From: a virus
Lineage: Duplodnaviria; Caudoviricetes
Virus record (IMG/VR): IMGVR_UViG_3300005535_000018
Coordinates: 1 to 64,000 of that record
Length of the DNA stretch: 64,000 bases
Direction: 5' to 3' (one strand)
Shown one piece after another: positions 1 through 64,000 of the stretch (its first letter is position 1; the number at the start of each line of letters is the position of its first letter). A program made the position numbers and the translations under genes. The notes below the pieces were generated by a model. It saw only the letters and a program-made list of their open reading frames with translations, ran no database searches and was not told the origin of the DNA.

Positions 1-243
1 GCCGTGGGGGGTACGACGGTCGTGCCGCCGGTGCCGCCGCGGCACCGGCCCACACGCCGCAACGCCAACCTCGGCCGGTACCACATCCTGTGGGAGGTGG
101 AGAAGTGGGACCCGACGCCGCCGCGTGACCCGGCGCTGCTGCGCCACATCCGGGGCGACCTGTGGGCGGTGCTGGCCACGTGGGACCTCACCGACGTGGA
201 GCGGCTCGTCCTGGGCCAGCGGCCCCCGGCGGTGGCGTGGTGA
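1..243 (+). CDS. Hypothetical protein, 5'-truncated by the window edge
   Basis: Open from the window start with GC3-rich codons; stop overlaps the next GTG. Confidence 0.65.
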   Translation, partial: AVGGTTVVPPVPPRHRPTRRNANLGRYHILWEVEKWDPTPPRDPALLRHIRGDLWAVLATWDLTDVERLVLGQRPPAVAW

Positions 244-569
244 CCGGGCTGCTGGGGCCGATCGTTTACCGCCGGGTCGGTGACGACTGGGTCGCGTACG
301 GCACGATCTCGGCCGGCCTCGTCGCGGGCCGCAAGACGATCACGGTGCAACGGGCCGACGGGTCAACCGAGGTCCGCACCGTCACCCGCATCGAGCCGGC
401 CGACGTTGTCGCAGGTGTCGCGTACAACTACGCCTACCTCGAGCCGCGGGCCGAGCCGGCGCGGCCGCGGCGGCGCCGATCGCGCGGCCGGGGCTGCATT
501 ACGGGCGGCAACTGCTCCAGCTTCAACGACGGCCGCACCTGCGGCGCCGCTGACTGCGACGGGTGGTGA
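240..569 (+). CDS. Hypothetical protein with Cys-rich C-terminus
   Basis: GTGA overlap with the upstream stop; ends in CITGGNC...CGAADCDGW. Confidence 0.65.
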   Translation: MTGLLGPIVYRRVGDDWVAYGTISAGLVAGRKTITVQRADGSTEVRTVTRIEPADVVAGVAYNYAYLEPRAEPARPRRRRSRGRGCITGGNCSSFNDGRTCGAADCDGW

Positions 570-573
570 CGTC

Positions 574-1566
574 GTGGCCGGGGCGCTGGTGCCGGCGCGG
601 GAGTCGGGCGACAACGACCGCCTCAACGAGCTGACCAACTCGTTCCTGGCGGGCCGCAAGTCGGCCGACACCCGCCGGGCCTACCGCCTCGACCTTTCGT
701 CGTGGCTGCTGTGGTGCGCGGCCGCGGGCGTGCACCCGACCGACGCCTGGCCTGAGCACATCATGCAGTGGTTGGCGGCCCTGCAGGACGGCGGCGAGTC
801 GGGGGCGACCCGGGCCCGCCGGCTGTCGGCTGTCTCGTCGTGGTACCGGTGGCTCATCCGGCACCGGGCCATGGACCGCAACCCGGCCGTCCTGGATCGG
901 GACGAGCGGCCCGTGCCGGCGCCGCGGCGCGCACCGGCCCTGTCCGACCCGCAGGTCGAGCAGCTCCTGGCCGAGGCGGCCGCCGACCCGAACCTGCGCA
1001 CCGCCGCGATCATCTACCTGCTGCTGACCACCGGCATCCGGGTTGGGGAGCTGCTCGCAGCGAACATCGGCGACCTCGGCATGGAGCAGGGGCTGACCGT
1101 GCTCAACGTGACGGGCAAGGGCCGCCGGCAACGCCCCGTCGAGGTTGAGGCGCACACCCTCGCCCGGGTCAACGCGTACCTCGCGTCCCGCACCGACGCG
1201 GCGCGGCTGCCGACCCTACGCGGCCAGCCAGGTGCCGCGGAGCGGCCCCTCATCGCCACCGCCAGCGGACGCCGCATGGGCCGCAAGGAGGTGCGGGAGT
1301 TGCTGCTACGGCTGGCCCGGCAGGCCGGCCTGCCGGCGCGGCTGGTCGACCGGCTCACGATCCACTCGACCCGCGCCACACAGATCACTGCCCAGTTGGA
1401 GGCGGGTCTGCCGTTGCGGGATGTGCAACGCAACGCCGGCCACGCCTCGCCCCTCACCACCGAGATCTACGACCGGTCGCGGTGGTCGGCCGACCACAGC
1501 GGCGCCCGGGCCCTGGCCCGGCGCTGGCACCTCGACCGGCTCGAACCCGAAGGAGAAGCGTCGTGA
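574..1566 (+). CDS. Tyrosine recombinase (XerC/D-like integrase/resolvase)
   Basis: Catalytic motifs TTGIRVGEL (R), GKG (K), HSTR (HxxR), AGHASPLTTEIY (H, Y); SAM-like N-terminus (TRRAY...RRLSAVSSWYRWL). Confidence 0.93.
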   Translation: MAGALVPARESGDNDRLNELTNSFLAGRKSADTRRAYRLDLSSWLLWCAAAGVHPTDAWPEHIMQWLAALQDGGESGATRARRLSAVSSWYRWLIRHRAMDRNPAVLDRDERPVPAPRRAPALSDPQVEQLLAEAAADPNLRTAAIIYLLLTTGIRVGELLAANIGDLGMEQGLTVLNVTGKGRRQRPVEVEAHTLARVNAYLASRTDAARLPTLRGQPGAAERPLIATASGRRMGRKEVRELLLRLARQAGLPARLVDRLTIHSTRATQITAQLEAGLPLRDVQRNAGHASPLTTEIYDRSRWSADHSGARALARRWHLDRLEPEGEAS

Positions 1567-1736
1567 CAGATCCGGCCGACGTGGGCTTCCGCGAAACGTT
1601 CAACCTCGTTGACGCCTACGTCGACTCAATCGACGACGACGAGATCGAGGCCCGCTACGCCGAGTTCCTCGCCCTCATCGACGCAACCAGGCCCGCCCCG
1701 CCCCCGCGGCCGAGCTCCCGAAAGGGCGACCTGTGA
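1563..1736 (+). CDS. Small acidic hypothetical protein
   Basis: GTGA coupling at both ends; GGAG RBS. Confidence 0.55.
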   Translation: MTDPADVGFRETFNLVDAYVDSIDDDEIEARYAEFLALIDATRPAPPPRPSSRKGDL

Positions 1737-2443
1737 CCCTGTTCAGCCACCCGGCCGCGGTGGCGGCCCTCGTCACCGCCCCGGTCATCCTGTTCGTGGC
1801 CGCCGACCTGCTGGCCCGGGCCCGGCCCCGGTCGTGGCTGGTGCCGGCCGCTTACGGCATGGGCCTCGGCGCCGCCCTCGCCGCGACGGTTGTGCTCGCC
1901 TTCGCCGCGGTCGCCAGCAGGTCGCTGTCCGACACGGCGGCGGCGGCGGCGTGGATCGCCGCCCTGTGGATGTTGGGGCGGCTGGTGCTGTTTCAGAATC
2001 GCCGGTTCGCCCGGCGCAGAGCCGCGGCCGTGACCTGTCTGCTGCCCTGGCTGGCGATGCTCGCGCCGATCGGTACGCCGTCCGACGACGGCAAGCGGGC
2101 GCTGCTCGCTGGGCATTGGCGGGTGCCCAAGGGCGGCGCCCCGCTGTGGATGACCGACCCGGAACAGCCTGACGGCTCCATTGTGCTGGGCCGAGTCGAC
2201 CGAGTCTGGGTCGACCGCGAACGTCTCATGGCGGCCGGCGTCATCAGGGCATCCGCAGACGTGGCCGGGCTGTTACCTGAGATCAGCGTCATGCCCAACC
2301 ACAGTGCTGTCGGCGCGTTCGACCGCGGCGGCGAGCTTTCCCTGTTCGCGGCCGGCACAGTCACGTCGGTCCACATGGGCTGCCGACCTGCCTTCACCGG
2401 CGTGTGGCTGCGAATCGGCAACCACCGAGAGGCGGCGCGATGA
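1733..2443 (+). CDS. Membrane protein with a C-terminal domain resembling a degenerate actinophage prohead-protease fold
   Basis: About 3-4 hydrophobic segments, then LAPIGTPSDDG...PLWM...VLGRVDRVW...PAF. Confidence 0.45.
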   Translation: MTLFSHPAAVAALVTAPVILFVAADLLARARPRSWLVPAAYGMGLGAALAATVVLAFAAVASRSLSDTAAAAAWIAALWMLGRLVLFQNRRFARRRAAAVTCLLPWLAMLAPIGTPSDDGKRALLAGHWRVPKGGAPLWMTDPEQPDGSIVLGRVDRVWVDRERLMAAGVIRASADVAGLLPEISVMPNHSAVGAFDRGGELSLFAAGTVTSVHMGCRPAFTGVWLRIGNHREAAR

Positions 2444-2946
2444 GTAACCGGCCGAACATTCCCCGCGGCAGCCAGCCGCCCCCGGAGGTGGCGATGATGT
2501 TGGCCCGCTACCGGGAAAACATCGCCCGCTTCGGGTGGGTCGTGACCGGGGTGGCCGAAGACGGCCGCTGCGACACCCCCGGCTGCACCAGCGCCCACGG
2601 CCCTCACGACCCGTTCCTGTACACGGTCGGGTTGACCGACGCGGGTCTGCCGGAGCTTCTCGTACGGCACCTCAACGCCCGCCAATCGGCGGGGCTGCTC
2701 AACGCTCTCGCCCGCCAGTCGGCCGGTGAGGCGTTGACGCTGGGCGGCCGCTACGAGGCGGCCGGGCTGGCGGTCACCGCCCTGCACCTGCCCTCGGCGC
2801 AGGCCCGGCAACTGTGCAAGGTCGCCCGGGCCATGTACGGCGACGCCCGGCTAAAGGTCGTGGAGCTGGTGCCGGCCGGCGGCGGGGATTGGCCGTCAGG
2901 CCCGGCGGCGGCGCATGGCGAACACGAGGCCCACCCCGGCGGCTAG
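2440..2946 (+). CDS. DUF4262 family protein
   Basis: NIARFGWVVTGV...FLYTVGLTDAGLPELLV motif; ATGA coupling. Confidence 0.8.
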   Translation: MSNRPNIPRGSQPPPEVAMMLARYRENIARFGWVVTGVAEDGRCDTPGCTSAHGPHDPFLYTVGLTDAGLPELLVRHLNARQSAGLLNALARQSAGEALTLGGRYEAAGLAVTALHLPSAQARQLCKVARAMYGDARLKVVELVPAGGGDWPSGPAAAHGEHEAHPGG

Positions 2947-3309
2947 CAACACCAGGCCAGCGCCGAGCAGCGGCCACGCCCGGCCCGGCCCCGTCACGGG
3001 AAGCGTCCGCATCGGCGGCGACGTGCTGGGGTGCGGGGTCGTCGGCGGAACCGTACGCGAAGGGGTCGGCGACGAGGTCGGGGTGGCCGTCGGCGTGGGC
3101 GACGGGGTGACCGTCCGGGACGGGCTGGGGCTGGGGCTGGGGCTGCGGGTCGGCCGGGGGCTGTGGGTGTAGGTCGTGGTGGTGTAGGTCCTGGTGTAGG
3201 TCGGGTGGAGCGGGCCGCCGTCGGACGCCGCGGCGGTGCCAAACCCGACAACGGCCAGCAGCCCCAACACGCCCGCCGCCGCCACGATCGCCAACACTTT
3301 GCGTGCCAT
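2896..3309 (-). CDS. Secreted Pro/Thr-rich protein with LPXTG cell-wall anchor
   Basis: Signal peptide, (PS/PT)n stalk, LPVTG followed by a TM helix and RRRRA tail; AAGGAGG RBS. Confidence 0.85.
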   Translation of the reverse strand: MARKVLAIVAAAGVLGLLAVVGFGTAAASDGGPLHPTYTRTYTTTTYTHSPRPTRSPSPSPSPSRTVTPSPTPTATPTSSPTPSRTVPPTTPHPSTSPPMRTLPVTGPGRAWPLLGAGLVLLAAGVGLVFAMRRRRA

Positions 3310-3360
3310 CAGCCCGGCCTCCTTCGTTGGTCAACTACTTGAGCAACGAGGGAAGGTCAC

Positions 3361-3783
3361 GTGCGGCGGTTGTTGATCTGGTCTGAGCGGGGCTGGCGGC
3401 AACGCCTCGCCACGATCATCTGTCTGTTGCTCATCCCCGGCTCGGTTGGGGTCCTGCTCGGCGCGATCGGCGGGGACATCGCTGTCCTGCTGGGCCTGCT
3501 CGTCGCGGCGGTCGTGCTCGTGTGGATCGTCGCGACCCTGCCCACCTACAAGCCGGCCCGCTACCAGTGGGACGAAACGCAGATCGACCCGACCACCGGC
3601 TGGGCGCCGTGCGCCCTGTGCGGCTACGACTGCTCCGGCTACGAGACGTGGGCGCCGGTGCCGGGGTTCACCAACGCTTTCATGCACGCCAACGGCTGCG
3701 AGGCGCTCGTGCCCTACGGGCCGCCTCTCGCGGCCCCGACCCACCGGCGCGGGCCGGGCGGCCGGTACGAGCGGATCGGCTAG
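3361..3783 (+). CDS. Two-TM membrane protein with CxxC motif
   Basis: Two hydrophobic helices, then CALCG...H...C. Confidence 0.6.
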   Translation: MRRLLIWSERGWRQRLATIICLLLIPGSVGVLLGAIGGDIAVLLGLLVAAVVLVWIVATLPTYKPARYQWDETQIDPTTGWAPCALCGYDCSGYETWAPVPGFTNAFMHANGCEALVPYGPPLAAPTHRRGPGGRYERIG

Positions 3784-3944
3784 GCCCGGGGCCGGTCCCG
3801 CCACCACGGCACCAGCACTGCGATGGCGAGGTGCACGGCCACGAACAGTAGGCCGAGGTACAGCCAGCTGACCGAGCCGAGGTGGATGTTGAGCAGGCCG
3901 GCGCCGAAGCAGAGGGCGGCGAGAACGGCGAACACTGCGGGCAT
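3780..3944 (-). CDS. Small two-TM protein, candidate holin
   Basis: 54 aa (MPAVFAVLAALCFGAGLLNIHLGSVSWLYLGLLFVAVHLAIAVLVPWWRDRPRA) directly after the endolysin; GGAGG RBS; basic C-terminus; below the ORF-track cutoff. Confidence 0.55.
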   Translation of the reverse strand: MPAVFAVLAALCFGAGLLNIHLGSVSWLYLGLLFVAVHLAIAVLVPWWRDRPRA

Positions 3945-3946
3945 CG

Positions 3947-4861
3947 TTAACCTCCACGTACCTGTCGGGCGCCGCCCTCACCGAGGTCGGCGACGGTGGC
4001 CGTTGTTGACGCTTGCAACGCGGCGGTTTGCGCGTCGAGAGCGGCCTGGATTTTGGCCATGAGCGCCGCGACCTCGGGGCTGCTGGTGCCGATCGCCGCG
4101 ACTGCCGCAGCGAGCAGACGCGACGTCTCGGCCTGCGCCAGGGCCAGCTCGACGAGCCGGTTGGGGATGTTGCGGGCCGGGGCACCGCCGGGCCGGGCCG
4201 GTATGACGATCGGGTTGGCCCCCGACGCCATGCCCAGCACGGTCCAGGTCAGGTCGTGGGCTGCCTGATCGTCCATGTCGTCGTCTCCTCCTGGGGTGGC
4301 GGCGGCGCCGGCACCAACGACCGCCAGGATGTAATCGGTCGGGAACCCGGGCCCCGGGTCGGTGTGGGTCGTGCCGCCGAACGCGACCCGCAGATCGTTG
4401 TGGGTGGTGTGCCCGGGCCGGTACGCCCGCAGGTCGGCGACGCTGCACCACCGGTTCGGTATCCCCCACCGCCGCATCGACGCGGCGACGATCGGGGCCA
4501 GGTGGGCGAACATGGCCCGGCCGAACGGGTCGAGCCAGTCGCCGCGGGTCTGGCGGGCGTACCCGGCCAGCTCGACGTTGAGCCCCCGGTAGTTGCCGGG
4601 CCGGCTGCCGACGGTCCAGGCCGAGTCGCCCTCATCGACACACTGCACGACGCTGTCGCTGTCGCCGCAGAAGTGGGCCGAGACGCTGCGCCCGTCGGAA
4701 GGGTGGGCGAAGTAGGCGGCAGTCGACTCGGCCCGACCGGAATACTCAGACGCCTCCATGCTGTGCCACACGATCCACAGCGGCCGCCCGTCGGGTCGGC
4801 CGTGGGTGTAGCCCTGGGCCTGAACGAAAGGTAGGCCCGGGTGGTCGTTAGATGTCGCCAT
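3947..4861 (-). CDS. Endolysin, N-acetylmuramoyl-L-alanine amidase (Amidase_2)
   Basis: IVWHSME, SAHF, VQCVDEGDSAWTVG, LNVELAG, TTH, HTDPG zinc-amidase motifs. Confidence 0.9.
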   Translation of the reverse strand: MATSNDHPGLPFVQAQGYTHGRPDGRPLWIVWHSMEASEYSGRAESTAAYFAHPSDGRSVSAHFCGDSDSVVQCVDEGDSAWTVGSRPGNYRGLNVELAGYARQTRGDWLDPFGRAMFAHLAPIVAASMRRWGIPNRWCSVADLRAYRPGHTTHNDLRVAFGGTTHTDPGPGFPTDYILAVVGAGAAATPGGDDDMDDQAAHDLTWTVLGMASGANPIVIPARPGGAPARNIPNRLVELALAQAETSRLLAAAVAAIGTSSPEVAALMAKIQAALDAQTAALQASTTATVADLGEGGARQVRGG

Positions 4862-5072
4862 CGTCGTACCCGCCCACCACATCCACGACGTACTCGTCGA
4901 GGGCGGCACGCTCAGGGTCGTCGGCGGCGAGCCGTGCCGACGGTTCGCCCCGCGCGGTCCAGCCGGCCCGGTCGATCGTCTCGTGCCAGTCGGCGACTGC
5001 CTGGGCGAGGGCGTCGGCGGGCGGCACCGTCTCGGGGAAACCGACCCGAAGCCGAAGCGTCTTCGTCGCCAT
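4848..5072 (-). CDS. Small hypothetical protein upstream of the endolysin
   Basis: Overlaps the endolysin start; alternative start at 5093. Confidence 0.55.
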   Translation of the reverse strand: MATKTLRLRVGFPETVPPADALAQAVADWHETIDRAGWTARGEPSARLAADDPERAALDEYVVDVVGGYDDGDI

Positions 5073-5345
5073 CCCGCCCCCTGTGTCGTTCATGGCCGTC
5101 GCACAGCCAGTGTGTCGCCCGCCCGGGCGGCGGGCGGCACATTCGGCTACGGCGTCGCCCGTAGGCGGGTACGGCCCGGCCCTGTAGGGTCGGGTGCTGT
5201 TGGGTTAACGGCGCCCCTCGCCGGTCCTTTATGGACCGGCGGGGGGCGTGTTGGCGTTTCGGTGGACTCCGTTCCACGCGCACAAACGTCGATACTCAAC
5301 GTCACAAGGCGAACACGGCACACAACGAAAGGCAGGGCGAACAAC

Positions 5346-5804
5346 GTGGCAACGATCACCGTCACCGTCTGCGACCTCACCCGCGAAGAGGGCGACGTCG
5401 CGAAGACCCCGATCATGGTGGGTGACCTGACGGTCGCCGAGATGGAGCTAGGGCCCAACGGGACCAAGATGGTCGAGGAGGCCATCCGCGCCGCGCTCGA
5501 AGCGCTGGTCGACGAGGCACCCGCCCGGGGCGTGCAGCCCCTGGCCCCGCCGGCCCGTAGCCGAAGGCAAACCCAACCGCAACCCGACGACGACGAGGCC
5601 GACGACGAGGCTGGCGGCGACCCGGTAACGGTGGATGGCGTGGAGCTACGGCTCACCTTCACCACCGAGGAACGAGCCCGTTGCAAGGCGTGGGGCATGA
5701 GGCATTGGAGAACCCCTGCCGTGGCCCTGCCGAAGCCGCCAGCCAAGAACGGCCAGGTTTCCCGCCGGCTCGCCGAGGCGTGGGTGGCGGCCGGGCGGCC
5801 CTGA
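5346..5804 (+). CDS. lsr2: Lsr2-like nucleoid-associated protein (divergent)
   Basis: N-terminal ATITVTVCDL...EMELGP dimerisation-like region; C-terminal RARCKAWG...KNGQVSRRLAEAWVAA like the Lsr2 DNA-binding domain. Confidence 0.65.
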   Translation: MATITVTVCDLTREEGDVAKTPIMVGDLTVAEMELGPNGTKMVEEAIRAALEALVDEAPARGVQPLAPPARSRRQTQPQPDDDEADDEAGGDPVTVDGVELRLTFTTEERARCKAWGMRHWRTPAVALPKPPAKNGQVSRRLAEAWVAAGRP

Positions 5805-6090
5805 CCCGCGCGGCTGAACCGCCCCGGCCCAGTTCGCGCGCCGCCGCTGGGCCCGGCGGCCGCAGCCTTAGGGTAGGCCGCAATGCGTAGGGAGCCTCAC
5901 CTGCGCAGGCCCTGCCGCCGTTGCGGTTCGCCGAAATGCGGTGCCGGGTGTCGCCTGTTTTGCCTCCAGCCGACACCCGGCACCGTCGTCTACGCTGGCG
6001 ACCGGGTTCGGTGGGGCGTGCAAGGTGCCCGCAACCAGGTTGCAGACTTTCGACGTTGGCAGGTCGGCCTTCCCATCGGGCCCTTCTCGG

Positions 6091-6693
6091 TCAGCCGCGC
6101 CGGCCGTACTTGCGTAGCCGCAGGGTCTTGGCCAGCCGGGCCAGGGCGGCCGGCACCTCAACCGTGACGTCTCGTGACGGGGGCAGGTCGGCCGCCACGA
6201 TCGGCTCGTGGCCCCGTCTGCGCAGCACGGTGCGGGTCTGGCCGGTGAGCATCTGCAGCTGCACGGTGCGGACCTCGACCCGGTCGGGTTGGCGCCACAC
6301 CTCTCGCCGGCTGGCCACGTCGAAGGCCCGCTCACGGCCGGCGTCGTCGCCCGGCTCGAACACCAACATCCACGCTTCGCTGACCAGTACGAACCCGACC
6401 AGCGTGCGGGGCACCCTCGTCAACGAACGGTCGAACACCTCGGCCAGCTCGACCGGGTGCAGGATCTCCATATCCGCGTCCAGCTCCCCGCTGACCATGG
6501 CGATGCTGGCCAGGTTGCCGCGGCTGCCGGCGACGGTGCCGTGGTCGTGGAGCCACCACCAGTGGTTCGGGGCGTCGCGTTCGCCGCCCCAGCCGGCCGC
6601 CTCAGCCTCAGCCTCGGCCCGCAACGCGATCTGGGTCAGCACATCCTGGCCCGGGGGGCACACCTCAAGCTGGGCGGTCGGTGGCAACATCAC
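6091..6693 (-). CDS. Hypothetical protein
   Basis: AAGGAG RBS; coding-like composition. Confidence 0.65.
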   Translation of the reverse strand: MMLPPTAQLEVCPPGQDVLTQIALRAEAEAEAAGWGGERDAPNHWWWLHDHGTVAGSRGNLASIAMVSGELDADMEILHPVELAEVFDRSLTRVPRTLVGFVLVSEAWMLVFEPGDDAGRERAFDVASRREVWRQPDRVEVRTVQLQMLTGQTRTVLRRRGHEPIVAADLPPSRDVTVEVPAALARLAKTLRLRKYGRRG

Positions 6694-7219
6694 GTGCGTC
6701 TACTCCTTGCGGATGTCGGGTGCGGGCCTCGGCCAGCCACCGGTAAGCGGTCGGGTTGGTCGACACGCCCCAGAGCTCCGCGACGGCCCGGGCGCCGCCG
6801 CCGGGCCGCGCTGTGTCGGTCGCCCATTGATGAACGATCAACACCCGCTCCCAATGCTCATCGGGCCACGACCGGCTCCCCCGCGGCTTCGGCGAGGCCA
6901 GCATGCGGTACCAGGCTTCGTTGGGGTGGGTGTCGGTGCGGGCCGCGGCGAGCTGGGCGGCGGCGACGTGGAGCAGCTGCGCGGTCGGGAGCCGCGCCAT
7001 GCGGGCGGCTGAGATCGGCTGGCCGGCGGGGCGGGCGTCGATGCGTAGCCGGGTGATGTGGCGGCGGCCGCGTCGGTCGGCGCCGACCCAGACCCGCACC
7101 AGCCACGGGGCGCACGGGTCGTCGAACAGGACCGATCGGTCGCCGCTGGCCGCGACGCGGGCCCGGTCGACGTCCAACGGTCGGGGCTGCGTGATGCGGG
7201 CCCGGGTCGTCATGGCCAC
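6665..7219 (-). CDS. DUF6214-like protein with C-terminal HTH
   Basis: ARAVAELWGVSTNPTAYRWLAEAR HTH; probable leaderless GTG 6 nt after TACAGT (alternative ATG at 7213). Confidence 0.6.
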   Translation of the reverse strand: MAMTTRARITQPRPLDVDRARVAASGDRSVLFDDPCAPWLVRVWVGADRRGRRHITRLRIDARPAGQPISAARMARLPTAQLLHVAAAQLAAARTDTHPNEAWYRMLASPKPRGSRSWPDEHWERVLIVHQWATDTARPGGGARAVAELWGVSTNPTAYRWLAEARTRHPQGVDARDVATDRPA

Positions 7220-7286
7220 CAAATGACTGTACCCGCTTCGCCCCTTTCGCCCTGATCAGTCCGGTTGACCGGCCCACGATCGGTCC

Positions 7287-9971
7287 GTGACCCGTCCGAT
7301 CGTCGCGAAGGCCGCGGTCCAGGTCACCGCCGAAGCGGCGAAAGACCTGGCCAGCAATCTGGAGCGCGACCTCAACCGGGCCGTCCGCAGCGTCGACATC
7401 AACCCGTCGATCCTGGGCGACAAGATCTCGGCCGGCGCGAAGGTCGGCGCGGCGGGAGCGGACCGGGCCCTGGCCGGTCTGGCCGGCGACGTCAACGACA
7501 CCTTCGCCAAGATCAGCCGTGAGGCCAGCCGGGCCTTCGACCACACCGCCGCTGACGCCACCGCCGCCGGGGCAAAGATCGGGTCGCGGATGCAGGTCGG
7601 CGGCGAGGTCGCCGAACGGGCCCTGCAGGAGTTGGACCGTACCGCCGGCCGGGAGTTTCAGCAGATCGCCACCAAGGCCGGCGCGGCCGCATCGGCTACT
7701 AGCAGCAAATGGGTCGCCGCCTGGTCTGTGATCAAGGGTGCCGCGCTGGCGGCTGGCGCCGCGACCGCAGCCGGCCTGACCGCCATGACGGTGTTCGGCT
7801 TGAAGGCGGCCGGCGCCCTCGAGCAGACAACGATCGGGCTGGAGTCGTTGCTCGGCTCGACCGCGGCGGCCACCTCGTTCATCAAGGAGCTTCAGAGCTT
7901 CGCGGCCGCGACCCCGTTCGAGTTCGCCGACGTCGCCGACGCATCCCGGCGCATCCTCGCGTTCGGCGCCGCGGTCGGCATCACCCGCAAGCAGGTCATC
8001 CCGACCCTGACCACCATCGGCGACCTCGTGTCGGTGCTGGGCGGCACGTCGGAAAACGTCAACTCCGTCATCAGGGCCCTCGGCCAGATGGCGTCCAAGG
8101 GCAAGGTCAGCCAGGAAGAGATCCTGCAGCTGGCCGAGGCGCTCCCCGGATTCAACGCCAACGCCGCGATCGCCGCGTCGCTGGGCTTGTCGGTCGCCGA
8201 CACCCTCAAGCTCATCACCGCCGGGGGGGTCGACGCCAAGACCGGCATCGACGCCCTGCTGAAGGGGATGGCCAACTTCGGTGGGGCCTCGGGCGCCATG
8301 GCGAAGCAGGCCCTCACCCTCAACGGGGTTTTCTCGACCTTCAAGGACACCATCGCGATCGCATTGACGGACGCCTTTACGCCCGTCCTCCCCGCGATCA
8401 AGAAGACATTGACCGACCTCACTCCGGTGATCGGTGACGCCGTTCGGGTCCTGGCACCGGTGATCGGGCAGCTGCTCACCGACGTCCTGCCCCTGATCGG
8501 CATCGCGATTCGGGACCTCTCGCCGATCTTGGGCATCATGGTCAAGCTGGCCACGACCCTGCTGACCGCGCTCGCCCCTGCCGCCGAGGCCCTGGCCCCC
8601 GTGATCCAGCGGCTCCTCGACGGGATGCAGCCCCTCGCGCTGGCCATCGGCACGTTCCTGTCCAAGGCCATCCAAAGCCTGATCGACTCCGGCGCCCTCG
8701 ACACGCTCGTCGACCAGATGATCGACCTGGTGCCGGCGGTGATCGACCTCCTGATCGCACTCACGCCGCTGCTGCCGCCCCTGGCCGACCTGCTCACCCT
8801 GTTCCTCCAGATGCAGCGGCCGGGCATTCAGCTACTCGCCCTGCTGGTGGGCCTCTCCACGGCCGCATCACCGAAGCCTCTCCAGGGCTTCGCCGGCAGT
8901 GTCGCCGAGCTGCTGCACACCTTCACCCAGTTCTCAAAGATCGCCTCCGACATCCACAACTGGCCCAAGATCTTCAAGGCTGATTGGGAGAAGGTCGGCC
9001 CGGCGGTCGGCAAGGCCGCCTCGGCGGTCGGGGATTTCTTCGCCGGCATCGGCCGGTTCCTGGCCACCATCCCAGGCAAGATCGGCAGCTTCCTGGCCTC
9101 CCTGCCCGGCATCGTCGGGGGCGCCTTCAAGGCCGCCGCCGACGCCGCCCTGCACGCCATCGGGTTCGGCCTCGGCCTGATCATCGGCCTGCTCCTCGCG
9201 TTCCCGCAGCTGGCCCTTGCGGCGTTGGTGGCGCTACCAGGTCTGATCGGCGGGTTCCTGACCTCCACCTGGGAGTCGCTCAAAACGTCGGCGTCGACAG
9301 CCTGGGACGCCATCGTGGCCTTCTTCACGGCCGCGCCAGGGCGTATCTGGGCCGCTATCCAGGCCCTGCCAGGTCTGATCGGCGGCGCGTTCACCGCGGC
9401 CCGGGACCGGGCGCTCGCCGCCCTCAGCGCGATCGTCGCGTTTGCACTGTCGGTCCCGTCGCGGATCGCTGCCCTGGCCGGGGCGATGTTCGCCGCCGGC
9501 CTCGCCATGATCAAGGGCTTGTTCTCGGGCCTGGGTCAGGCCGGCGGGTTCGTCGGCGACCTCGCCGGCAAGATCACCGGCGCGATCAAAGGCATGCTCA
9601 ACCGGGTCATCGGCGGCATCAACTCCGGCATCGCCTCAGTCGACGACGCGCTGCCCGGCATTTCACTGCCCCGCCTGCCGTCGCTCGCCACCGGTGGTCT
9701 GACCACCGACGGGGGCCTGGCCAACCTGCACCCTCGCGAGCTGGTGCTGCCGCTGGAGGACCGGCGGGTCGTGGATCTGTTGGCCCGGGCCATGCAGGTC
9801 GCCGCCGCTGGCGGGGGCGCCTCGGCCGCCCCAGTCGGCGCGGGCACGCCCGCCTTCGACGTGCGGGTGTTCATCGGCGACACCGAACTCAAGGGCCTGA
9901 TCAACGTCGAGATCTCCGAGCGGAACCGCGCCACGAAGGCCCGGGTCCAGGCAGGAAGCGGCCGCCGATGA
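7287..9971 (+). CDS. Tail tape measure protein
   Basis: 894 aa, Ala/Gly-rich helical; tape-measure domain EQTTIGLESLLGS...FAAATPFEF...ALGQMASKGKVSQEEILQLAE; W/F-spaced repeats; C-terminal LATGG...HPRELVLPL. Confidence 0.93.
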   Translation: MTRPIVAKAAVQVTAEAAKDLASNLERDLNRAVRSVDINPSILGDKISAGAKVGAAGADRALAGLAGDVNDTFAKISREASRAFDHTAADATAAGAKIGSRMQVGGEVAERALQELDRTAGREFQQIATKAGAAASATSSKWVAAWSVIKGAALAAGAATAAGLTAMTVFGLKAAGALEQTTIGLESLLGSTAAATSFIKELQSFAAATPFEFADVADASRRILAFGAAVGITRKQVIPTLTTIGDLVSVLGGTSENVNSVIRALGQMASKGKVSQEEILQLAEALPGFNANAAIAASLGLSVADTLKLITAGGVDAKTGIDALLKGMANFGGASGAMAKQALTLNGVFSTFKDTIAIALTDAFTPVLPAIKKTLTDLTPVIGDAVRVLAPVIGQLLTDVLPLIGIAIRDLSPILGIMVKLATTLLTALAPAAEALAPVIQRLLDGMQPLALAIGTFLSKAIQSLIDSGALDTLVDQMIDLVPAVIDLLIALTPLLPPLADLLTLFLQMQRPGIQLLALLVGLSTAASPKPLQGFAGSVAELLHTFTQFSKIASDIHNWPKIFKADWEKVGPAVGKAASAVGDFFAGIGRFLATIPGKIGSFLASLPGIVGGAFKAAADAALHAIGFGLGLIIGLLLAFPQLALAALVALPGLIGGFLTSTWESLKTSASTAWDAIVAFFTAAPGRIWAAIQALPGLIGGAFTAARDRALAALSAIVAFALSVPSRIAALAGAMFAAGLAMIKGLFSGLGQAGGFVGDLAGKITGAIKGMLNRVIGGINSGIASVDDALPGISLPRLPSLATGGLTTDGGLANLHPRELVLPLEDRRVVDLLARAMQVAAAGGGASAAPVGAGTPAFDVRVFIGDTELKGLINVEISERNRATKARVQAGSGRR

Positions 9972-10276
9972 CCCACGACCCGGGCGAGCACGACATGGCA
10001 ATGGTGATGCCGTTCACGGTGGTCGCCTCGGCCGGCGGCCCCTACGACGACCAGGCGTTCATCGCCGGCTTTCAGGCCGGCCAGGTCGACAAGGCCCTGC
10101 AGGTCGCCGCGGCGGCCGGCGCCACCGAACTGCGGGTCACGGTGTTCAGCACCCTCGTCGGCCAGCTCGAGCTGGTCGGCATGCGCCACGGCTTCGGCCA
10201 CGTCGTCGTCGACGAGTCGGCTGCCTGGCCGCAGTGGTCGACCCTCGCCTTCGCCTACACGGGGAGCCTGTTGTGA
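9968..10276 (+). CDS. Hypothetical protein within the tail operon
   Basis: ATGA/GTGA coupled on both sides; GGPYDDQAFIAGFQAGQVD. Confidence 0.65.
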   Translation: MTHDPGEHDMAMVMPFTVVASAGGPYDDQAFIAGFQAGQVDKALQVAAAAGATELRVTVFSTLVGQLELVGMRHGFGHVVVDESAAWPQWSTLAFAYTGSLL

Positions 10277-12339
10277 CCGTCACGCTCACCTACGACGACA
10301 CGTTGGGCCGGGTCCAGCTCGTCGCCACCGGCCTCGGCACCGCCGACGAGGCGTTGATCGAACGGTCCACTGATCAGATCACCTGGACCACGGTGCGGGG
10401 CGGAGCGGCCGTGCCGGTGGCCGCCTACAGCCAGGCGTCCGACTCCTACACGCGGACCGTGGCGGCCGGCTCGTGGGGTACCGCCACCACAGGTCAGGTG
10501 TGGGCCACGCTGCTGGGCCTGGCCTCTCAACTGTCCGTCAACGGCACCAAGGGCATCATCTCCCTCGAGATCGTCAACCAGACCCGAGCCGCCCGGCTGC
10601 CCGTCGCGCACACCGACCTGGACGTGCTGGTCGACATGCTCATCCCGGCCGTGCCGGCCACCTCCTCCATCCGGGGGATCATCTTCGGCCGATACGTCGA
10701 CGCCAACAACAGCTACAACGCCCGGGTCGACGTGACCACCGCCTCCGCCGTCACGGTCAACTTGCGCAAACTGGTCGCCGGGGTCGAGTCGGACGTGACC
10801 GGCGGCGCCACCGTCACCGTCGCCGGCCTGACCGCGTCGACCACGGTGCCGTTGCGGATCCGGTACCAGATCCGGGGCCAGACCCTGCGGATACGGGTGT
10901 GGCTGTCCAACACGGCCGAACCCACCGTCTGGCACCTGGCCGGGGTTGATACCAACTTCGCCTCCGGCACGTCGATCGGACTGGGCGGCATCCTCCTGGC
11001 CGGCAACACCAACACCCTGCCCATCGCCCAGGCCTTCGACAACCTGGTCATCTCCAGCCAGTACGAAGCCCGCCTCGACGACTACGAGTTCGCCCCCGAC
11101 GTCGTCAACTACTACCGGGTGCGGGGCGTAACCACGTCTGACATCACGCTGGTGGGCAGCGGTGCCGGCTCGTTCAGCGCCAACGCGGTGCCGCCCGGCG
11201 CGGTCGGCCCGGGCCTGCCCGCCGGTATGGCCGTCGGTGACCTGATGGTCATGAACGCGGCCATCCGCAACTCCGGCACCGGCACGGTCCTCGCCCCGAC
11301 CGGCTGGACCGAGCTGATTGCCTTCGGCAATCACAGCCTGTTCGGGAAGTACTTCGCCGCCACTGACACGGCCCCCACCGTCCACTTTGCCGGCGAGGTC
11401 GCCAACGCCACCATTGGCGCGAAAATCCACGCCTTCCGCGACGCCGCCCTGACCCCGGTAACCCACATCGAGCAGCTCAACGGGTCGGCCCAGAACATCG
11501 CCTACCCGGCGTTGACCGTGCCGGCCGACGAAATGCTGATCCTGTTGGCCACCTGGAAACAGGACGCCTGGACGTCGATCGCCGCCCCCGCTGTGTGGAC
11601 CGAGATCGGTGACAGCCCCAGCACCAGCGGCGATGACGAGTCGCTCGGCATGGACTACCAGATCCAAACCACCGCCACCAACGTCGCCGCCAGCTCGGTC
11701 ACCGTGACCGGCGGCATCTCGGCCATCTCCCGCGCCATCGTGGCCGCCCTCGAACATTCGGCCTACCTCAACGAGCAGACCGGCACGATCACCCCCTCGC
11801 TGGCGGCGACGTGCGGGGTCAACGCGGTGTGGCTCAAGTCGATCGGCCGGCCGTTCTTGAACCGCACGGTGCAGGTGATGCAGCGGCCCGACACGACCGT
11901 GGACCGGCCGGCCCGGGCCGGCATCTTCGACGTCGTCGGGCGCAGCTTCCCCATCGCGGTCAACACGGTGCGCAGCTCGCGCCGCTGGACGATGTACCTG
12001 CAGACCGTCTCCGACGCCGAGGCCGAGGCCGTCGACTTGATGTTGGCGTCCGGCGATGTGCTGCTGGTGCAGGCACCGGCCGGGTGTGACGTCGAAACCG
12101 GGTACGTGTCGGTCGGCGACGTCACCAACACCCGCCATCCGCTGCGGCCGCAGAAGCGGTTGTGGGCGTTGCCGATGACGGAGGTGGCGCCGCCCGGGCC
12201 CGACGTCACCCCGTCGCCTGGCACGTGGGCGACGGTGCTGGCCACCTACGCCACGTGGGCTGATGTGCTGGCCGCCAACGCCACCTGGGCTGATCTGCTC
12301 ACCCTGGTCGGGTCGCCGTCTGAGGTGATCGTGCCGTGA
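10273..12339 (+). CDS. Distal tail (Dit-like) / minor tail protein with inserted beta-rich, putative carbohydrate-binding domains
   Basis: Follows the TMP; ERSTDQITWTTVRG, DYEFAP..NYYRV, WLKSIGRPFLN, R.GIFDVVGRSFPIAV, RLWALPMTEV, TWADVLA motifs typical of actinophage tail proteins. Confidence 0.8.
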   Translation: MTVTLTYDDTLGRVQLVATGLGTADEALIERSTDQITWTTVRGGAAVPVAAYSQASDSYTRTVAAGSWGTATTGQVWATLLGLASQLSVNGTKGIISLEIVNQTRAARLPVAHTDLDVLVDMLIPAVPATSSIRGIIFGRYVDANNSYNARVDVTTASAVTVNLRKLVAGVESDVTGGATVTVAGLTASTTVPLRIRYQIRGQTLRIRVWLSNTAEPTVWHLAGVDTNFASGTSIGLGGILLAGNTNTLPIAQAFDNLVISSQYEARLDDYEFAPDVVNYYRVRGVTTSDITLVGSGAGSFSANAVPPGAVGPGLPAGMAVGDLMVMNAAIRNSGTGTVLAPTGWTELIAFGNHSLFGKYFAATDTAPTVHFAGEVANATIGAKIHAFRDAALTPVTHIEQLNGSAQNIAYPALTVPADEMLILLATWKQDAWTSIAAPAVWTEIGDSPSTSGDDESLGMDYQIQTTATNVAASSVTVTGGISAISRAIVAALEHSAYLNEQTGTITPSLAATCGVNAVWLKSIGRPFLNRTVQVMQRPDTTVDRPARAGIFDVVGRSFPIAVNTVRSSRRWTMYLQTVSDAEAEAVDLMLASGDVLLVQAPAGCDVETGYVSVGDVTNTRHPLRPQKRLWALPMTEVAPPGPDVTPSPGTWATVLATYATWADVLAANATWADLLTLVGSPSEVIVP

Positions 12340-13463
12340 GGCCCGTGTCGGCCGCCTTCCTCCGCACGCTGGCCGGATCACACACCATGATCGTGCGGGC
12401 CACGGTGTTGTCGACCTTCCAAACCGGGGTCGCCCCGGTCGGCACCGTCATCGACGTGATCGGCGGCTCGGTCACGTTGGACGGCACCGCCGACGTGCGG
12501 GCCAGCCTGGATTTGACCACCGACGGGACCGGCCGGTGGCCCCGCTACGTCGACGATCTGCTTGCCCCGTACGGCAATGAGATCTTCGTGGAGCGGGGCA
12601 TCGACTACGGCAACGGCGTCGTCGAGTACTGCTCGCTCGGCTACTTCCGCATCGAGTCGCCGTCGCAGGCGGCGCCCCCCAACGGCCCGATCAGGGTCGT
12701 GGGGAAGGACCGCATGCAGGCCATTGTGGACGGTCGGTTGCTGGCCCCGCTTCAGTTCGACTCGACCGTCACCTACGGGTCGGTCGTCACCCAGCTCGTC
12801 ACCGAGGTCTACCCCAGCGCGACGATCCAATGGGACGACGCCACCGACACGGCCACCCTCGGCCGGACGTTGATCACCGAAGAGACGCGGTTCGAGTTTT
12901 TGGACGACCTGATCACGTCGCTGGGCAAAACCTGGTACTGGGACCACCGCGGGTTTCTCGTCATCGCCGACCGGCCCAATCCGACCGCCCCAGTGTGGGA
13001 CGTCGTCTCAGGTGAGGGCGGGGTGCTGGTGTCGTCGAGCCGGACCCTGTCCCGCGAAGGGGTCTACAACGCGGTCGTGGCCTCGGGCGAGTCGGTGGAG
13101 GCCGACTCGGCGCCGGTGCGGGGCGTGGCCGTCGACGGCAATCCAGACAGCCCGACCTACTACTACGGCCGGTTCGGGCCGGTGCCGATGTTTTACAGCA
13201 GCCCGTTCCTGACCGACGCGACGCAGTGCCAGTCAGCGGCGGCGGCGCTGCTGACCCGTCAGCTGGGCCTGCCCTACAACGTGGATCTCTCCTCCATCCC
13301 GAACCCGGCGCTGGAGCCTGACGACCCGGTGCGGGTCAAGTACAGCAGCGCCACGGCCAGCGAGATCCACGTGCTGCAGTCGGTGACGATCCCGCTGACC
13401 GAGGACGGCCCGTTGACAGCGACGACCCGCGAGCAAACCAACGTCCTGATTGGACAACTGTGA
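12336..13463 (+). CDS. Tail hub / minor tail protein (DUF5047-like)
   Basis: MRPVSAAFLRTLAGSH; GGSVTLD..ADVRASLDL; PYGNEIFVERGI; YNAVVASGE; FGPVPMFYSSPFLT; PNPALEPDD. Confidence 0.85.
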   Translation: MRPVSAAFLRTLAGSHTMIVRATVLSTFQTGVAPVGTVIDVIGGSVTLDGTADVRASLDLTTDGTGRWPRYVDDLLAPYGNEIFVERGIDYGNGVVEYCSLGYFRIESPSQAAPPNGPIRVVGKDRMQAIVDGRLLAPLQFDSTVTYGSVVTQLVTEVYPSATIQWDDATDTATLGRTLITEETRFEFLDDLITSLGKTWYWDHRGFLVIADRPNPTAPVWDVVSGEGGVLVSSSRTLSREGVYNAVVASGESVEADSAPVRGVAVDGNPDSPTYYYGRFGPVPMFYSSPFLTDATQCQSAAAALLTRQLGLPYNVDLSSIPNPALEPDDPVRVKYSSATASEIHVLQSVTIPLTEDGPLTATTREQTNVLIGQL

Positions 13464-14203
13464 TGGCCGACGATCTGGGTGATCTGTTCCTGCCACCGGC
13501 GGCCGGGCCGTCGCTGGACATGCGCTACCGGCAGGGTGTGATCGTGTCGTTCGATCCGAACACCTTGTCAAACACGGTCGACGTCGGCGGGTCGATCCTG
13601 ACCGATCTGCCCATCCTGGGGGTGGGTGAGGCGACCCTGCTGGCCGCCGGGTCGATCGTCGGCATCACCACGATCAGGTCGCTGCGGGGTACCGCCACGT
13701 GGGCCATCATCGGCCGGATGGTGGTGCCCGGCACCGCCGACGCCCAGAACGCCATCAGTCTGTTGTCGTCGTGGATCGTCACCGCCGCTGTCGAGACGCA
13801 GGAAACGACCAGCACCAACAGCTACGTCGACTTGACCACCCCCGGCCCATCGGTCACGGTCAACATCCGCCAGACCGGCCGAATCCTGCTGGTGTTGACC
13901 TGCCAGATCCAGTGGATCGACTCCGACCCGGCCGACGGTCGCGGCGGTGAGGTCACCGTCGAGATGTCGGGCGCCAACACCATGTCGACCGCCACCGCTG
14001 AGGGCCCGATCCGGTTGACGAACTACAACGGCGTCAACGCCGGCACGTCGATGTCGTTGCAGGGCACCTACACCCAGGCGGTCGTGGTGGAAGGCCTCAA
14101 CGCTGGCGTGACCACGATCACCATGAAGTACAAGGCCCGCCCGGCTGGCGAGGCCGCTGGCGTCGACTTTGGCCGCCGCTCCATCACCGTGATCACCCTG
14201 TAG
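13460..14203 (+). CDS. Minor tail protein
   Basis: N-terminal RQGVIVSFDP..NTVDVGG OB-like domain; beta-rich C-terminal domain. Confidence 0.7.
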   Translation: MMADDLGDLFLPPAAGPSLDMRYRQGVIVSFDPNTLSNTVDVGGSILTDLPILGVGEATLLAAGSIVGITTIRSLRGTATWAIIGRMVVPGTADAQNAISLLSSWIVTAAVETQETTSTNSYVDLTTPGPSVTVNIRQTGRILLVLTCQIQWIDSDPADGRGGEVTVEMSGANTMSTATAEGPIRLTNYNGVNAGTSMSLQGTYTQAVVVEGLNAGVTTITMKYKARPAGEAAGVDFGRRSITVITL

Positions 14204-14288
14204 CCCTGTCGTCAAGACGTTGAAATGACGACTACCAGCCTGCCCGTCCCGCCACCCCGGCCGGGTCGGCTGGTGAACCGTTTGAACC

Positions 14289-14819
14289 GTGGCGACTACA
14301 CCGACCTACGGCTGGCCGTACCAGAGCCTGTCCGACCCGCCTGACGGGCCCAACCTCGGCGAGGACTTGGCCCTCGCGATTGAGGCGACGGTGGCGGCGT
14401 TGGCGGCCACGGTGGCGGCCGCCGCGGCGGCGACCATCGCCCGCGTCCCGGTGCAGGCGACGGTGGCGACCAGTCAGACCACCGTGTCGGGCGCCTACAC
14501 CGACCTGGCCACCGTCGGGCCGGCGGTCACGATCACGACCGGCACGTCGGCGCTGGTGACCATCGGGTCGGCGATCCAGGGCTCCAGCTCGCTGCTCACC
14601 TGCTACATGTCGTGGGCCGTGAGCGGTGCCACCACGTCGGCGGCGGTCGACGCCCGGGCCGTCGGCATCGCCAACCAGCAGCTCATCTTTGCCAGCCGGG
14701 TGTTCCTCATGACCGGGCTGACCCCCGGCAGCAACACGTTCACGGCGAAGTACAAGACCAGCGGCGGTGCGACCGGCACCTACACCGACCGGAACATGAT
14801 CGTCCAGGCCGTGAACTGA
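14289..14819 (+). CDS. Tail fibre / receptor-binding-like protein
   Basis: MATTPTYGWPY...DPPDGP..LALAIE N-terminus; C-terminal domain paralogous to the previous gene. Confidence 0.7.
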   Translation: MATTPTYGWPYQSLSDPPDGPNLGEDLALAIEATVAALAATVAAAAAATIARVPVQATVATSQTTVSGAYTDLATVGPAVTITTGTSALVTIGSAIQGSSSLLTCYMSWAVSGATTSAAVDARAVGIANQQLIFASRVFLMTGLTPGSNTFTAKYKTSGGATGTYTDRNMIVQAVN

Positions 14820-14821
14820 GA

Positions 14822-15343
14822 GTGGTCGAGTTGGTCGAGCTGTGGCCGACGGTCCTGGTTGCGGCGCTCGCCGTGGCCGGCACCAGCCTGCCGGTGTGGC
14901 TCACCGGCCGGCAACGCAGCCGCGATCAACGTGCGGACTGGGCCCGGCAGGACGCGGTCGCCGCCAAAGCCGAGGCGGCCATTGACAAGGCCGCCGAACG
15001 GGCCGCCGAGACGGCCCGGCTGTTGCTGGCCGCCAACAAGAAGGTCGCCGAACAGGCCGCCTCCGACGCCGCCGAGGTCAGCGGCAAACTGGGCCAGATC
15101 CACGAGCTGGTCAATTCGAGCTTGACCGCGCAGATGGAGGAGGCGGCGGCCGCCCTCTCGCAGCAGGCGGTGCTGATGCGGGAGGTCGTGGCCCTCAACC
15201 GGGCCGCCGGTCGGGAACCGTCACCGGAGGCCTTGGACGCGATCGCGACGATCGAAGCACGGGTGGCGGAGCTGCAAGCCAGGCTCACCGACCGGGCCAA
15301 GTCGACCCAGATAGCCGACGCGAAGCTCACCGACCGGGCCTAG
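14822..15343 (+). CDS. Single-TM coiled-coil membrane protein
   Basis: N-terminal TM helix, Ala-rich coiled coil, QIHELVNS motif. Confidence 0.6.
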   Translation: MVELVELWPTVLVAALAVAGTSLPVWLTGRQRSRDQRADWARQDAVAAKAEAAIDKAAERAAETARLLLAANKKVAEQAASDAAEVSGKLGQIHELVNSSLTAQMEEAAAALSQQAVLMREVVALNRAAGREPSPEALDAIATIEARVAELQARLTDRAKSTQIADAKLTDRA

Positions 15344-15534
15344 ATCACCAACCCGGTGGTGGGGTTGATGTTGGCGAGGGCCCGCTGAATGTGCTCCAGG
15401 AGCCGCCCGGCCCGGCGGGGGTCCTGCACCGCCAACACGTGCAGCGCCGTCCGTACTGCCTCCACGTCGAGAGCCTGCAACCCGGTCAGCACCCACTGTT
15501 CACACTGGTCGGGGGTCGGCAACGGCTGGGTCAT
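15340..15534 (-). CDS. Small hypothetical protein
   Basis: MTQPLPTPDQCEQW...; coding-like. Confidence 0.5.
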   Translation of the reverse strand: MTQPLPTPDQCEQWVLTGLQALDVEAVRTALHVLAVQDPRRAGRLLEHIQRALANINPTTGLVI

Positions 15535-15667
15535 GGCGCCCATCCTGCCGTGTCTCGCCGCTGCGGGGCGGCGGCCGCACCGCCGCGGCGGGTAGGCTGC
15601 CTCCTGATCGAGTGTCACGGACAGGGCCCCCCCGCCCCGATGCGGGGGGCCCTACGCCTTTTCAGGG

Positions 15668-16084
15668 TCAGGCAGCGAGCGCGAGCAGATCCCGCAGACC
15701 CACCACGTTGTCGACCCGTTCGGCGGCGAAGTCGGCCCTGGCCGGCATGTCCTGACCTTCGAACTCGCGCTTGAGCAGGTACGGCTTCGTGTACCGCACC
15801 GTCGAGCGGCGGGTGACGTCGGGCACCGGCCGGCCCCGCACCATCACATAAGGGGTGACCTTGATCGCGCCGCAGCCGTGCTCGCACGGCAGGCGCCGCT
15901 CCAACGACTTGACCCGCCGGCTACGGCCTTCGGGCCGGTCGACGTGGAAAAACTCGAGGCGCAGTTTCGCCGGCCAGGCGTGGCCGACGTCACGGCAAGC
16001 CTTCGCCTCGTCGGGTAGCTTCTCCCATTCTGACGCCGGTAGCGGTGCAGCGTTGCTGCCCGCCCCGGCCTTGCGTCTAGCCAC
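15668..16084 (-). CDS. Hypothetical protein with Cys/His motifs
   Basis: GAGGA RBS; CRDVGHAW...CEHGC. Confidence 0.6.
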   Translation of the reverse strand: MARRKAGAGSNAAPLPASEWEKLPDEAKACRDVGHAWPAKLRLEFFHVDRPEGRSRRVKSLERRLPCEHGCGAIKVTPYVMVRGRPVPDVTRRSTVRYTKPYLLKREFEGQDMPARADFAAERVDNVVGLRDLLALAA

Positions 16085-16350
16085 ACGTGGGTCCTCTCGG
16101 TCACTCGGCCGGCGCCGGGTGGGCGCAGCCGACCGGGCGGGTCAAGCCGAGGGGCGGCCCGGGTTCGGGCCGGTTACCCGCAAGCGTGCAACCGTACCGG
16201 CCGAGCGGCCGCTCCGCTCGGGTCGCGCTCACCGGTCGGCGTGTCGGGGTGTCGATGCATGATTGCCTTCCCGGCGGGCCGGCTAGGCTGCGCTGTGCAG
16301 CCCTGAGAAGCTGCGGCGGCCCACGTGTTGGGGGGCGCCCGGAGGGCCCG

Positions 16351-16965
16351 CTACGGCAACGTAGCGGGCCCTCCTGCTGCCTTCCGCTCGGTTGGTGTCA
16401 CCTGCGCCGGCACGTGGGTGTGGTCGGGCAGCCTGACCCGGTCCGGGTTCGCGGCCCGCCACGCCTCGATCTCGTCGAGGGCAGCCTGCACCTGGGCGGC
16501 CTGCTCATCCAGCCCCAACTCCAGGCACAGCCCGAGGTAGGCCCGCACCGCCCGCACGGCGAGCGTGTCCTGGGCCCGGATCACGAACCGCGGCTCGGTC
16601 GGGTCGGCGGGCCGGGCGGCGGCGAGCTCCGCCTCCAGCCGGGCCACCTTCGCCCGCAGGCGACCTTCTGGGGTGGCGGCCCTGATCTCGTCGAGGGTGC
16701 CGACCGGGGCGGCCGCGGCGTACTCGGTGGCGATGCGGGCGGCCCGTTCCGGCTCCGTGATGCCGAGGAACGCCGCCGTGTGGTCTTCGAGGAACCTGGC
16801 GTGCTGGAAGGCCTCATGCCGGGCCAGGTACGCCTCGGGCGGCTCGCCGTCGACCGAGACCGGCCCGTGCGGCCGCGGCCCGACCGGCGGGCCGAGCAGC
16901 AGCAGCACCTCGTTGACGTTGGTGGTGGCGGCGTCGATGCCGGTGGGGGTCGGGTCGTTGGTCAC
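16351..16965 (-). CDS. Hypothetical phage protein
   Basis: GAGGAG RBS; C-terminal FVIRAQD.LA..AVRAY motif. Confidence 0.65.
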   Translation of the reverse strand: MTNDPTPTGIDAATTNVNEVLLLLGPPVGPRPHGPVSVDGEPPEAYLARHEAFQHARFLEDHTAAFLGITEPERAARIATEYAAAAPVGTLDEIRAATPEGRLRAKVARLEAELAAARPADPTEPRFVIRAQDTLAVRAVRAYLGLCLELGLDEQAAQVQAALDEIEAWRAANPDRVRLPDHTHVPAQVTPTERKAAGGPATLP

Positions 16966-16980
16966 GGGGGGTGGCTCCTC

Positions 16981-17499
16981 TCAGAACAGGTGTCCCTGCC
17001 ACCCGGCGGGCGGCTCACGCGGGACACCGTTGTGGTGCAGGACGCCTCGCTCGTCGATGACGTGGGAGGCGACGACCTGGCACTTGCGGGGGCCGCAGAT
17101 GAACACGGGCCCGCCGAGCAGCGGCCCCGCCTCGATCGGCTCGTAGAACCATTCGGGCGGGAAGGCGGTCAGCTTCGCGAGCAGCAGCACCTGCTCGGGG
17201 GTGGGCACCTCCAGGCCGCACTCCCACAGGTCGACGTAGGGCTCCTGGGTGCCGCACGCGAGGTCCACGCCGGGCCCGTCCAAACCCCGCATGTCCAGGG
17301 CCATCGTGATGCGGGCCGGCACGACCCGGCCCGTAGCGATCAGGGCCTCGGCCTTCTGCCGGGCCGCCGCCGACCAGTACCGGTTCCGGTCGTTGATGGT
17401 CTGGTCGGCGGCGAGCTGGCGGGCCGCGGTTGCGGCTTGGCGGGGGCTGTGGTCGCGGGGCGTCGGCCGCCGGAACGGCACCACCTCGTCGTCAGCCAT
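16981..17499 (-). CDS. XRE-family HTH-like protein
   Basis: PARITMALDMRGL...VDLWECGLEVPTPEQVLLLAKLTAFPPEWF. Confidence 0.7.
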   Translation of the reverse strand: MADDEVVPFRRPTPRDHSPRQAATAARQLAADQTINDRNRYWSAAARQKAEALIATGRVVPARITMALDMRGLDGPGVDLACGTQEPYVDLWECGLEVPTPEQVLLLAKLTAFPPEWFYEPIEAGPLLGGPVFICGPRKCQVVASHVIDERGVLHHNGVPREPPAGWQGHLF

Positions 17500-17713
17500 C
17501 CTCTGCCCCCTCTGTTGCTGCTGCCTCGAGGCCGGCCCGGGCGGCGGCCTGCCGCGAGCTGAACGCCACGCCCGGCCGGGCCGGATGGGTGTAGTAGAAC
17601 TCGCCGACCGCTTGGCGCTGCCGGTGGCCGAGGCGGTGCGAGGCCGCCCGCGCGGCGCGCTGCTCGGGGCTGTAGCGCTGGAAGCCCCGCACCACCCCGT
17701 CGTCAGGCTGCAT
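17492..17713 (-). CDS. Small hypothetical protein
   Basis: Overlaps both neighbours in the leftward operon. Confidence 0.5.
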   Translation of the reverse strand: MQPDDGVVRGFQRYSPEQRAARAASHRLGHRQRQAVGEFYYTHPARPGVAFSSRQAAARAGLEAAATEGAEDG

Positions 17714-18701
17714 CGGGGTACGCCCTTGGGAAGGGCTCGGGCCAGTCGGCCGGGTCGTGGCCCTTTGGGTCGCGGCAGCCCCACTGACGGGCGAGCACCT
17801 GGCCGGCCTGTTTGAAGAAGAACGGCACCTCGGCCGCGGCGCACTGGTCCCGCAGCGCCCGGGCCCAGTCCGGGTCCATCGGCCGTGAGGAGCCAGACTC
17901 GCCGCCCACCACAACCCAATGCAGCGCCGGTCGGCAGTCCTGGCATCCGTCGTGCCAGGACTGGCCGTCGATGTCGAAGCACTTCCCCGCGATCGGGCGG
18001 GTGCCGAGCCACGGCTTGAGGTCGACCGGGCTGAGCAGCGGTTCACACGACAGCCACCGGACGGCGGCCGGTGTCCTCTCGAGGTGGGGGATACGCCGGT
18101 CAGCTTCCCGCTGGTTCTCGACCGACACCCCTAGCCACACGTTGGGCATCGGCCACGGCGGCACCCACGCCCGTTCAGGACTACGGCTCCAGCCCTGCCC
18201 GAGCTGGCCCGAGTCGCCCGCGAGGCGCCGCCCGCCCAGGTCGAACGCCCACCGTGGCCGGCGCCCTGAGTGGCCGAGGATGTCTTCCACGTGCCGGGCC
18301 ACCTGGTCCACGAATCCGGGGCGGGTGAGGACCAGCTCCATCCGCTTGGCCCGCTTGGTCAGTACCTGGAAGGTGTGCCGTCCGGCGAGGGCCATGACCG
18401 CGAACACGCGGGCGGTGAAGTCGGCGGACACCTCAGCGTGGAACAGGTCTGACATCGAGTTGACGAACACCCGCTGCGGGGCCCGCCACGACAACGGCAC
18501 CGTCACCACCGACGGGTGCATGGTCAGCCCGAACCCCGGGCCGGACGTACGTGGATCGCCGTCGATCTGGTACTTCGCCGACCCCATGCCCTTGAGCCGT
18601 TTCGCCATCGTGAGGGCGTAGCAGTTGTCGCAGCCGGGTGAGACCCGGTCGCAGCCGGTGGTGGGGTTCCACACCACATCGGTCCATTCGATGTTGCTCA
18701 C
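17703..18701 (-). CDS. DUF5131 (phage Gp37/Gp68) radical-SAM-like protein
   Basis: IEWTDVVWNPTTGCDRVSPGCDNCYA, FVNSMSDLFH, FQVLTKR, WLSCEPLL, WVVVGGESG, PFFFKQ. Confidence 0.93.
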   Translation of the reverse strand: MSNIEWTDVVWNPTTGCDRVSPGCDNCYALTMAKRLKGMGSAKYQIDGDPRTSGPGFGLTMHPSVVTVPLSWRAPQRVFVNSMSDLFHAEVSADFTARVFAVMALAGRHTFQVLTKRAKRMELVLTRPGFVDQVARHVEDILGHSGRRPRWAFDLGGRRLAGDSGQLGQGWSRSPERAWVPPWPMPNVWLGVSVENQREADRRIPHLERTPAAVRWLSCEPLLSPVDLKPWLGTRPIAGKCFDIDGQSWHDGCQDCRPALHWVVVGGESGSSRPMDPDWARALRDQCAAAEVPFFFKQAGQVLARQWGCRDPKGHDPADWPEPFPRAYPDAA

Positions 18702-19003
18702 TGGTCGCCCTTCAGGAAGGCTTCCAGGTCGACCGGGGTGACGTCGGGGGTGGCGACGATGGGCCGCCAGTAGGTCGCCGCGCCGTACGGCTTCGGGACC
18801 CGCTCGACCTGGTCGTGGCGTTCGAGCCAGTCGAGGGCCCGCCACGTCTCGGGCAGGTGCGGGTTGCGGTTGACGGCCCGGGCAACGTCGGGTGTCGCCA
18901 TCGAACCGTCGGCGGTGCTGGCCTCACGGAGTGCCGCCAGCACCTGGTCGATGAGGTGCACCATCGCCGGGCGTGGCGGGCGGGGGCGGGGGGTTTGGGC
19001 CAT
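18698..19003 (-). CDS. Small winged-helix-like protein
   Basis: ATPDVARAV...TWRALDWLERHDQVER..YWR; AAGGAGG RBS. Confidence 0.55.
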   Translation of the reverse strand: MAQTPRPRPPRPAMVHLIDQVLAALREASTADGSMATPDVARAVNRNPHLPETWRALDWLERHDQVERVPKPYGAATYWRPIVATPDVTPVDLEAFLKGDQ

Positions 19004-19228
19004 GGAGGGGCCTCCTTGCCGGGTGGTGGTGGTGGGTGCGGGGTTCGGTCGGGCTGTGCCAACGGTCCATCAGCCAGCGGGCGGCCCACAGGTAGGGGCC
19101 GCGGCGGGCCCACCGCGGGACCGCCTCGAAGGTGAGGAACACTGCCATGTGGCGCAGTTCGGCGTCGCGGCTGCACAGTCCATACAGGACGTAGCCGAGG
19201 CGGGCGAGACGGCCCGGCTCGACCCGTG

Positions 19229-19702
19229 TCACGGTGGGCCGCCGTTGGCGCGGCGGTTGGCTTCTTCACGGTCACGGGCGGCGTCGCCGGTGATGTTGAT
19301 GAGGGCGGAGACGTTGCGGTGGACGCCGTTGAAGTCACGTGCCTCCATCGGCGCATTGAACAGGGCCCGGCACATCGCCAGGTCGTTGTTGAGGAACGCG
19401 GTCAGGAACCGGGCTGCGAACAGGGCGGGCCGGGCCTCAGCCGGCAACTCGTCGACGTCGCCGCCGACCACGACCAGGGCGGCACCAACCACCGACTCGT
19501 CGTCGGTGACGGTCAGGGCCCGGTGGGCGGCGGCGAGGCCGCAGCACAGGCCGTACAGGCCGGCCAGGCCGAACGACTCGATGGCCTCGTTGACGTAGTG
19601 CTCGACCGCGGGCGTGTTGTCGTCGGCCGCGGCGAGCAAGACCGCGCCGGTGATTGTGGCGAGACGCGCGATGTCACCGTCGTCGAGTGCCCCGATGTTC
19701 AT
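19229..19702 (-). CDS. Hypothetical protein (paralog of the next gene)
   Basis: GLYGLCCGLA...FAARFLTAFLNND...ALF. Confidence 0.65.
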   Translation of the reverse strand: MNIGALDDGDIARLATITGAVLLAAADDNTPAVEHYVNEAIESFGLAGLYGLCCGLAAAHRALTVTDDESVVGAALVVVGGDVDELPAEARPALFAARFLTAFLNNDLAMCRALFNAPMEARDFNGVHRNVSALINITGDAARDREEANRRANGGPP

Positions 19703-20172
19703 GTGCGGCCCCCGGTCTTGGCGGCGGCGGCGCGGACCAGGTCAGCGGCCATGCCGAGCAGGGCCGCCACGTTGAGCCGGGCGTGGTCGGGGCGGCCCCC
19801 CTCGAGAGGCGCCAGGAACAGGGCCATGGTCTGCTGGTCGTCGTCGTTGGCGTAGGCGGCGACGAACCGGGCCGCCCACAGCAGGGCCCGGGCCTTGCCT
19901 GACGGTTCCGGCGCGCCCGGCTCGGTGAGCACGACCGCGGTGGCGCCGGCCCGGGCCTCGGCCGGCATGCCGGCGGTGGCGTGGCCGTGGACGATCTCGG
20001 CGAAACACATGCACAGCGAGTAGACGCCAGCGTTGCCGTAGCGGTCGATCACCGCCACCATCTCCATCGCCGCCTCGAAGCTGTTCCGGTCGACGGCCAA
20101 GGACATGACGGCCGCCGCCCTGCCCATCAGGTCGTCAACCTCAGCCTCGGTCCAGTGGTCGTGGTCGGTCAT
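19699..20172 (-). CDS. Hypothetical protein (paralog of the previous gene)
   Basis: GVYSLCMCFA...WAARFVAAYANDD...ALF. Confidence 0.65.
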   Translation of the reverse strand: MTDHDHWTEAEVDDLMGRAAAVMSLAVDRNSFEAAMEMVAVIDRYGNAGVYSLCMCFAEIVHGHATAGMPAEARAGATAVVLTEPGAPEPSGKARALLWAARFVAAYANDDDQQTMALFLAPLEGGRPDHARLNVAALLGMAADLVRAAAAKTGGRT

Positions 20173-20897
20173 GCCGGGCGCCGGTTCGACGCCGCGAACG
20201 ATGCCAGCTCCAGGGGCGTCGGGGCGTCGCTGGGCAGGGCGCAGGCCCGGCACATCGCATCGGGCATCGGCCCGCCCTCGGCCCGCGCCGCGACCCTCCA
20301 GCCCTGCGAGCGGGCCCGCTGTTCGAGGCGCCGGTACGTCTCGCCCGGCGCGGGCGGGAACACGTCACCGCACGCCTCGCCGTGGGCTTTGCCCTGGCCG
20401 TCGACCCGCCGGCCCCGGCACACGATCGGCGCCCACTCCACCGTCGCCAGCGACGCCGCCACCGCATCGAGGATCTCCCGGGTCGGGTACCACAGCCGCT
20501 GAAACCCGCGGCACGGCACCGGCTCGGGCAGCGGCACCACGTTGGCCAGCAGCCAGTGGACCTGACCCGGGGCGGCCCACAGCGGTGGGCACTGGCACCG
20601 CGCCCCCGTCTCGGACACGTGACACACCCCATCCAGGTCGGCGATCGCGATAATCGCCGACCGCACCGTCCACGCCTCGAGCTGGTCGTAACGTTGGTCG
20701 AGCTTGGTGACGAGGTGCTCGTAGCCGGCCTCGTCGTCGCCCTTGCCGGCGTGAATGAGCAGCCGGTGGACGTCGGGCGGCGGTCCCCAGGTGCGGTTCT
20801 CGGGTGACTTGCCCAGCCGGGTGACCGCCAGCCCCCACGGGTTGAGCAACGTGAGGGCCGGGACGCCGATGAGGGCCGGCCGGGTGTACGGGTTCAC
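20169..20897 (-). CDS. ASCH-domain protein with C-terminal Cys motif
   Basis: ALTLLNPWG..V...GKSPENRTW...LLIHAGK...HWLL..V.PL.EPVPCRGFQRLW. Confidence 0.8.
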   Translation of the reverse strand: MNPYTRPALIGVPALTLLNPWGLAVTRLGKSPENRTWGPPPDVHRLLIHAGKGDDEAGYEHLVTKLDQRYDQLEAWTVRSAIIAIADLDGVCHVSETGARCQCPPLWAAPGQVHWLLANVVPLPEPVPCRGFQRLWYPTREILDAVAASLATVEWAPIVCRGRRVDGQGKAHGEACGDVFPPAPGETYRRLEQRARSQGWRVAARAEGGPMPDAMCRACALPSDAPTPLELASFAASNRRPA

Positions 20898-20923
20898 GCT
20901 CGCGCTCCTTCGATTCCCTATGG

Positions 20924-20958
20924 ACGGTAGTCGCCTACCGGAATGCAATCAACGCGAC
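20924..20958 (-). promoter_or_regulatory. Housekeeping-sigma-type promoter (class A)
   Basis: TTGATT-N17-TACCGT upstream of the ASCH gene. Confidence 0.55.
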
Positions 20959-21050
20959 ACGGGGGGCGGGCGGGGGCCCGTGTAGAGACGTACCTGGTTC
21001 GGGCGGCCCGGCCCGGGACGCCGCCCGGGCACGTCAGAGGGAACCCCCGC

Positions 21051-21428
21051 TCACATCTCCAGCACGGTGACCGGGAACGTGCCCGGGTCGGACTCTGTCG
21101 CCCCCAGCTCCATCCACCAGCTCCCGCCGCGGACGGCGAGGCACTGTTCGCATCCCCGCTCCGGCGGGCACTCGCCGCACTCGCCGAGCAGCCGGGCCCA
21201 GTCCTGTTCGATCTCCTCGAGCAGCGTGAGGGGTGCAACCCAGTGATGGTCGGTGAGGCTGCGATTGCCGATGACCCGGCGGCTGTAGGCGTTGAACGCC
21301 GCCAGGGCCGTGCGGGCCGGGTGATGGCCCAGGGCGAGCAGGATGCCGTCCTCCCCGAAGGTGCAGACCTGCACCCCGTAGCACGCGGTGAAGCCGTCCA
21401 GCGTCGGGATGGTTGCGCGGTCAGACAT
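21051..21428 (-). CDS. Hypothetical protein
   Basis: GGAGG RBS; operon coupling; GEDG.LLALGHH. Confidence 0.6.
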   Translation of the reverse strand: MSDRATIPTLDGFTACYGVQVCTFGEDGILLALGHHPARTALAAFNAYSRRVIGNRSLTDHHWVAPLTLLEEIEQDWARLLGECGECPPERGCEQCLAVRGGSWWMELGATESDPGTFPVTVLEM

Positions 21429-21870
21429 CGACACCCTCCAGCCGGTCAGCAGTCCACTTCGCACCGTCGCGGGTTGGGCGGGGTCGGGGCCGGGCGGCGT
21501 CGCCGAGCAACTCGATGCACTGGCAGCCGTCGTCGCCGCAGGCCCATTGCCCGTCGGGCAGGCGTACCCAGCCGGAGTCGAACAGGATCTCTTCGGCCTC
21601 GGCCAGGTCGCTGGGCAGGTGTTGGATGCCGTCGTCGCCTTCCTCGTCGAAGGTGTAGCCGCACGCGGCGGTAGCGATTCGGCACGGCACGGCGGCGCGG
21701 GTCAGCTCCGCGTGGCGGCCGTGGTCTGCGTCGCTCTCGCGGTTCATGTCGGCCGTGGCCCGCTCCAGGGCGGTCCAGTGCCGCTCGCCGTCGCCGAAGA
21801 GCGGCGACCCGGCCAGCATCCAACACGGCTCAGCCAACAGCAGGGGCCCGGTCGGGTCAGTCGTCGTCAT
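21421..21870 (-). CDS. Hypothetical protein with Cys motifs
   Basis: GGAGG RBS; operon coupling. Confidence 0.6.
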   Translation of the reverse strand: MTTTDPTGPLLLAEPCWMLAGSPLFGDGERHWTALERATADMNRESDADHGRHAELTRAAVPCRIATAACGYTFDEEGDDGIQHLPSDLAEAEEILFDSGWVRLPDGQWACGDDGCQCIELLGDAARPRPRPTRDGAKWTADRLEGVDV

Positions 21871-22231
21871 TGGGGCCCTCCAGGACGGGCTGGAGCAGCG
21901 CGACGATCTCCTGGTAGCGGCTGGCGACCTCGGCGGCGGCTGCGTTGCCGGCCGAGGCCCACTCGCGCCCGGCGCGGGCGCCGGCCAGGATCACCGTCGC
22001 TGCGACGACGAGGTCGTTCAGCCACCGGTCGATGATGGCTTCCTGCGCCTCGTCGCCGTCGTACGACTCCGGCATGTGGCCGGTGATGGTGTTCTGCCAG
22101 TCGACGAGGGCGTCACGCTCGTCGGCAGTCTCCTTGCTCAGCCGCTGCCAATTCTCGAGCTGCGCCACCGTGACCGTCGTCTCGGTCTTGCCGGCCGCCT
22201 TCAACTCGCCTACGAGCTGCCAGAGGTACAT
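21857..22231 (-). CDS. Hypothetical protein
   Basis: AGGAG RBS; lies just downstream of dnaB. Confidence 0.6.
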   Translation of the reverse strand: MYLWQLVGELKAAGKTETTVTVAQLENWQRLSKETADERDALVDWQNTITGHMPESYDGDEAQEAIIDRWLNDLVVAATVILAGARAGREWASAGNAAAAEVASRYQEIVALLQPVLEGPNDDD

Positions 22232-22265
22232 GGGGTGATCTCTCCTGTCTGTCCTGTGTGGACGG

Positions 22266-23657
22266 CTACTGGATGGCCATGTCGTAGAACCGCGCGAAGT
22301 GCAACTGCGCCGCGACGGTGACCGTGTCGGTCGGGCCGTTGCGGTGCTTGGCGACGATGAAGTCCGCTTCGCCGGCCCGGGGTGATTCCTTGTCGTAGTA
22401 GTCGTCGCGGTGCAGCAGGATCACGACGTCACTGTCCTGTTCGATCGATCCCGACTCCCTCAGGTCGGCTAGCTGGGGCCGTTTGTCGGTGCGCTGTTCC
22501 GGGCCGCGGTTGAGCTGCGACACGGCGATCACCGGGCATTCGATCTCCTTGGCCAGCAGCTTCAGGCCGCGGGAGATCTCGGACACCTCCTGCTGGCGTG
22601 ACTCGACCCGCTTCGGTGAGGTCATCAGCTGCAGGTAGTCCACGACGACCAGCTTCAGATCGTGGCGTTGGCGCATCCGGCGTGCCTTGGCCCGGATCTC
22701 CATCAACGTCATGTTGGGCGTGTCGTCGACGAAGATCGGGGCCTCGCTGATCTCACCCATGCGGCGGGCCAGCCGGGTCCAGTCGTCGTCGGACAGCTGC
22801 CCCGACCGGAGCACATGCAACGGCACCCTCGCCTCAGCGGCCAGGATGCGGGTGACGATCTCGATTTTCGACATCTCCAGGCTGAAGATCGCGCTGGTGT
22901 GGTTGTGCCTGATCGCGGCGTTGCGGGCAAAATCCATTGACACCGTTGACTTTCCGAGACCCGGCCTGCCAGCCACGACAATGAGCTGACCCGGGTGGAG
23001 TCCTTGCAGCAGCCGGTCCAGATCACCGAACCCGGTCGGGATGCCGGCCAGGATGCCGTCGCGGGAGCCCACCGCCTCGATCTCGTCGAGGGCGGGTTGG
23101 AGCAGCTCGGCCAGGATGGCGAAGTCGTCCCCGGCCCGTCGTTCGGTGATGTCGTACACCGCCTGCTGGGCCATGTCCACCACGTCGTCGACGTCGCGGC
23201 CCTGCCCGGCGGCGGCGCCGTAGCCCATCTGCACGATGCGGGTGCCCGCCTCGACGAGCCGCCGTAGCACGGCCCGTTCGGCCACGATGCGGGCGTAGTA
23301 GGCCGCGTTCGCAGCGGTCGGGACCGAGGCGATGAGGGTGTGGAGGTAGGGGCCGCCGCCCACCCGGGCGATCTCGCCGGCCTTGGTCAGGGCGTCGGCG
23401 ACCATGACAATGTCGGCGGGTTCGCCCCGCCCGTACAGGTCCAGGATCGCGTCGAAGACAACCCCGTGGGCTGGGCGGTAGAAGTCGGCCGACCGGACGA
23501 TCTCGACCACGTCGGCGATGGCGTCCTTGGACAGCATCATGCCGCCGAGCACGCACTGCTCCGCGGCCAGGTCCTGCGGCGGGGTGCGGTCAAACCCGCC
23601 CCGCTCGTCGCGTTGCTCTGGCACCTCAGCTACAGGTGTCTCCGGCTCGGTGGTCAC
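22266..23657 (-). CDS. dnaB: Replicative DNA helicase DnaB
   Basis: PPQDLAAEQCVLGGM, Walker A GRPGLGKS, FSLEM, VVVDYLQLM, SQLNR, DLRESGSIEQDSD, AKHRNGPT. Confidence 0.97.
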   Translation of the reverse strand: MTTEPETPVAEVPEQRDERGGFDRTPPQDLAAEQCVLGGMMLSKDAIADVVEIVRSADFYRPAHGVVFDAILDLYGRGEPADIVMVADALTKAGEIARVGGGPYLHTLIASVPTAANAAYYARIVAERAVLRRLVEAGTRIVQMGYGAAAGQGRDVDDVVDMAQQAVYDITERRAGDDFAILAELLQPALDEIEAVGSRDGILAGIPTGFGDLDRLLQGLHPGQLIVVAGRPGLGKSTVSMDFARNAAIRHNHTSAIFSLEMSKIEIVTRILAAEARVPLHVLRSGQLSDDDWTRLARRMGEISEAPIFVDDTPNMTLMEIRAKARRMRQRHDLKLVVVDYLQLMTSPKRVESRQQEVSEISRGLKLLAKEIECPVIAVSQLNRGPEQRTDKRPQLADLRESGSIEQDSDVVILLHRDDYYDKESPRAGEADFIVAKHRNGPTDTVTVAAQLHFARFYDMAIQ

Positions 23658-25136
23658 GGAACCTCCTGGGCAGCCTCAAGGGCGGCGCGGCCCGCGTCGG
23701 TGAGTTGCCACCGCAGCGGGTCGCCCTGTCGGGGCCACGGCTTGCGCTCCCCCAGCACGATCAGCCCGGCCGCCTCGGCCGCCCTGACCGGCCGGGTGCA
23801 GCGGCGCCAGTCGCGTTCGTTCATCGCGAACGTCTCCCCGGACCGTTGCCGCATGACCCGGAACACGAGGCCCGCCGCCACGTCACGCAGCAACGCGCAC
23901 AGGGCAGCGTCCAACCCGGCCGGCGGCGGGGTGGGGGCGGTCATGGGGTGGTCCGGTGCTGCGGGCACAGGTCGGGCGCCGTGCGGGAACCCGGGCCGCC
24001 GTTGGGCCGAACCTGCCAGCCGCCCTGCTCGGCCGCCTCGACCCGGGCGGCCCGCCAGTTGACCTGATTCCAGGCCTGGTCGGACTGGTAGAACCGCGGG
24101 CAGCCCGGCTCGTCGCACTCGACGCGGTAGACCGGCGAGACCACAAGGCGGGCGCTCATGCGGCACGCAGCTTGGCGAGGGCCCGACCGAGGGCCGCGAC
24201 GGCGGCGGCCCGGCCCTGCGGCGTGAGGTCAGGGGCCCGCTGGGTGACGTCGACCCACTCGTACTCGCCGGCCTTTGCCGCGCCGTAGAGGGCGTTGGCT
24301 TCGGCCTCCGTGAGGTGAAGCGTGATCTTAGGCGACGACATCGGGCGCCTCCTGCTCCGGCGCGGGTTCCCACGGGCCGATGTGGACGGTGCGGACCATC
24401 AGCCTCGCGTTACCGCACCAGCGCCGAGCGGTGATGTCCGTCTCCGGCGGGTTCAGAGCCCGGCGTGCGGCGTGAGCTTCGACAACCCCCAGCGCTTCCA
24501 GCTGCGGCCGCTCATCGATCAGTCCCCGATCTGGGTCCTGGCCGTCGAGCCAAATCTGGGCCGCCCACTCCTTCCGCGTCTCACCCCCGGGGGGCAGCAG
24601 CCCCGCGTCGGCGAGGGCGATGGCGGCGGCCCGGGCGCCCCACGCCCCGACCGTCTCGTACTCCCACTTGCTGATGCCCGACGTGTCGGGCCAGCGGTCG
24701 CGGGGGCAGAACTGGCCCGGGTCGTTGATGGCGCGGCGCAGCAGGTCGACGAGGTCGCTCATACAGCCACCGCCTCGACGGTTGCGACGACGACCCGGCA
24801 AAGGTCGCATTCGACGTCGTCGCGGTAGCGGCGGTGGTTGGCTTGGTGGTGGCCGGCGGCGGCACATTCGGCCCGGGCCGCCTCGCGCAGGTGGGCTTCG
24901 TGGGCGCGGACGTGGAAGTCGGGCTGCTGCTCGTGGCCCTGGATCAGGTGCCAGTCGAACTCGTCGGGGGCGGTGACTTCCCAATCGCCGTCGAGCAGGG
25001 TGCTCACGTCGGTGAGCTGGTCGAGGTCGGCGCCGCCGCTGTCTTTGATCTGTTCGACGGCGTCGGCCTGGTCGTCGGCTTCGACCCACACCACGTGGGT
25101 CGATCGCATCTCGATCAGGACCGGGTAGCGGACCAT
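23654..25136 (-). CDS. Run of five coupled small hypothetical genes (23654-23944, 23941-24159, 24156-24341, 24328-24762, 24759-25136)
   Basis: Overlapping start/stop codons and GGAGG RBSs; several CxxC motifs. Confidence 0.6.
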
Positions 25137-25179
25137 TCGGTGCCTCCAGTGTGGACGGTCGGGGGCGTGCTCGTGGGCT

Positions 25180-25253
25180 AGGCTAGCCGTGATCCTAAAT
25201 GTAGTCAACACGCCGCGCGGCGTGTTGACTACATTTTGTATGGCGTCTAGTGT
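25180..25253. promoter_or_regulatory. Back-to-back divergent promoters built on a perfect 40-bp palindrome
   Basis: Palindrome AAATGTAGTCAACACGCCGC|GCGGCGTGTTGACTACATTT at 25197-25236; TTGACT-N17-TAGTGT (+) and TTGACT-N17-TAGCCT (-). Confidence 0.8.
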
Positions 25254-25305
25254 TCAAGACAGCAACCCTGCCCGTCTCGGAACACAAGCCCAGGAGGCCC
25301 TGCTC

Positions 25306-25962
25306 ATGGCCCTGACCCTCGTGCGCGCCACCCCGGCGCGCGGCGACGCGGGCGACCGCGTCAGCCCCGACGGCATCTGGTCACTCACCCACGAACTCGG
25401 CGACGACGACGACACCGGCGACACGGTCGTGCTCGTGGTCGTCACCCACCTCGCCACCGGCCTGCAACTGACCCACCCCGCGGCCGGCGTCGACGACTGG
25501 CTGATGTCGGGCGTGGCGCTGGCCGAGGCGAAGGCGCAGGCCGTCGGCACCTTCAACGGCCTCGCCCTCGAGGAGGCGAAGGACGACGCCCGGGTCGCGC
25601 TGGTCAAGCTCGACCTGCTGCTGCCAGCCGGCGCGGTCGACCTGGCCGAGTACCGGTGCGAGTGCGGCGGCTACCTGGCGATGGCCCCCGGGCGGCGTCT
25701 CGTCCACGTCGACGCGTGCGCCCACGACATCAACCCCACCACCCCGGGCCCGACGACCAGGGAGCTGTTGGGACTGCCCGCCGACCCCGCCCTGCCCCGG
25801 TGCGACGAGATCGTGTGCGACCCGGCCGACCACCGCATCTGCCTCGACCCGGCGCCCCGCGTGTGCGGGCACCCCTGCCGGGCGAAGGCCTGCGCGTACG
25901 CGCCGCAGTGCCCGTCGGGGCATGAGGACTGCTGCGCCGGCCACCACGGCTACGGCGACTGA
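25306..25962 (+). CDS. Cys-rich hypothetical protein
   Basis: AGGAGG RBS; CECGG and multiple C/H clusters. Confidence 0.65.
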   Translation: MALTLVRATPARGDAGDRVSPDGIWSLTHELGDDDDTGDTVVLVVVTHLATGLQLTHPAAGVDDWLMSGVALAEAKAQAVGTFNGLALEEAKDDARVALVKLDLLLPAGAVDLAEYRCECGGYLAMAPGRRLVHVDACAHDINPTTPGPTTRELLGLPADPALPRCDEIVCDPADHRICLDPAPRVCGHPCRAKACAYAPQCPSGHEDCCAGHHGYGD

Positions 25963-26408
25963 TGCTCAACCGTCGAAGGCCGCTCCGCCGCACCCGGCTG
26001 GCGCGGGGCGGCGGGCTGGCCCGTACTCCGATGAGGCGGCGGCGGTGGCAGCCGGCGGTGCCGGTCGAAACGTCGGCCGGGCTGACCGGCCGGTCGGGTG
26101 GGGTGTGTGAGATCGCCCTGCCGGGCTGCGCCGGCCGGGCCACCGACCCGTCGCACCGCATCACCACCAAGACGGGCGGCCGCCACGGTGACGCGAAGGT
26201 CGACCACGACCGGCTCTCCGACGTGATGGACGCCTGCCGGCCCTGCCACGACTGGGTCGGCGAGCACCCGAGGCAGGCGCAGGTGCTGGGGCTGGCGCTG
26301 CGTGAGGGCGACGACCCGGCCGCCTCGCCGCTGCTGTACCGCGGCCGGCTCGCGTTGCTCGGCGACGACGGCATCGTCGACTACCTGCACCGGTGGCCGG
26401 CGGCCTGA
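25962..26408 (+). CDS. HNH endonuclease-like protein
   Basis: GVCEI..PGC...ATDPSHR...GG...MDACRPCHDWV. Confidence 0.75.
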   Translation: MLNRRRPLRRTRLARGGGLARTPMRRRRWQPAVPVETSAGLTGRSGGVCEIALPGCAGRATDPSHRITTKTGGRHGDAKVDHDRLSDVMDACRPCHDWVGEHPRQAQVLGLALREGDDPAASPLLYRGRLALLGDDGIVDYLHRWPAA

Positions 26409-26415
26409 CCCTCGG

Positions 26416-26453
26416 TTGTGTTCCCTGAGATACGGATGTATCCTAGGGACAAC
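26416..26453 (+). promoter_or_regulatory. Conserved promoter/operator repeat (class B)
   Basis: TTGTGT-N17-TATCCT-AGGGACAAC. Confidence 0.7.
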
Positions 26454-26481
26454 AGCGCGACCGTCCACTGAGGAGAGACCG

Positions 26482-26853
26482 ATGACCACGACCCTCGCAC
26501 CGTTCGACCGGGTGCCGCCCATGCGGCCGGCCCACCTCATCGGCGTGAGCCTCCTCATGGACGACGTCGACAACCTGCTCCAACGGGCCCTGCACAGCCG
26601 CGGCCGCGACGTATCGCTGCTCGAAGACACCGCCCTTGCGTTGCGTAACGCGATGCTGTGCCGGCGCACCGACGCCCAGCTGGCCGACGAGGCCCGCTAT
26701 GAGCGTGAGGTCGACGAGTACAACGCGGCGGTGCGGGCGTACAACGCCGCCGTCGAAGCCGCGAAGCAGGCCCGCGTCAACGCCCGCGGGGTCGCCAAGG
26801 TTCGCGCCTCGGCCTGCCCCCGCTGCTTCGCCACCCACGCGGGCGAGTGCTGA
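26482..26853 (+). CDS. Hypothetical protein with C-terminal CxxC-H-C
   Basis: GAGGAG RBS; CPRCFATHAGEC. Confidence 0.65.
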   Translation: MTTTLAPFDRVPPMRPAHLIGVSLLMDDVDNLLQRALHSRGRDVSLLEDTALALRNAMLCRRTDAQLADEARYEREVDEYNAAVRAYNAAVEAAKQARVNARGVAKVRASACPRCFATHAGEC

Positions 26854-26854
26854 C

Positions 26855-28132
26855 ATGGCCGAGATCTACGAGGGCATCACCTACGTGATCCCGTGCGGCG
26901 GGGCGAAGCTCGATCACTCCGCGGCGGCCCGTGATCTGTATGTCGGGCAGATGTTCCGCCACACCCTCGCCAACACTGAGCGGCTCGCCGCGCTGGACGT
27001 GGCCGAGGGGCGGGGCCCGGCACGGGTGCTGATCCTGTCGGCCCGCTACGGCCTTGTCGACCTCGACCGGGTGGTCGAGCCGTACGACCTGCGCATGGAC
27101 CAGAAGGGGTCCGTGGCGGCCGACGTCATCACCGCGCAGGCCCTCGAGCTAGGCATCGACTGGGGGGCGCAGGTCTACGGGCTGCTGCCCCGGGCCTACC
27201 TCGCCCGCCTCGACGCGGCCCTGCGGCCCCTCGACATCTACGTGCAGGACGTCTACGAGGGCTGCGGCGGCATCGGCGAGCAGCGCCGGGTCAACGCCCT
27301 GATCGCCCGGCCCTTCGGGCCGGCGGCCGCGCCGGCCAGCGGCCCGGGCCCCGTGGTGTGGATCGGCGCCGACGTCGAAGCGTTCTGGTGGGGGCTGCCG
27401 ATCATGGTGTCGTACGGGCGGCTCCGCTCAGCCCGTACCCTGCCCGTCGCGTCGGCCCCGTGGGTGATCGACTCGCGCGGCTACACCGAGCTGACCCAGC
27501 ACGGCACGTGGACGATCGACCCGGCCACCTACGTCGCGGACCTTCGCCGCTACGCCGCCGAGATCGGCAACCTGGTGTGGGCCGTCGCGCAGGACTGGCC
27601 GGCCGGGGCGGCCCTGCTCGAGCGGACCGGCCTCACCGAGGCCGAGCATCAGGCCCGCACGGTCGCGTCGGTTGTGGAGCTGAGGGCGATGGCCCCCGAG
27701 CTACCGATCATCGCCGTCGTCACCGGCACCACAGTGGACGGTTACCTGCGCCACCTCGACCTGTACGCGGCCGCCGGCATCGACCTGCGCGCTGAGCAAC
27801 TCGTCGTCGGCGTCGGGGCGCTCGTGGGCCGCCCGGCCGGCGAGGTCGCCGCGATCGTGCGGGCCCTGTACGACGCGGGGCTGCGCCGCCTGCACGGCTT
27901 CGGCGTCAAGGGCCGCGTGCTGGAAGACATCGGCGCGCTGCTCGAATCGCTCGACTCAGCGTCGTGGTCGGCCGAGGCCCGCCACCAAACCGACGCCTGC
28001 CCCCACGGCCTCGTCACGTGGGAACGCAACTGCCCCCGCGCCGCCGTGGCATGGGCCGACCGCCAACGCGCCCGGGCCGCCGCCGGCACCGCCCAACCCG
28101 ACCTGTGGACCGACCTCGCTCAGGCCGCCTGA
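26855..28132 (+). CDS. Fusion of DUF6884-like domain and queuine-tRNA-ribosyltransferase (TGT/DpdA)-like DUF7221-type domain
   Basis: N-terminal VIPCGGAK...ARDLYVGQMF...ILSARYGLV...PYD; C-terminal IDSRGYTEL, AQDW, EHQARTV, LHGFGVK, SLDSASWS. Confidence 0.75.
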   Translation: MAEIYEGITYVIPCGGAKLDHSAAARDLYVGQMFRHTLANTERLAALDVAEGRGPARVLILSARYGLVDLDRVVEPYDLRMDQKGSVAADVITAQALELGIDWGAQVYGLLPRAYLARLDAALRPLDIYVQDVYEGCGGIGEQRRVNALIARPFGPAAAPASGPGPVVWIGADVEAFWWGLPIMVSYGRLRSARTLPVASAPWVIDSRGYTELTQHGTWTIDPATYVADLRRYAAEIGNLVWAVAQDWPAGAALLERTGLTEAEHQARTVASVVELRAMAPELPIIAVVTGTTVDGYLRHLDLYAAAGIDLRAEQLVVGVGALVGRPAGEVAAIVRALYDAGLRRLHGFGVKGRVLEDIGALLESLDSASWSAEARHQTDACPHGLVTWERNCPRAAVAWADRQRARAAAGTAQPDLWTDLAQAA

Positions 28133-28209
28133 GCACAACCCCCGCCACCGCCCAGTCAACCCGAGGAGCCACCTATGCCAGCGCCCACTGTCATGACCGG
28201 CGGCGCGTC

Positions 28210-28587
28210 GTGAGCCGCATCCGGAAGGCCTACCACGACCCGGAGGCCGAGACCCACTCGATCCCGACGTACTGGTGGAAGGGCGCCCCGGACGGCCTCA
28301 AGACCCGCCGGCAGCTCCGCAAGGACGGCCTCGCCCCTGGCGGGCAGGGGATCGCCGCGCAGGTGCTGTGGCACGGCGTCGGCGGTGAGCGGGTCGCGTA
28401 CCTGTACCGGGTCGAGCTGGCCAAGCCGAAACGCACCGCTACCCCGGCCCAGCTCGCCGCCGTCAACAAGGCCCTCGCCGCCCGCCGCACCTGCTCGACG
28501 TGCGGGCACGAGCGGCCGTACTACATCCCGCGCAGGTTCGGCGAGTGCCTGGACTGCATACCCGACGCCGTGTTGAGAGCTGCGTGA
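28210..28587 (+). CDS. RRQRL-motif zinc-binding protein
   Basis: APDGLKTRRQLRKDGLAPGG...AYLY...AKPKR..TPAQ..A...A.AARRTCSTC...CLDC. Confidence 0.8.
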   Translation: MSRIRKAYHDPEAETHSIPTYWWKGAPDGLKTRRQLRKDGLAPGGQGIAAQVLWHGVGGERVAYLYRVELAKPKRTATPAQLAAVNKALAARRTCSTCGHERPYYIPRRFGECLDCIPDAVLRAA

Positions 28588-28593
28588 TCCACT

Positions 28594-29190
28594 GTGGACG
28601 CTGTTGACCGTTTGGTGGCTGAGATCGCCGCCCCGATCATTCGCGAGCTGGGCCGGGTCGGCCTGGCCGAAGAGGAGATCCAAGCCGCCATGGCCCGGCA
28701 TCCCGCCGCGGCCGACCCGATCTGGCACGCGTTCGCGTTGCTGGTGCCGACCGGGGCGAAGGTTGGCCTGACCGATGCCGTCTACCGCAGCCATTGCCGC
28801 GAGCTGCTCGACCGGGTCGCCCTCGGCGCCGACCTGCGGGCCGGGACGGCGGCTGAGTGTTGTGTGGCGCTGTGCGAGGTGTCGACGGCGGTGCCGCTCA
28901 ACACTGTCGCGGCCGGCCTGTACCACCGGGTGTGGGCCCTGGCCGGGCTGCCCGAGATGGGCAACCGGGACCACTACGAGGCGCTGCGCTCGTCTGAGAT
29001 CGACGACGCGGAGTGGATGCTGCGGGCCAAGCTGTCGCAGCCGTGGCGGCGCCTGCCCAAGCCGATCGTCCACCGCACCCTGTGTCCGGCCAGCCTCGCC
29101 GTACCACGACCTCGCGACCCGGGTTTCTATGACCAGCGCGGGACGTGGGTGCCGCAGGCTCTGTTCAACCCGAGCGAGGTGACGTCATGA
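28594..29190 (+). CDS. Hypothetical protein
   Basis: VYRSHCRELLDRVA.G.DLR.GTAAE motif. Confidence 0.65.
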   Translation: MDAVDRLVAEIAAPIIRELGRVGLAEEEIQAAMARHPAAADPIWHAFALLVPTGAKVGLTDAVYRSHCRELLDRVALGADLRAGTAAECCVALCEVSTAVPLNTVAAGLYHRVWALAGLPEMGNRDHYEALRSSEIDDAEWMLRAKLSQPWRRLPKPIVHRTLCPASLAVPRPRDPGFYDQRGTWVPQALFNPSEVTS

Positions 29191-29696
29191 CGGCGGCCAC
29201 CGCCATCGAGGTGCCCGAGCTGCCGCACGAGCTGAGCCCCACCCCCACCGACCCGGCCTGCCCGGGCCGGATGCACGGCACCGTGTCGGCGTATCGCCGG
29301 CACGGCTGCAAGTGCCCCGAGGTGATGGAGCGTCAGCGTGCCTACCACCTGATGCTGGAGGCCCGGCACCGGGAGGAGATCGCCGCCGGGGTGCGTCAGC
29401 CGCGCCCGTCGAGGCGACCCCGGCCTCCGGTCGACGAGGGTGACGTTGAGGCCGCGTTCTGGGCTGCCAAGCGGCGGCTGCCGGTGCCGGCCGGGTTGAC
29501 GACGGCGGAACGGGTCGTGCTCGTCCACCGGCTGCACCTCCTACCCGGCACGACGTGGTGGGGGCCGATGTCGGCGGCTGAGATCGGCGAGCGTATCGAC
29601 CGGTCAACACGGCAGGTGCAGCGTTACTTGTCGATCGACCCGGCCGCGGCGTGGGCGGGTGAGGTCGACGAGGATGACGACGACGAGGGGGCGTAA
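29187..29696 (+). CDS. HTH protein with N-terminal HGT..Y..GC.C motif
   Basis: HGTVSAYRRHGCKC; MSAAEIGERIDRSTRQVQRY. Confidence 0.65.
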   Translation: MTAATAIEVPELPHELSPTPTDPACPGRMHGTVSAYRRHGCKCPEVMERQRAYHLMLEARHREEIAAGVRQPRPSRRPRPPVDEGDVEAAFWAAKRRLPVPAGLTTAERVVLVHRLHLLPGTTWWGPMSAAEIGERIDRSTRQVQRYLSIDPAAAWAGEVDEDDDDEGA

Positions 29697-29718
29697 GGCG
29701 TTTCGCCTCACGCCCCAC

Positions 29719-29755
29719 GCGGCGTGTTGACCGCATATGGCTTGACGGATAGCCT
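29719..29755 (+). promoter_or_regulatory. Class A promoter
   Basis: GCGGCGTG-TTGACC-N17-TAGCCT; shares 13 bp with an arm of the 25.2-kb palindrome. Confidence 0.6.
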
Positions 29756-29798
29756 TTCTACCGGGGGCGCTCGCCCCACAACCGAGGAGGCACCCCTG

Positions 29799-30224
29799 TT
29801 GACTCTGCTGCAACTCCCATCCGACCTCCGTCCGGCGCTGGGCCTCGAGCGGGGCCTGGCGTGCCCGTGGCCCCGCCCCAGCCCCGGCGACCTCGAGCTG
29901 ATGCGCCACGGCACCTACGGCCTGGTCGACGGGATTGAAGTGATCGGCTGGTACGGCATCGCCAAGCGGCTCGGCTTCCGCACCCGCAAGGGGGGCGTGG
30001 CTGAGCAGTCGGCCCGGTCGATGCCGGGTCGGGCCCCGGGGTTCCCGGGGCCGATGTTCGTCGTGCCGGCCGGCGGCACCATCGAAGTCGTCTTGTGTGA
30101 CTGGCCGGCTGTGCAGCAGTTCTCGATCCGGACCGGCCGGCTCGCCCCCGACGGGGTGACGCCGTTGCGGCTACGGCCCCGCCGCGGCCGCGCCAAGCAC
30201 CGCCGCCGCACCGCCCACGCATAA
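29799..30224 (+). CDS. Putative DNA-binding protein (AlpA/excisionase-like)
   Basis: GAGGAGG RBS then TTG; IGWYGIAKRLG...PGFPGP...DWPAVQQF. Confidence 0.5.
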   Translation: MTLLQLPSDLRPALGLERGLACPWPRPSPGDLELMRHGTYGLVDGIEVIGWYGIAKRLGFRTRKGGVAEQSARSMPGRAPGFPGPMFVVPAGGTIEVVLCDWPAVQQFSIRTGRLAPDGVTPLRLRPRRGRAKHRRRTAHA

Positions 30225-30372
30225 CGTGGCCCCTCCCCGTGCCAGCGCCAACCAGGACGGGAAGGGACCACCCACCACCACGGAAGGCCCCAATCAACCC
30301 GAATGAGGGCCCCACCGTTCGGCTCACGGTACAGAGTCGACGGGTGGGGATCCAAGAGAGAGCGAGCACCCC

Positions 30373-31485
30373 ATGCCCGATATCGACACCACACCCGAGG
30401 TCGAGGTGACGGCTGAGGCTGAGGCGCCGCCGGCCCCGGTCCGGTTGGCTCCGCTTCTGCACGCCATGGACCAGTACGACGGGCCCGACCAGCTCGCCGA
30501 GATGAAGGAGCTGGCCGAGTGGCTGGCCGCCTCGGCCGGGATGCTGTCTGAGCAGTACGCCGGCAAGCCGGCCAACATCGGCGTAGCGATCATGCAGGCC
30601 CGCCGGCTGCGTATCCCGATCGCGGCGGCCCTCGATGAGCTGTACTACGACGGGTCGGGCCAGGTCGCGATGAAGGCGAGCCTGATTCAGATGTTGGTGC
30701 GCCGCGCCGGCCACGCCATCATCATCCACCGCACCGACCGGCTCGAAGCGGTCATCGAGATCGAGCGGGGCGACGGCAAGCCGGGCGGCGTCGTGCGCTG
30801 GACCATCGACGAGGCCAGCGTGGCCGGGCTGCTCGAAAACGACATCTGGGCCAACTTCACCGCCGACTGTCTGTTCGCGCGGTGCATGGCCCGTCTCGCC
30901 CGCCAACACGCCGCTGACGCCACCGGCGGCGTCGTGTACGTGCCGGAGGAGCTTCAGTCCGGCTACGCCGATGGAGGCGACGCCGACGCCCAACTCACCG
31001 ACCGGACCGTCACTGAGCCGGTCGTGGCGCTGCTCGACGGGTTGGAGACGGCCGGCCACGCCGAGGTGCGGGCGAGGTGGCAGACCGCGATCGACCGGGG
31101 CCTGCTCAACGCGTACGCGGTCGACGGGCCGGGTGGGGTGGCGTTGTCGTTGGGGGCGGTGCTGCGCCGGGCCCTCGACGCGACGATGCCCCCGCCGAAG
31201 CAGCGGCCCGCCCCGCCCATCTCGGGCGCCCCGACCGGGTCGACCGCGCGGTGCGGGTTGTGCCCGGTCGACGAGGTCGTGATGACCGGCAACCACCGCG
31301 ACGGCTGCCCCCAGCACGTCGACGCCCCCGCCGCTGCGGGCGAACCCGACCCGTCCGGCATCACTTGGGTCGATGCCGAGTGGGGGCCCGTCACGCCGGC
31401 GAACACGCCCCCAGCTCGCCGCAAGCCGAAGGCCCGCCGCAAGGGCAAGGGCAAGGGTGGAGGTCGTCGTGGCGGGCGCCGCTGA
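30373..31485 (+). CDS. recT: RecT/Bet-like single-strand annealing protein
   Basis: LA.S.ML..QY.GKPANI..AI....L.I....AL; WTIDEA..AGL...W....LFARCMARLAR...D..GGVVYVPEEL. Confidence 0.75.
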   Translation: MPDIDTTPEVEVTAEAEAPPAPVRLAPLLHAMDQYDGPDQLAEMKELAEWLAASAGMLSEQYAGKPANIGVAIMQARRLRIPIAAALDELYYDGSGQVAMKASLIQMLVRRAGHAIIIHRTDRLEAVIEIERGDGKPGGVVRWTIDEASVAGLLENDIWANFTADCLFARCMARLARQHAADATGGVVYVPEELQSGYADGGDADAQLTDRTVTEPVVALLDGLETAGHAEVRARWQTAIDRGLLNAYAVDGPGGVALSLGAVLRRALDATMPPPKQRPAPPISGAPTGSTARCGLCPVDEVVMTGNHRDGCPQHVDAPAAAGEPDPSGITWVDAEWGPVTPANTPPARRKPKARRKGKGKGGGRRGGRR

Positions 31486-32437
31486 CGCCGTCCGGGCCCG
31501 GTATGTGACCGCCCTCGCCGAGGCCCACCGCGCTGAGAACATCGCCCGGGCCCGCCCGCCGCATCGGCTGTCCGTGTCGCGGCTCGGGGGCTGCACCCGG
31601 CAGGCCGGCTACGCCCTGTCCGGCACCCCGGTCAGCGACACGCCCCCGCCGGCCGAGGCCCGGGCCGCGAACCACGGCACCTGGATTCACAACGGGTTGC
31701 TGCCCCGCCTGGCCGACCAGGTCGGCGGCAAACACGAAACCGACGTCATCGCCCACGCCGCCGGGCTGGCCATCACAGGCCAGTCCGACCTGGCGGTGGT
31801 CGAGTCGGTTGACGGCGGCGAGATCGTCGACGTGAAGACCGTCAACGGGTTGGACCCGGTGCGCCGCTACGGCCCCCACGGCGAACATTGGGTGCAGGTG
31901 CTGGCCTACGCGTTGGGCGAGACGCAACGCACCGGCCGGCTCATCCGCTGGGCGGTGCTGATCTACCTCGACCGGAGCTCCGGCGAAGAGGAAGTGTTCG
32001 TGCGGGAGATCACCCCCGCGGTGCTGCTCGCAATCGTCGACCGGGTGCGGGAGATCGTGGCCGCGGCCGCCGACCCGGACACCGCCCCCCGCACCACGGC
32101 GGCGTTGCCGGGCGGGCGGCGGTGGCGCATGCGGGGGCCGGGCGCCTCGTACGAGTGCGACGAGTGTTGCTGGTTGGCGCGGTGCTGGCCCGGGGCGAAG
32201 CCGGGCGTGCGGGGGGCGCAAGCGGCGATCGTGCGGACCGACGCGGCGATCGAGGCGGCGCTGGGCGCCTACTCGGCCGCGGCCCGCGCCTCGTCCGACG
32301 CGGCCCTGGAGCAGGACTTTTGGCGGTCGGTGCTGGCCGGGTCACCGGCCGGCATCTACGGGGCGTGGCGTCTAACGTGGACAAAGAACGGATCGATCAG
32401 GGTGACCGCGGTGCGGGCCCTGGAGGAGGCGTCATGA
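31469..32437 (+). CDS. Cas4/RecE-like PD-(D/E)xK exonuclease
   Basis: SVSRLGGC.R, GTWIH, G.SD, IVDVKT, QVLAYA, CDECCW...C; paired with the RecT-like gene. Confidence 0.85.
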   Translation: MAGAADAVRARYVTALAEAHRAENIARARPPHRLSVSRLGGCTRQAGYALSGTPVSDTPPPAEARAANHGTWIHNGLLPRLADQVGGKHETDVIAHAAGLAITGQSDLAVVESVDGGEIVDVKTVNGLDPVRRYGPHGEHWVQVLAYALGETQRTGRLIRWAVLIYLDRSSGEEEVFVREITPAVLLAIVDRVREIVAAAADPDTAPRTTAALPGGRRWRMRGPGASYECDECCWLARCWPGAKPGVRGAQAAIVRTDAAIEAALGAYSAAARASSDAALEQDFWRSVLAGSPAGIYGAWRLTWTKNGSIRVTAVRALEEAS

Positions 32438-32781
32438 GGTTCAGGCTGCACGGCGTGCAGCGGTGGCTCGGCCGCGGCCGGCTCGAGGTGCTCGTTGATA
32501 ACGCCCTGATCGACTCGATGCCGCCCGAAGACGTCGAGCCGTTGGCCCGGTACCTGTACGCGATGTGTTGGCCCCGCCCCCGGCCCAGCGACAACGACGA
32601 GTGGGAGGAGTGGGCCGAGTTCTCGTTGGCCGCGACGATGTGGCTCGTCTACGGGGTGCTCGACGCGGCCGCGTTCCCGCTCGGGTCGGTGCCGCTGGAC
32701 AAGGAGGGCCGGGCCGGGCTGCCCCTGCCCTACCGTGACCGGCCCGAGCCGGTGGAGGTGCCCCGTGACGTCGTCGACTGA
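32434..32781 (+). CDS. Hypothetical protein
   Basis: GGAGGAGG RBS; ATGA overlap. Confidence 0.6.
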   Translation: MRFRLHGVQRWLGRGRLEVLVDNALIDSMPPEDVEPLARYLYAMCWPRPRPSDNDEWEEWAEFSLAATMWLVYGVLDAAAFPLGSVPLDKEGRAGLPLPYRDRPEPVEVPRDVVD

Positions 32782-32953
32782 CCCGGTCACCGGCCTCACC
32801 TGGGCGCCGGACGACTTCGATGAGGTCGACTACCCGGCCAAGTGTCGGCACTGCGCCCGGCCGATCAGGCCGCATCAGGCCTGGTGGCTTGACGAGGCTG
32901 GGCTGTTCCGGTGCATGAAGGACGTCGACCACTCCCCCATGCCGGCGCTGTAG
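32765..32953 (+). CDS. Small CxxC protein
   Basis: GGAGG RBS; CRHC...C..H. Confidence 0.55.
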   Translation: MTSSTDPVTGLTWAPDDFDEVDYPAKCRHCARPIRPHQAWWLDEAGLFRCMKDVDHSPMPAL

Positions 32954-33122
32954 CCTCGGCCCCCGCGCGCACAGAGCAGCGGCCCCCCGCCACGACATGA
33001 GTGGACCGGGGGCCGCTGCCACGCCAACAGGGAACACAAGCAAGTAGCAACCCCGCCTTGCCTCCGTCGACGCCCGGCCAGCATAGCGAAGTGGCCCGAG
33101 CTGGCGTACCTCCACGGTGCTG

Positions 33123-33155
33123 CGTGTTGAGCGCAGTGTGGATGGCTGCTAGTCT
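33123..33155 (+). promoter_or_regulatory. Class A promoter (probably leaderless)
   Basis: CGTG-TTGAGC-N17-TAGTCT, 7 nt before GTG 33163. Confidence 0.55.
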
Positions 33156-33162
33156 CCCGCGC

Positions 33163-34053
33163 GTGATCCCTTCGCAGAGCGACCCGACCGGCATCACCGA
33201 CGCGATCGTCGACCTGTTCGCGATGCGGGCCGTCCACGACCTGCCGTTGGCCCGGTACGTGGCGGGTGAGCCGGCCGAGGCCCGCCACACGATGCGCCTG
33301 CCAGCCGGCGACGACGAGGGCGAGGGCCGCTACCGGACGTTGCTGCGGGGCGAGCCGGCCGGCTGGTGCGACGGCCTGGCCACCGCCGCCGGCTTTCCCG
33401 AGCTGGTGCCGGCTCTCGCGGCCCGGCCGATGCCGCGGGTGCTGACCTTCGTCGAGGCGGCGGGGCTGCTGCCGTCGCTGGCCGACCCGGAAGCTTCGCT
33501 GACGACGTACGGGCTGGCCAACGCCGCCCAGAAGCTGTACCCGCTCTACGCCAACAACATCAACGCCCGCGGCCGGCAGCGTTACCTGTTCGAGCTGGAC
33601 GTGAAGGCGGCCGCCGCTGAACGTCGGCTGGCCACGGCCGAGCGGCCCTCGGCCCGGCTGCGTCAGGCCGTCGCGGCGGCGAAGGCGGAGTGGTTGGCGT
33701 TGCAACGGCTGCTGCCGGTGCCGATTCGCGAGCACATGGTGGATGTGGACCTGAGCCTGCCGCCCGGCCGGGTCCGGTTGGCGCTCGACCCGGAGGTGCT
33801 GAGCACCGCGGCGCTGTGTCTTGACGGGCTGCTGATCGCCGAACGGCAGGGGTGGCTGGTCTACCTGCACCCGGGGCCGGCCGGCCGGTCGTACGTGGTG
33901 TCGGTCGCCGATCGCGACGGCGGGCGCGTGGAGCGGGAGCTGCCGCAGGAGCGGGTGCTGTCCTGGTTGCTGGGGGTCGCCGACTGGCACGGCCGGCCCG
34001 ACCTGGTCGCGTACCGGTCCGGCCTGATCTTGACCGCCAGACCCCTAAATTAG
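33163..34053 (+). CDS. Hypothetical protein
   Basis: Long ORF with GC3-rich codons; possible HTH segment (LTFVEAAGLL). Confidence 0.65.
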   Translation: MIPSQSDPTGITDAIVDLFAMRAVHDLPLARYVAGEPAEARHTMRLPAGDDEGEGRYRTLLRGEPAGWCDGLATAAGFPELVPALAARPMPRVLTFVEAAGLLPSLADPEASLTTYGLANAAQKLYPLYANNINARGRQRYLFELDVKAAAAERRLATAERPSARLRQAVAAAKAEWLALQRLLPVPIREHMVDVDLSLPPGRVRLALDPEVLSTAALCLDGLLIAERQGWLVYLHPGPAGRSYVVSVADRDGGRVERELPQERVLSWLLGVADWHGRPDLVAYRSGLILTARPLN

Positions 34054-34096
34054 CCGTTCGGCTGATGTCGATATAGCCGAATGGCTACCTCTATGG

Positions 34097-34137
34097 TTGT
34101 GTACCCTTAGGGCCCTGTGGTATCTTAGAGACACAAC
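34097..34137 (+). promoter_or_regulatory. Conserved promoter/operator repeat (class B)
   Basis: TTGTGT-N18-TATCTT-AGAGACACAAC. Confidence 0.7.
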
Positions 34138-34730
34138 TCCACAGAGGCGAGCCACTCCGAACCGGAGCAGTGCAAGGGGAAGCCCAGGCAGACGGGCACA
34201 ACCAGAAGACCCAGGGCCACGAGATACACCGGGACACCACCGCGAGATCCCGCAAAGCCGAGAAACCTGGCAGAGGAAAACGACAGCCGAAGCGAAGCCC
34301 CCCCAAGTAGCCGGAACCGAGAAAACAGCGAGATCGCCTCGAGGAACACATCGAACGAAGACGCGGGGGCCCCGCACAGGGCCCCCCAAAACCCTGCCCC
34401 TCCAAAGGGGCTGAGGCGAAGAGGGAAGCCACCAACCAGCCAACGGCTGGCAGGGCGCCAAGAGCTAAGCAGACAGGGAGCGGCCCCGGCCGCCACGGAA
34501 CGGTGCAAGTCCGTCCTGGTCAAGCGGCGATCGGGAGCCCTCGCCCAGACAGCGGCCGGCCCGGCAGGCCCGACCCCCCTCAGCCCCTCTGAAGTGGCAG
34601 GGCCACAACCCCCGAGCCCGCGAGGCAGCGGCGTCGAGCGAAAGCTCCGCCAGCGCCCGGGCCAACCCCACCCCCGACCGGGGGGCCGCCGCGGGGGCGG
34701 CCAAACGGTCACCCAAACTTCGACCCCTGA
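34133..34730 (+). ncRNA. Candidate large structured U-poor non-coding RNA / leader
   Basis: Follows a class B promoter; no credible ORF; 14 T in 34141-34500; many hairpins, a GAAA tetraloop and a T-loop-like arm. Confidence 0.55.
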
Positions 34731-34739
34731 GGAGGGGCC

Positions 34740-35312
34740 ATGTACGTCCGTAACGCAAGCTCGATCAGCGGCAAGGTCATCGTCTGGGGCTTCGTCCTCG
34801 CGGCGGCCGGCCTGAGCGCGCACGACATCGTGACGCTGTTCGAGCGCATCGGCGCCCCGGCGCCGCTGTCCTGGCTCGCGCCCGTCTTCATCGACGGCGT
34901 GACGTGGCTGGGCAAGCTCATGCGGTCGCGATCGCTGAGCAGCAAGACCAACCAGGCTGGGTTGGTCTACCTGATCCTGGGCGGCGGCGCCTCGCTCGCC
35001 GCGAACCTGGCGGCTGGTGAGTCGCTCGGCATGAAGCTTCTCGGTCTGCTAGCCGTGACCGGCTTCATCCTGGGCGAGATCGCCCTTGGCCTGATCGAGG
35101 GTCGCGAGGTCGCCTCGGCGACCAAGCCGGCCGCAACGCGCTGGCAGCCCACGCCGGAGATGAAGGCGGCCGAGGAGACCTGGCGCAAGGCCAACGGTTA
35201 CTACGGCCCGAAGAAGACGGCCCAGGACCGGAACGCGATGACCACCAAGTACCGCAAGCGGGTGCTGGCCGAGCAGGCCAAGCAGCTCGCGGCGACCGGG
35301 GCCACCCCGTGA
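34740..35312 (+). CDS. DUF2637/SpdB-like membrane protein
   Basis: Four TM segments; LSAHDI...WLAPVFIDG...SLAANLAAG; GAGGAGG RBS. Confidence 0.65.
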   Translation: MYVRNASSISGKVIVWGFVLAAAGLSAHDIVTLFERIGAPAPLSWLAPVFIDGVTWLGKLMRSRSLSSKTNQAGLVYLILGGGASLAANLAAGESLGMKLLGLLAVTGFILGEIALGLIEGREVASATKPAATRWQPTPEMKAAEETWRKANGYYGPKKTAQDRNAMTTKYRKRVLAEQAKQLAATGATP

Positions 35313-35407
35313 ACCTCGGCTAGTCGGACCGACCGGTCCTGCTAGCCGGTGCGGTGAAAGACGAGGGGGGCGGGGACGTCCTAGCAGGGTCCCCGCCCCC
35401 CTCCCAA

Positions 35408-35479
35408 CTCCCCGAAGCGCCAAGGCGGCGCGCCGGCACACACGCCGGAGGCGACCCGGTTCGATTCCGGGCGGGGAGA
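35408..35479 (+). ncRNA. tRNA-like element 1 (6-nt anticodon loop, no CCA)
   Basis: Acceptor CTCCCCG/CGGGGAG; D stem GCGC/GCGC; stem CCGGC-ACACAC-GCCGG; T arm CCCGG-TTCGATT-CCGGG. Confidence 0.75.
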
Positions 35480-35514
35480 CGACCCCGAACCCCACCTTCC
35501 CGAAGGAGATCAAT

Positions 35515-35805
35515 ATGACCAACACCGAAGAGCCGGACCGGGAAGCCCTCGGCCAGCTCACCGCTAGCCGGGTCGACGCGATCCGGCTGGTGGTCGCCTG
35601 CTACCGCCGGCCGGCCGACGGTGCCGAAGAAGAGATCGAAGTCCTGACCCCCGAACAGGCCGGCTCATCGGGCTGGCTGATGCGGTGGCTCGACGGGCCC
35701 GACGGCTGGGCGTACCAGGCCGAGACCGAGGCAGACCAGCTGCCCGGCGCCCCGCAGGTCGAGGCGATCGACGCCCAGACCGTGATCCTCCGGCCGGCCC
35801 GCTGA
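35515..35805 (+). CDS. Small acidic hypothetical protein between the tRNA-like elements
   Basis: AAGGAG RBS. Confidence 0.65.
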   Translation: MTNTEEPDREALGQLTASRVDAIRLVVACYRRPADGAEEEIEVLTPEQAGSSGWLMRWLDGPDGWAYQAETEADQLPGAPQVEAIDAQTVILRPAR

Positions 35806-35815
35806 CCGGCCGGCC

Positions 35816-35884
35816 CTCCCTGTAGCGCAACGGCAGCGCACCGGCCCCCAGCCGGTGGTCCAGGTTCGAGTCCTGGCAGGGAGG
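35816..35884 (+). ncRNA. tRNA-like element 2 (5-nt anticodon loop, no CCA)
   Basis: Acceptor CTCCCTG/CAGGGAG; TA; D arm GCGC-AACGGCA-GCGC; stem CCGGC-CCCCA-GCCGG; T arm CCAGG-TTCGAGT-CCTGG. Confidence 0.8.
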
Positions 35885-35921
35885 CGACCCCGAAACCCCC
35901 CCCAACCGAAGGAGGCCCATC

Positions 35922-36422
35922 GTGGTCACCTGCACCACCCGCAACCGCACCGCCACCGCCTCGGACGCCGCCGGCTACCGAACCCCGGAGATCTGGATGA
36001 AGATCTGGATGATCATGACGGGTCTGTTGGCGCTTGGCATGTTCCTGGCCTGGTCGGTGGGCGCCGCCCTGGCGGTCGCGTTCTTCGGCGCCACCGCCGA
36101 GAACATCCGGTTCACGCTGTACGCCTGCGCCGCCGTCTGGTCGATCGCGTCGCTGCTCAACATCGCCATCGACTGGCTCCGCGTGCGGGCCCGTCGGGGC
36201 CGGCTCCGGATCGCCGAGGCCGGCGGCGACCGGGTCGTCGTGGTCGCGCCCCACCGGATTGCCGACGCGCTCGCCCCTTGGTTCGCCGACGCGGCCCGGC
36301 CGGTCGTCATGGCTGACCGGCTCGCCCGGCTCCAGACGTCGTACATGGCCGGCCAGCCTGACCGGCACCTTGAGGCGCTGCTCGGCCTCATGGTCAGCCC
36401 CGTCGCCCGCAAGTCCGCCTGA
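35922..36422 (+). CDS. Membrane protein
   Basis: AAGGAGG RBS; two TM helices. Confidence 0.6.
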   Translation: MVTCTTRNRTATASDAAGYRTPEIWMKIWMIMTGLLALGMFLAWSVGAALAVAFFGATAENIRFTLYACAAVWSIASLLNIAIDWLRVRARRGRLRIAEAGGDRVVVVAPHRIADALAPWFADAARPVVMADRLARLQTSYMAGQPDRHLEALLGLMVSPVARKSA

Positions 36423-36522
36423 CCAGCCGCACCGCACCGCCTCGGGCACGCCCGGGCCGGTGCGGGAGCGGTGGCCATACGGCCTGCACCACCCAGATCT
36501 CGACCAACGCGAGGAGCGCGAG

Positions 36523-37107
36523 ATGCACCAACCCGCCGACATCCGGGTCCAGACCGCCAACGGCGGCAAAGTCCTGGCCATCACCAGCCCCTACAACGCC
36601 GACTTCGTTGCCGGTGCCCGCGAGTTGGGCGGCAAGTTTGCCAACACCGACTCGTTCCGGGGCTGGTTTTTCGACCCGCGTGACGAGCAGCGGGTCCGTG
36701 CCCTGCTGATCGCCGTGTACGGCTCCGACGGTTCGCCCGTCGCGCAGACCGTCACCCTGCACGTCGTGGTCGCCGACTACCCCGGCACCGAATACGACCG
36801 GATCATCGTGGCCGGCCGAGAGGTCGCCCACCGACGCGACCGGGACAGCTCCGTCAAGTTGAGCGGTGCCGTGGTTGTGGCTGGCGGGTTCCCGTCCAGC
36901 GGCGGGTCGAGGGCGAACCCGGCCCTCAACGCCAAACCCGGCACTGTGCTCGAGGTGCGGGACGTGCCCGCCGGGCACGCCGACGTCCACGCGGCCGGCG
37001 TGACCGTGGTCGGCGAGGAAGTCGACCGTGACTCCCTGATCGCTGAGCGGGCCGCCCTTGTGGCGCGCCTCGACGAGATCGACGCCCTCCTGGGCGGGTC
37101 GCTGTGA
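36523..37107 (+). CDS. Conserved hypothetical phage protein
   Basis: SPYNADFV..AR.LGG.F...W.F..RDE..VR.L...VYG.DG; GGFPSSGGSRANP. Confidence 0.7.
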   Translation: MHQPADIRVQTANGGKVLAITSPYNADFVAGARELGGKFANTDSFRGWFFDPRDEQRVRALLIAVYGSDGSPVAQTVTLHVVVADYPGTEYDRIIVAGREVAHRRDRDSSVKLSGAVVVAGGFPSSGGSRANPALNAKPGTVLEVRDVPAGHADVHAAGVTVVGEEVDRDSLIAERAALVARLDEIDALLGGSL

Positions 37108-37865
37108 ACGCCGTCGTGGACCTGTTCAGGGTGATGCCGGCGCTCGTGGCGGCCCACCCGTGGATCGCCGTCCCGGTGGCTCTGGCCGCCGCGGTCGGCG
37201 TTGCGGTCGCGGTCGTCCGTTCTCGGGCGGCGCAGTGATGGCCCTCACCGAAGACGTCGAGATCGTGCGGGCCGCGATCAGTGTGCTGGCCAGCGTCAGC
37301 GCCGCCAATCTCGCCAACCGAGGCGAGTTGCTGCCCCGCACACTCGTCAACCCGTACGCGCTGCGCGAGCTGGCCGACGAGGTCGAGAGGCGCTACCCCG
37401 GCATCGTCGACCAAACCCGCAACGCCCTACCCGACTGAGGAGAACCCCGGCATGCCCAACACCGATCGCGACGCCCGTAACGCCGCCATCGCCAGATCCA
37501 TCCGCACCGTCGGCCCGGGCGCCACGGCGTCCGTGCTGCGCGTCGCCGGCCCTGCCAAGTTCGACGTGGGCGACATTGTCGTGCTGGCGATCCTGCCCGT
37601 CACCGGCCACACCTTCGAGGTGACCGAGCTGCCGCCCGACGCGGCCACCGACCCTGACCCGCTCGTGCGGATCTGGCCGACCGACCCGGGCGACGTCCGG
37701 GGTGGCCAGTGGATCAGCTCGCACCTGCTGCTTCGCTCCGACAACTGCCCCGAGCACTGTCCCGGTTGCGGCATCAACCTCAAGGCGGAGGGCTACCCGC
37801 TCGGCCACAAGACAGACGAGGGCGACCAGTGCGAGTGGTCGTGGGCCCGGGTCGCCGGCTACTGA
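37104..37865 (+). CDS. Three small hypothetical genes (37104-37238, 37238-37438, 37452-37865)
   Basis: Coupled starts and stops; GAGGAG RBS before the last. Confidence 0.55.
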
Positions 37866-37994
37866 GGCACTGAGTAGCGCCGTCGCTGGCCTCCACCGTT
37901 CGGCTATCACGCACCTCAGCCGAACGGTGGAGGCGAGCGATCGCGTCGCAGATCTTGCAAAGTCCTGTTTTCGCAGCTCACACCTGGAGGCCCT

Positions 37995-38519
37995 ATGAGC
38001 CGTGTTGTCGACCTCACCGCCGAGGTCACCTGCATCCTTCCGACCGGCCGGGGCGGCCGCGTGCCGCCCGGCACCTATCCAGTCGTCGAGATCGACGGCG
38101 CCGCGCAACGCGACGTCGCGTACATCACGGTCGGCGACGACCTGGTGTGCATCGCCGTCCATGGCCCGGCAACCACCTTCCGAGAGGTCAGCGACGACCT
38201 GACCGAGGGCGAGGTGGACGAGATGTTGCGGCGCGTGTTCTTCAGCGCCGACCAGCCGACGCGCGCCGAGTTGGACGCCTCGTTCGACGCGGCGGTGGCC
38301 GCGGCAGCGAGTCCAATCCGTGACCGGCTCGAGATCACCGGGATAGTCAGAACAGGTCAGGCCACGGCCCAACTCGGCCCCGACCTGACCGACGGCGTGA
38401 TCAAACTCGGAATGATCGTTACGATCGCCGGCCAGGAAGACCCGGTGCTGCTCCTCATGACCGAGGACGTCACCCGCGACATGGAGCACCTGCTGTCCAC
38501 CGGCCACCTTCCGACCTAA
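37995..38519 (+). CDS. Hypothetical protein
   Basis: GGAGG RBS. Confidence 0.6.
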   Translation: MSRVVDLTAEVTCILPTGRGGRVPPGTYPVVEIDGAAQRDVAYITVGDDLVCIAVHGPATTFREVSDDLTEGEVDEMLRRVFFSADQPTRAELDASFDAAVAAAASPIRDRLEITGIVRTGQATAQLGPDLTDGVIKLGMIVTIAGQEDPVLLLMTEDVTRDMEHLLSTGHLPT

Positions 38520-38554
38520 ACCCAACCCCCCTCACCGACGAGAGGAGCTCCACC

Positions 38555-38752
38555 TTGCCCAAACCGTCCATCGACGTCCACCCGGCCGCCGGCCGCGACG
38601 CGGGCCGCAACGAACGGATGATCGGCTTCTCCGCCCCGTCGGGGGCTGGTGGGCTGATCACGCTGGCCCTGCAGGACGACGGCACGATCACCCTGCACGT
38701 GCACGGCCACAGCAACACGGCTGTCACCGTCGGCGAGGCCGACGGCGAGTAG
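38555..38752 (+). CDS. Small hypothetical protein
   Basis: GAGGAG RBS then TTG; followed by a terminator. Confidence 0.55.
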   Translation: MPKPSIDVHPAAGRDAGRNERMIGFSAPSGAGGLITLALQDDGTITLHVHGHSNTAVTVGEADGE

Positions 38753-38809
38753 ACCCGTAGGACCGCCTGTACGCCTCGCCGAACCTCTCCCCCACCGGCG
38801 TCCACACCC

Positions 38810-38861
38810 AAGGGCCCGCGGGCCGCTCCGACACGCTCGGGGCGGCCTGCGGGCCCTTTTT
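38810..38861 (+). terminator. Intrinsic terminator
   Basis: AAGGGCCCGCGGGCCGCTCCGA/TCGGGGCGGCCTGCGGGCCCTT stem ending in a T-run. Confidence 0.8.
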
Positions 38862-38888
38862 GCGTTTCTGGCCAGCTACCGTTTCCCG

Positions 38889-39518
38889 GTGATCATTCAC
38901 GTGGGTGAGCCTGCCGTTCCCGTTCTGTACCTCGATCTCGACGGGACGGTGCGGCAGGGCAAAGACGACGCCCTCGGCCGGTTCGTCAACGGGCCAGGCG
39001 ACGTGTTCGTGTTCGCTGAGGCTGTCGTGATGATGCGTCGGTGGAAGGCCGCGGGGGGTCGCATCGTCGCGGTGTCCAACCAGGGCGGCGTCGCGTTGGG
39101 TCTGGTCGATCAGGACGCTGTCATGGCCGCGCTGTTGGAGACGCACCGCCAGACCGGCGAACTGTTCGACAGGATCGCGGTCTGCCCCCACCACCCTGAC
39201 GCGGCCGACCCTGAGATGGCCCGCTGCTGGTGCCGCAAGCCCAAGCCTGGGCTGGTGATCGAGTCAGCGGTGGAGTTGGGCCGCCACTACCACGAGCGGT
39301 ACCCGCCCCACATGGGGCTGATGGTCGGCGACCGGCCCGAGGACGAAGAGTGCGCACGGCTGGCCGGGCTGGACTTCCAGGATGCCGCCGAGTGGCGGGC
39401 AGCGGCCGGGCCAGTGTTCCTGTGCCCGCGCTGCCTGGTGCTGTCCGCCCACCCCGACGATGCCGCTAACGGCTACTGCGGCGCCTGCCACGACTTCACC
39501 AGCTCGGCCCGGCCGTAG
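38889..39518 (+). CDS. HAD-IIIA phosphatase (GmhB / polynucleotide 3'-phosphatase-like)
   Basis: YLDLDGTV, VSNQGG, CPHH, CWCRKPKPG, MVGDRPED. Confidence 0.88.
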   Translation: MIIHVGEPAVPVLYLDLDGTVRQGKDDALGRFVNGPGDVFVFAEAVVMMRRWKAAGGRIVAVSNQGGVALGLVDQDAVMAALLETHRQTGELFDRIAVCPHHPDAADPEMARCWCRKPKPGLVIESAVELGRHYHERYPPHMGLMVGDRPEDEECARLAGLDFQDAAEWRAAAGPVFLCPRCLVLSAHPDDAANGYCGACHDFTSSARP

Positions 39519-39591
39519 GCAGCCGTATGGGGCGGTGACCCACGCACGCCCCGCGGGTCACCACCCCGGCGCACAGTGTGCCGGGCGGCGG

Positions 39592-39876
39592 CTACGGCTC
39601 AGTACAGCCGCCCGGCCGATCGAAGGCGGTCGTTTGGTGGGGTCGGTTCCGGGAATCCAGGCCGTCGAGCAGAGCCTGGATTGCCGCCGCGCCGGACCGG
39701 CGGGCGAGACGGTCGATGTGGAGCCAGACGCGGCGCTGCTCGTCGTCGGGCAGGGCCGCGACCGAGGCGGGTGGGGTTGCGTCGGGCCCTTTCAACCACC
39801 ACGCGATCTGGTCGATGAGACCTTCAACGGTGAGGCGGCGCTGCTCGCCCGTGTCCGGGTCGGCTGTGGCGCTCAT
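39592..39876 (-). CDS. Hypothetical protein
   Basis: ATGA-coupled to the upstream gene. Confidence 0.5.
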   Translation of the reverse strand: MSATADPDTGEQRRLTVEGLIDQIAWWLKGPDATPPASVAALPDDEQRRVWLHIDRLARRSGAAAIQALLDGLDSRNRPHQTTAFDRPGGCTEP

Positions 39877-40103
39877 CGCCGCGTGGCCGCGGCGGGCAGG
39901 GGCCGTACGCCGGCCCGCATCACGAACACCGATCTGCGCTCGACCGCTTCGCCTTGCTCGTCGACCTCGTAGCCGTCGAGCCACACCCACCCGTCGGCCC
40001 CGGCGGTGGCGGCGGGCAGCTCCCGAATGATCCGGAACCCGATCGGTTTGACGAACTGTGGCGAGGCCGCCCGGCCCAGCAGGACCACATCACCGGCTCG
40101 CAT
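39873..40103 (-). CDS. Small protein of a family typical of Micromonosporaceae
   Basis: GDVVLLGRAASPQF..PI.FRIIR...GWVWLDGYE.D..G.AVERRSVFV. Confidence 0.7.
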   Translation of the reverse strand: MRAGDVVLLGRAASPQFVKPIGFRIIRELPAATAGADGWVWLDGYEVDEQGEAVERRSVFVMRAGVRPLPAAATRR

Positions 40104-40228
40104 CCTGTCGCTCCCTTGCCTCGGTAGGCCCCCGGCAGCGCAACCCCCTGGGCTGACCGAGAAGGCCGCACCCGAATCATCGGGTGCGGCCCCGGGGCGT
40201 GTTACGCGCGCCGGCCCGGTTTGTCTGT

Positions 40229-41923
40229 TCAGCCGGGTCGGGTGTGCCCGCCGGTACTGGGCCCGGCCGCCGGGCGTCCCTCGATCGGGTCGGCCGGTCG
40301 GGGGTCGCCGAGGAAGAACCGCAACGCCTGGTCCGGGTCGGTGTACAGGAGGAGCTGCGTGCCGGCCGGGTTGGTGACGGCCCACCCGTTGCGGCCGAAG
40401 GCGTACAGGGCTTCGGCCGCGCCGTCGACGAGGCCGGCCCGCCACGCCGCCCGGAACGCGGCCGGGTCGGCGGGGGCCAGGCGGTAGATCTCGCCGTGCC
40501 ACACGAACGACCACCCGGCCGGGGTCAGCTCGACGCGGGGGTCGGCGTCGTAGCCGGTGGGGTCCATGCCGAAACTTTGTTTCACAGTTCCGGGTTCACC
40601 AACCCGGCTCGCCCGCGGCCCGGGCCCGGGCGGCGTGCCGTTCCACCGCGGCCTCAACCTCGGCCCGCTCGTCGGGGGCCAGCTCGGCCATCACCCGGGC
40701 GTACATGCCCGGGTCGATTGGGTTCGCGGCGATGCGGGCCAGCAGCCGGGTCGTGACCGCGTCGTACGACGCCTGCGACGCCTCACCGTCGCTGGAGCTC
40801 CCGGTCATCGGTCTACGGCGCGGAGCACCTCGCGCACCTCGTCGAGCCGCTCCGGAATCGTGGCCCCGTCGCGAACCATGGCCTCGTTCACGAGATTCCA
40901 GGCGTACTCGTCGCGGGTCGCGCTCGGGAAGATCCGGGCGTTGCGTTCACGCCGGGCCTCGATCTCGTCGCTGGCCGTCTCGGCCGTCCACCGCTCGCCG
41001 CCCATCAGCCCTCCCCTGCCGCTGCTGCCCTGGCCTGGTAGGCGGCCTCGGTGACCACCTCGATGGTCATGTCGCCCGATGCCAGGTCGGCCGCGAACGT
41101 CTCGAGCACGAATGCCGTGCCGTTCGTGGCCTCGTCCCGGCTGCGGGGCGAGCTGGCCACGACGCCGCCGGCCCGACCACGCAACACGACCCGGTACAGG
41201 TCGTCGCTGTCAGCCGAGCCCGTCATCGTGGCCCCCCCTCGCCGCCGTGTAGTCGTCGATGCGTTGTGTGCGGCCCTCCCGCAGCCCATCGCGGTACGCG
41301 CGAGACGAGAACGACGCCTCGTCGTACGCGGCCGGGTTCCCGTCCGGGTCGATGCCGCTGCGGCCCACGGCGTAGCCGTCACGCCGGCCCGCCTCACGAA
41401 GCGCCGCCCGGCGCTTCTCGCCTCTCTGGTCGTCGCTCACTTGTCTCCCCCTCTGCCTAGGTTGTGCAGGCGCCGGTACTCGCGGGCCCAGCGGTTCGGG
41501 TGGTCGACGTGGGCCACGTCGACACCACTGTTGCCGGTCGGCTGGCCCTGCTCGTCCCAGCCGTCGTCGCTGAACCCGAACCGGCCGGTGGTGAGGCCGT
41601 CGTACTGGGGGCGGCGCTCCGGGTCCATGAGCAGGTTCGCCCGCTCCGCGTCGCGGTCAGCCACTGCCCCGCCCCTCGTCGATCCGGTTGGCGATGGCCT
41701 GATCCATGGTGTCGACGATGGCCGACCGGTCGCCGTCGGTGCCGACGTCGTGGCAGGCCAGCTTCGTCGACCAGCCGCCACCCCCCATCTGCTGCACGAT
41801 GTGCGCCCCGTTGTCATCCAGGCGGTCGGCGTTGACCATCGCCGGCACGTCGGGTGGCCAGCCGTCGGTCGCCCACTTGACCCTGGGGTCGTCGCGGTAG
41901 CGGCTCGCTTCACGTCTGTCCAT
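40229..41923 (-). CDS. Run of small hypothetical genes (40229-40567, 40596-40808, 40805-41005, 41005-41226, 41210-41440, 41437-41664, 41657-41923)
   Basis: Overlapping starts and stops with purine-rich RBSs; distal part of the transfer operon. Confidence 0.55.
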
Positions 41924-41950
41924 GGTGGACTGTCCTTCCTCGAGGGGGGG

Positions 41951-42217
41951 TTAGCGGCGGCGGGTTGCGCGTCGCTCGTCGGCGCGGGACTCCCGCAGGT
42001 AGTTGATGACGTGGCGGCCCCACCGCAGCCGCCGGCCGGTGCCGCCGCACCGCCGGCACTCCCGCCAGGCTTTGCCCGAGGGTGAGCGGGTCTTGCCGTC
42101 GCCGTTGCACTTGACGCACGACGCGAACGGCCACAGCAGACACGCCACCCAATACACGGCCCCGGCGACCAGGCCCGTGAGCACCGTGACCGCGGCGGCG
42201 ACGGCGGTGCCGCTCAC
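41951..42217 (-). CDS. TM plus DnaJ-type zinc-finger protein typical of actinomycete conjugative elements
   Basis: TM helix, then PFASCVKCNGDG...CRRCGGTGRRLRWG. Confidence 0.7.
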   Translation of the reverse strand: MSGTAVAAAVTVLTGLVAGAVYWVACLLWPFASCVKCNGDGKTRSPSGKAWRECRRCGGTGRRLRWGRHVINYLRESRADERRATRRR

Positions 42218-43651
42218 GAGCCGACCCCGGCCGGCACGGTGACGATGGTGGCCTGGCAGATCTGCCTGGTGACGATCGCGGCGTAGGCCCGGGCCCGGGC
42301 CGGGTCGGTGGGCAGGTCCACCACGGCCCGGACCTCCATCCGGTTGGTGCCGCCGCGGGTCTGGACCCGGGTCAGGACGACCCGGCCGGCGTCGGTGTCC
42401 ATGGTGACCGGGTGGGAGCGGTGCTCGCCGTTGGACATCACCTCGGCCGAGCACACATGCGACCGGCCGCACCAGTCGGGGTGCGACGGACGCCGCCGAC
42501 GGCGGCTGGTCACCACCGGCGGGGGTGCCGTCACCGTGCGGCGGACGAGGCGGATCACCACGCCCCCGCCAGGGCCAGGTCCTCGTCGGCGACGTCGGTG
42601 CCGTCCGGGTCGCAGGCCCGGCCGCCCGGGCCGGCGAAGCAGTTCATGCCCAGCCGGTAGTCGGCGATGACCTGCTGCACGGCAGGTGAGGCGGCGGCCA
42701 GCCACGCGGCGGCGTTGTCGGCCCGCAGGGTGTACCAGTCGGCGTCGGTCGCAGCCACGGCCAGGGCGGCCCGAGCGCAGCAGGTGATGCACCCGGCACC
42801 GCCGACCAGGGGCCGCCCGGTCGGCGAGTGGACGACCCGGAAGGTGTGGGGCCAGCGTGGGTCGTTGGTTGACGCGATGGCCAGGTGCGGGCCCAGCCGG
42901 ACGTTGAGTGCCTTGAGGTTGACGGGGCGGGTGTGGGTCCAGTAGGCGCGGCCGGTCGCGTGCTCGTAGATGCGGGCCACAAGGCGGTCCATCATCGGTG
43001 GTGCCCTCCAGTTCGGCGGTGGGTGCCGGGGCGCTGGCTGATAGAGGTCGGGCAGCGCCCCGGCCGGGTAGGTAGGCGGTCGGTTAGCGGCGGGCGACCT
43101 GGTGCCGGCTGGCCCGGGCCAGCTCGGCGGCTCGCAACTTGTCGTCAAGCGCCGTCGAGTTGTTGGTGTCGTCGGCGAGTTCGGCCCGCTGTTGGGCCCT
43201 GGACGGTTTGCTCATTCCTGTTCGGCTCCTCTCGCAGCCGCACGGGCGGCGAGGGCGTCACACGTCGCCACCGCCCGATGGGCCTCCCTGGCCAACATGG
43301 CCTGGTCGGCGGTTGACAGTCCCCGTATCGATTCCGGCGGGTACGCCGCACCCGATGCCTGCCACTCGATCGCGTCCGTCGCGATCTGCGCGGCCCGTTT
43401 GGCGTCCCGGCCGGTCGTCGTCACTTCGCTACTCCTCTCCGCGTCGCCTACTGGTGGCCGAAGGTGACCTGGTCGGCCCGAATGTCCAGGCCGTCCATCG
43501 CCCGGGCGGGTCGCTCGGGCCGTGTTGCCCGCTCGTCCGTGCCTGTCTCGTTGAGGGTGCCGACGATGGTTTGGCCGTCGCCGAACCCGATCGCACCGGC
43601 CTGAACCGGGCCGTTGAACGTGACGCCGTCGTGCTCTGCGTCGAACTGCAC
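42214..43651 (-). CDS. Small transfer-operon genes (42214-42558, 42555-42995, 43084-43215, 43212-43424, 43448-43651)
   Basis: Coupled ORFs with RBSs; HPDWC..SHVC...EHRS motif in the first. Confidence 0.55.
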
Positions 43652-43746
43652 GTGCGTAGTCCTTCCTTTGCTTGCGGGTGTGTGGGGGCCCTGGCAGTCG
43701 GGGCGGGCCCCCACGAGGGCCCAGGGGCTCCTTCCTGCGGGTGGGG

Positions 43747-45027
43747 TTAGGCCGCCGCGGCGACGGTGGCGCGGCGGTGGGGCTTGAACGGCAAGGTCGC
43801 CGTGGCCAGGTGATCGATGGTGTCGTCGGACACCCACGCGACCTTGATGCGTACCGGCACGCCACCCGGGCCGAGCAGCAGTGCCACACCCCGCGCCTCG
43901 AGGTCGATCTCGGCGGCGTTGTAGCCGCTGGCGGCTTTGCCGTCGCCGAGGATGACGTCTGAGTTGGAGGAGTTCGCCGTCTTGAACGCGGCCCTGATGC
44001 CGAACAGGTCGGACAGGGCCCGCGGCACGACGTCCTGGGTGGGGCGCTGGGTGCCGATCACCGGGATGAGGCCGGCGGCCCGGCCCCGTGAGACCACGTC
44101 ACGGGCGGTCGACGCGAACCGCTCCCGCTGGGCACCCGACCCGACCGTTGCGGTGTGGTAGGCCAGCTCATCGATCGCCAACAGGAACGGGTGCAGGCCC
44201 AACACCTCGGCCACCTCGGGGGTGAGCTTGCGCACGACGCCCGGCAGGGCCTCCATCGCGGCCAACCGGTCGTCGACCTCGGCCTGCACGGCCTCCAACA
44301 CCGCCAGGGCCTCGTCCGGGTCTTTCTGGGCGTACATGGTGGCCCTCGCCCGCCACGGCCCGAACTGCACACCCTGCGGGTCGATCAGGTACAGGGGGGC
44401 CGGCGACTTCGCCCCGGTCGACACGACCAGGTTCAGCAGGGACGACTTGCCGGAGTCCATGATGCCGCCCGCGATCACACCCCGACCGACCAGCGACAGC
44501 CGCAGGTCGACGCCCAGTTCGGTCATGCCCAGGTGCACCGGGTCCCACAGCGACAGGGTCGGCTTGTCCTGGTCGAGCCACGCCACCGTCGCGACAGCGG
44601 CCAGCGGGTCACGTCGCACCACCTCCATGGTGATCTTGTTGGAGGCTTCAGGGTCACGATCGATGCGCACCGTGCGGGCATGCAACGCCGCCCGCAGCTC
44701 CTCCATGCGCAGCGACAGAAGTTCGGCCGAGTGGCCGGGCCGGGTGCGCAGCTGCACCCGCTCACCGACCGGGGTGGCCTTCACCGACCACACCCGCGGA
44801 ACCTGGCCCGCCATGTTGGTCATCTTGGTGGCGGCCAGGCCGGCCCGGATGAGGCGACGGGTACGGCCGCACCGCATCCAGCCCAGGGCGACCCGACGCG
44901 ACGGTGGGATGGCCAACGGCACACAGAGGGTTACGGCCAGGGCGAGAACGACGAGGGCCTCACGCCAGTACAGGTGGATCATTCGGCCGAGGTGGCCCCG
45001 GACGGTCGTGGGTGCGGGCATGGTCAT
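43747..45027 (-). CDS. FtsK/SpoIIIE-family ATPase (short form, no obvious wHTH)
   Basis: N-terminal TM; Walker A GIMDSGKS; IDP; Walker B LAIDEL; GRAAG..GTQRP. Confidence 0.88.
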   Translation of the reverse strand: MTMPAPTTVRGHLGRMIHLYWREALVVLALAVTLCVPLAIPPSRRVALGWMRCGRTRRLIRAGLAATKMTNMAGQVPRVWSVKATPVGERVQLRTRPGHSAELLSLRMEELRAALHARTVRIDRDPEASNKITMEVVRRDPLAAVATVAWLDQDKPTLSLWDPVHLGMTELGVDLRLSLVGRGVIAGGIMDSGKSSLLNLVVSTGAKSPAPLYLIDPQGVQFGPWRARATMYAQKDPDEALAVLEAVQAEVDDRLAAMEALPGVVRKLTPEVAEVLGLHPFLLAIDELAYHTATVGSGAQRERFASTARDVVSRGRAAGLIPVIGTQRPTQDVVPRALSDLFGIRAAFKTANSSNSDVILGDGKAASGYNAAEIDLEARGVALLLGPGGVPVRIKVAWVSDDTIDHLATATLPFKPHRRATVAAAA

Positions 45028-45248
45028 CCTTCTTCCGTGGGCCAGTTGGCCCGGTCAGCCGCACGGGCGGCGTAGGGATCGACGGCGCGTAGGACTTCGT
45101 GGTCGCGGTACTCGCGTTCCATGAGCAGGTCGGCGGTACCGCACACCCCGCCCGACCGGCACGTGCCGCAGGTGGCGGTATGGCCGTCGGTGTCGGCGAC
45201 CGACGCCAGGTAGTCGGCCCGTTGGGGGCGGCCCGGGGCGGCGCTCAC
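45024..45248 (-). CDS. Small Cys/His protein between the FtsK genes
   Basis: HTATCGTC...C; coupled on both sides. Confidence 0.55.
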   Translation of the reverse strand: MSAAPGRPQRADYLASVADTDGHTATCGTCRSGGVCGTADLLMEREYRDHEVLRAVDPYAARAADRANWPTEEG

Positions 45249-47374
45249 GACCCGGCCCCGATCTGGCGGGCGGTCATCGCGTCGACCACCGCTTCAAGCT
45301 TCGCGCCCTTGAGCACGGCGCCCTTCTCCTTGCCGTTGACCGACGGGACACCCAACGCCCGGGCCTGGGCCGAGATGGCCTCCTGGCTCAGCGCCTCGTA
45401 AAAGTCCGGGAACTGCCCGACCAGCCGGCTGGCCAGCTGCTGCCAACTGACGAAGGCCTCACCGGCGTAGAACACCGACCGGACGTCGGCCAGCACGTCC
45501 CGGCTGGGGCGGGTCACGTCTTCGCCGGCCGCCATGCCGGACAGGGTCCCGGCCCGCTGCCGCAGAGCCCTGGCCGCGGTGAGGATCTTCTCGGCGTCCT
45601 GACCGTCGGCGAGGTACGTGCGCACCGTGGGCGAGGCGTCCGAGGCGCCCCGCAGGATGCCGACGCCCTTGTAGGTCGGCATGAGGGTTGAGGCGTCGAG
45701 ACCTTCGCTGTAGGCCCCGGCGCCGAGGATCACGTCAGACACCTGCCACGACCCGACCCGCAGAGCGAGCCGGATTTGGTGCTGGTCACGGAACGCGGTG
45801 AAGGCGTTGGCGATCTGGCCGGTGCCGACCCCTGACGGCTTCTGTGTCGCGTCGAGCACGATCACCCCGGCGCCGGGGGCAACCTTGACCAGGTACACGA
45901 GCAGGCCGGCGATCTCCTTGGCGCTCTCGCCGGTGTCGAAGTACTCCTGCACCTCGTCGATCACCACCAGCCGCACCGGCATCCTGAACCGGGGGTCGCG
46001 GGCGATCGCGCGAGTGAGCTTCCCCTCGGGGCACACCTCGGGCGGGAGCTCGGACAGCCGCCGGTAGCGATCTTCGACGTCGGCGCGCAGCTCGCGCAGC
46101 GAGTCCAGGAACAGGTCGACCGGGTCGCCGTCGCGGGACAGGGCCAGCCCGAACCCGCACCGGTCGGCCACCAGCCGGAACGAGCGCCAGTCGGGTGAGC
46201 CCTTGCCGTCGAAGACGGTCAGCTTCACGTACGGGTCCATCGCCCCGTACAGGGCGATCGCGCGGGCGGTGAACGTCTTGCCGGCCCGGGGCACGGCCCC
46301 CACGAGGATCGAGTGCCACAGCAGCGGCACGACCACGGGCCGGCCCCGCTCATCCAGCCCGAGCGGGGCCGGCTCCCAGATGTCGGTCGGGCGTAGCCGC
46401 AGCAGCGGTGTCCGCCCGGCCGGCACGGCGAGCGGGTCACGGTCGGCGACCCAAAGAGTGTGGCGGCGCTGCGAGGTCGGGTCGCGGTGGATGAACACCT
46501 GCGACAGGGTCACGTCGAGACCGGACGCGATGCGGGGCCGGGCCTTGACCGCGTCTTCGAGGCCCCTGCCGTACGGGAGGTCGACCGTCACCCGGGAGCC
46601 CTCGCCGTCGCGGGCCATCGGCGACCCGAACATGATCTGCTGGTCTGGCTTGTCGGGGTGGCCGAGGCCGGCCGCGTAGTAGGCCCGCAACACGATGTCG
46701 GCGGTGAGCCTGCGGTACCGGCTGGTGACGACGGCGGCGGACACGATCGGCCGGCCGGCGGGGCGGCCCAGGTGCGCGAGAAGCGGCACCGCGACGGCCG
46801 CAACAAGGCCCCACGCCCAGTGGGGCGCCAGCACCTCGATCAGCACTGCCCCGACGGTGAGCGCGACCAGTTCGGCGCACAACACGATGCCTCGCCAGAG
46901 GCGCACGTTGCGGGCTTCCTTGTGCAACTTCAACCACGTGGCCGGGTCGTTCGCGTTGGCGGCTTCCTGCCGTAGCTGGTGCTGCTCGGTCAGCCACCAC
47001 CACCGCAGCTGCCGGCCGATCAGCCGGAACACGCCCACGATCGCCCACCAGGCCGCCAGCACGACATAGGCGGGCGACCGGACGGCGTGGAAGCCGACGC
47101 GGTGGCCGGTGCGGCCGGCGGTGCGCTTGACGGTCGGCACCAGGTTGGCGCCGCGCAGCGCCGCCGGGATGATCGGGCGAAGGTCGTCGACCTGGCTGGT
47201 GACGTCGACGTAGACCGGCCCGGTCGACGCCAGGGGCGGCTCGTCCAGCTCGATCTCGTAGTGCGTGTCCAGCAGCTCGCCGCGGCTGACCAGTTCGGCG
47301 CCGCCCCGCGGTGGCAGGTGGTAGACCCGGGCGCCCTCGTTGTCGACGTCGTCGTCGATCGGCTGCTGCGTCAT
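45245..47374 (-). CDS. traB: TraB-like FtsK/SpoIIIE conjugative DNA translocase
   Basis: TM region; Walker A AVPRAGKT; DGKG; Walker B VIDEVQ; ATQKP; C-terminal wHTH-like DVLADVRSVF...WQQLASRL. Confidence 0.85.
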   Translation of the reverse strand: MTQQPIDDDVDNEGARVYHLPPRGGAELVSRGELLDTHYEIELDEPPLASTGPVYVDVTSQVDDLRPIIPAALRGANLVPTVKRTAGRTGHRVGFHAVRSPAYVVLAAWWAIVGVFRLIGRQLRWWWLTEQHQLRQEAANANDPATWLKLHKEARNVRLWRGIVLCAELVALTVGAVLIEVLAPHWAWGLVAAVAVPLLAHLGRPAGRPIVSAAVVTSRYRRLTADIVLRAYYAAGLGHPDKPDQQIMFGSPMARDGEGSRVTVDLPYGRGLEDAVKARPRIASGLDVTLSQVFIHRDPTSQRRHTLWVADRDPLAVPAGRTPLLRLRPTDIWEPAPLGLDERGRPVVVPLLWHSILVGAVPRAGKTFTARAIALYGAMDPYVKLTVFDGKGSPDWRSFRLVADRCGFGLALSRDGDPVDLFLDSLRELRADVEDRYRRLSELPPEVCPEGKLTRAIARDPRFRMPVRLVVIDEVQEYFDTGESAKEIAGLLVYLVKVAPGAGVIVLDATQKPSGVGTGQIANAFTAFRDQHQIRLALRVGSWQVSDVILGAGAYSEGLDASTLMPTYKGVGILRGASDASPTVRTYLADGQDAEKILTAARALRQRAGTLSGMAAGEDVTRPSRDVLADVRSVFYAGEAFVSWQQLASRLVGQFPDFYEALSQEAISAQARALGVPSVNGKEKGAVLKGAKLEAVVDAMTARQIGAGS

Positions 47375-47387
47375 GACCTGCCCCCGA

Positions 47388-47542
47388 GGTAGCTCGTAGC
47401 GGCCGGGACGGGTGCAGTGGGCCCGAAAACCGGCCCCCCAGCCCCGGGTGCCGTCGTGGCGCTACCCGCTACCTGAGGCCGTCTGCGCTGGTCAGCCGGT
47501 AGCGGCCGCGGTAGCGGTGCCGCTACCCCGGTAGCGGCACCC
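47388..47542. repeat. Cluster of GGTAGC/GCTACC repeats upstream of traB
   Basis: About 7 copies in both orientations within about 150 bp. Confidence 0.55.
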
Positions 47543-47725
47543 TTGCGACCGGACCGGCGCACAGGCACCCCCGCGGGCGCCGTGGACAGGCCAGTGCGGG
47601 CGTGCGCTTGCGGGCCCGGGCGGGCGCTCGTACCCTCGCGCGTGCGCGGGCGCGCGCCCGGGCCCACGCGCGAGCCCGCGGCATCGCGGGGGCGGGCGGA
47701 GGCGGGCGCGCACCGCCCGGGGGAG

Positions 47726-48142
47726 GGCCCAACTTCGGCCCCAGCCGGGGCACAACTTGACGCCCCGAAGTTGGGTTCGTCTGCACCGCTGTAACGGCCC
47801 TCAGCCGGGCCCAACTTCGGGGCACCATCTGACCCGAAGTTGGGCCCGGCGAGGGCCCAACAACGTCCACAACGTCGGCGGGAGGCACCGCAAAGTTGGG
47901 CTTGGGGAAGCTCGTCACGGGTCGCGTCGCCCCACGCCGATGTTGTGGACAGATCCTGCTGGTCGTGGCCGGTTCCGGAAGGGTCTGACCGGACCCAACT
48001 TGACGCCCAGGCGGCCGCCATCACGCGGCCGGCCGGGCCCAACAACGACAGCCGAATCGAGCCGTTGGCGGACCCAACATCGCCACGCACCACATGCTCC
48101 GGGCGGGCCCAACTTCGCAGGCCGGCGGCGGGCCCAACTTCG
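47726..48142. repeat. Array of GGCCCAACTTCG-type 12-mers (candidate clt/TRS or centromere-like locus)
   Basis: Exact copies at 47726, 47808, 47835 (-), 48106 and 48131, plus about 9 variants in both orientations. Confidence 0.8.
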
Positions 48143-48207
48143 CCCGCACAGCAGCGGTGGTGGTTGGTGAGTGTGAACATCGCGGCGGTGGGTCCTTCCT
48201 GGGCGGG

Positions 48208-49425
48208 TCAGTCGGTGGTGCTGGTGCGGCCAGCTGCGCGCCGCACGGTGTTCAGCCGGGTGTCGGAGACGCCGAGGTCGGCGGCGATGTCCTTCCACGT
48301 CCGGGTCGGGTTGGCCTCCCGGAGGGCGTCGGAGCGGGCCAGCAGCTCGGCCGCGGGGATGCGCTCACGCTTGCCGGCGTCGCCGGACTTGCCGCGACGG
48401 CGGCGGGGAGCGGCCGGGGCGGGCGCCGGCTGGGCGGCACCGGCCGGCGCCGAGGGCGTCGTGACCCGGGCGGCGCGGCGGATACCGAACAGCCGACGAC
48501 GGTTGGCCCGCTCGACCGCATGGGCTTCCTCGATCTGGGCCGGGTCGATCCGCCGGGCGTAGATCGCGGCCAGCTGACCCAGCTGGGCCTGCGCCGAGAT
48601 CTCGTCGGCGAGCTGGTCCGGGTCGATGACCGACGTCATCAGCTGGGCGTTGTCGGCGCCGAGCACCCGGCCCAGGTCGGCGCGGATGATGCGCTGCATG
48701 GCGGCGCGGCGGGCGTCGGCGGCCAGGGACTTGCGGGCTGCCTCGAGCGACCCGGCCCGGCCCAGGCCCGGGTCGGTGATGGCGTGCTGCTTCGCCCGAG
48801 CCACCAGCTTCGGTTGGGTGAGGGTGAGCCACGGCCCGTACAGCGGCGGCGGGTCGTCGATCTTGTTCTGCCGCCAGAGACTGTCGCGGCGGTTGAAGGC
48901 CGACTCGATCACGAACGTGACGAACCCGGCTGCGCTGAAGACGGCGAAGACCCCGGCCAGGAACGGGTTGACGACGTGGTGGCCCCACCAGTTGACCAGC
49001 ACAGCGAAGCCGGAGAAGCCGGTCGACAGGGCGTAGGCGACGTAGGCGTTCTCGCCGAGGGCGCGCCGGTAGTTGGCGACGGCGGCGAATCCGACCGCGA
49101 AGCCCTCGACCGCGACGACGAAGACGATCGCGACGAACAGGGGCATCTTGGCGACCAGGTCGGTGGTGAGTTGGCCGGTCATGGCGACGACCACGGCCAG
49201 GACGTAGATGACCCGCAGGAGCCACTTGACGCCCCGGCCCTTCGTCTCGATCAGTCTGACCCGCTCGGCCCGGGCCTCGGCCCGGCGGCGGTCCAGCTCG
49301 GCCTGCTCGCTGCGGGTACGGGTTGGCGGTGCCAGGGCCGGGGTCAGGGTCGGGTGCCGGCCGTTGGGGGAGGTCGTGGCGGTGTTGGGTGTCGGTGGCA
49401 TGCCGGCCATCATCGACGCGGTCAT
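48208..49425 (-). CDS. SpdB2/DUF2637-like multi-TM spread protein with C-terminal HTH
   Basis: Four TM helices, coiled coil, TWKDIAADLGVSDTRLNTVRR. Confidence 0.7.
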   Translation of the reverse strand: MTASMMAGMPPTPNTATTSPNGRHPTLTPALAPPTRTRSEQAELDRRRAEARAERVRLIETKGRGVKWLLRVIYVLAVVVAMTGQLTTDLVAKMPLFVAIVFVVAVEGFAVGFAAVANYRRALGENAYVAYALSTGFSGFAVLVNWWGHHVVNPFLAGVFAVFSAAGFVTFVIESAFNRRDSLWRQNKIDDPPPLYGPWLTLTQPKLVARAKQHAITDPGLGRAGSLEAARKSLAADARRAAMQRIIRADLGRVLGADNAQLMTSVIDPDQLADEISAQAQLGQLAAIYARRIDPAQIEEAHAVERANRRRLFGIRRAARVTTPSAPAGAAQPAPAPAAPRRRRGKSGDAGKRERIPAAELLARSDALREANPTRTWKDIAADLGVSDTRLNTVRRAAGRTSTTD

Positions 49426-49965
49426 CGGTCGCTCTCCCGCTCCTCGGTCAGGCCCGGCGTGGCGCTACCGGGACGATTCGTGTCGATGCGGTGCCAGCCG
49501 GGCAAAGGGGACCCGTCGAAGGCGACTGGGCTGTGGTAGCCCTGCCGGCCCTGCCGTCGGGCCGCCTCAGCCACCCCCCGCCGGTGCTCCGCGCACATCG
49601 GCCCGGCGGCCATGTCGCCGCCCGAGGCGACCCAGCAGCAGGCCCCCGACGCGGCCTCGGTGGTGGTGTGGCGTCTACCGAACATGAGTCGCCCTCCACA
49701 TCACGAACACGGCGACCACGTCGAGCACGACAACCACGGCGAGCGCCCACGCCAGCGGGGCGACGCCGGCCGCCTGCAGGGCCAGGACCGCACCGACCAG
49801 ACCCGCGGCGGCGAGCAGCAGAACGGCCGTCACCAACACCGCGCCCCACAGCCGCAGACGGCGGACCGTACGTTGCCGCCGGCCCGCCGGTGTCGCCTTC
49901 TCCCAGCGGCGCACCGCCGCCCGGGTGTACGGGTCGGTCTGACGGGCCCGCCTAAGCAGAGACAT
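49422..49965 (-). CDS. Two small transfer-operon genes (49422-49685; 49675-49965, membrane)
   Basis: Coupled ORFs; the second has two TM helices. Confidence 0.55.
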
Positions 49966-50230
49966 CGCCGACCTCCGGCCTGGTCTGGGACAGGAGCCGG
50001 CTGATGCGGGCGTGGTCGACCTCGAGGAGCCGCGCGATGTCCGCCTGGGCCTGGCCGCGGGCCAGGTCGGCGATCAGGTCACGTCGGAGCGCGGCCAGGT
50101 CGGCGGGAAGGGTGCGCCTGCTCCGTGCGTAGTCGGTGAGAGCTATCGCCCGGTCGGCGACGGGCTGGGCGACGTCACGAGCGATCGCGAGTAGGCGAAG
50201 CTCGCCCTTCGTCTTGGAGCCCTTGGCCAT
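49952..50230 (-). CDS. Small HTH protein, first gene of the transfer operon
   Basis: AQADIARLLEVDHARISRLL. Confidence 0.7.
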   Translation of the reverse strand: MAKGSKTKGELRLLAIARDVAQPVADRAIALTDYARSRRTLPADLAALRRDLIADLARGQAQADIARLLEVDHARISRLLSQTRPEVGDVSA

Positions 50231-50263
50231 CCCGCCGACCCTCCCAGGATCTTGACACGTCAC

Positions 50264-50335
50264 GTCTAGACAAGCTAGACCAGCGTGTGACGCGACACGG
50301 CCAAAGTCAAGCCTCTCGGCTAAACTTGTCTAGAC
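50264..50335. promoter_or_regulatory. GntR/HutC-type operators in the divergent kor/tra promoter region
   Basis: GTCTAGACAAG (50264-50274) and its inverse CTTGTCTAGAC (50325-50335); core palindrome GTCTAGAC; extra half-site CTAGAC. Confidence 0.7.
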
Positions 50336-50391
50336 CGGTGTGTTGGCTCATGATGGGGGGCGACCCGCGCCGCCGAGAAGGAGACGAGTAG

Positions 50392-51165
50392 GTGCCGCCT
50401 CAGCTATCCGTCCAGGACCAGATCGCCGCCGATCTGCGCCGAAAGATCACCACCGGGGTTCTCGGCCCTGGCGCCAAACTGCCCACCGAGCGGGGCCTGA
50501 TGGCGATCTACGGGACGGCGCGCAACACGGTCCGCTCTGCCCTGACCCTCCTGATCCAGGAGGGTCTGGTCACGAGCCGGCAGGGGCACAGCTACAGCGT
50601 CCGGGAGTACGCACCGTTGGACTGGTGGCCGGGCACCTTCGAGCACCAGGCCAGCCGCCGCGACACGGCTGAGGCGGGGGCTGACGCCTGGGCCGCCGAC
50701 GTGCAGGCGCAGGGCCACGAGGCCCGCCAGGAGGTCGATGTGTCGATCATCGTTCCGCCGGCCCGCGTCGCGGCGGAGCTCAAAACCCCGGACGGCGAGC
50801 TGGTCGTGGTACGCCGCCGCCGCCGCTTCGTCGACGGCGCCCTGGTCCAGTTGGCCGACTCGTACTACCCGTTGTGGGTAGCCGAGGGCACCCCGATCAT
50901 GACCCCCGGGGACGTAACGATTCCGGGCGGCCTGATGGCCGCCGCGGGGCAACGTCAGGCCCGCTACGTCGACGACATCATCAGCCGGATGGCGACCCGG
51001 GCCGAGGCGGTCCTGATGGACCTCGGCGCGGTGACGCCGATGATCGTGCACCTGCGGGTCGGGTACAACGTCGCTGGTCGGCCGGTGCGGGTCATCATCA
51101 CCACCGCCCCGGGCGACAAGCTGCGCATTCGGATGGAGTTCACTGACCCGGCGGTGACCGGGTGA
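50392..51165 (+). CDS. GntR/HutC-family repressor with UTRA domain (KorA/TraR-like)
   Basis: QIAADLRRKI..G.L.PG.KLPTE..L...YGTARNTVR.AL..L..EGLV; UTRA-like C-terminus; divergent from the tra operon. Confidence 0.9.
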   Translation: MPPQLSVQDQIAADLRRKITTGVLGPGAKLPTERGLMAIYGTARNTVRSALTLLIQEGLVTSRQGHSYSVREYAPLDWWPGTFEHQASRRDTAEAGADAWAADVQAQGHEARQEVDVSIIVPPARVAAELKTPDGELVVVRRRRRFVDGALVQLADSYYPLWVAEGTPIMTPGDVTIPGGLMAAAGQRQARYVDDIISRMATRAEAVLMDLGAVTPMIVHLRVGYNVAGRPVRVIITTAPGDKLRIRMEFTDPAVTG

Positions 51166-51758
51166 GTGTCTACTTGATCCGCTGCGCGACCGGCGCTGAC
51201 CTCGACGCTGTGCTCTCGCTGCGCCGTGAGGCCGAACGGTGGCTGGCCGAGAACGGCATCCGGCAGTGGACCGCCGACTACGACGAGTACGCCGTGGGGG
51301 TGCTGACCGCCTGGATCGACTCGGGCGCCGCCTGGGTGGTTGAGGATGACGGCGCGGTGGTGGCGACGGTGTCGGTGCACCGGCTGCCCGACCTCGACTT
51401 TTGGGGCTGGGCTGACCCGCTCGACCGCGCCGCCGCCCTGTACCTCGGCAAGATGATCGTTGCTCGGTCCCACGCCGGCCGGGGCATCGGCGACGCGATT
51501 ATGAACTGGGCCAGCCGGCGGGCCGTCGCCGCCGACCTCACCTGGGTTCGTCTCGACGTACGCCGCGACAACCTCCGTCTTCAGGGCTACTACGAGGAGC
51601 GAGGCTTCCGGCACCTACGGACCTGGCACGCCGCCGGGCGCCGCACCGAGTCGGGCTGGCTCGCCCAACGGCGGGCCGGAACGCTGACCGACACGCCAGC
51701 CCAGCTCGTCGAGGCGTGCCCGGCGGGTCATCGCGGGTCAGCAGCGAGAGAGGGGTGA
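51162..51758 (+). CDS. GNAT-family N-acetyltransferase
   Basis: YLGKMIVARSHAGRGIG; RLDV..DN.RL..YYE.RGF. Confidence 0.88.
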   Translation: MSVYLIRCATGADLDAVLSLRREAERWLAENGIRQWTADYDEYAVGVLTAWIDSGAAWVVEDDGAVVATVSVHRLPDLDFWGWADPLDRAAALYLGKMIVARSHAGRGIGDAIMNWASRRAVAADLTWVRLDVRRDNLRLQGYYEERGFRHLRTWHAAGRRTESGWLAQRRAGTLTDTPAQLVEACPAGHRGSAAREG

Positions 51759-52043
51759 GATGAGGGCTGCGCGGCCGCTGGATCGGCGGCAAACGAGGCA
51801 CCGCCCGCCGAGGTGGCGGTACGGTGCCGGAAACGACAGATAGGCCGCATACCCGGACGGGCGTGCGGCAAACAGGCCAAATGTAAGGGCCGCCTAGGAG
51901 GGATCAACTCCTGGCGGCCCGAGAACCGAGACCCACGCACCCAAGCGATAAGGGGCTCCCTAACCGCTCGCGCGGTGAGGCTGTCTGGAGTCTAGCAACG
52001 GGCTCCGGCGTTTCCTCAACCCCGCGCGGGGAGAGGAACGCAT

Positions 52044-52364
52044 ATGCAGTCTGACGACCAGGCTGTCGACCCCACCGACCAGCTCACCCCGATCGACGTC
52101 CTGTTTTCCGCCGTCTGTGACCGCCGCCTGTCCTGGGCCGCGCGAGGCGTCTACGCCTCCATCGCCGTCGCATTGACAGCCACCAACCGGGAGCTGAACC
52201 TCACCGTCGACTGGCTTGAGAAGTACACGAGCGACGCGGACAGACCGCAGCCCGGCCTCGTCGTCGGCGCTCTCCAGGAGTTGGTCGACGCCGGCTACCT
52301 GAGGGCGGTCACCCAGTACGAGCCGGACCCCCGCGGCGGCGAGGCCGGCGGTGGTGGCGTATGA
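52044..52364 (+). CDS. Winged-helix-like protein preceding the replication initiator
   Basis: DRRLSWAARGVY...ALQELVDAGYL. Confidence 0.6.
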   Translation: MQSDDQAVDPTDQLTPIDVLFSAVCDRRLSWAARGVYASIAVALTATNRELNLTVDWLEKYTSDADRPQPGLVVGALQELVDAGYLRAVTQYEPDPRGGEAGGGGV

Positions 52365-53272
52365 GTCTTCAAGCGATCGCTTGGGTCCTGGAGGCCGCGC
52401 CTGACGTGCCACCTCACCTCGTCGCCGTCCTGGTCGGCTTGGCCAACCACGCCAACGAAGACGGCCGCAACGCCTACCCGAGCCAGGAGCTGCTGGCCTG
52501 GTACACCCGCAAGGGCGACCGGTCGGTGCGCAAAGACCTCGACGCGCTCGAGGAGCTGGGCCTGATCCGCCGCGGCAACCAGCGGGTCGTCGAGTACCTG
52601 CCAGCCGACAAGCGTCCGGTGGTGTGGGACCTCGCCCTCGACCAGCGGCGCGACCCCCGCCCCGCTCACGGCCAGCCGGGCCGGCCGACGGCAAACCCGC
52701 AGCTCAAGGCCGGCGAGGAAAACGGGGGGAACCACAGGCCCCCCGGATTGTTGGCCGACCCGGAAAACGGGGGGGCCTACAGTTCCGGGCGGGCCCTGGA
52801 TACAAATCGGGGGGGCCTACAGTTCCAAATCGGGGGGGCCTGTAGGCCCGCCGAACCGTACTTAGAACCGTACTTGAACCAAGAACCCCCTACCCCCCGC
52901 GCAAGCGCGGGGGAACCCGAATCGTCAGACCAAACCCGAACCCCCGGCCGGCCCTGCGGCCGCAATCACCCGGACACCGTCGCCTGCCGACCGTGCGGCA
53001 CCAACCCCCGGGCCCGGGCCGCGGCCGCCGAGCGGGGCCGGCTCAGCACACGCCGGCCCTGCCCTGCTCACCCCGGCCAGTTCGCGGACGGGTGCTCCGG
53101 CTGCCGTGCCGACGAGAAGGCCGGCACAGCCGTACCGGCACAGCGCGAGCCGCGCCGCCCCTGGTGCGGCCGGTGCCGCCGGAACAGCCGCATGGTCGGC
53201 ACCGGCCGCAACTACCGGGCCTGCCCGACCTGCGGTGACGTCGCCGAGCCGGCCTCGTTGGGCGCTCCATGA
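52361..53272 (+). CDS. HTH replication initiator (phage replisome-organiser-like)
   Basis: MSLQAIAWVL...VLVGLANHA..DGRNAYPSQ..LA......RSVR..L..LEE.GLI; EPYLEP linker; Cys-rich C-terminus. Confidence 0.8.
   Translation: MSLQAIAWVLEAAPDVPPHLVAVLVGLANHANEDGRNAYPSQELLAWYTRKGDRSVRKDLDALEELGLIRRGNQRVVEYLPADKRPVVWDLALDQRRDPRPAHGQPGRPTANPQLKAGEENGGNHRPPGLLADPENGGAYSSGRALDTNRGGLQFQIGGACRPAEPYLEPYLNQEPPTPRASAGEPESSDQTRTPGRPCGRNHPDTVACRPCGTNPRARAAAAERGRLSTRRPCPAHPGQFADGCSGCRADEKAGTAVPAQREPRRPWCGRCRRNSRMVGTGRNYRACPTCGDVAEPASLGAP
52717..52890 (+). repeat. Iteron-like direct repeats inside the rep gene (candidate origin)
   Basis: AAA(A/T)CGGGGGG(G)-type repeats at about 52719, 52764, 52804 and 52827, two continuing CCTACAGTTCC; GAACCGTACTT twice. 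Confidence 0.7.
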
Positions 53273-53709
53273 CCGATCAACCCGCCGTGACGGCGGAGGC
53301 TGACCAGTTCCGGGCCGCCGCGGCCGAGGCCCGCGCCTGGGCCAAGGCGGAGGCCACCAAACCCGACTCCGTCGACCACGCCGAGGTCGAAGGCCCGCCC
53401 CGCTGGATCGTCGACTTCGTCCACCGCCACGACCACGCCCTAGTCAACGGCCCGCGCACCATCTGCCCCCACATCGGCGCCCACCCCCGCGTCGCGCACG
53501 TCGCCCACTGGCGGCCCGGGTCGCTGGCCTGCACGCCCTGCGCCGAGGCCGGCTGGCTCGACCGTCTCGCCACCTACGAGCAGGCCATGACCTGCGCCGT
53601 GTGCGGCAACCACGGCACCGCCGCCACCATGTCCGGCGGCCGCGCCCAAAACGGGCCGTTCGTCCTCCACTTCGGCGTTCACAAAACCTGCTCCTGGAGC
53701 CAGCCATGA
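53269..53709 (+). CDS. Cys/His-rich protein (paralog 1)
   Basis: CPHI...W.PG...C..C...CAVCG...HFG. Confidence 0.65.
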   Translation: MTDQPAVTAEADQFRAAAAEARAWAKAEATKPDSVDHAEVEGPPRWIVDFVHRHDHALVNGPRTICPHIGAHPRVAHVAHWRPGSLACTPCAEAGWLDRLATYEQAMTCAVCGNHGTAATMSGGRAQNGPFVLHFGVHKTCSWSQP

Positions 53710-54170
53710 CCAACCCACCGACCCGGCCCCCGGCCTCGGCCGAGGTCGCCGCGCACATGATCAAACGGGCCGAGGCCGACGCAACCCGCGCCCTCGACGC
53801 GGCCGCCGCCACCTTCGGCGGAACACCCACCGCCCTCACCGACCGCGCCCCCCTCTGGGCCCAGCCCTACATCGCCCGCCACAACGACGCCATGGACCGC
53901 GAGCACTACGTCTGCGAACACATCACCGGCCCCATCACCGCCATCCACATCGCGGTCTGGGCCCCCGGCTACGTGTGCTGCTCCGACTGCGCCGACATCG
54001 GCCTGCTCAGCTCCCTGTGCCCCCCGGCCGAGGCCCACCGCTGCGACGTGTGCGGCCGCGACTGCCCACCCCCGGCCGGCCTGCGCCACGGCATGCTCCG
54101 CGGCGGCCACGCCCTCATCCACTTCGGCTGCTGCGACCCCTGCAACGACTCGGGCGCCGTGACCCGGTGA
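53706..54170 (+). CDS. Cys/His-rich protein (paralog 2)
   Basis: CEHI...WAPG..CCSDC...CDVCG...HFGCC. Confidence 0.65.
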   Translation: MTNPPTRPPASAEVAAHMIKRAEADATRALDAAAATFGGTPTALTDRAPLWAQPYIARHNDAMDREHYVCEHITGPITAIHIAVWAPGYVCCSDCADIGLLSSLCPPAEAHRCDVCGRDCPPPAGLRHGMLRGGHALIHFGCCDPCNDSGAVTR

Positions 54171-54493
54171 CCGCACCCGCGAGACCGTGGCTCCTCACCT
54201 GCTATGGCCAACCCGTCGACGGGTTCGAGGTGACCCTCGCCGAAGCGAAACGCCGCGCCAACGACCACATCCGCCACACCTGCCCCTACGGGCCGATGCC
54301 CTGGGCCGCGTTGATCTTCTGGTACCAGACCACCCTGCCCGAGCTGGGCGGCCGGTACGTCTCCTCCGGCGGCGGGTCGTGGCTCAACCACCACCTCATC
54401 CCCATCCCCGCCGGGCCGGCCCAAGATCACCCGGCCGGACCCCCCTCCGTCGGCGCAGAGCCCGTGGCGAAGCGGCCCGGCGCGTCGCCATAG
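54167..54493 (+). CDS. Hypothetical protein
   Basis: GTGA coupling. Confidence 0.5.
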   Translation: MTAPARPWLLTCYGQPVDGFEVTLAEAKRRANDHIRHTCPYGPMPWAALIFWYQTTLPELGGRYVSSGGGSWLNHHLIPIPAGPAQDHPAGPPSVGAEPVAKRPGASP

Positions 54494-54498
54494 AGGCA

Positions 54499-54540
54499 GG
54501 AGACCTGTCACTATAAGATTGCTTATCCCGACAGGTCTCC
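54499..54540. other. dif/lox-like tyrosine recombinase site
   Basis: TGTCACTATAA-GATTGC-TTATCCCGACA (11-6-11) inside the longer inverted repeat GGAGACCTGTC...GACAGGTCTCC. Confidence 0.6.
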
Positions 54541-54555
54541 AGGGGAGGAAGATCA

Positions 54556-55353
54556 ATGGCAGAGCAAGCGGCGACGGCCGAGCTGATCGGCCACTGCGAG
54601 GGCTGTAGCGAGCCGATCTATGCCGGGCAGCCCTACACCGAGGGCGAGGAGTTCCCGGGCGACCTGTGGCACGTCGACTGCCTGCCGGAGGGCGGCGATG
54701 ACTGACGGCCAGTACATCCCGATCAAGGACCGGCCGGCGTTCGTGCGGAAGGTCGTCGCGGTGTGGCGGCTGCACCACCTCGCCCAGGGCGACGAGCTGG
54801 CGGTGTACCTGCCGGCCGACGAGTGGCCGCCCGGCGGGCCGGCCGAGGTGGCCGGGGCGATCGTCGAGCACCCCGACTGGTACGACCACCCGAACGGGGT
54901 CATGGTGATCGGGGGCGTCGCGGGGACGGTGCGGTTCGCGATCAGCGTTGCCCACCGGATGCTCGCGCCGATGTCGGCGGCCGACCTCGCCCTGTGCACG
55001 GCGTTCGGGGAGCTCCCGACGAGCGGGGCCGACGACGGCAGCGTGTGGTTCGCGCCCGACCCGGCCACCGGTGCCGCGCCGGTGTTCGTGCTGCCGCGGG
55101 GCCGGCGATGACCGCCCCAGTCGCGGCGGCAGTCGATCTCGGCCCCTGTGCGGCCCCTTGGTGTGACCGGCCGGCCGTGGTCTACATGGCCGGCCCGACC
55201 TACGGCCGTTCCCCTCGCCTGCTGCTCATCGGAGGGCAGCGGGCAGCGGAGCTGATGCAGGGCGACCCGCTCGCGGTCCGGTGCCTGGACTGCGTGTGCT
55301 GGGCCGTCGGCGACGTGTCCGGTGGGGAGAGGTGGCCCGGTGGCCGAGACTGA
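54556..55353 (+). CDS. Three small hypothetical genes (54556-54705, 54698-55111, 55108-55353)
   Basis: GGAGG RBS and overlapping stops; CxxC motifs. Confidence 0.55.
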
Positions 55354-55365
55354 GGACCGGTCGCG

Positions 55366-56631
55366 GTGAGCGCCCCCCGATCTGACGGGCATGCGGCGGT
55401 GTCGCGGGCCCTCGCCATGGCCCGGTCGCTGCGCGAAGAAGAAGAGATCATCGAAGCCGAGATCGTCGACTACGGGCCGGTGCCCACGACGAAGGCGCTG
55501 ATCGCCCGCGGCCGGGTCCTGTTGGCTGACATGGGCCGCAACCCGGACGACTGGGTCGACCGGGCCACCGAGGAGGCGCTGCGGGTCAACGAGGTCAAGA
55601 ACACCATCGACGTCATCCACTGGGGCTGGGCCCGGTGGGTTTGGTGGGGTGGGCTGCCACAGATAGGGGTGGCCACCGACCCGCCCAACGTGCGGCCCAA
55701 CGCCGTCCGCCGCTACATCGAAGCCCACAAGACGATGGCCCACCCGGACGGGACGCTGCGCGGGCGCCGCGGCCGGCCCTACTCGCCGAACGTGGTCGAG
55801 TTGGCCGTTGCGGTGATCTCGATGGTCTACAAGCGGCTGGGCTACCTCGAGTCGCCGACCCGCCACCCCAAGGTGCGCGAGCAGCTCGACGCCTACTGGG
55901 CGTGGTGGACCGGGCAAGGGTACGAGATCGACCAGGCCGACCCGATCACCCCCGCCGAGTCGGTGATCATCGCCCGCACACAGAACCTGGCCACCGTCGG
56001 CGGGTTGCGCAACGCCGCCGCGTTCCGGCTCCTGTTCGACCTGGGTTGCCGGCCGGCCGAGCTGCTCGCCCTGCAGATGGGCGACCTGCGTTGGCAGCCC
56101 GGCAACCGGCTCACCGTCACGATCCGCCGGTGGAAGACCAACCGGGAAGGCAAGAAACCCCGCCACGTCGGTGTCCAGGGCGACCCGGCCGTCGACTGGG
56201 ACGTCGACCCCGAACGGCTCACCCGAACCTGGTGGGAGGCCCTCCAGTCGGCCGGGCACACCAGCGGGCCGCTGTTCCCGGAGGTCAACTCCGCCGTGCC
56301 GCGCCTGGACGGCCGGCTCGCCGGCACCATCACCAACCAGCCGTGGCTGTACGAGGCGTTGGCCCGGTCCTGGAATCGGGCCGTCAAAGCCACCGACCTC
56401 GCCCTGTGGACCGACCCGGTGACGGGCCGGCAGCGCAGGATCTCGCTCTACTCCAACCGCACCGGCCTCATCAGCGCCCTGTTCGCGCTCGGCGTGCCGC
56501 GCGAGGTGGTCGAGCGGCGCACCGGCCACGCCCCCGGCTCCGAATCGCTGAGCCGCTACGTGCGGTCGGGCGTCCAGTGGGACGAGAGCAACCCGGGCCT
56601 GATCGTTCGCCAACGGCAACTGGCGTCGTGA
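55366..56631 (+). CDS. Second tyrosine recombinase (Cre-like resolvase)
   Basis: GLRNAAAFRLLFDLGCRPAEL (R), RRWKT (K), YSNRTG (variant HxxR), TGH...LSRY. Confidence 0.85.
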   Translation: MSAPRSDGHAAVSRALAMARSLREEEEIIEAEIVDYGPVPTTKALIARGRVLLADMGRNPDDWVDRATEEALRVNEVKNTIDVIHWGWARWVWWGGLPQIGVATDPPNVRPNAVRRYIEAHKTMAHPDGTLRGRRGRPYSPNVVELAVAVISMVYKRLGYLESPTRHPKVREQLDAYWAWWTGQGYEIDQADPITPAESVIIARTQNLATVGGLRNAAAFRLLFDLGCRPAELLALQMGDLRWQPGNRLTVTIRRWKTNREGKKPRHVGVQGDPAVDWDVDPERLTRTWWEALQSAGHTSGPLFPEVNSAVPRLDGRLAGTITNQPWLYEALARSWNRAVKATDLALWTDPVTGRQRRISLYSNRTGLISALFALGVPREVVERRTGHAPGSESLSRYVRSGVQWDESNPGLIVRQRQLAS

Positions 56632-56830
56632 CGGCCAGGTCATCGCTGCGGTGACCTGACCGGCATGGATGCCCCTTCCCGCGCGCCGTGGGGTCGAGAA
56701 ACGGCACGCTCCCGGCGATGACGGGGGCCTACGCCGGGAGCGGCCAAGGGGGGTTGCTACTGGCCGCGACGCTAGACCGGAGGGCGTGATCGTTTGCCCG
56801 CGTCGCGGGCGCCCTCACCCAACCGTGTCG

Positions 56831-56863
56831 CGTGTTGATTGGATATTGCATGTCAGCTAGCCT
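56831..56863 (+). promoter_or_regulatory. Class A promoter
   Basis: CGTG-TTGATT-N17-TAGCCT. Confidence 0.6.
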
Positions 56864-56908
56864 CGACAACGATACCCACATGACGCAGCAGGGGAGGAAC
56901 CCACCACC

Positions 56909-57622
56909 ATGGACACCGACAACCCGACCTCACCGGCGAGTGGCCTACACGACGTGCGGATCGAATACCGCGCCAAGGGCGCCAAGGAAGGCTCACCAGC
57001 GGTGCGGGTGCTGACGCTGTCCGGCCTCGAACGGGACGAGCTGGTCGCCAGCTTCGCCGCCGACGCCAGCGCCACCGCCACGCTCACACTGCGGTGCTCA
57101 CACACCCACGACGACGAGGCCGGCTGCGACGGCACCTTCCAGGTCCAGGCTTGGCGGGTCCGGTCGATCGTGGCGCTGCCCGGCGGCGAGGTGCTGTACG
57201 AGCGGCGCCGCAGCGTCAACCGCGTCGACGGCTGGTACCACACCGACGGCAGCCGCTGCCCGACCGCGTTGCTGCCGGCCGGCGCCGACGACGGCAAGTA
57301 CTGGTGCACCGAACATCAGCAGCACCTCTACGCCGCCCCCCCGGCGGCGCTGGTGCCGGCCCGGCCGAGGCCGGCCACAACGCCCCTCAACCTCGACGAC
57401 GCCCACGCCGTGTTGGGCGGCGAGCTGGAGCAGCTCCTCGCCAACGCCGCCGGCCGCGACGCGCTCGCCCCGGGGGCGCTCATGGTCCAGGCGTTCAAAG
57501 AGACCGGCGACGAGCTGGGCGCCCTCGTGGTGTCGCAGGTCATGAGCCTGTTCCTGATGCGGCTGCAAGCCGCCGCGGCCCTGTACGACGCCACCCCCGA
57601 CTCGAGAGGACCGTCCGCATGA
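56909..57622 (+). CDS. Hypothetical protein
   Basis: GGAGG RBS. Confidence 0.6.
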   Translation: MDTDNPTSPASGLHDVRIEYRAKGAKEGSPAVRVLTLSGLERDELVASFAADASATATLTLRCSHTHDDEAGCDGTFQVQAWRVRSIVALPGGEVLYERRRSVNRVDGWYHTDGSRCPTALLPAGADDGKYWCTEHQQHLYAAPPAALVPARPRPATTPLNLDDAHAVLGGELEQLLANAAGRDALAPGALMVQAFKETGDELGALVVSQVMSLFLMRLQAAAALYDATPDSRGPSA

Positions 57623-58194
57623 CCACCACCGCCGCGGTGCTGCTGGAGGAATACCGGGCCATCAAGGCCGAACAGAACGACCGCTTGAAGACCCGCGACG
57701 CCCTCGTCTACGCCACCATGGCCGTGATCGGCGTCGTCACCTACACCGCTATCACGATCCGCCAGCCGGACCTGCTGCTCGGCGTGGCAGCCGGAACGTT
57801 GGTGCTGGGCTGGCTGTACCTCGGCAACGACCGCAAGATTGCCTGGGCCAGGGACTACCTGCGCAGCGAACTGCGCTACCAGTTGGCCGCCGAACTCGAT
57901 GACGTCGACCCGGGCCGGCTGCTGCGCTGGGAAACGCCGCCCCGCTACTGGGGGCTGCCGCTGTGGCGCCTCGGCGGACTGTGGCATGACCTGGCCCTGT
58001 TCGTGGTGCCGCCCGCCGTGGTGCTGGCCTGGTGGCCGGTCGAGCGGTGGAACGGCACCTGGACAGATCCGCTCAGCTGGGCCTGGGCCGCCCTCACCGT
58101 TGACCTGGTGATGGTCACCGTCGCCGTGTTCGCGTCCACGGCCGTACGGCAACCTGCTGGAGATCCCCTGGAGCGGCGAGCACTCGCGGGTTGA
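57619..58194 (+). CDS. Four-TM membrane protein
   Basis: LEEYRAIKAEQ..R..TR, TM pair, DRKI...RDYLR...WE, second TM pair. Confidence 0.65.
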   Translation: MTTTAAVLLEEYRAIKAEQNDRLKTRDALVYATMAVIGVVTYTAITIRQPDLLLGVAAGTLVLGWLYLGNDRKIAWARDYLRSELRYQLAAELDDVDPGRLLRWETPPRYWGLPLWRLGGLWHDLALFVVPPAVVLAWWPVERWNGTWTDPLSWAWAALTVDLVMVTVAVFASTAVRQPAGDPLERRALAG

Positions 58195-58207
58195 GCGGGC
58201 CTACGAG

Positions 58208-59324
58208 TTGACCGCCGCCGCGGTCGGGTTCGACAGCAACTGGTCCGGTCTGCGGGTCTACTGGTACTGCGGCGGGCCGTTGGGTTGCGGCGCGCACGTC
58301 ACCGACCGGGGGCCGTACGACGGTTACCCGTCTGACTGCGAGTCAGGCCACGTCGACGGCTGCCGCCGCTTGGCCGCCGAGGAGGACGCCAAGATCCGGG
58401 AAAACGAGGAAGCCGAAACCCGAGGGCAGGTCATGGACGAGGCGTTGGAGCGGCTGCTGCCGGGCAGCTTCGCCCGCGACACCGCCATCCGGGCCCGTGA
58501 CGTGCTCGCCCACGGTGGCCAGTACCGCGGTTGGTCCACCGGCGAAACCCTTGCCGTGGCCCTGGCCCTGAACGACGAGGCGATGCTCAAGCAGCTCGGC
58601 TACACGGACCGGGCCCAAGCCATCCAGCGGGTGGGGGCCGGCCTGACCAGCGACCCGCAGGGCTGCCTCGCCCTGATCAGGGCAGCCGTGACCGGCGAAC
58701 GCTGACCCTTCCCGCGGCCCCCGATCGGGCGACCCGGCGCGCGCCACCGCCGCCGCCGCCCGGCCGGGGGCCGTACCGTACCTGCGTGTTGATCGCGCCA
58801 CGCCGACCCGACCCTGACGAGATGGGCGGCGGGACCTCAATCGTCACCGTGTTGGCCGAGGTCGAGCGGGGCCTGCGTTGCGACCAGTGCGGCCAGGACA
58901 CCCGCGTCGACACCCACGTTCGGGCCGACGAGACCTCCCCGATCATCGCCACCCTGACCGGCTGCACCGCCTGCCGCACCGGCCTGTACGGGGCGCCATG
59001 ACCCAGCCGTTGCCGGCGTCGCCGGGCGACTGGCACCACGCCCCCGACCACCTCGTCGCGCTCGTCGCGGCCCTGACCGGGCCGCCGCCCCGCACCCTGA
59101 CCGGGGAGCCCACCGCCGAGCAGTGGTACCGGCAGATACGGCGGGTCGTGGACCAGGTCTGGTCGACGGGCTGGCTGGCCGGCGCCACCGACTACGCCGC
59201 CCGGATGCCGGCGCGGTGGGAGGTCACGTCAGGAACGCCGCTCCCGCCGGCCGTAGTGGCCGCTGAGGCCCGAGCGGCCCGACCCCAGGCAACCGTGCCG
59301 GCGAGCCAGGCAGGCCGCTCCTAG
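58208..59324 (+). CDS. Three hypothetical genes (58208-58705, about 58786-59001, 58998-59324)
   Basis: Coding-like ORFs; the middle one has CDQC...CTAC. Confidence 0.5.
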
Positions 59325-59381
59325 GGCTTTGGGGGGCGGGGTGGTTGACTCAACATCACCCAACACCCGAAGGACCCAACC

Positions 59382-60269
59382 GTGCCGAGACCCGACCGGC
59401 ACCTGAGCGTGCGCGATGCTGCCGCGGCGCTGGGCGTGCCCGACTCCACTGTGCGGCTGTGGCTCGCCCGCGGCGACCTGCACGGCGGCGCCGACGACGC
59501 CGACCCTGGGCTGCGTCGCATCACCCCACCCACCCAATGGGTCGCCCAGTCCTCAGTGGACGCTGCGTTAGCGGCCCGGGCCGCCCGGGCCGGGGTACGC
59601 CTGGCCGTCACCGTCGCCGCCCTCAAGGGCGGCGTCGGCAAGTCGACCACGACGTGGGCGTTGGCGTCGCTGCTCGCCGACGAGGGCTGGCGGGTGCTGG
59701 TGATCGACGCCGACCCGAACTCGCAGACCTTGTACAGCCTGGCCGGGCGGTACCTCGAGGGGGGCGGGGAGCTGCCGTGGCGGGTGGTGCCCTGGGCGAC
59801 CCACGACCTGGGCCTGCTCGCCAACGCGCGCCGTCTCGCCGCCGACTACGACCACGTGCTGATCGACACCGGCCCCGACGGCGCCGACCTGACCCTGCTG
59901 CAGGCTGCCTGCCGGGTTGCGCCGCTGCTGGTGATGCCGTTCGCGCCCCGGGCGATCGAGCTGGAGCGGCTACCGGCCACAGTGGAGGCGGCCCGCCGCG
60001 GCAGCGTGCTAACCGAACAGCCGGTGTGGCCGGTGGTGCTGCTCACCAAGGTCGCGTTGCGCTCGCCCGCCGCCGAACGGACCCGGGCCGAGCTGGCCGC
60101 CGCCCCGCCCCCGATCAGCGGCATACCGGTGCTGGACAGCGAGGTCCGCGAGCTGGCCGTGTACACCCGCTACGCCGGACCCCTGACCCGCGCCGAGGCC
60201 GGCGACTACGTCGGGGTGCTCGATGAGCTGCGGGCCCTCACGGCCCAAATCGAAGACCAGGAGCTGTGA
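59382..60269 (+). CDS. parA: ParA-family partition ATPase with N-terminal HTH
   Basis: LSVRDAAAALGVPDSTVRLW HTH; deviant Walker A LKGGVGKSTT; VLVIDADPN; DHVLIDTGP. Confidence 0.9.
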   Translation: MPRPDRHLSVRDAAAALGVPDSTVRLWLARGDLHGGADDADPGLRRITPPTQWVAQSSVDAALAARAARAGVRLAVTVAALKGGVGKSTTTWALASLLADEGWRVLVIDADPNSQTLYSLAGRYLEGGGELPWRVVPWATHDLGLLANARRLAADYDHVLIDTGPDGADLTLLQAACRVAPLLVMPFAPRAIELERLPATVEAARRGSVLTEQPVWPVVLLTKVALRSPAAERTRAELAAAPPPISGIPVLDSEVRELAVYTRYAGPLTRAEAGDYVGVLDELRALTAQIEDQEL

Positions 60270-60607
60270 TGGCCTCGACCAAACCGACCCCCGTGTCCGG
60301 GTCAGTGTTCACGAACCCGTCGCCGGTCACCCGCGACGACGGCGGCCCTCACACGCACGCGGGCGCGCGCCCGGGCGAGAGCGGGGGCAACGGCGCAACC
60401 CCGGCCCCGGCCGGCGTGACGGGCCGCGACCTCGGCCTGGCCGCCCTGTCCGTCGTCGCCGCGATCGCCCGGCTGCGGGAACGGCGTGAGGCCCTGGCCG
60501 CCACCGTGGCGGGGGCCAGGGCCTCACAACACTCCGACGCGGTCATCCGCGCCCACCTCGTCGTGAACGGGCTGGAGCAGGACGAGATCGATGCCGCTAT
60601 GGGCTAG
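60269..60607 (+). CDS. Putative ParA partner protein
   Basis: Coupled to parA; disordered N-terminus and helical C-terminus. Confidence 0.55.
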   Translation: MASTKPTPVSGSVFTNPSPVTRDDGGPHTHAGARPGESGGNGATPAPAGVTGRDLGLAALSVVAAIARLRERREALAATVAGARASQHSDAVIRAHLVVNGLEQDEIDAAMG

Positions 60608-60828
60608 CGCTCCTGCTCGTGGCGGGTCCAATGGTCGCCGGCCCGGTCGACTGCCTCACCTTCGCTGTCGAACGTCTCGCTGCGGCCCGGCCGGTGCACG
60701 CCGCCCAGCCCGCAGCGGAGGGGGCAGGTGAACAGCCAGCCCGTCACGAACGAGCCGCGCCACTCCGGATGAACCCGGATGCCATCGACGCAGCCCGGCA
60801 CGGGCAGATCCAGCGCGGTCGCCATCAC
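60604..60828 (-). CDS. Small hypothetical protein
   Basis: Coupled to the upstream HTH gene. Confidence 0.5.
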   Translation of the reverse strand: MMATALDLPVPGCVDGIRVHPEWRGSFVTGWLFTCPLRCGLGGVHRPGRSETFDSEGEAVDRAGDHWTRHEQER

Positions 60829-61121
60829 CGGCGCCGGGTGCGGGCCAGCTCGTCCGGCGCCGCCGGGGCGACGGTGACGGTGAGCAGGTGGCCGAAGCGG
60901 CGGCAGGCGTAGGGGCGGCTGGTGCCCAGCGCATCCGCGATCTCATCCCAAGTCATGGGCTTCGGCTTCAACGCCCGGGCCGCGGCCACGGCCGCCAGCT
61001 CGTCGCGCTCCAACTGTGCCCGGCGGGCCGGCATCGCCTGAAGCGCCTCTGTGGCTGCGGCTTTGGCCTCAGCGGCCACCGCCACGGCGGCCGGGTCGGG
61101 TGGCGTAGTCGTCTTCGTCAT
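60825..61121 (-). CDS. HTH protein, candidate repressor of the class B promoters
   Basis: AVAAARA...MTWDEIADALGTSRPYACRRF; own promoter TTGTTA-N17-CACACT 7 nt before the ATG. Confidence 0.7.
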   Translation of the reverse strand: MTKTTTPPDPAAVAVAAEAKAAATEALQAMPARRAQLERDELAAVAAARALKPKPMTWDEIADALGTSRPYACRRFGHLLTVTVAPAAPDELARTRRR

Positions 61122-61128
61122 GCTCCCA

Positions 61129-61211
61129 AGTGTGCCGGATTGTCTCTGAGATAACAAGGGGCGAAACAGGGACTTGTTATCTCTGGGGTACGGATGTATC
61201 GTAGGGACAAC
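61129..61211. promoter_or_regulatory. Divergent class B promoter pair with inverted repeat
   Basis: GAGATAACAAG...CTTGTTATCTC inverted repeat; TTGTTA-N17-TATCGT-AGGGACAAC (+) and TTGTTA-N17-CACACT (-). Confidence 0.7.
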
Positions 61212-61248
61212 GACATACAGACGCAGACCCCCACAGAAGGAGCAAGCC

Positions 61249-62238
61249 ATGTCAGCACAGGTCGACACGATGTACTCGGTCCGCGAGGTCCCGTGGCACA
61301 AGCAGGGCCAGGTGCTCGCCGAGTACCCCGGCTCCTGGGCCGAGGCCCGCGAGCAGGCCGGCATCGACTGGGATGTGCTCGCCGAGGAGCCCAAGTACCT
61401 CGACGGCATCGACGGCGACGGCTTCCCGATCTATGTCACGGACAGCGAGTACCGCCGGGTTTACCGCTCCGACACCCGCCGCACCCTCGGCTACACGTCG
61501 GACACCTATGAGGTCATCGACCACGAGGCGATGGGCGGGATCATCGAGGCCGTCCTGGCCCAGACCAACGTCAAGTACGAGACGGCCGGCAGCCTCGACG
61601 AGGGCCGCGCCGTGTGGTGCCTCGCCCGGCTGGACGAACCGATCACCCTGCCCGGCGACCCGAACACGGTCACCTACCCGTACCTCGCGATCACGAACCG
61701 CCACGACGGCATGGGGTCCTGCGCCCTGAGGGCCACCGCCATCCGCATCGTGTGCATGAACACGTTCCGGGCGGCCGAGATGGAGGGCGAGCGCACCAAG
61801 GCAACCTTCACCTTCCGCCACACCAAGAACTGGAAGGACCGGGTCACCGAGGCCCGCGAGGCCGTCACCGGCGCCCGGCGCGAGATCGCCGACTACATCG
61901 AGCTGGCCACCGATCTGCTCGGCATGCCCGTCACCACGGCCCAGCAGGAGCAGTTCGTGCGGCTGTTCATCGGCACGCCGCCCGAGGCGCTGGTGTCGAA
62001 GCGGGTCGCCAACAACATCGAGACCTCCCGCGGCCTGATGCGGAAGATCCTGGCCTCCGAGACCACCGCCAGCGTCGCCCACACCGCGTACGGGCTGGTG
62101 CAGGCCGGCGTCGAGTACGCCGACCACGTCCGCCGGGCGAAGTCGTGGGAGAGCAAGCTCAACCGGACGCTGTTGCAGCCCGAGCCGCTCAAGCGCCGCG
62201 CGTTGGTGCTGGCCCGGGAGGTCGTCAAGACCGGCTGA
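61249..62238 (+). CDS. DUF932 (TIGR03299-like phage/plasmid) protein
   Basis: M.SVRE.PWH..G; AGIDWDV; YETAGSL.EGR.VW; N.HDG; T.IRIVCMNT; RHT. Confidence 0.9.
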   Translation: MSAQVDTMYSVREVPWHKQGQVLAEYPGSWAEAREQAGIDWDVLAEEPKYLDGIDGDGFPIYVTDSEYRRVYRSDTRRTLGYTSDTYEVIDHEAMGGIIEAVLAQTNVKYETAGSLDEGRAVWCLARLDEPITLPGDPNTVTYPYLAITNRHDGMGSCALRATAIRIVCMNTFRAAEMEGERTKATFTFRHTKNWKDRVTEAREAVTGARREIADYIELATDLLGMPVTTAQQEQFVRLFIGTPPEALVSKRVANNIETSRGLMRKILASETTASVAHTAYGLVQAGVEYADHVRRAKSWESKLNRTLLQPEPLKRRALVLAREVVKTG

Positions 62239-62310
62239 CCGGTTCGTCCGATATTGCCCCAGAGAACCCCTTGTGTTCTCTGGGGCACTGTCGTATCCTA
62301 GAGATACCAA
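62236..62310 (+). repeat. Cassette repeat 1 (class B promoter/operator)
   Basis: TGACCGGTTCGTCCGA...TGCCCCAGAGAAC-CCCTTGT-GTTCTCTGGGGCA...TATCCTAGAGA. Confidence 0.85.
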
Positions 62311-62325
62311 CCACAGGAGGCCCCC

Positions 62326-62601
62326 ATGAACACCCACCCCGCCACCCCCGGCCAGAAGGTCATCTACCACGGCTCGATCGAAGAGGCCCGGGGCGAGGCC
62401 ACCTACATCGGCGTGTGCGACGCCGACGTCCTTGACCCCTGCGCCGAGTGTGCGGCCCGGGACGAAGAGTGGGAGTTCTGGGGCAGCCCGGCCCCCGCGC
62501 CGATCCGCTACCGGCTGCGCCTCACCGCCACCGTCGAGCTGCGCTGCGTCCGGGCCGAGTCGTTCAGCCCGATCGTGGCCGACGCCGTCGCCGCCCACTA
62601 G
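62326..62601 (+). CDS. Small hypothetical protein (cassette 1)
   Basis: AGGAGG RBS; PGQKVIYHGSI; CAEC. Confidence 0.65.
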   Translation: MNTHPATPGQKVIYHGSIEEARGEATYIGVCDADVLDPCAECAARDEEWEFWGSPAPAPIRYRLRLTATVELRCVRAESFSPIVADAVAAH

Positions 62602-62653
62602 ACCCCCCCCGGCCGGGGCGCCCCGCCCCGGCCCGCCGCCCGAGGAGGCAGCC

Positions 62654-63040
62654 ATGCTCGACACCACCACGATCCGCGTCCGGGTCGGCCGGACCGTCAA
62701 GACCTACCCGGCCGACGTCGCCGCCTACGCCCAGCACCTCGCCGAGGGTGGCGTCACGGTCAGCCTCGCCGAGGCCCGCCGGCAGGCCCGCGAGATGCTC
62801 GCCGCGAACCGGGCCGAGTGGGTCACCGGCGTCGTGTTCTGGGCGACCCTCGATGAGTCGGGTCTGGCGTACCGGCTGGACTTCGACCGCCGCGGCCGCT
62901 ACAGCATCGACGCGGCCGCCCCGATGGCCGGACCCGACAACGTGCGAGACCTGTACGACGTCGACGGCTACGGCTGCGGCTGGGCCGGCCACAGCGACGC
63001 GGTCGGCGAACACGGCTGGTGCCCGGTCTGCCAGGACTGA
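62654..63040 (+). CDS. Small hypothetical protein (cassette 1, second gene)
   Basis: GAGGAGG RBS; C-terminal C...H...CPVC. Confidence 0.6.
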   Translation: MLDTTTIRVRVGRTVKTYPADVAAYAQHLAEGGVTVSLAEARRQAREMLAANRAEWVTGVVFWATLDESGLAYRLDFDRRGRYSIDAAAPMAGPDNVRDLYDVDGYGCGWAGHSDAVGEHGWCPVCQD

Positions 63041-63055
63041 AGCGCCCCGGGCCTT

Positions 63056-63126
63056 GCGTCCGGTTTGCCCCAGAGAACCCCTTGTGTTTCTCTGGGGCAC
63101 TGTTGTATCCTAGAGACACAACGACG
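63056..63126 (+). repeat. Cassette repeat 2 (class B promoter/operator)
   Basis: CGTCCG..TGCCCCAGAGAACCCCTTGTGTTTCTCTGGGGCACTGTTGTATCCTAGAGACACAA. Confidence 0.85.
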
Positions 63127-63142
63127 AGGCGAGGAGCCCACC

Positions 63143-63706
63143 ATGACGACCACCCGCACCTTCACCGAAGGCGAAGACGCCCTGTTCGAGCAGATCGACA
63201 ACGACGGCACGATGCGCTGCACCGTGTGCGGCTCGGTCGACTCGATCGCCAGCGAGTCGTACCCCAGCATGTATGCCGGCGACGAGAGCAGCGAGACCTG
63301 CGGCATCTGCGGCTCGTACGAGGCCGACAGCGACCCGTTCAAAGGCACCCGGGTCATCGAGCGCCGCGAAGGCCAGCTGCTGCTGATCCCGGCCGGCGAC
63401 ACCACGATGCGGCTGGTGGCGCGGGGCGGGTTCCTGTACCCGGCGACCAGCGACGAGCACGACGAGGCCAACTACGAGACGGACCCCGCAACGCTCCTCG
63501 ACGTCAAGGTCGGCGACCGGGTCGCGGTCACCTACCCGCACCTGGACTGGTTCGGCACCTTCACCGTGACGGAGCTCCAGCGCGACCAGTGGGGCCTTCG
63601 CTTCCACGGCGCGAGCTGGGACGCGGCGGGAGCGGGGCAGCCGATGCCGGCGGGCGTGAGCCCGTTCGCGGAGACGTCCACGCACCGCATCGCCCGCGCC
63701 GCCTGA
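63143..63706 (+). CDS. Zinc-ribbon protein (cassette 2)
   Basis: GAGGAG RBS; CTVCGS...CGICGSYEAD..GTRVI. Confidence 0.7.
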   Translation: MTTTRTFTEGEDALFEQIDNDGTMRCTVCGSVDSIASESYPSMYAGDESSETCGICGSYEADSDPFKGTRVIERREGQLLLIPAGDTTMRLVARGGFLYPATSDEHDEANYETDPATLLDVKVGDRVAVTYPHLDWFGTFTVTELQRDQWGLRFHGASWDAAGAGQPMPAGVSPFAETSTHRIARAA

Positions 63707-63780
63707 CCGGTTCGTCCGACGTGCCCTAGAGAACCCCTTGTGTTCTCTGGGGCACTGCCGTATCCTAGAGACACAAGACG
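63704..63780 (+). repeat. Cassette repeat 3 (class B promoter/operator)
   Basis: TGACCGGTTCGTCCGACGTGCCCTAGAGAACCCCTTGTGTTCTCTGGGGCACTGCCGTATCCTAGAGACACAA. Confidence 0.85.
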
Positions 63781-63799
63781 ACGCGATGAGGAGCCCCCC

Positions 63800-64000
63800 A
63801 TGACGATCAACTTCACCCAGACGATCGCGACCGACGCCGACGCCCTGTTCGAGACCAGCCCGGACGGTACGACCTGCTGCACCGTCTGCGAGTCGCTCAA
63901 CTCGCTCGCCCGCGGCCGCCGCTGCACCGTGTGCGGCTCGTTCGAGGCCGACGGCCAGCCCGGCACCCGGGTCATCGCCCGCCGCAACGACGCCCGCACC
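63800..64000 (+). CDS. Zinc-ribbon protein (cassette 3), paralog of 63143-63706, truncated by the window end
   Basis: DALFE..PDGT.CCTVCES...CTVCGSFEADG.PGTRVI. Confidence 0.7.
   Translation, partial: MTINFTQTIATDADALFETSPDGTTCCTVCESLNSLARGRRCTVCGSFEADGQPGTRVIARRNDART

Follow-up and report, generated by a model that had tools for sequence, protein, structure and literature searches.

A tract of roughly 600 nt in which T is almost absent lies among the genes of a phage, and the question that it raises is whether the tract encodes a protein, a free-standing RNA or part of a messenger. We analysed it in the window, by which we mean the whole 64,000-nt stretch of DNA studied, and in the 103.5-kb genome of the phage. 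The most likely answer is part of a phage messenger, namely a 5' leader of some 600 nt, as the tract opens at a promoter and closes at the ribosome-binding site of a gene for a DUF2637/SpdB-like membrane protein (Table 1). The modules of this leader are found again in uncultured high-GC phages, and none corresponds to an RNA family in the catalogues. RNA-seq has revealed long, highly expressed non-coding leaders that follow the early promoters of actinophages (L5, D29, StarStuff and WC1), their structure and function being unexplained; to these the present analysis adds a sequence-unrelated set of actinophage leaders with covariation-supported modules (Domain 1, T-loop hairpins and a Shine-Dalgarno (SD) hairpin), and the modules offer concrete helices and loops for mutation.

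Table 1. Features in and around the T-poor region, by position in the window.
Feature	Position	Strand	Sequence or pairing	Basis or remark
Inverted repeat	34051-34087	.	TAGCCGTTCGGCT / AGCCGAATGGCTA	13-nt arms, 92% complementary; overlaps the stop codon of the upstream gene
Promoter	34097-34126	+	-35 TTGTGT (34097-34102), 18-nt spacer, -10 TATCTT (34121-34126)	
Non-coding tract, most likely a 5' leader, ~607 nt	34133-34739	+		No GC3 periodicity; A 25%, U 5.4%
Predicted 5'-to-SD pairing	34137-34144 / 34727-34734	+	5'-terminal CUCCACAG with CUGAGGAG across the SD	Complementarity
Domain 1	34144-34340	+		Alignment of 10 leaders, covariation
Domain 1, P1	34144-34150 / 34334-34340	+	GAGGCGA with UCGCCUC	Covarying
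Domain 1, internal loop	34151-34154 / 34322-34333	+	GCCA opposite AAAACAGCGAGA	
Domain 1, long-range helix P2L	34155-34165 / 34311-34321	+	CUCCGAACCGG with CCGGAACCGAG	Covarying
Domain 1, P3	34176-34179 / 34298-34301	+	GGGG with CCCC	Judged by eye
Hairpin between Domains 1 and 2	34365-34386	+	GGGGGCCC-CGCACA-GGGCCCCC	Present in sequence and fold
Domain 2, closed multibranch	34392-34602	+	Closing arms 34392-34416 / 34578-34602	25 nt, 88% complementary
Domain 2, hairpin	34436-34450	+	CCAGCC-AAC-GGCTGG	
Domain 2, helix	34489-34493 / 34524-34528	+	GCCGC with GCGGC	
Domain 2, T-loop hairpin	34500-34514	+	ACGG-UGCAAGU-CCGU	
Module B, long irregular hairpin	34614-34662	+	GCCCG (34616-34620) with CGGGC (34658-34662)	
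Module B, apical hairpin	34636-34647	+	GAGC-GAAA-GCUC	
Hairpin with invariant apex	34676-34710	+	GACCG...CGGUC, apical CCGCCGCGGGGGCGG	Comparison of leaders
SD hairpin	34724-34737	+	CCCCU-GAGG-AGGGG	SD GAGGAGG 34729-34735; start codon 34740-34742
DUF2637/SpdB-like membrane protein, 190 aa, first operon gene	34740-35312	+		33 homologues
tRNA-Gly	35816-35884			cmscan at gathering score; ~1.1 kb downstream of the leader
Strong intrinsic terminator	about 38811-38867	+	20-bp stem, then TTTTTGCGTTT	Terminator scan

Composition and coding capacity

That the region is poor in T, as an earlier note on this DNA had claimed, is confirmed by count: positions 34141-34500 hold 110 A, 122 C, 114 G and 14 T, against a mean of 51 T per 360-nt window (s.d. 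9) and at least 25 in every other window. Elsewhere in the genome an AT skew above 0.5 over 300 nt is reached in one stretch only (99031-99377), which is coding, specifying an AKKA-repeat protein with a GC3 of 0.83-0.91, and the T-poor region is the sole such stretch without coding. The same note had called it non-coding, and this is supported by two observations. The GC content of its three codon phases is 0.61-0.73, compared with 0.88-0.97 at the third positions of the flanking genes, and the GC3 bias typical of genes is absent from every frame on both strands; the + strand frames stay open because of the T-poverty itself, and the long open frame on that strand offers no start codon before 34594.

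The leader as a whole has an AT skew of 0.65. In its minimum free energy (MFE) fold, A makes up 50% of the unpaired bases and U 3%, and G+C accounts for 87% of the paired ones. RNase P RNA and the cobalamin riboswitches of high-GC actinomycetes also carry more A than U (AT skew 0.08-0.35), and some of the U-poverty is thus shared by structured RNAs of high-GC hosts in general, but only some, because the leader is more extreme. The composition would be a product of the architecture, in which helices are almost purely G-C and junctions A- and C-rich, and in which U-tracts would be excluded since, together with a chain of stable GC hairpins, they would make terminators. Avoidance of U-specific nucleases, which had been suggested in the earlier note, is unsupported: mycobacterial RNase E cleaves 5' of cytidines within C-rich single strands (PMC10641625) and the leader is C-rich, for which reason avoidance of RNase E was rejected as the cause of the U-poverty. 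We propose as a rule for high-GC genomes that a strong A-over-U skew marks structured RNA where GC3 periodicity is absent, and Lys/Ala/Pro-rich proteins where GC3 bias accompanies it.

The stability of the whole leader is unexceptional (MFE -252.5 kcal/mol; z = -1.29 from 20 dinucleotide shuffles, not significantly low), so that the argument for structure is a comparative one.

Promoter and predicted transcription unit

The gene upstream of the leader occupies 33001-34053. The inverted repeat that overlaps its end may, from its sequence, be an end-of-gene hairpin or a protein-binding site, and the core of the repeat, CAGCCGTTCGG, also occurs 100-250 nt upstream of five related leaders (L035, L038, L050, L051 and L028). 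The promoter that follows belongs to a motif, TTGTGT-N18-TATCYT-AGrGAyA, with seven copies in the genome, all on the + strand (26416, 34097, 62271, 63082, 63738, 64334 and 66686); in at least four of the other six copies an SD-like sequence stands within about 25 nt after the motif. At the present copy the T-poor tract begins some 7 nt past the -10 box, and transcription would probably start there, at about 34133, leaving about 607 nt without coding before the ATG at 34740. The terminator near 38811 is likely to be the end of the transcription unit begun at 34133, a prediction made from the terminator scan, in which no terminator was found within the 4.7-kb unit ahead of that point and no terminator-like site on the + strand between leader and first gene. 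Relatives have a small HTH gene that is encoded divergently and specifies an 83-aa protein, and within their promoter lies a palindromic operator, GCTAGC.

The 190-aa product of the first gene has no direct Pfam match itself; one of its 33 homologues carries PF10935, and in the Atlas its neighbours are Actinomycetota and phage clusters of DUF2637 and SpdB (structural TM 0.67). A search of the literature on DUF2637 found nothing useful. Upstream of the homologues of this gene there is consistently a stretch of 270-700 nt of uncalled DNA, and in most of these stretches A exceeds T (skew 0.2-0.56).

Relation to catalogued RNAs

A cmscan of the whole window against Rfam 15 at the gathering score returned the tRNA-Gly only, and in the leader region a limit relaxed to E up to 10 brought up nothing beyond chance miRNA-type matches, all below 19 bits. 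Likewise, there was no family match in an Rfam scan of 14 related loci, and nothing in the leaders of eight loci at E up to 1. These results, from a check that had been proposed in the earlier note, are in line with an uncatalogued RNA. A cobalamin riboswitch was considered for the GGUGNNAGUCC hairpin and rejected: RF00174 matched neither the window region, searched at E up to 10, nor the related leaders, searched at E up to 1, and in the positive control of four high-GC actinomycete genomes this cobalamin model found 3-7 copies per genome.

Homologues were also sought by sequence. Neither the T-poor region nor Domain 1 had a blastn match among 50,697 GenBank phage records, and in actinomycete genomes, to which the earlier note had looked for homology, no Domain 1 was found among 401 sampled, which gave six weak DUF2637-type protein matches only. 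A scan of IMG/VR with the promoter tail TATCYTAGAGACACAAC gave only chance matches in low-GC phages, the 14-mer CCGGAACCGAGAAA gave no new members in the viral and genome collections and only chance hits among the matches listed, and neither protein-pattern scans for the flanking proteins in the same collections nor tblastn of these proteins against GenBank phages and plasmids found relatives.

It was proposed in the earlier note that the region may be a new large ncRNA, and a single very large structured RNA of the GOLLD, ROOL or OLE type would indeed fit the ~600 nt, the many hairpins, the phage context and the tRNA gene 1.1 kb downstream. We nevertheless consider this very improbable, as Rfam gives no match either at the gathering score or with E relaxed to 10, relatives show the region to be a mosaic without a conserved 600-nt fold, and the region adjoins a promoter and a ribosome-binding site. 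It is thus like GOLLD and ROOL in being large, structured, phage-associated and near a tRNA gene, and differs from them in matching no Rfam 15 model and in being a mosaic 5' leader that extends from promoter to ribosome-binding site.

Recurring modules of the leader

The modules of the mosaic occur separately in other phages, in leaders of 250-600 nt; relatives carry Domain 1 alone (L051, L302), Domain 1 with module B (L053) or Domain 2 with module B (L015). All the hairpins that the earlier note had named were found (GGGGGCCC/GGGCCCCC, the CCCTG/CAGGG arms, GCCCC-TCCAAA-GGGGC, CCAGCC-AAC-GGCTGG, ACGG-TGCAAGT-CCGT and GAGC-GAAA-GCTC), and its claim of a structured RNA gains support from several of them sitting in modules that recur elsewhere with compensatory changes. 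The hairpin at 34365-34386 has no homologue for comparison.

Domain 1 is present in ten leaders, that of the window and nine others from metagenomic phages or prophages, the GC content of the ten phages being 52-71%. Covariation analysis of the ten supports the structural claim: 87.5% of cells are paired, and the covariation score is 0.200 compared with 0.055 when shuffled (0 of 500) and at most 0.064 when slid, for a sample of 10 sequences from about seven lineages and with a shuffle statistic that ignores relatedness. The pair 31/199 occurs as four pair types (CG in five leaders, AU in two, UA in two and GU in one), P2L having been spotted by inspection and then counted, and the P1 pairs 14/265 and 15/264 covary too. 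The internal-loop nucleotides are strictly conserved, and the apical part of the domain is variable among leaders; because this part is misaligned, RNAalifold on the MAFFT alignment recovers only P1, a local hairpin and a 3-bp helix. The element CUCCG has two mutually exclusive pairings, in a local hairpin with CGGAG or within the long-range P2L. No second Domain 1 was found by nhmmer in the phage genome or in the other loci examined.

These comparisons bear on the possibility that the region is not an RNA at all, and is instead a low-complexity coding stretch of T-free codons or a DNA element such as an origin or a binding array. T-poverty does leave the + frames open, the same genome does contain a coding T-poor stretch, and the promoter spacer (34110-34119) forms a 10/10 inverted repeat with 34375-34384. 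Such an explanation is extremely improbable given that GC3 bias occurs in no phase, that there is neither a start codon nor a repeat array in the region, that Domain 1 indels among homologues are not multiples of three (including a 41-nt insertion in L305 placed exactly in an internal loop), and that the compensatory changes include G-U pairs, which are meaningful only as + strand RNA (P2L of L027, hairpin Ha of L015 and the SD stems of L016 and L019).

Domain 1 also stands ahead of unrelated first genes (L051, L302 and L303-L306), in leaders without an SD hairpin, and we conclude from this that it is tied to the promoter or operon start and not to translation of the downstream gene. Domain 1 might be a cis-acting processive antitermination RNA comparable to HK022 put or lambda nut, an antiterminator having been one suggestion of the earlier note. 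Just after promoter escape it would modify the polymerase, by itself or together with a phage or host protein, and terminators further down the operon would be read through. In favour of this, Domain 1 lies some 10 nt from the predicted start, heads operons with different first genes beside repressor-type promoters, and has the invariant internal-loop nucleotides expected of a protein- or polymerase-binding site. However, as the scan found no terminator in the 4.7-kb unit before ~38811, antitermination has no obvious use in the window; moreover, such an element is missing from the other six copies of the promoter, and there is no likeness to the known antitermination RNAs in Rfam. We give this explanation a slim chance.

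The topology of Domain 2 is the same in L015 with a different sequence (closing helix AACCCUGGGGC/GCCCCAGGGUU, CAGCGA/UCGCUG and CCGG-UGAGAGU-CCGG), and L020, from a contig cut at its 5' side, shares the T-loop core (GCCGAUC/GAUCGGC and GCGG-UGAAAGU-CCGC), in a comparison of two to three sequences made without a statistic. The T-loop rule (a loop of 7 nt whose first base is U and fifth base A, with G-C closure) describes the hairpin at 34500-34514 and five of six related hairpins (L015, L020, L018, L033 and L038); the sixth, in L050, has an 8-nt loop and falls outside the rule. The related loops are UGAGAGU, UGAAAGU, UGGUAUU, UUCGAGU and UUCGACU, and the stems vary (ACGG/CCGU, CCGG/CCGG, GCGG/CCGC, GGCCGG/CCGGCC and CCCAG/CUGGG). 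T-loop modules occur in tRNA, RNase P RNA, T-box leaders and some riboswitches, and the leader hairpin is like these in its U1/A5 loop and its G-C closure. Unlike tRNA, it has no acceptor or anticodon arms, and ARAGORN found no tRNA or tmRNA gene in the leader of the window or of the 14 related loci. The 'mini tRNA-like unit' of the earlier note therefore holds as regards a T-loop-type hairpin, recurring with changed stems, and fails as regards the rest of a tRNA; identity as a tRNA, tmRNA or tRNA fragment was rejected, the leader holding an isolated T-loop hairpin only.

The ribosome-binding site

Downstream of Domain 2, blocks homologous to module B were recognized by eye in L015, L053, L035, L018, L038, L033 and L050, with apical variants (GAGC-UCUA-GCUC, GAGCG-UCC-CGCUC and GCAC...GUGC) and, also by eye, with inner pairs swapped between GGC/GCC and GCC/GGC. 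In the hairpin that follows, the apical CCGCCGCGGGGGCGG is identical in the window, L015, L053 and L027, and the basal helix below it differs in each leader (GACCG/CGGUC, GCACCGUG/CACGGUGC and CUGAG/CUCAG). Nearly all leaders of the DUF2637/SpdB-like gene family end in a 5-6 bp hairpin that closes 0-2 nt before the AUG and holds the SD sequence in its loop or 3' arm, and there are at least eight stem variants (for example GUCCG/CGGAC, GUGGG/CCCAC, GGUCG/CGACC, GACCUC/GGGGUC, GAUCUC/GGGAUC and ACUCC/GGAGU). Covariation supports P1, P2L and the SD hairpin.

The SD sequence may also pair with the 5' end of the leader. In the window the predicted duplex has an energy of -13.2 kcal/mol, matched by 1.6% of shuffles; its equivalents are CUCCAG/CUGGAG in L053 (-15.2; 0.4%) and a duplex of -19.5 in L019 (1.2%), and the 5' CUCC-SD duplex thus beats 98-99% of shuffles in three of the five leaders checked, the pairing being absent from L302 and L016. 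The MFE fold of the whole leader also predicts this pairing.

Proposed control by the leader

We propose that the leader is made up of consecutive RNA modules, each of which folds on its own, and that it controls the downstream operon in cis, a reading to which we assign about an even chance of being right. Transcription would start at about 34133 from one of the seven copies of the promoter motif and run through the leader, the DUF2637/SpdB-like gene, small genes and the tRNA-Gly to the terminator near 38811. Domain 1 would form about 10 nt from the 5' end as a long hairpin-like structure, with its two covarying helices around the strictly conserved internal loops, followed by Domain 2 as a closed multibranch with its T-loop hairpin and by a 3' platform of two hairpins and the one that holds the SD sequence. 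Two pairings, the local hairpin and a duplex with the 5'-terminal CUCC element, would keep the ribosome-binding site closed and make translation of the membrane protein low or conditional, and the conserved loops of the upstream modules could be docking sites for a factor that sets this level or stabilizes the RNA. Both the regulatory input and the outcome are conjectured here from the architecture, and a link between Domain 1 and the SD platform, at least 270 nt apart in the window, is speculative.

Riboswitch aptamers are another possibility: one or more of the modules would detect a host metabolite or second messenger and adjust expression of the phage operon accordingly. The covarying helices, strictly conserved loops, variable peripheral helices and 5'-UTR position of Domain 1 are in keeping with this, as are the exclusive pairings of CUCCG, with the local CGGAG or within P2L, and the resemblance of the SD hairpin and anti-SD elements to an expression platform. 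We regard it as improbable because the downstream genes hint at no ligand, the modules are shuffled among leaders and distant from the SD sequence, and no known riboswitch model matches even though the cobalamin positive control works. A broader suggestion, which we put forward tentatively and hold to be unlikely though less so than an aptamer proper, is that in uncultured temperate actinophages Domain 1, placed at the very head of the main rightward operon, represents a new class of regulatory RNA. The two exclusive pairings and the invariant internal loops, with GCCA opposite GAGAAACCUAGA, would then make a switch that sets the level of lytic expression on binding a phage protein, a small molecule or RNA polymerase, and the leader would be a tandem sensor array. 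Should Domain 1 turn out to be a sensor, or to bind polymerase or a protein, phages of high-GC bacteria would have a new class of regulatory RNA, one that might also be used as a portable expression-control part in Streptomyces or mycobacterial engineering.

Comparison with other phage leaders

In mycobacteriophages L5, D29 and StarStuff, a non-coding region of about 500 bp between the early lytic promoter and the first gene yields the most abundant, stable RNA; this Pleft RNA is processed to species of 100-500 nt with a common 5' end, expression of the downstream genes is down by more than 90%, and the non-coding region is toxic (Dedrick et al. 2017, PMC5712189). Similar highly transcribed non-coding regions are found in Rhodococcus phage WC1 (PMC10986025). 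The window leader shares with Pleft of the Cluster A mycobacteriophages an actinophage setting, 500-600 nt or so without coding between a phage promoter and the first gene, the absence of a conserved ORF, and T-loop-type hairpins; a repressor-controlled promoter is seen in its relatives. The two differ in that an nhmmer search of the L5 leader with the Domain 1 profile gave no match at E up to 100, that the L5 leader is not U-poor (skew 0.12 compared with 0.65), and that L5 has stoperator sites, none of which were seen in the window leader. Moreover, abundance, stability, processing and toxicity are known for L5, whereas the window leader is known from its sequence.

By analogy with the Pleft RNAs of L5 and D29, the leader may also accumulate as a stable RNA. 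Perhaps it is mainly a product in its own right, an abundant, stable and possibly processed non-coding RNA that acts in trans on host or phage, with most transcription stopping or decaying before the first gene. The layout is the same as that of the Pleft and WC1 regions, relatives have the divergent HTH gene and, within the promoter, the GCTAGC operator, Domain 1 goes with the promoter and not with a particular gene, and the L5 leader too has T-loop-type hairpins. Because there is no homology to the L5 leader and little skew in it, no + strand terminator-like site before the first gene, and a conserved SD hairpin which argues that the same RNA is also an mRNA, we judge this rather unlikely.

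The lambda N leader contains nutL and an RNase III-sensitive structure that occludes the N ribosome-binding site. In comparison with this leader and HK022 put, no similarity of sequence or structure was found, the window leader is much longer and modular, and no terminators that need suppression were found within its unit. As in those systems, a cis-acting structured RNA would follow directly on a phage promoter, and the ribosome-binding site of the first gene would be held in secondary structure.

A probable leader and its operon

Our best reading of the T-poor region is a new 5' leader RNA, structured and built of modules, from an uncultured actinophage of high GC content. The window covers the initial 64 kb of a 103.5-kb IMG/VR virus record, which has 71.6% G+C and an estimated completeness of 96%; no DNA-level likeness to the region was found among GenBank phages. 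The tract starts about 7 nt past the -10 box of a promoter-like motif and runs as far as GAGGAGG and the ATG (34740) that opens the gene for a 190-aa membrane protein. This protein had 33 homologues and fell in a group with DUF2637/SpdB proteins from Actinomycetota and from phages of these bacteria; a Pfam search of the protein itself gave no score. The motif (TTGTGT-N18-TATCYT-AGrGAyA) has seven copies in the genome, on the + strand only, which are probably phage promoters of a single temporal class. Of the six copies other than that at 34097, at least four have a Shine-Dalgarno (SD)-like sequence within about 25 nt downstream, and a long gap follows the 34097 copy only. In most copies the spacer follows the pattern CTCTGGGGCACTG and possibly includes a regulator site. 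Downstream, a single strong intrinsic terminator was found (20-bp stem and T-run, 38811-38857). From the motif, the ribosome-binding-site end and this terminator we infer a transcription unit comprising promoter, 607-nt leader, membrane protein, small genes, tRNA-Gly(CCC), further genes and terminator.

Features of the leader, its surroundings and related loci
Feature	Position	Strand	Remarks
Promoter-like motif (TTGTGT, 18 nt, TATCTT, then AGAGACA)	34097-34126	+	recurring motif
Copies of the motif	window 26416, 34097, 62271, 63082, 63738; genome 64334, 66686	+	
Domain 1	34132-34338		common to L051, L053, L027, L056 (local-similarity map)
Domain 2, 270-nt insert			architecture in common with L015 (local-similarity map)
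3' part of leader			common to L015, L053, L027 (local-similarity map)
Module B, long irregular hairpin	34614-34662	+	in eight leaders
Hairpin with invariant tip CCGCCGCGGGGGCGG	34676-34710	+	basal helix different in each of three lineages
tRNA-Gly(CCC) gene	35816-35885		inside leader-headed operon, 1.1 kb past leader; Rfam 55 bits and ARAGORN
RecT-like annealing protein (phrog_561), then Cas4-type exonuclease (phrog_1706)	window 30373-32437		upstream of leader
82-84-aa helix-turn-helix (HTH) protein genes, motif ...LTxAQAAxRxG...RTPLY	L051 8795-9049; L053 349-600; L306 4640-4888	minus (oriented loci)	conserved
Pleft leader of mycobacteriophage L5 (L338), with two T-loop-type hairpins	51083-51672	minus	GCCGG-UGAAAAU-CCGGC near 5' end; CGGG-UUCGAUU-CCCG near 3' end

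Several further elements were seen in or upstream of the leader. The RecT-like and Cas4-type genes form a phage recombination module. The DNA motif CAGCCGTTCGGyC, which at 34051-34063 makes up half of an inverted repeat, is also found 100-250 nt ahead of the leader promoters in L035, L038, L050, L051, L028 and L027, several of them unrelated contigs; a protein could bind it. The promoter spacer (34110-34119) and the hairpin separating Domain 1 from Domain 2 (34375-34384) share a perfect 10-nt inverted repeat (GGGCCCTGTG/CACAGGGCCC), which may be due to chance or may be a pair of operator half-sites.

Composition and coding potential

The count of only 14 T in 34141-34500, to which the earlier note had drawn attention, was exact on recount (A110 C122 G114 T14); across the window 360 nt contain a mean of 51 T (sd 9), and elsewhere never fewer than 25. 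A 300-nt AT skew (A excess over T) above 0.5 occurred at one further place in the whole genome, 99031-99377, which is coding (an AKKA-repeat protein, third-position GC 0.83-0.91). The N-terminus of that protein (genome 99037-99200, beyond the window) is Lys/Ala/Pro-rich and histone-H1-like, with AKKA/PAKK repeats. GC by codon phase in the leader region is 0.61-0.73 in all three phases, against third-position values of up to 0.88-0.97 in the flanking genes, and the long open frame on the + strand has its first start codon only at 34594; neither strand of the region is therefore coding. A coding role, which that open frame might suggest, or a role as DNA only, is unlikely.

The hairpins named in the earlier note were all found in the sequence. 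The minimum free energy of the 613-nt RNA was not significant against shuffles (z = -1.29), so folding energy by itself is no evidence of structure here. Of the bases predicted to be unpaired, 50% are A and 3% U; of those predicted to be in pairs, 87% are G or C. RNase P RNAs and cobalamin riboswitches of four high-GC actinomycetes have 16-21% A, 10-14% U and AT skews of 0.08-0.35; structured RNA of such genomes therefore normally has more A than U, but the leader, with a skew of 0.65, lies well above this range. Lower-GC relatives keep the A-richness with more U (32% A and 18% U in L056), which fits GC pressure on helices with A-rich junctions held. A chain of GC hairpins with U-tracts would terminate transcription, so U-tracts are barred; a canonical U-tract terminator is in use by the same phage. 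To antitermination, also proposed in the earlier note, we give a small chance as the leader's function. Avoidance of RNase E was rejected as the cause of U-poverty, because the mycobacterial enzyme cleaves C-rich single strands on the 5' side of cytidines (PMC10641625) and the leader is C-rich.

Related leaders and Domain 1

Contigs with membrane-protein homologues carry 270-700 nt of uncalled DNA ahead of the gene. In the closest relative, L015, the protein is 81% identical, and over the leader's final 124 nt the identity is 92%; further upstream the sequence has diverged with the same hairpins kept. Additional leaders were gathered by IMG/VR pattern scans seeded with shared blocks, and nearly all related leaders have A>T (skew 0.2-0.56). 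The leaders are mosaics, that of the window consisting of three parts. Many relatives adjoin a divergent 82-84-aa HTH gene and have a GCTAGC-centred palindrome between -35 and -10, in one case with an integrase near; such an arrangement suggests temperate-phage promoters under repressor control. In L051, L053 and L306 the HTH genes diverge from Domain 1 leaders, with such palindromes within the shared promoter region, and the conserved protein is a candidate repressor of Domain 1 operons.

Domain 1 was present in ten leaders (the window's, L027, L051, L053, L056 and L302-L306), with lengths of 118-254 nt in phages of 52 to 71% GC. It was absent from 50,697 GenBank phages and from 401 sampled actinomycete genomes. 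Its structure was derived by inspection and then by pair counts on an alignment of the ten (A2). Helix P1 pairs about 7 nt ending in CGA with UCG and its continuation (GAGGCGA/UCGCCUC in the window; UAGCCGA/UCGGCUA, GCGG-G-CGA/UCGCCGC and CAGCGA/UCGCUG elsewhere), an internal loop sets invariant GCCA opposite GAGAAA(A)CCUAGA, and the long-range helix P2L joins CUCCGAnnnGG to CCnnAnCCGAG around a conserved C-C mismatch. By eye, P3 varies as GGGG/CCCC, CUGGGG/CCCCAG, CUAGGG/CCCUAG and GCCGG/CCGGC. Over 16 pairs, 87.5% of cells were paired; covariation was 0.200 against 0.055 in column shuffles, a control that ignores relatedness (0/500 reached the value), and at most 0.064 with the 3' partners slid. 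One P2L pair occurs as CG (5), AU (2), UA (2) and GU (1), two P1 pairs as GC, CG and AU, and L305 has a 41-nt insertion exactly within the P2L internal loop. In this small sample of about seven lineages, the covariation is good but not formal evidence for structure. The 5' strand of P2L can also form a local hairpin (CUCCG-AAC-CGGAG), with a GGAG partner in every member, giving two mutually exclusive folds. Sensing of a ligand by the leader's modules is another possibility, albeit a slim one. The genes that follow differ (among them those for a DUF2637-like protein, small Cys-rich proteins, a 33-aa peptide), and Domain 1 is therefore tied to the operon start, not to one gene.

Two observations concern sequences past Domain 1. 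A further conserved hairpin with loop CCUCACAGnCC lies at L303 2575-2610 and equivalently in L305 and L306; its stems covary (CACCC/GGGUG versus GCCC/GGGC; CGCUCA/UGAGCG versus GCUCACC/GGUGAGC). In L302, past the small genes downstream of the leader, 4375-4418 gave a sub-threshold tRNA-like match (mascRNA/menRNA model, 26.7 bits, E 0.2) that could be part of a tRNA gene.

Domain 2 and T-loop hairpins

The Domain 2 multibranch is closed by arms 34392-34416 and 34578-34602 (25 nt, 88% complementary) and contains a hairpin at 34436-34450 and a GCCGC/GCGGC sub-domain around ACGG-UGCAAGU-CCGU. L015 has the same topology in other sequences (closing helix AACCCUGGGGC/GCCCCAGGGUU; enclosing helix CAGCGA/UCGCUG; hairpin CCGG-UGAGAGU-CCGG), and the 5'-cut L020 retains the T-loop core only (GCCGAUC/GAUCGGC around GCGG-UGAAAGU-CCGC), a comparison of two to three sequences without statistical support. 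The loop of 7 nt, with U1, A5 and a closing G-C pair, matches the T-loop motif and recurs in L018, L033 and L038; the L050 hairpin, with an 8-nt loop, falls outside this rule. ARAGORN found no tRNA or tmRNA in any leader. The cobalamin riboswitch, whose model has a similar hairpin, did not match the leaders; as a control, 3-7 copies were found in each of four genomes.

A GOLLD/ROOL-type RNA, the other proposal of the earlier note, is unlikely: Rfam 15 gave no match in the region or in the related leaders. The closest known phenomenon is the Pleft RNAs, a functional analogy and not family membership. In Cluster A mycobacteriophages the early lytic promoter is separated from the first gene by a toxic, non-coding region of about 500 nt, which yields the most abundant, stable RNA of infection; this RNA is processed into species that share one 5' end, and expression of downstream genes drops by >90% (PMC5712189); Rhodococcus phage WC1 behaves similarly (PMC10986025). 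The L5 leader likewise has T-loop-type hairpins, but it has no homology to Domain 1 and, at a skew of 0.12, no shortage of U. A stable, Pleft-type RNA acting in trans is the main rival account, to which we give a minor share of our belief.

The 3' platform and translation

We favour the view that the leader may instead control expression of the downstream operon in cis by occlusion of the ribosome-binding site, a model that we rate at about an even chance; the upstream modules would then be binding sites for some factor. In module B, apical hairpins change and some pairs are swapped among the leaders that have it. Directly 5' of the AUG, a 5-6-bp hairpin whose loop or 3' arm contains the SD is present in nearly all leaders of the DUF2637-like gene family, with at least eight stem sequences, and is absent where Domain 1 heads other genes. 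The 5'-terminal CUCCACAG (34137-34144) is also complementary to CUGAGGAG over the SD. Equivalent pairing was absent from L302 and L016 when checked; the window's duplex has -13.2 kcal/mol, reached by 1.6% of shuffles, and counterparts occur in L053 and L019, reached by 0.4% and 1.2% of shuffles, respectively.
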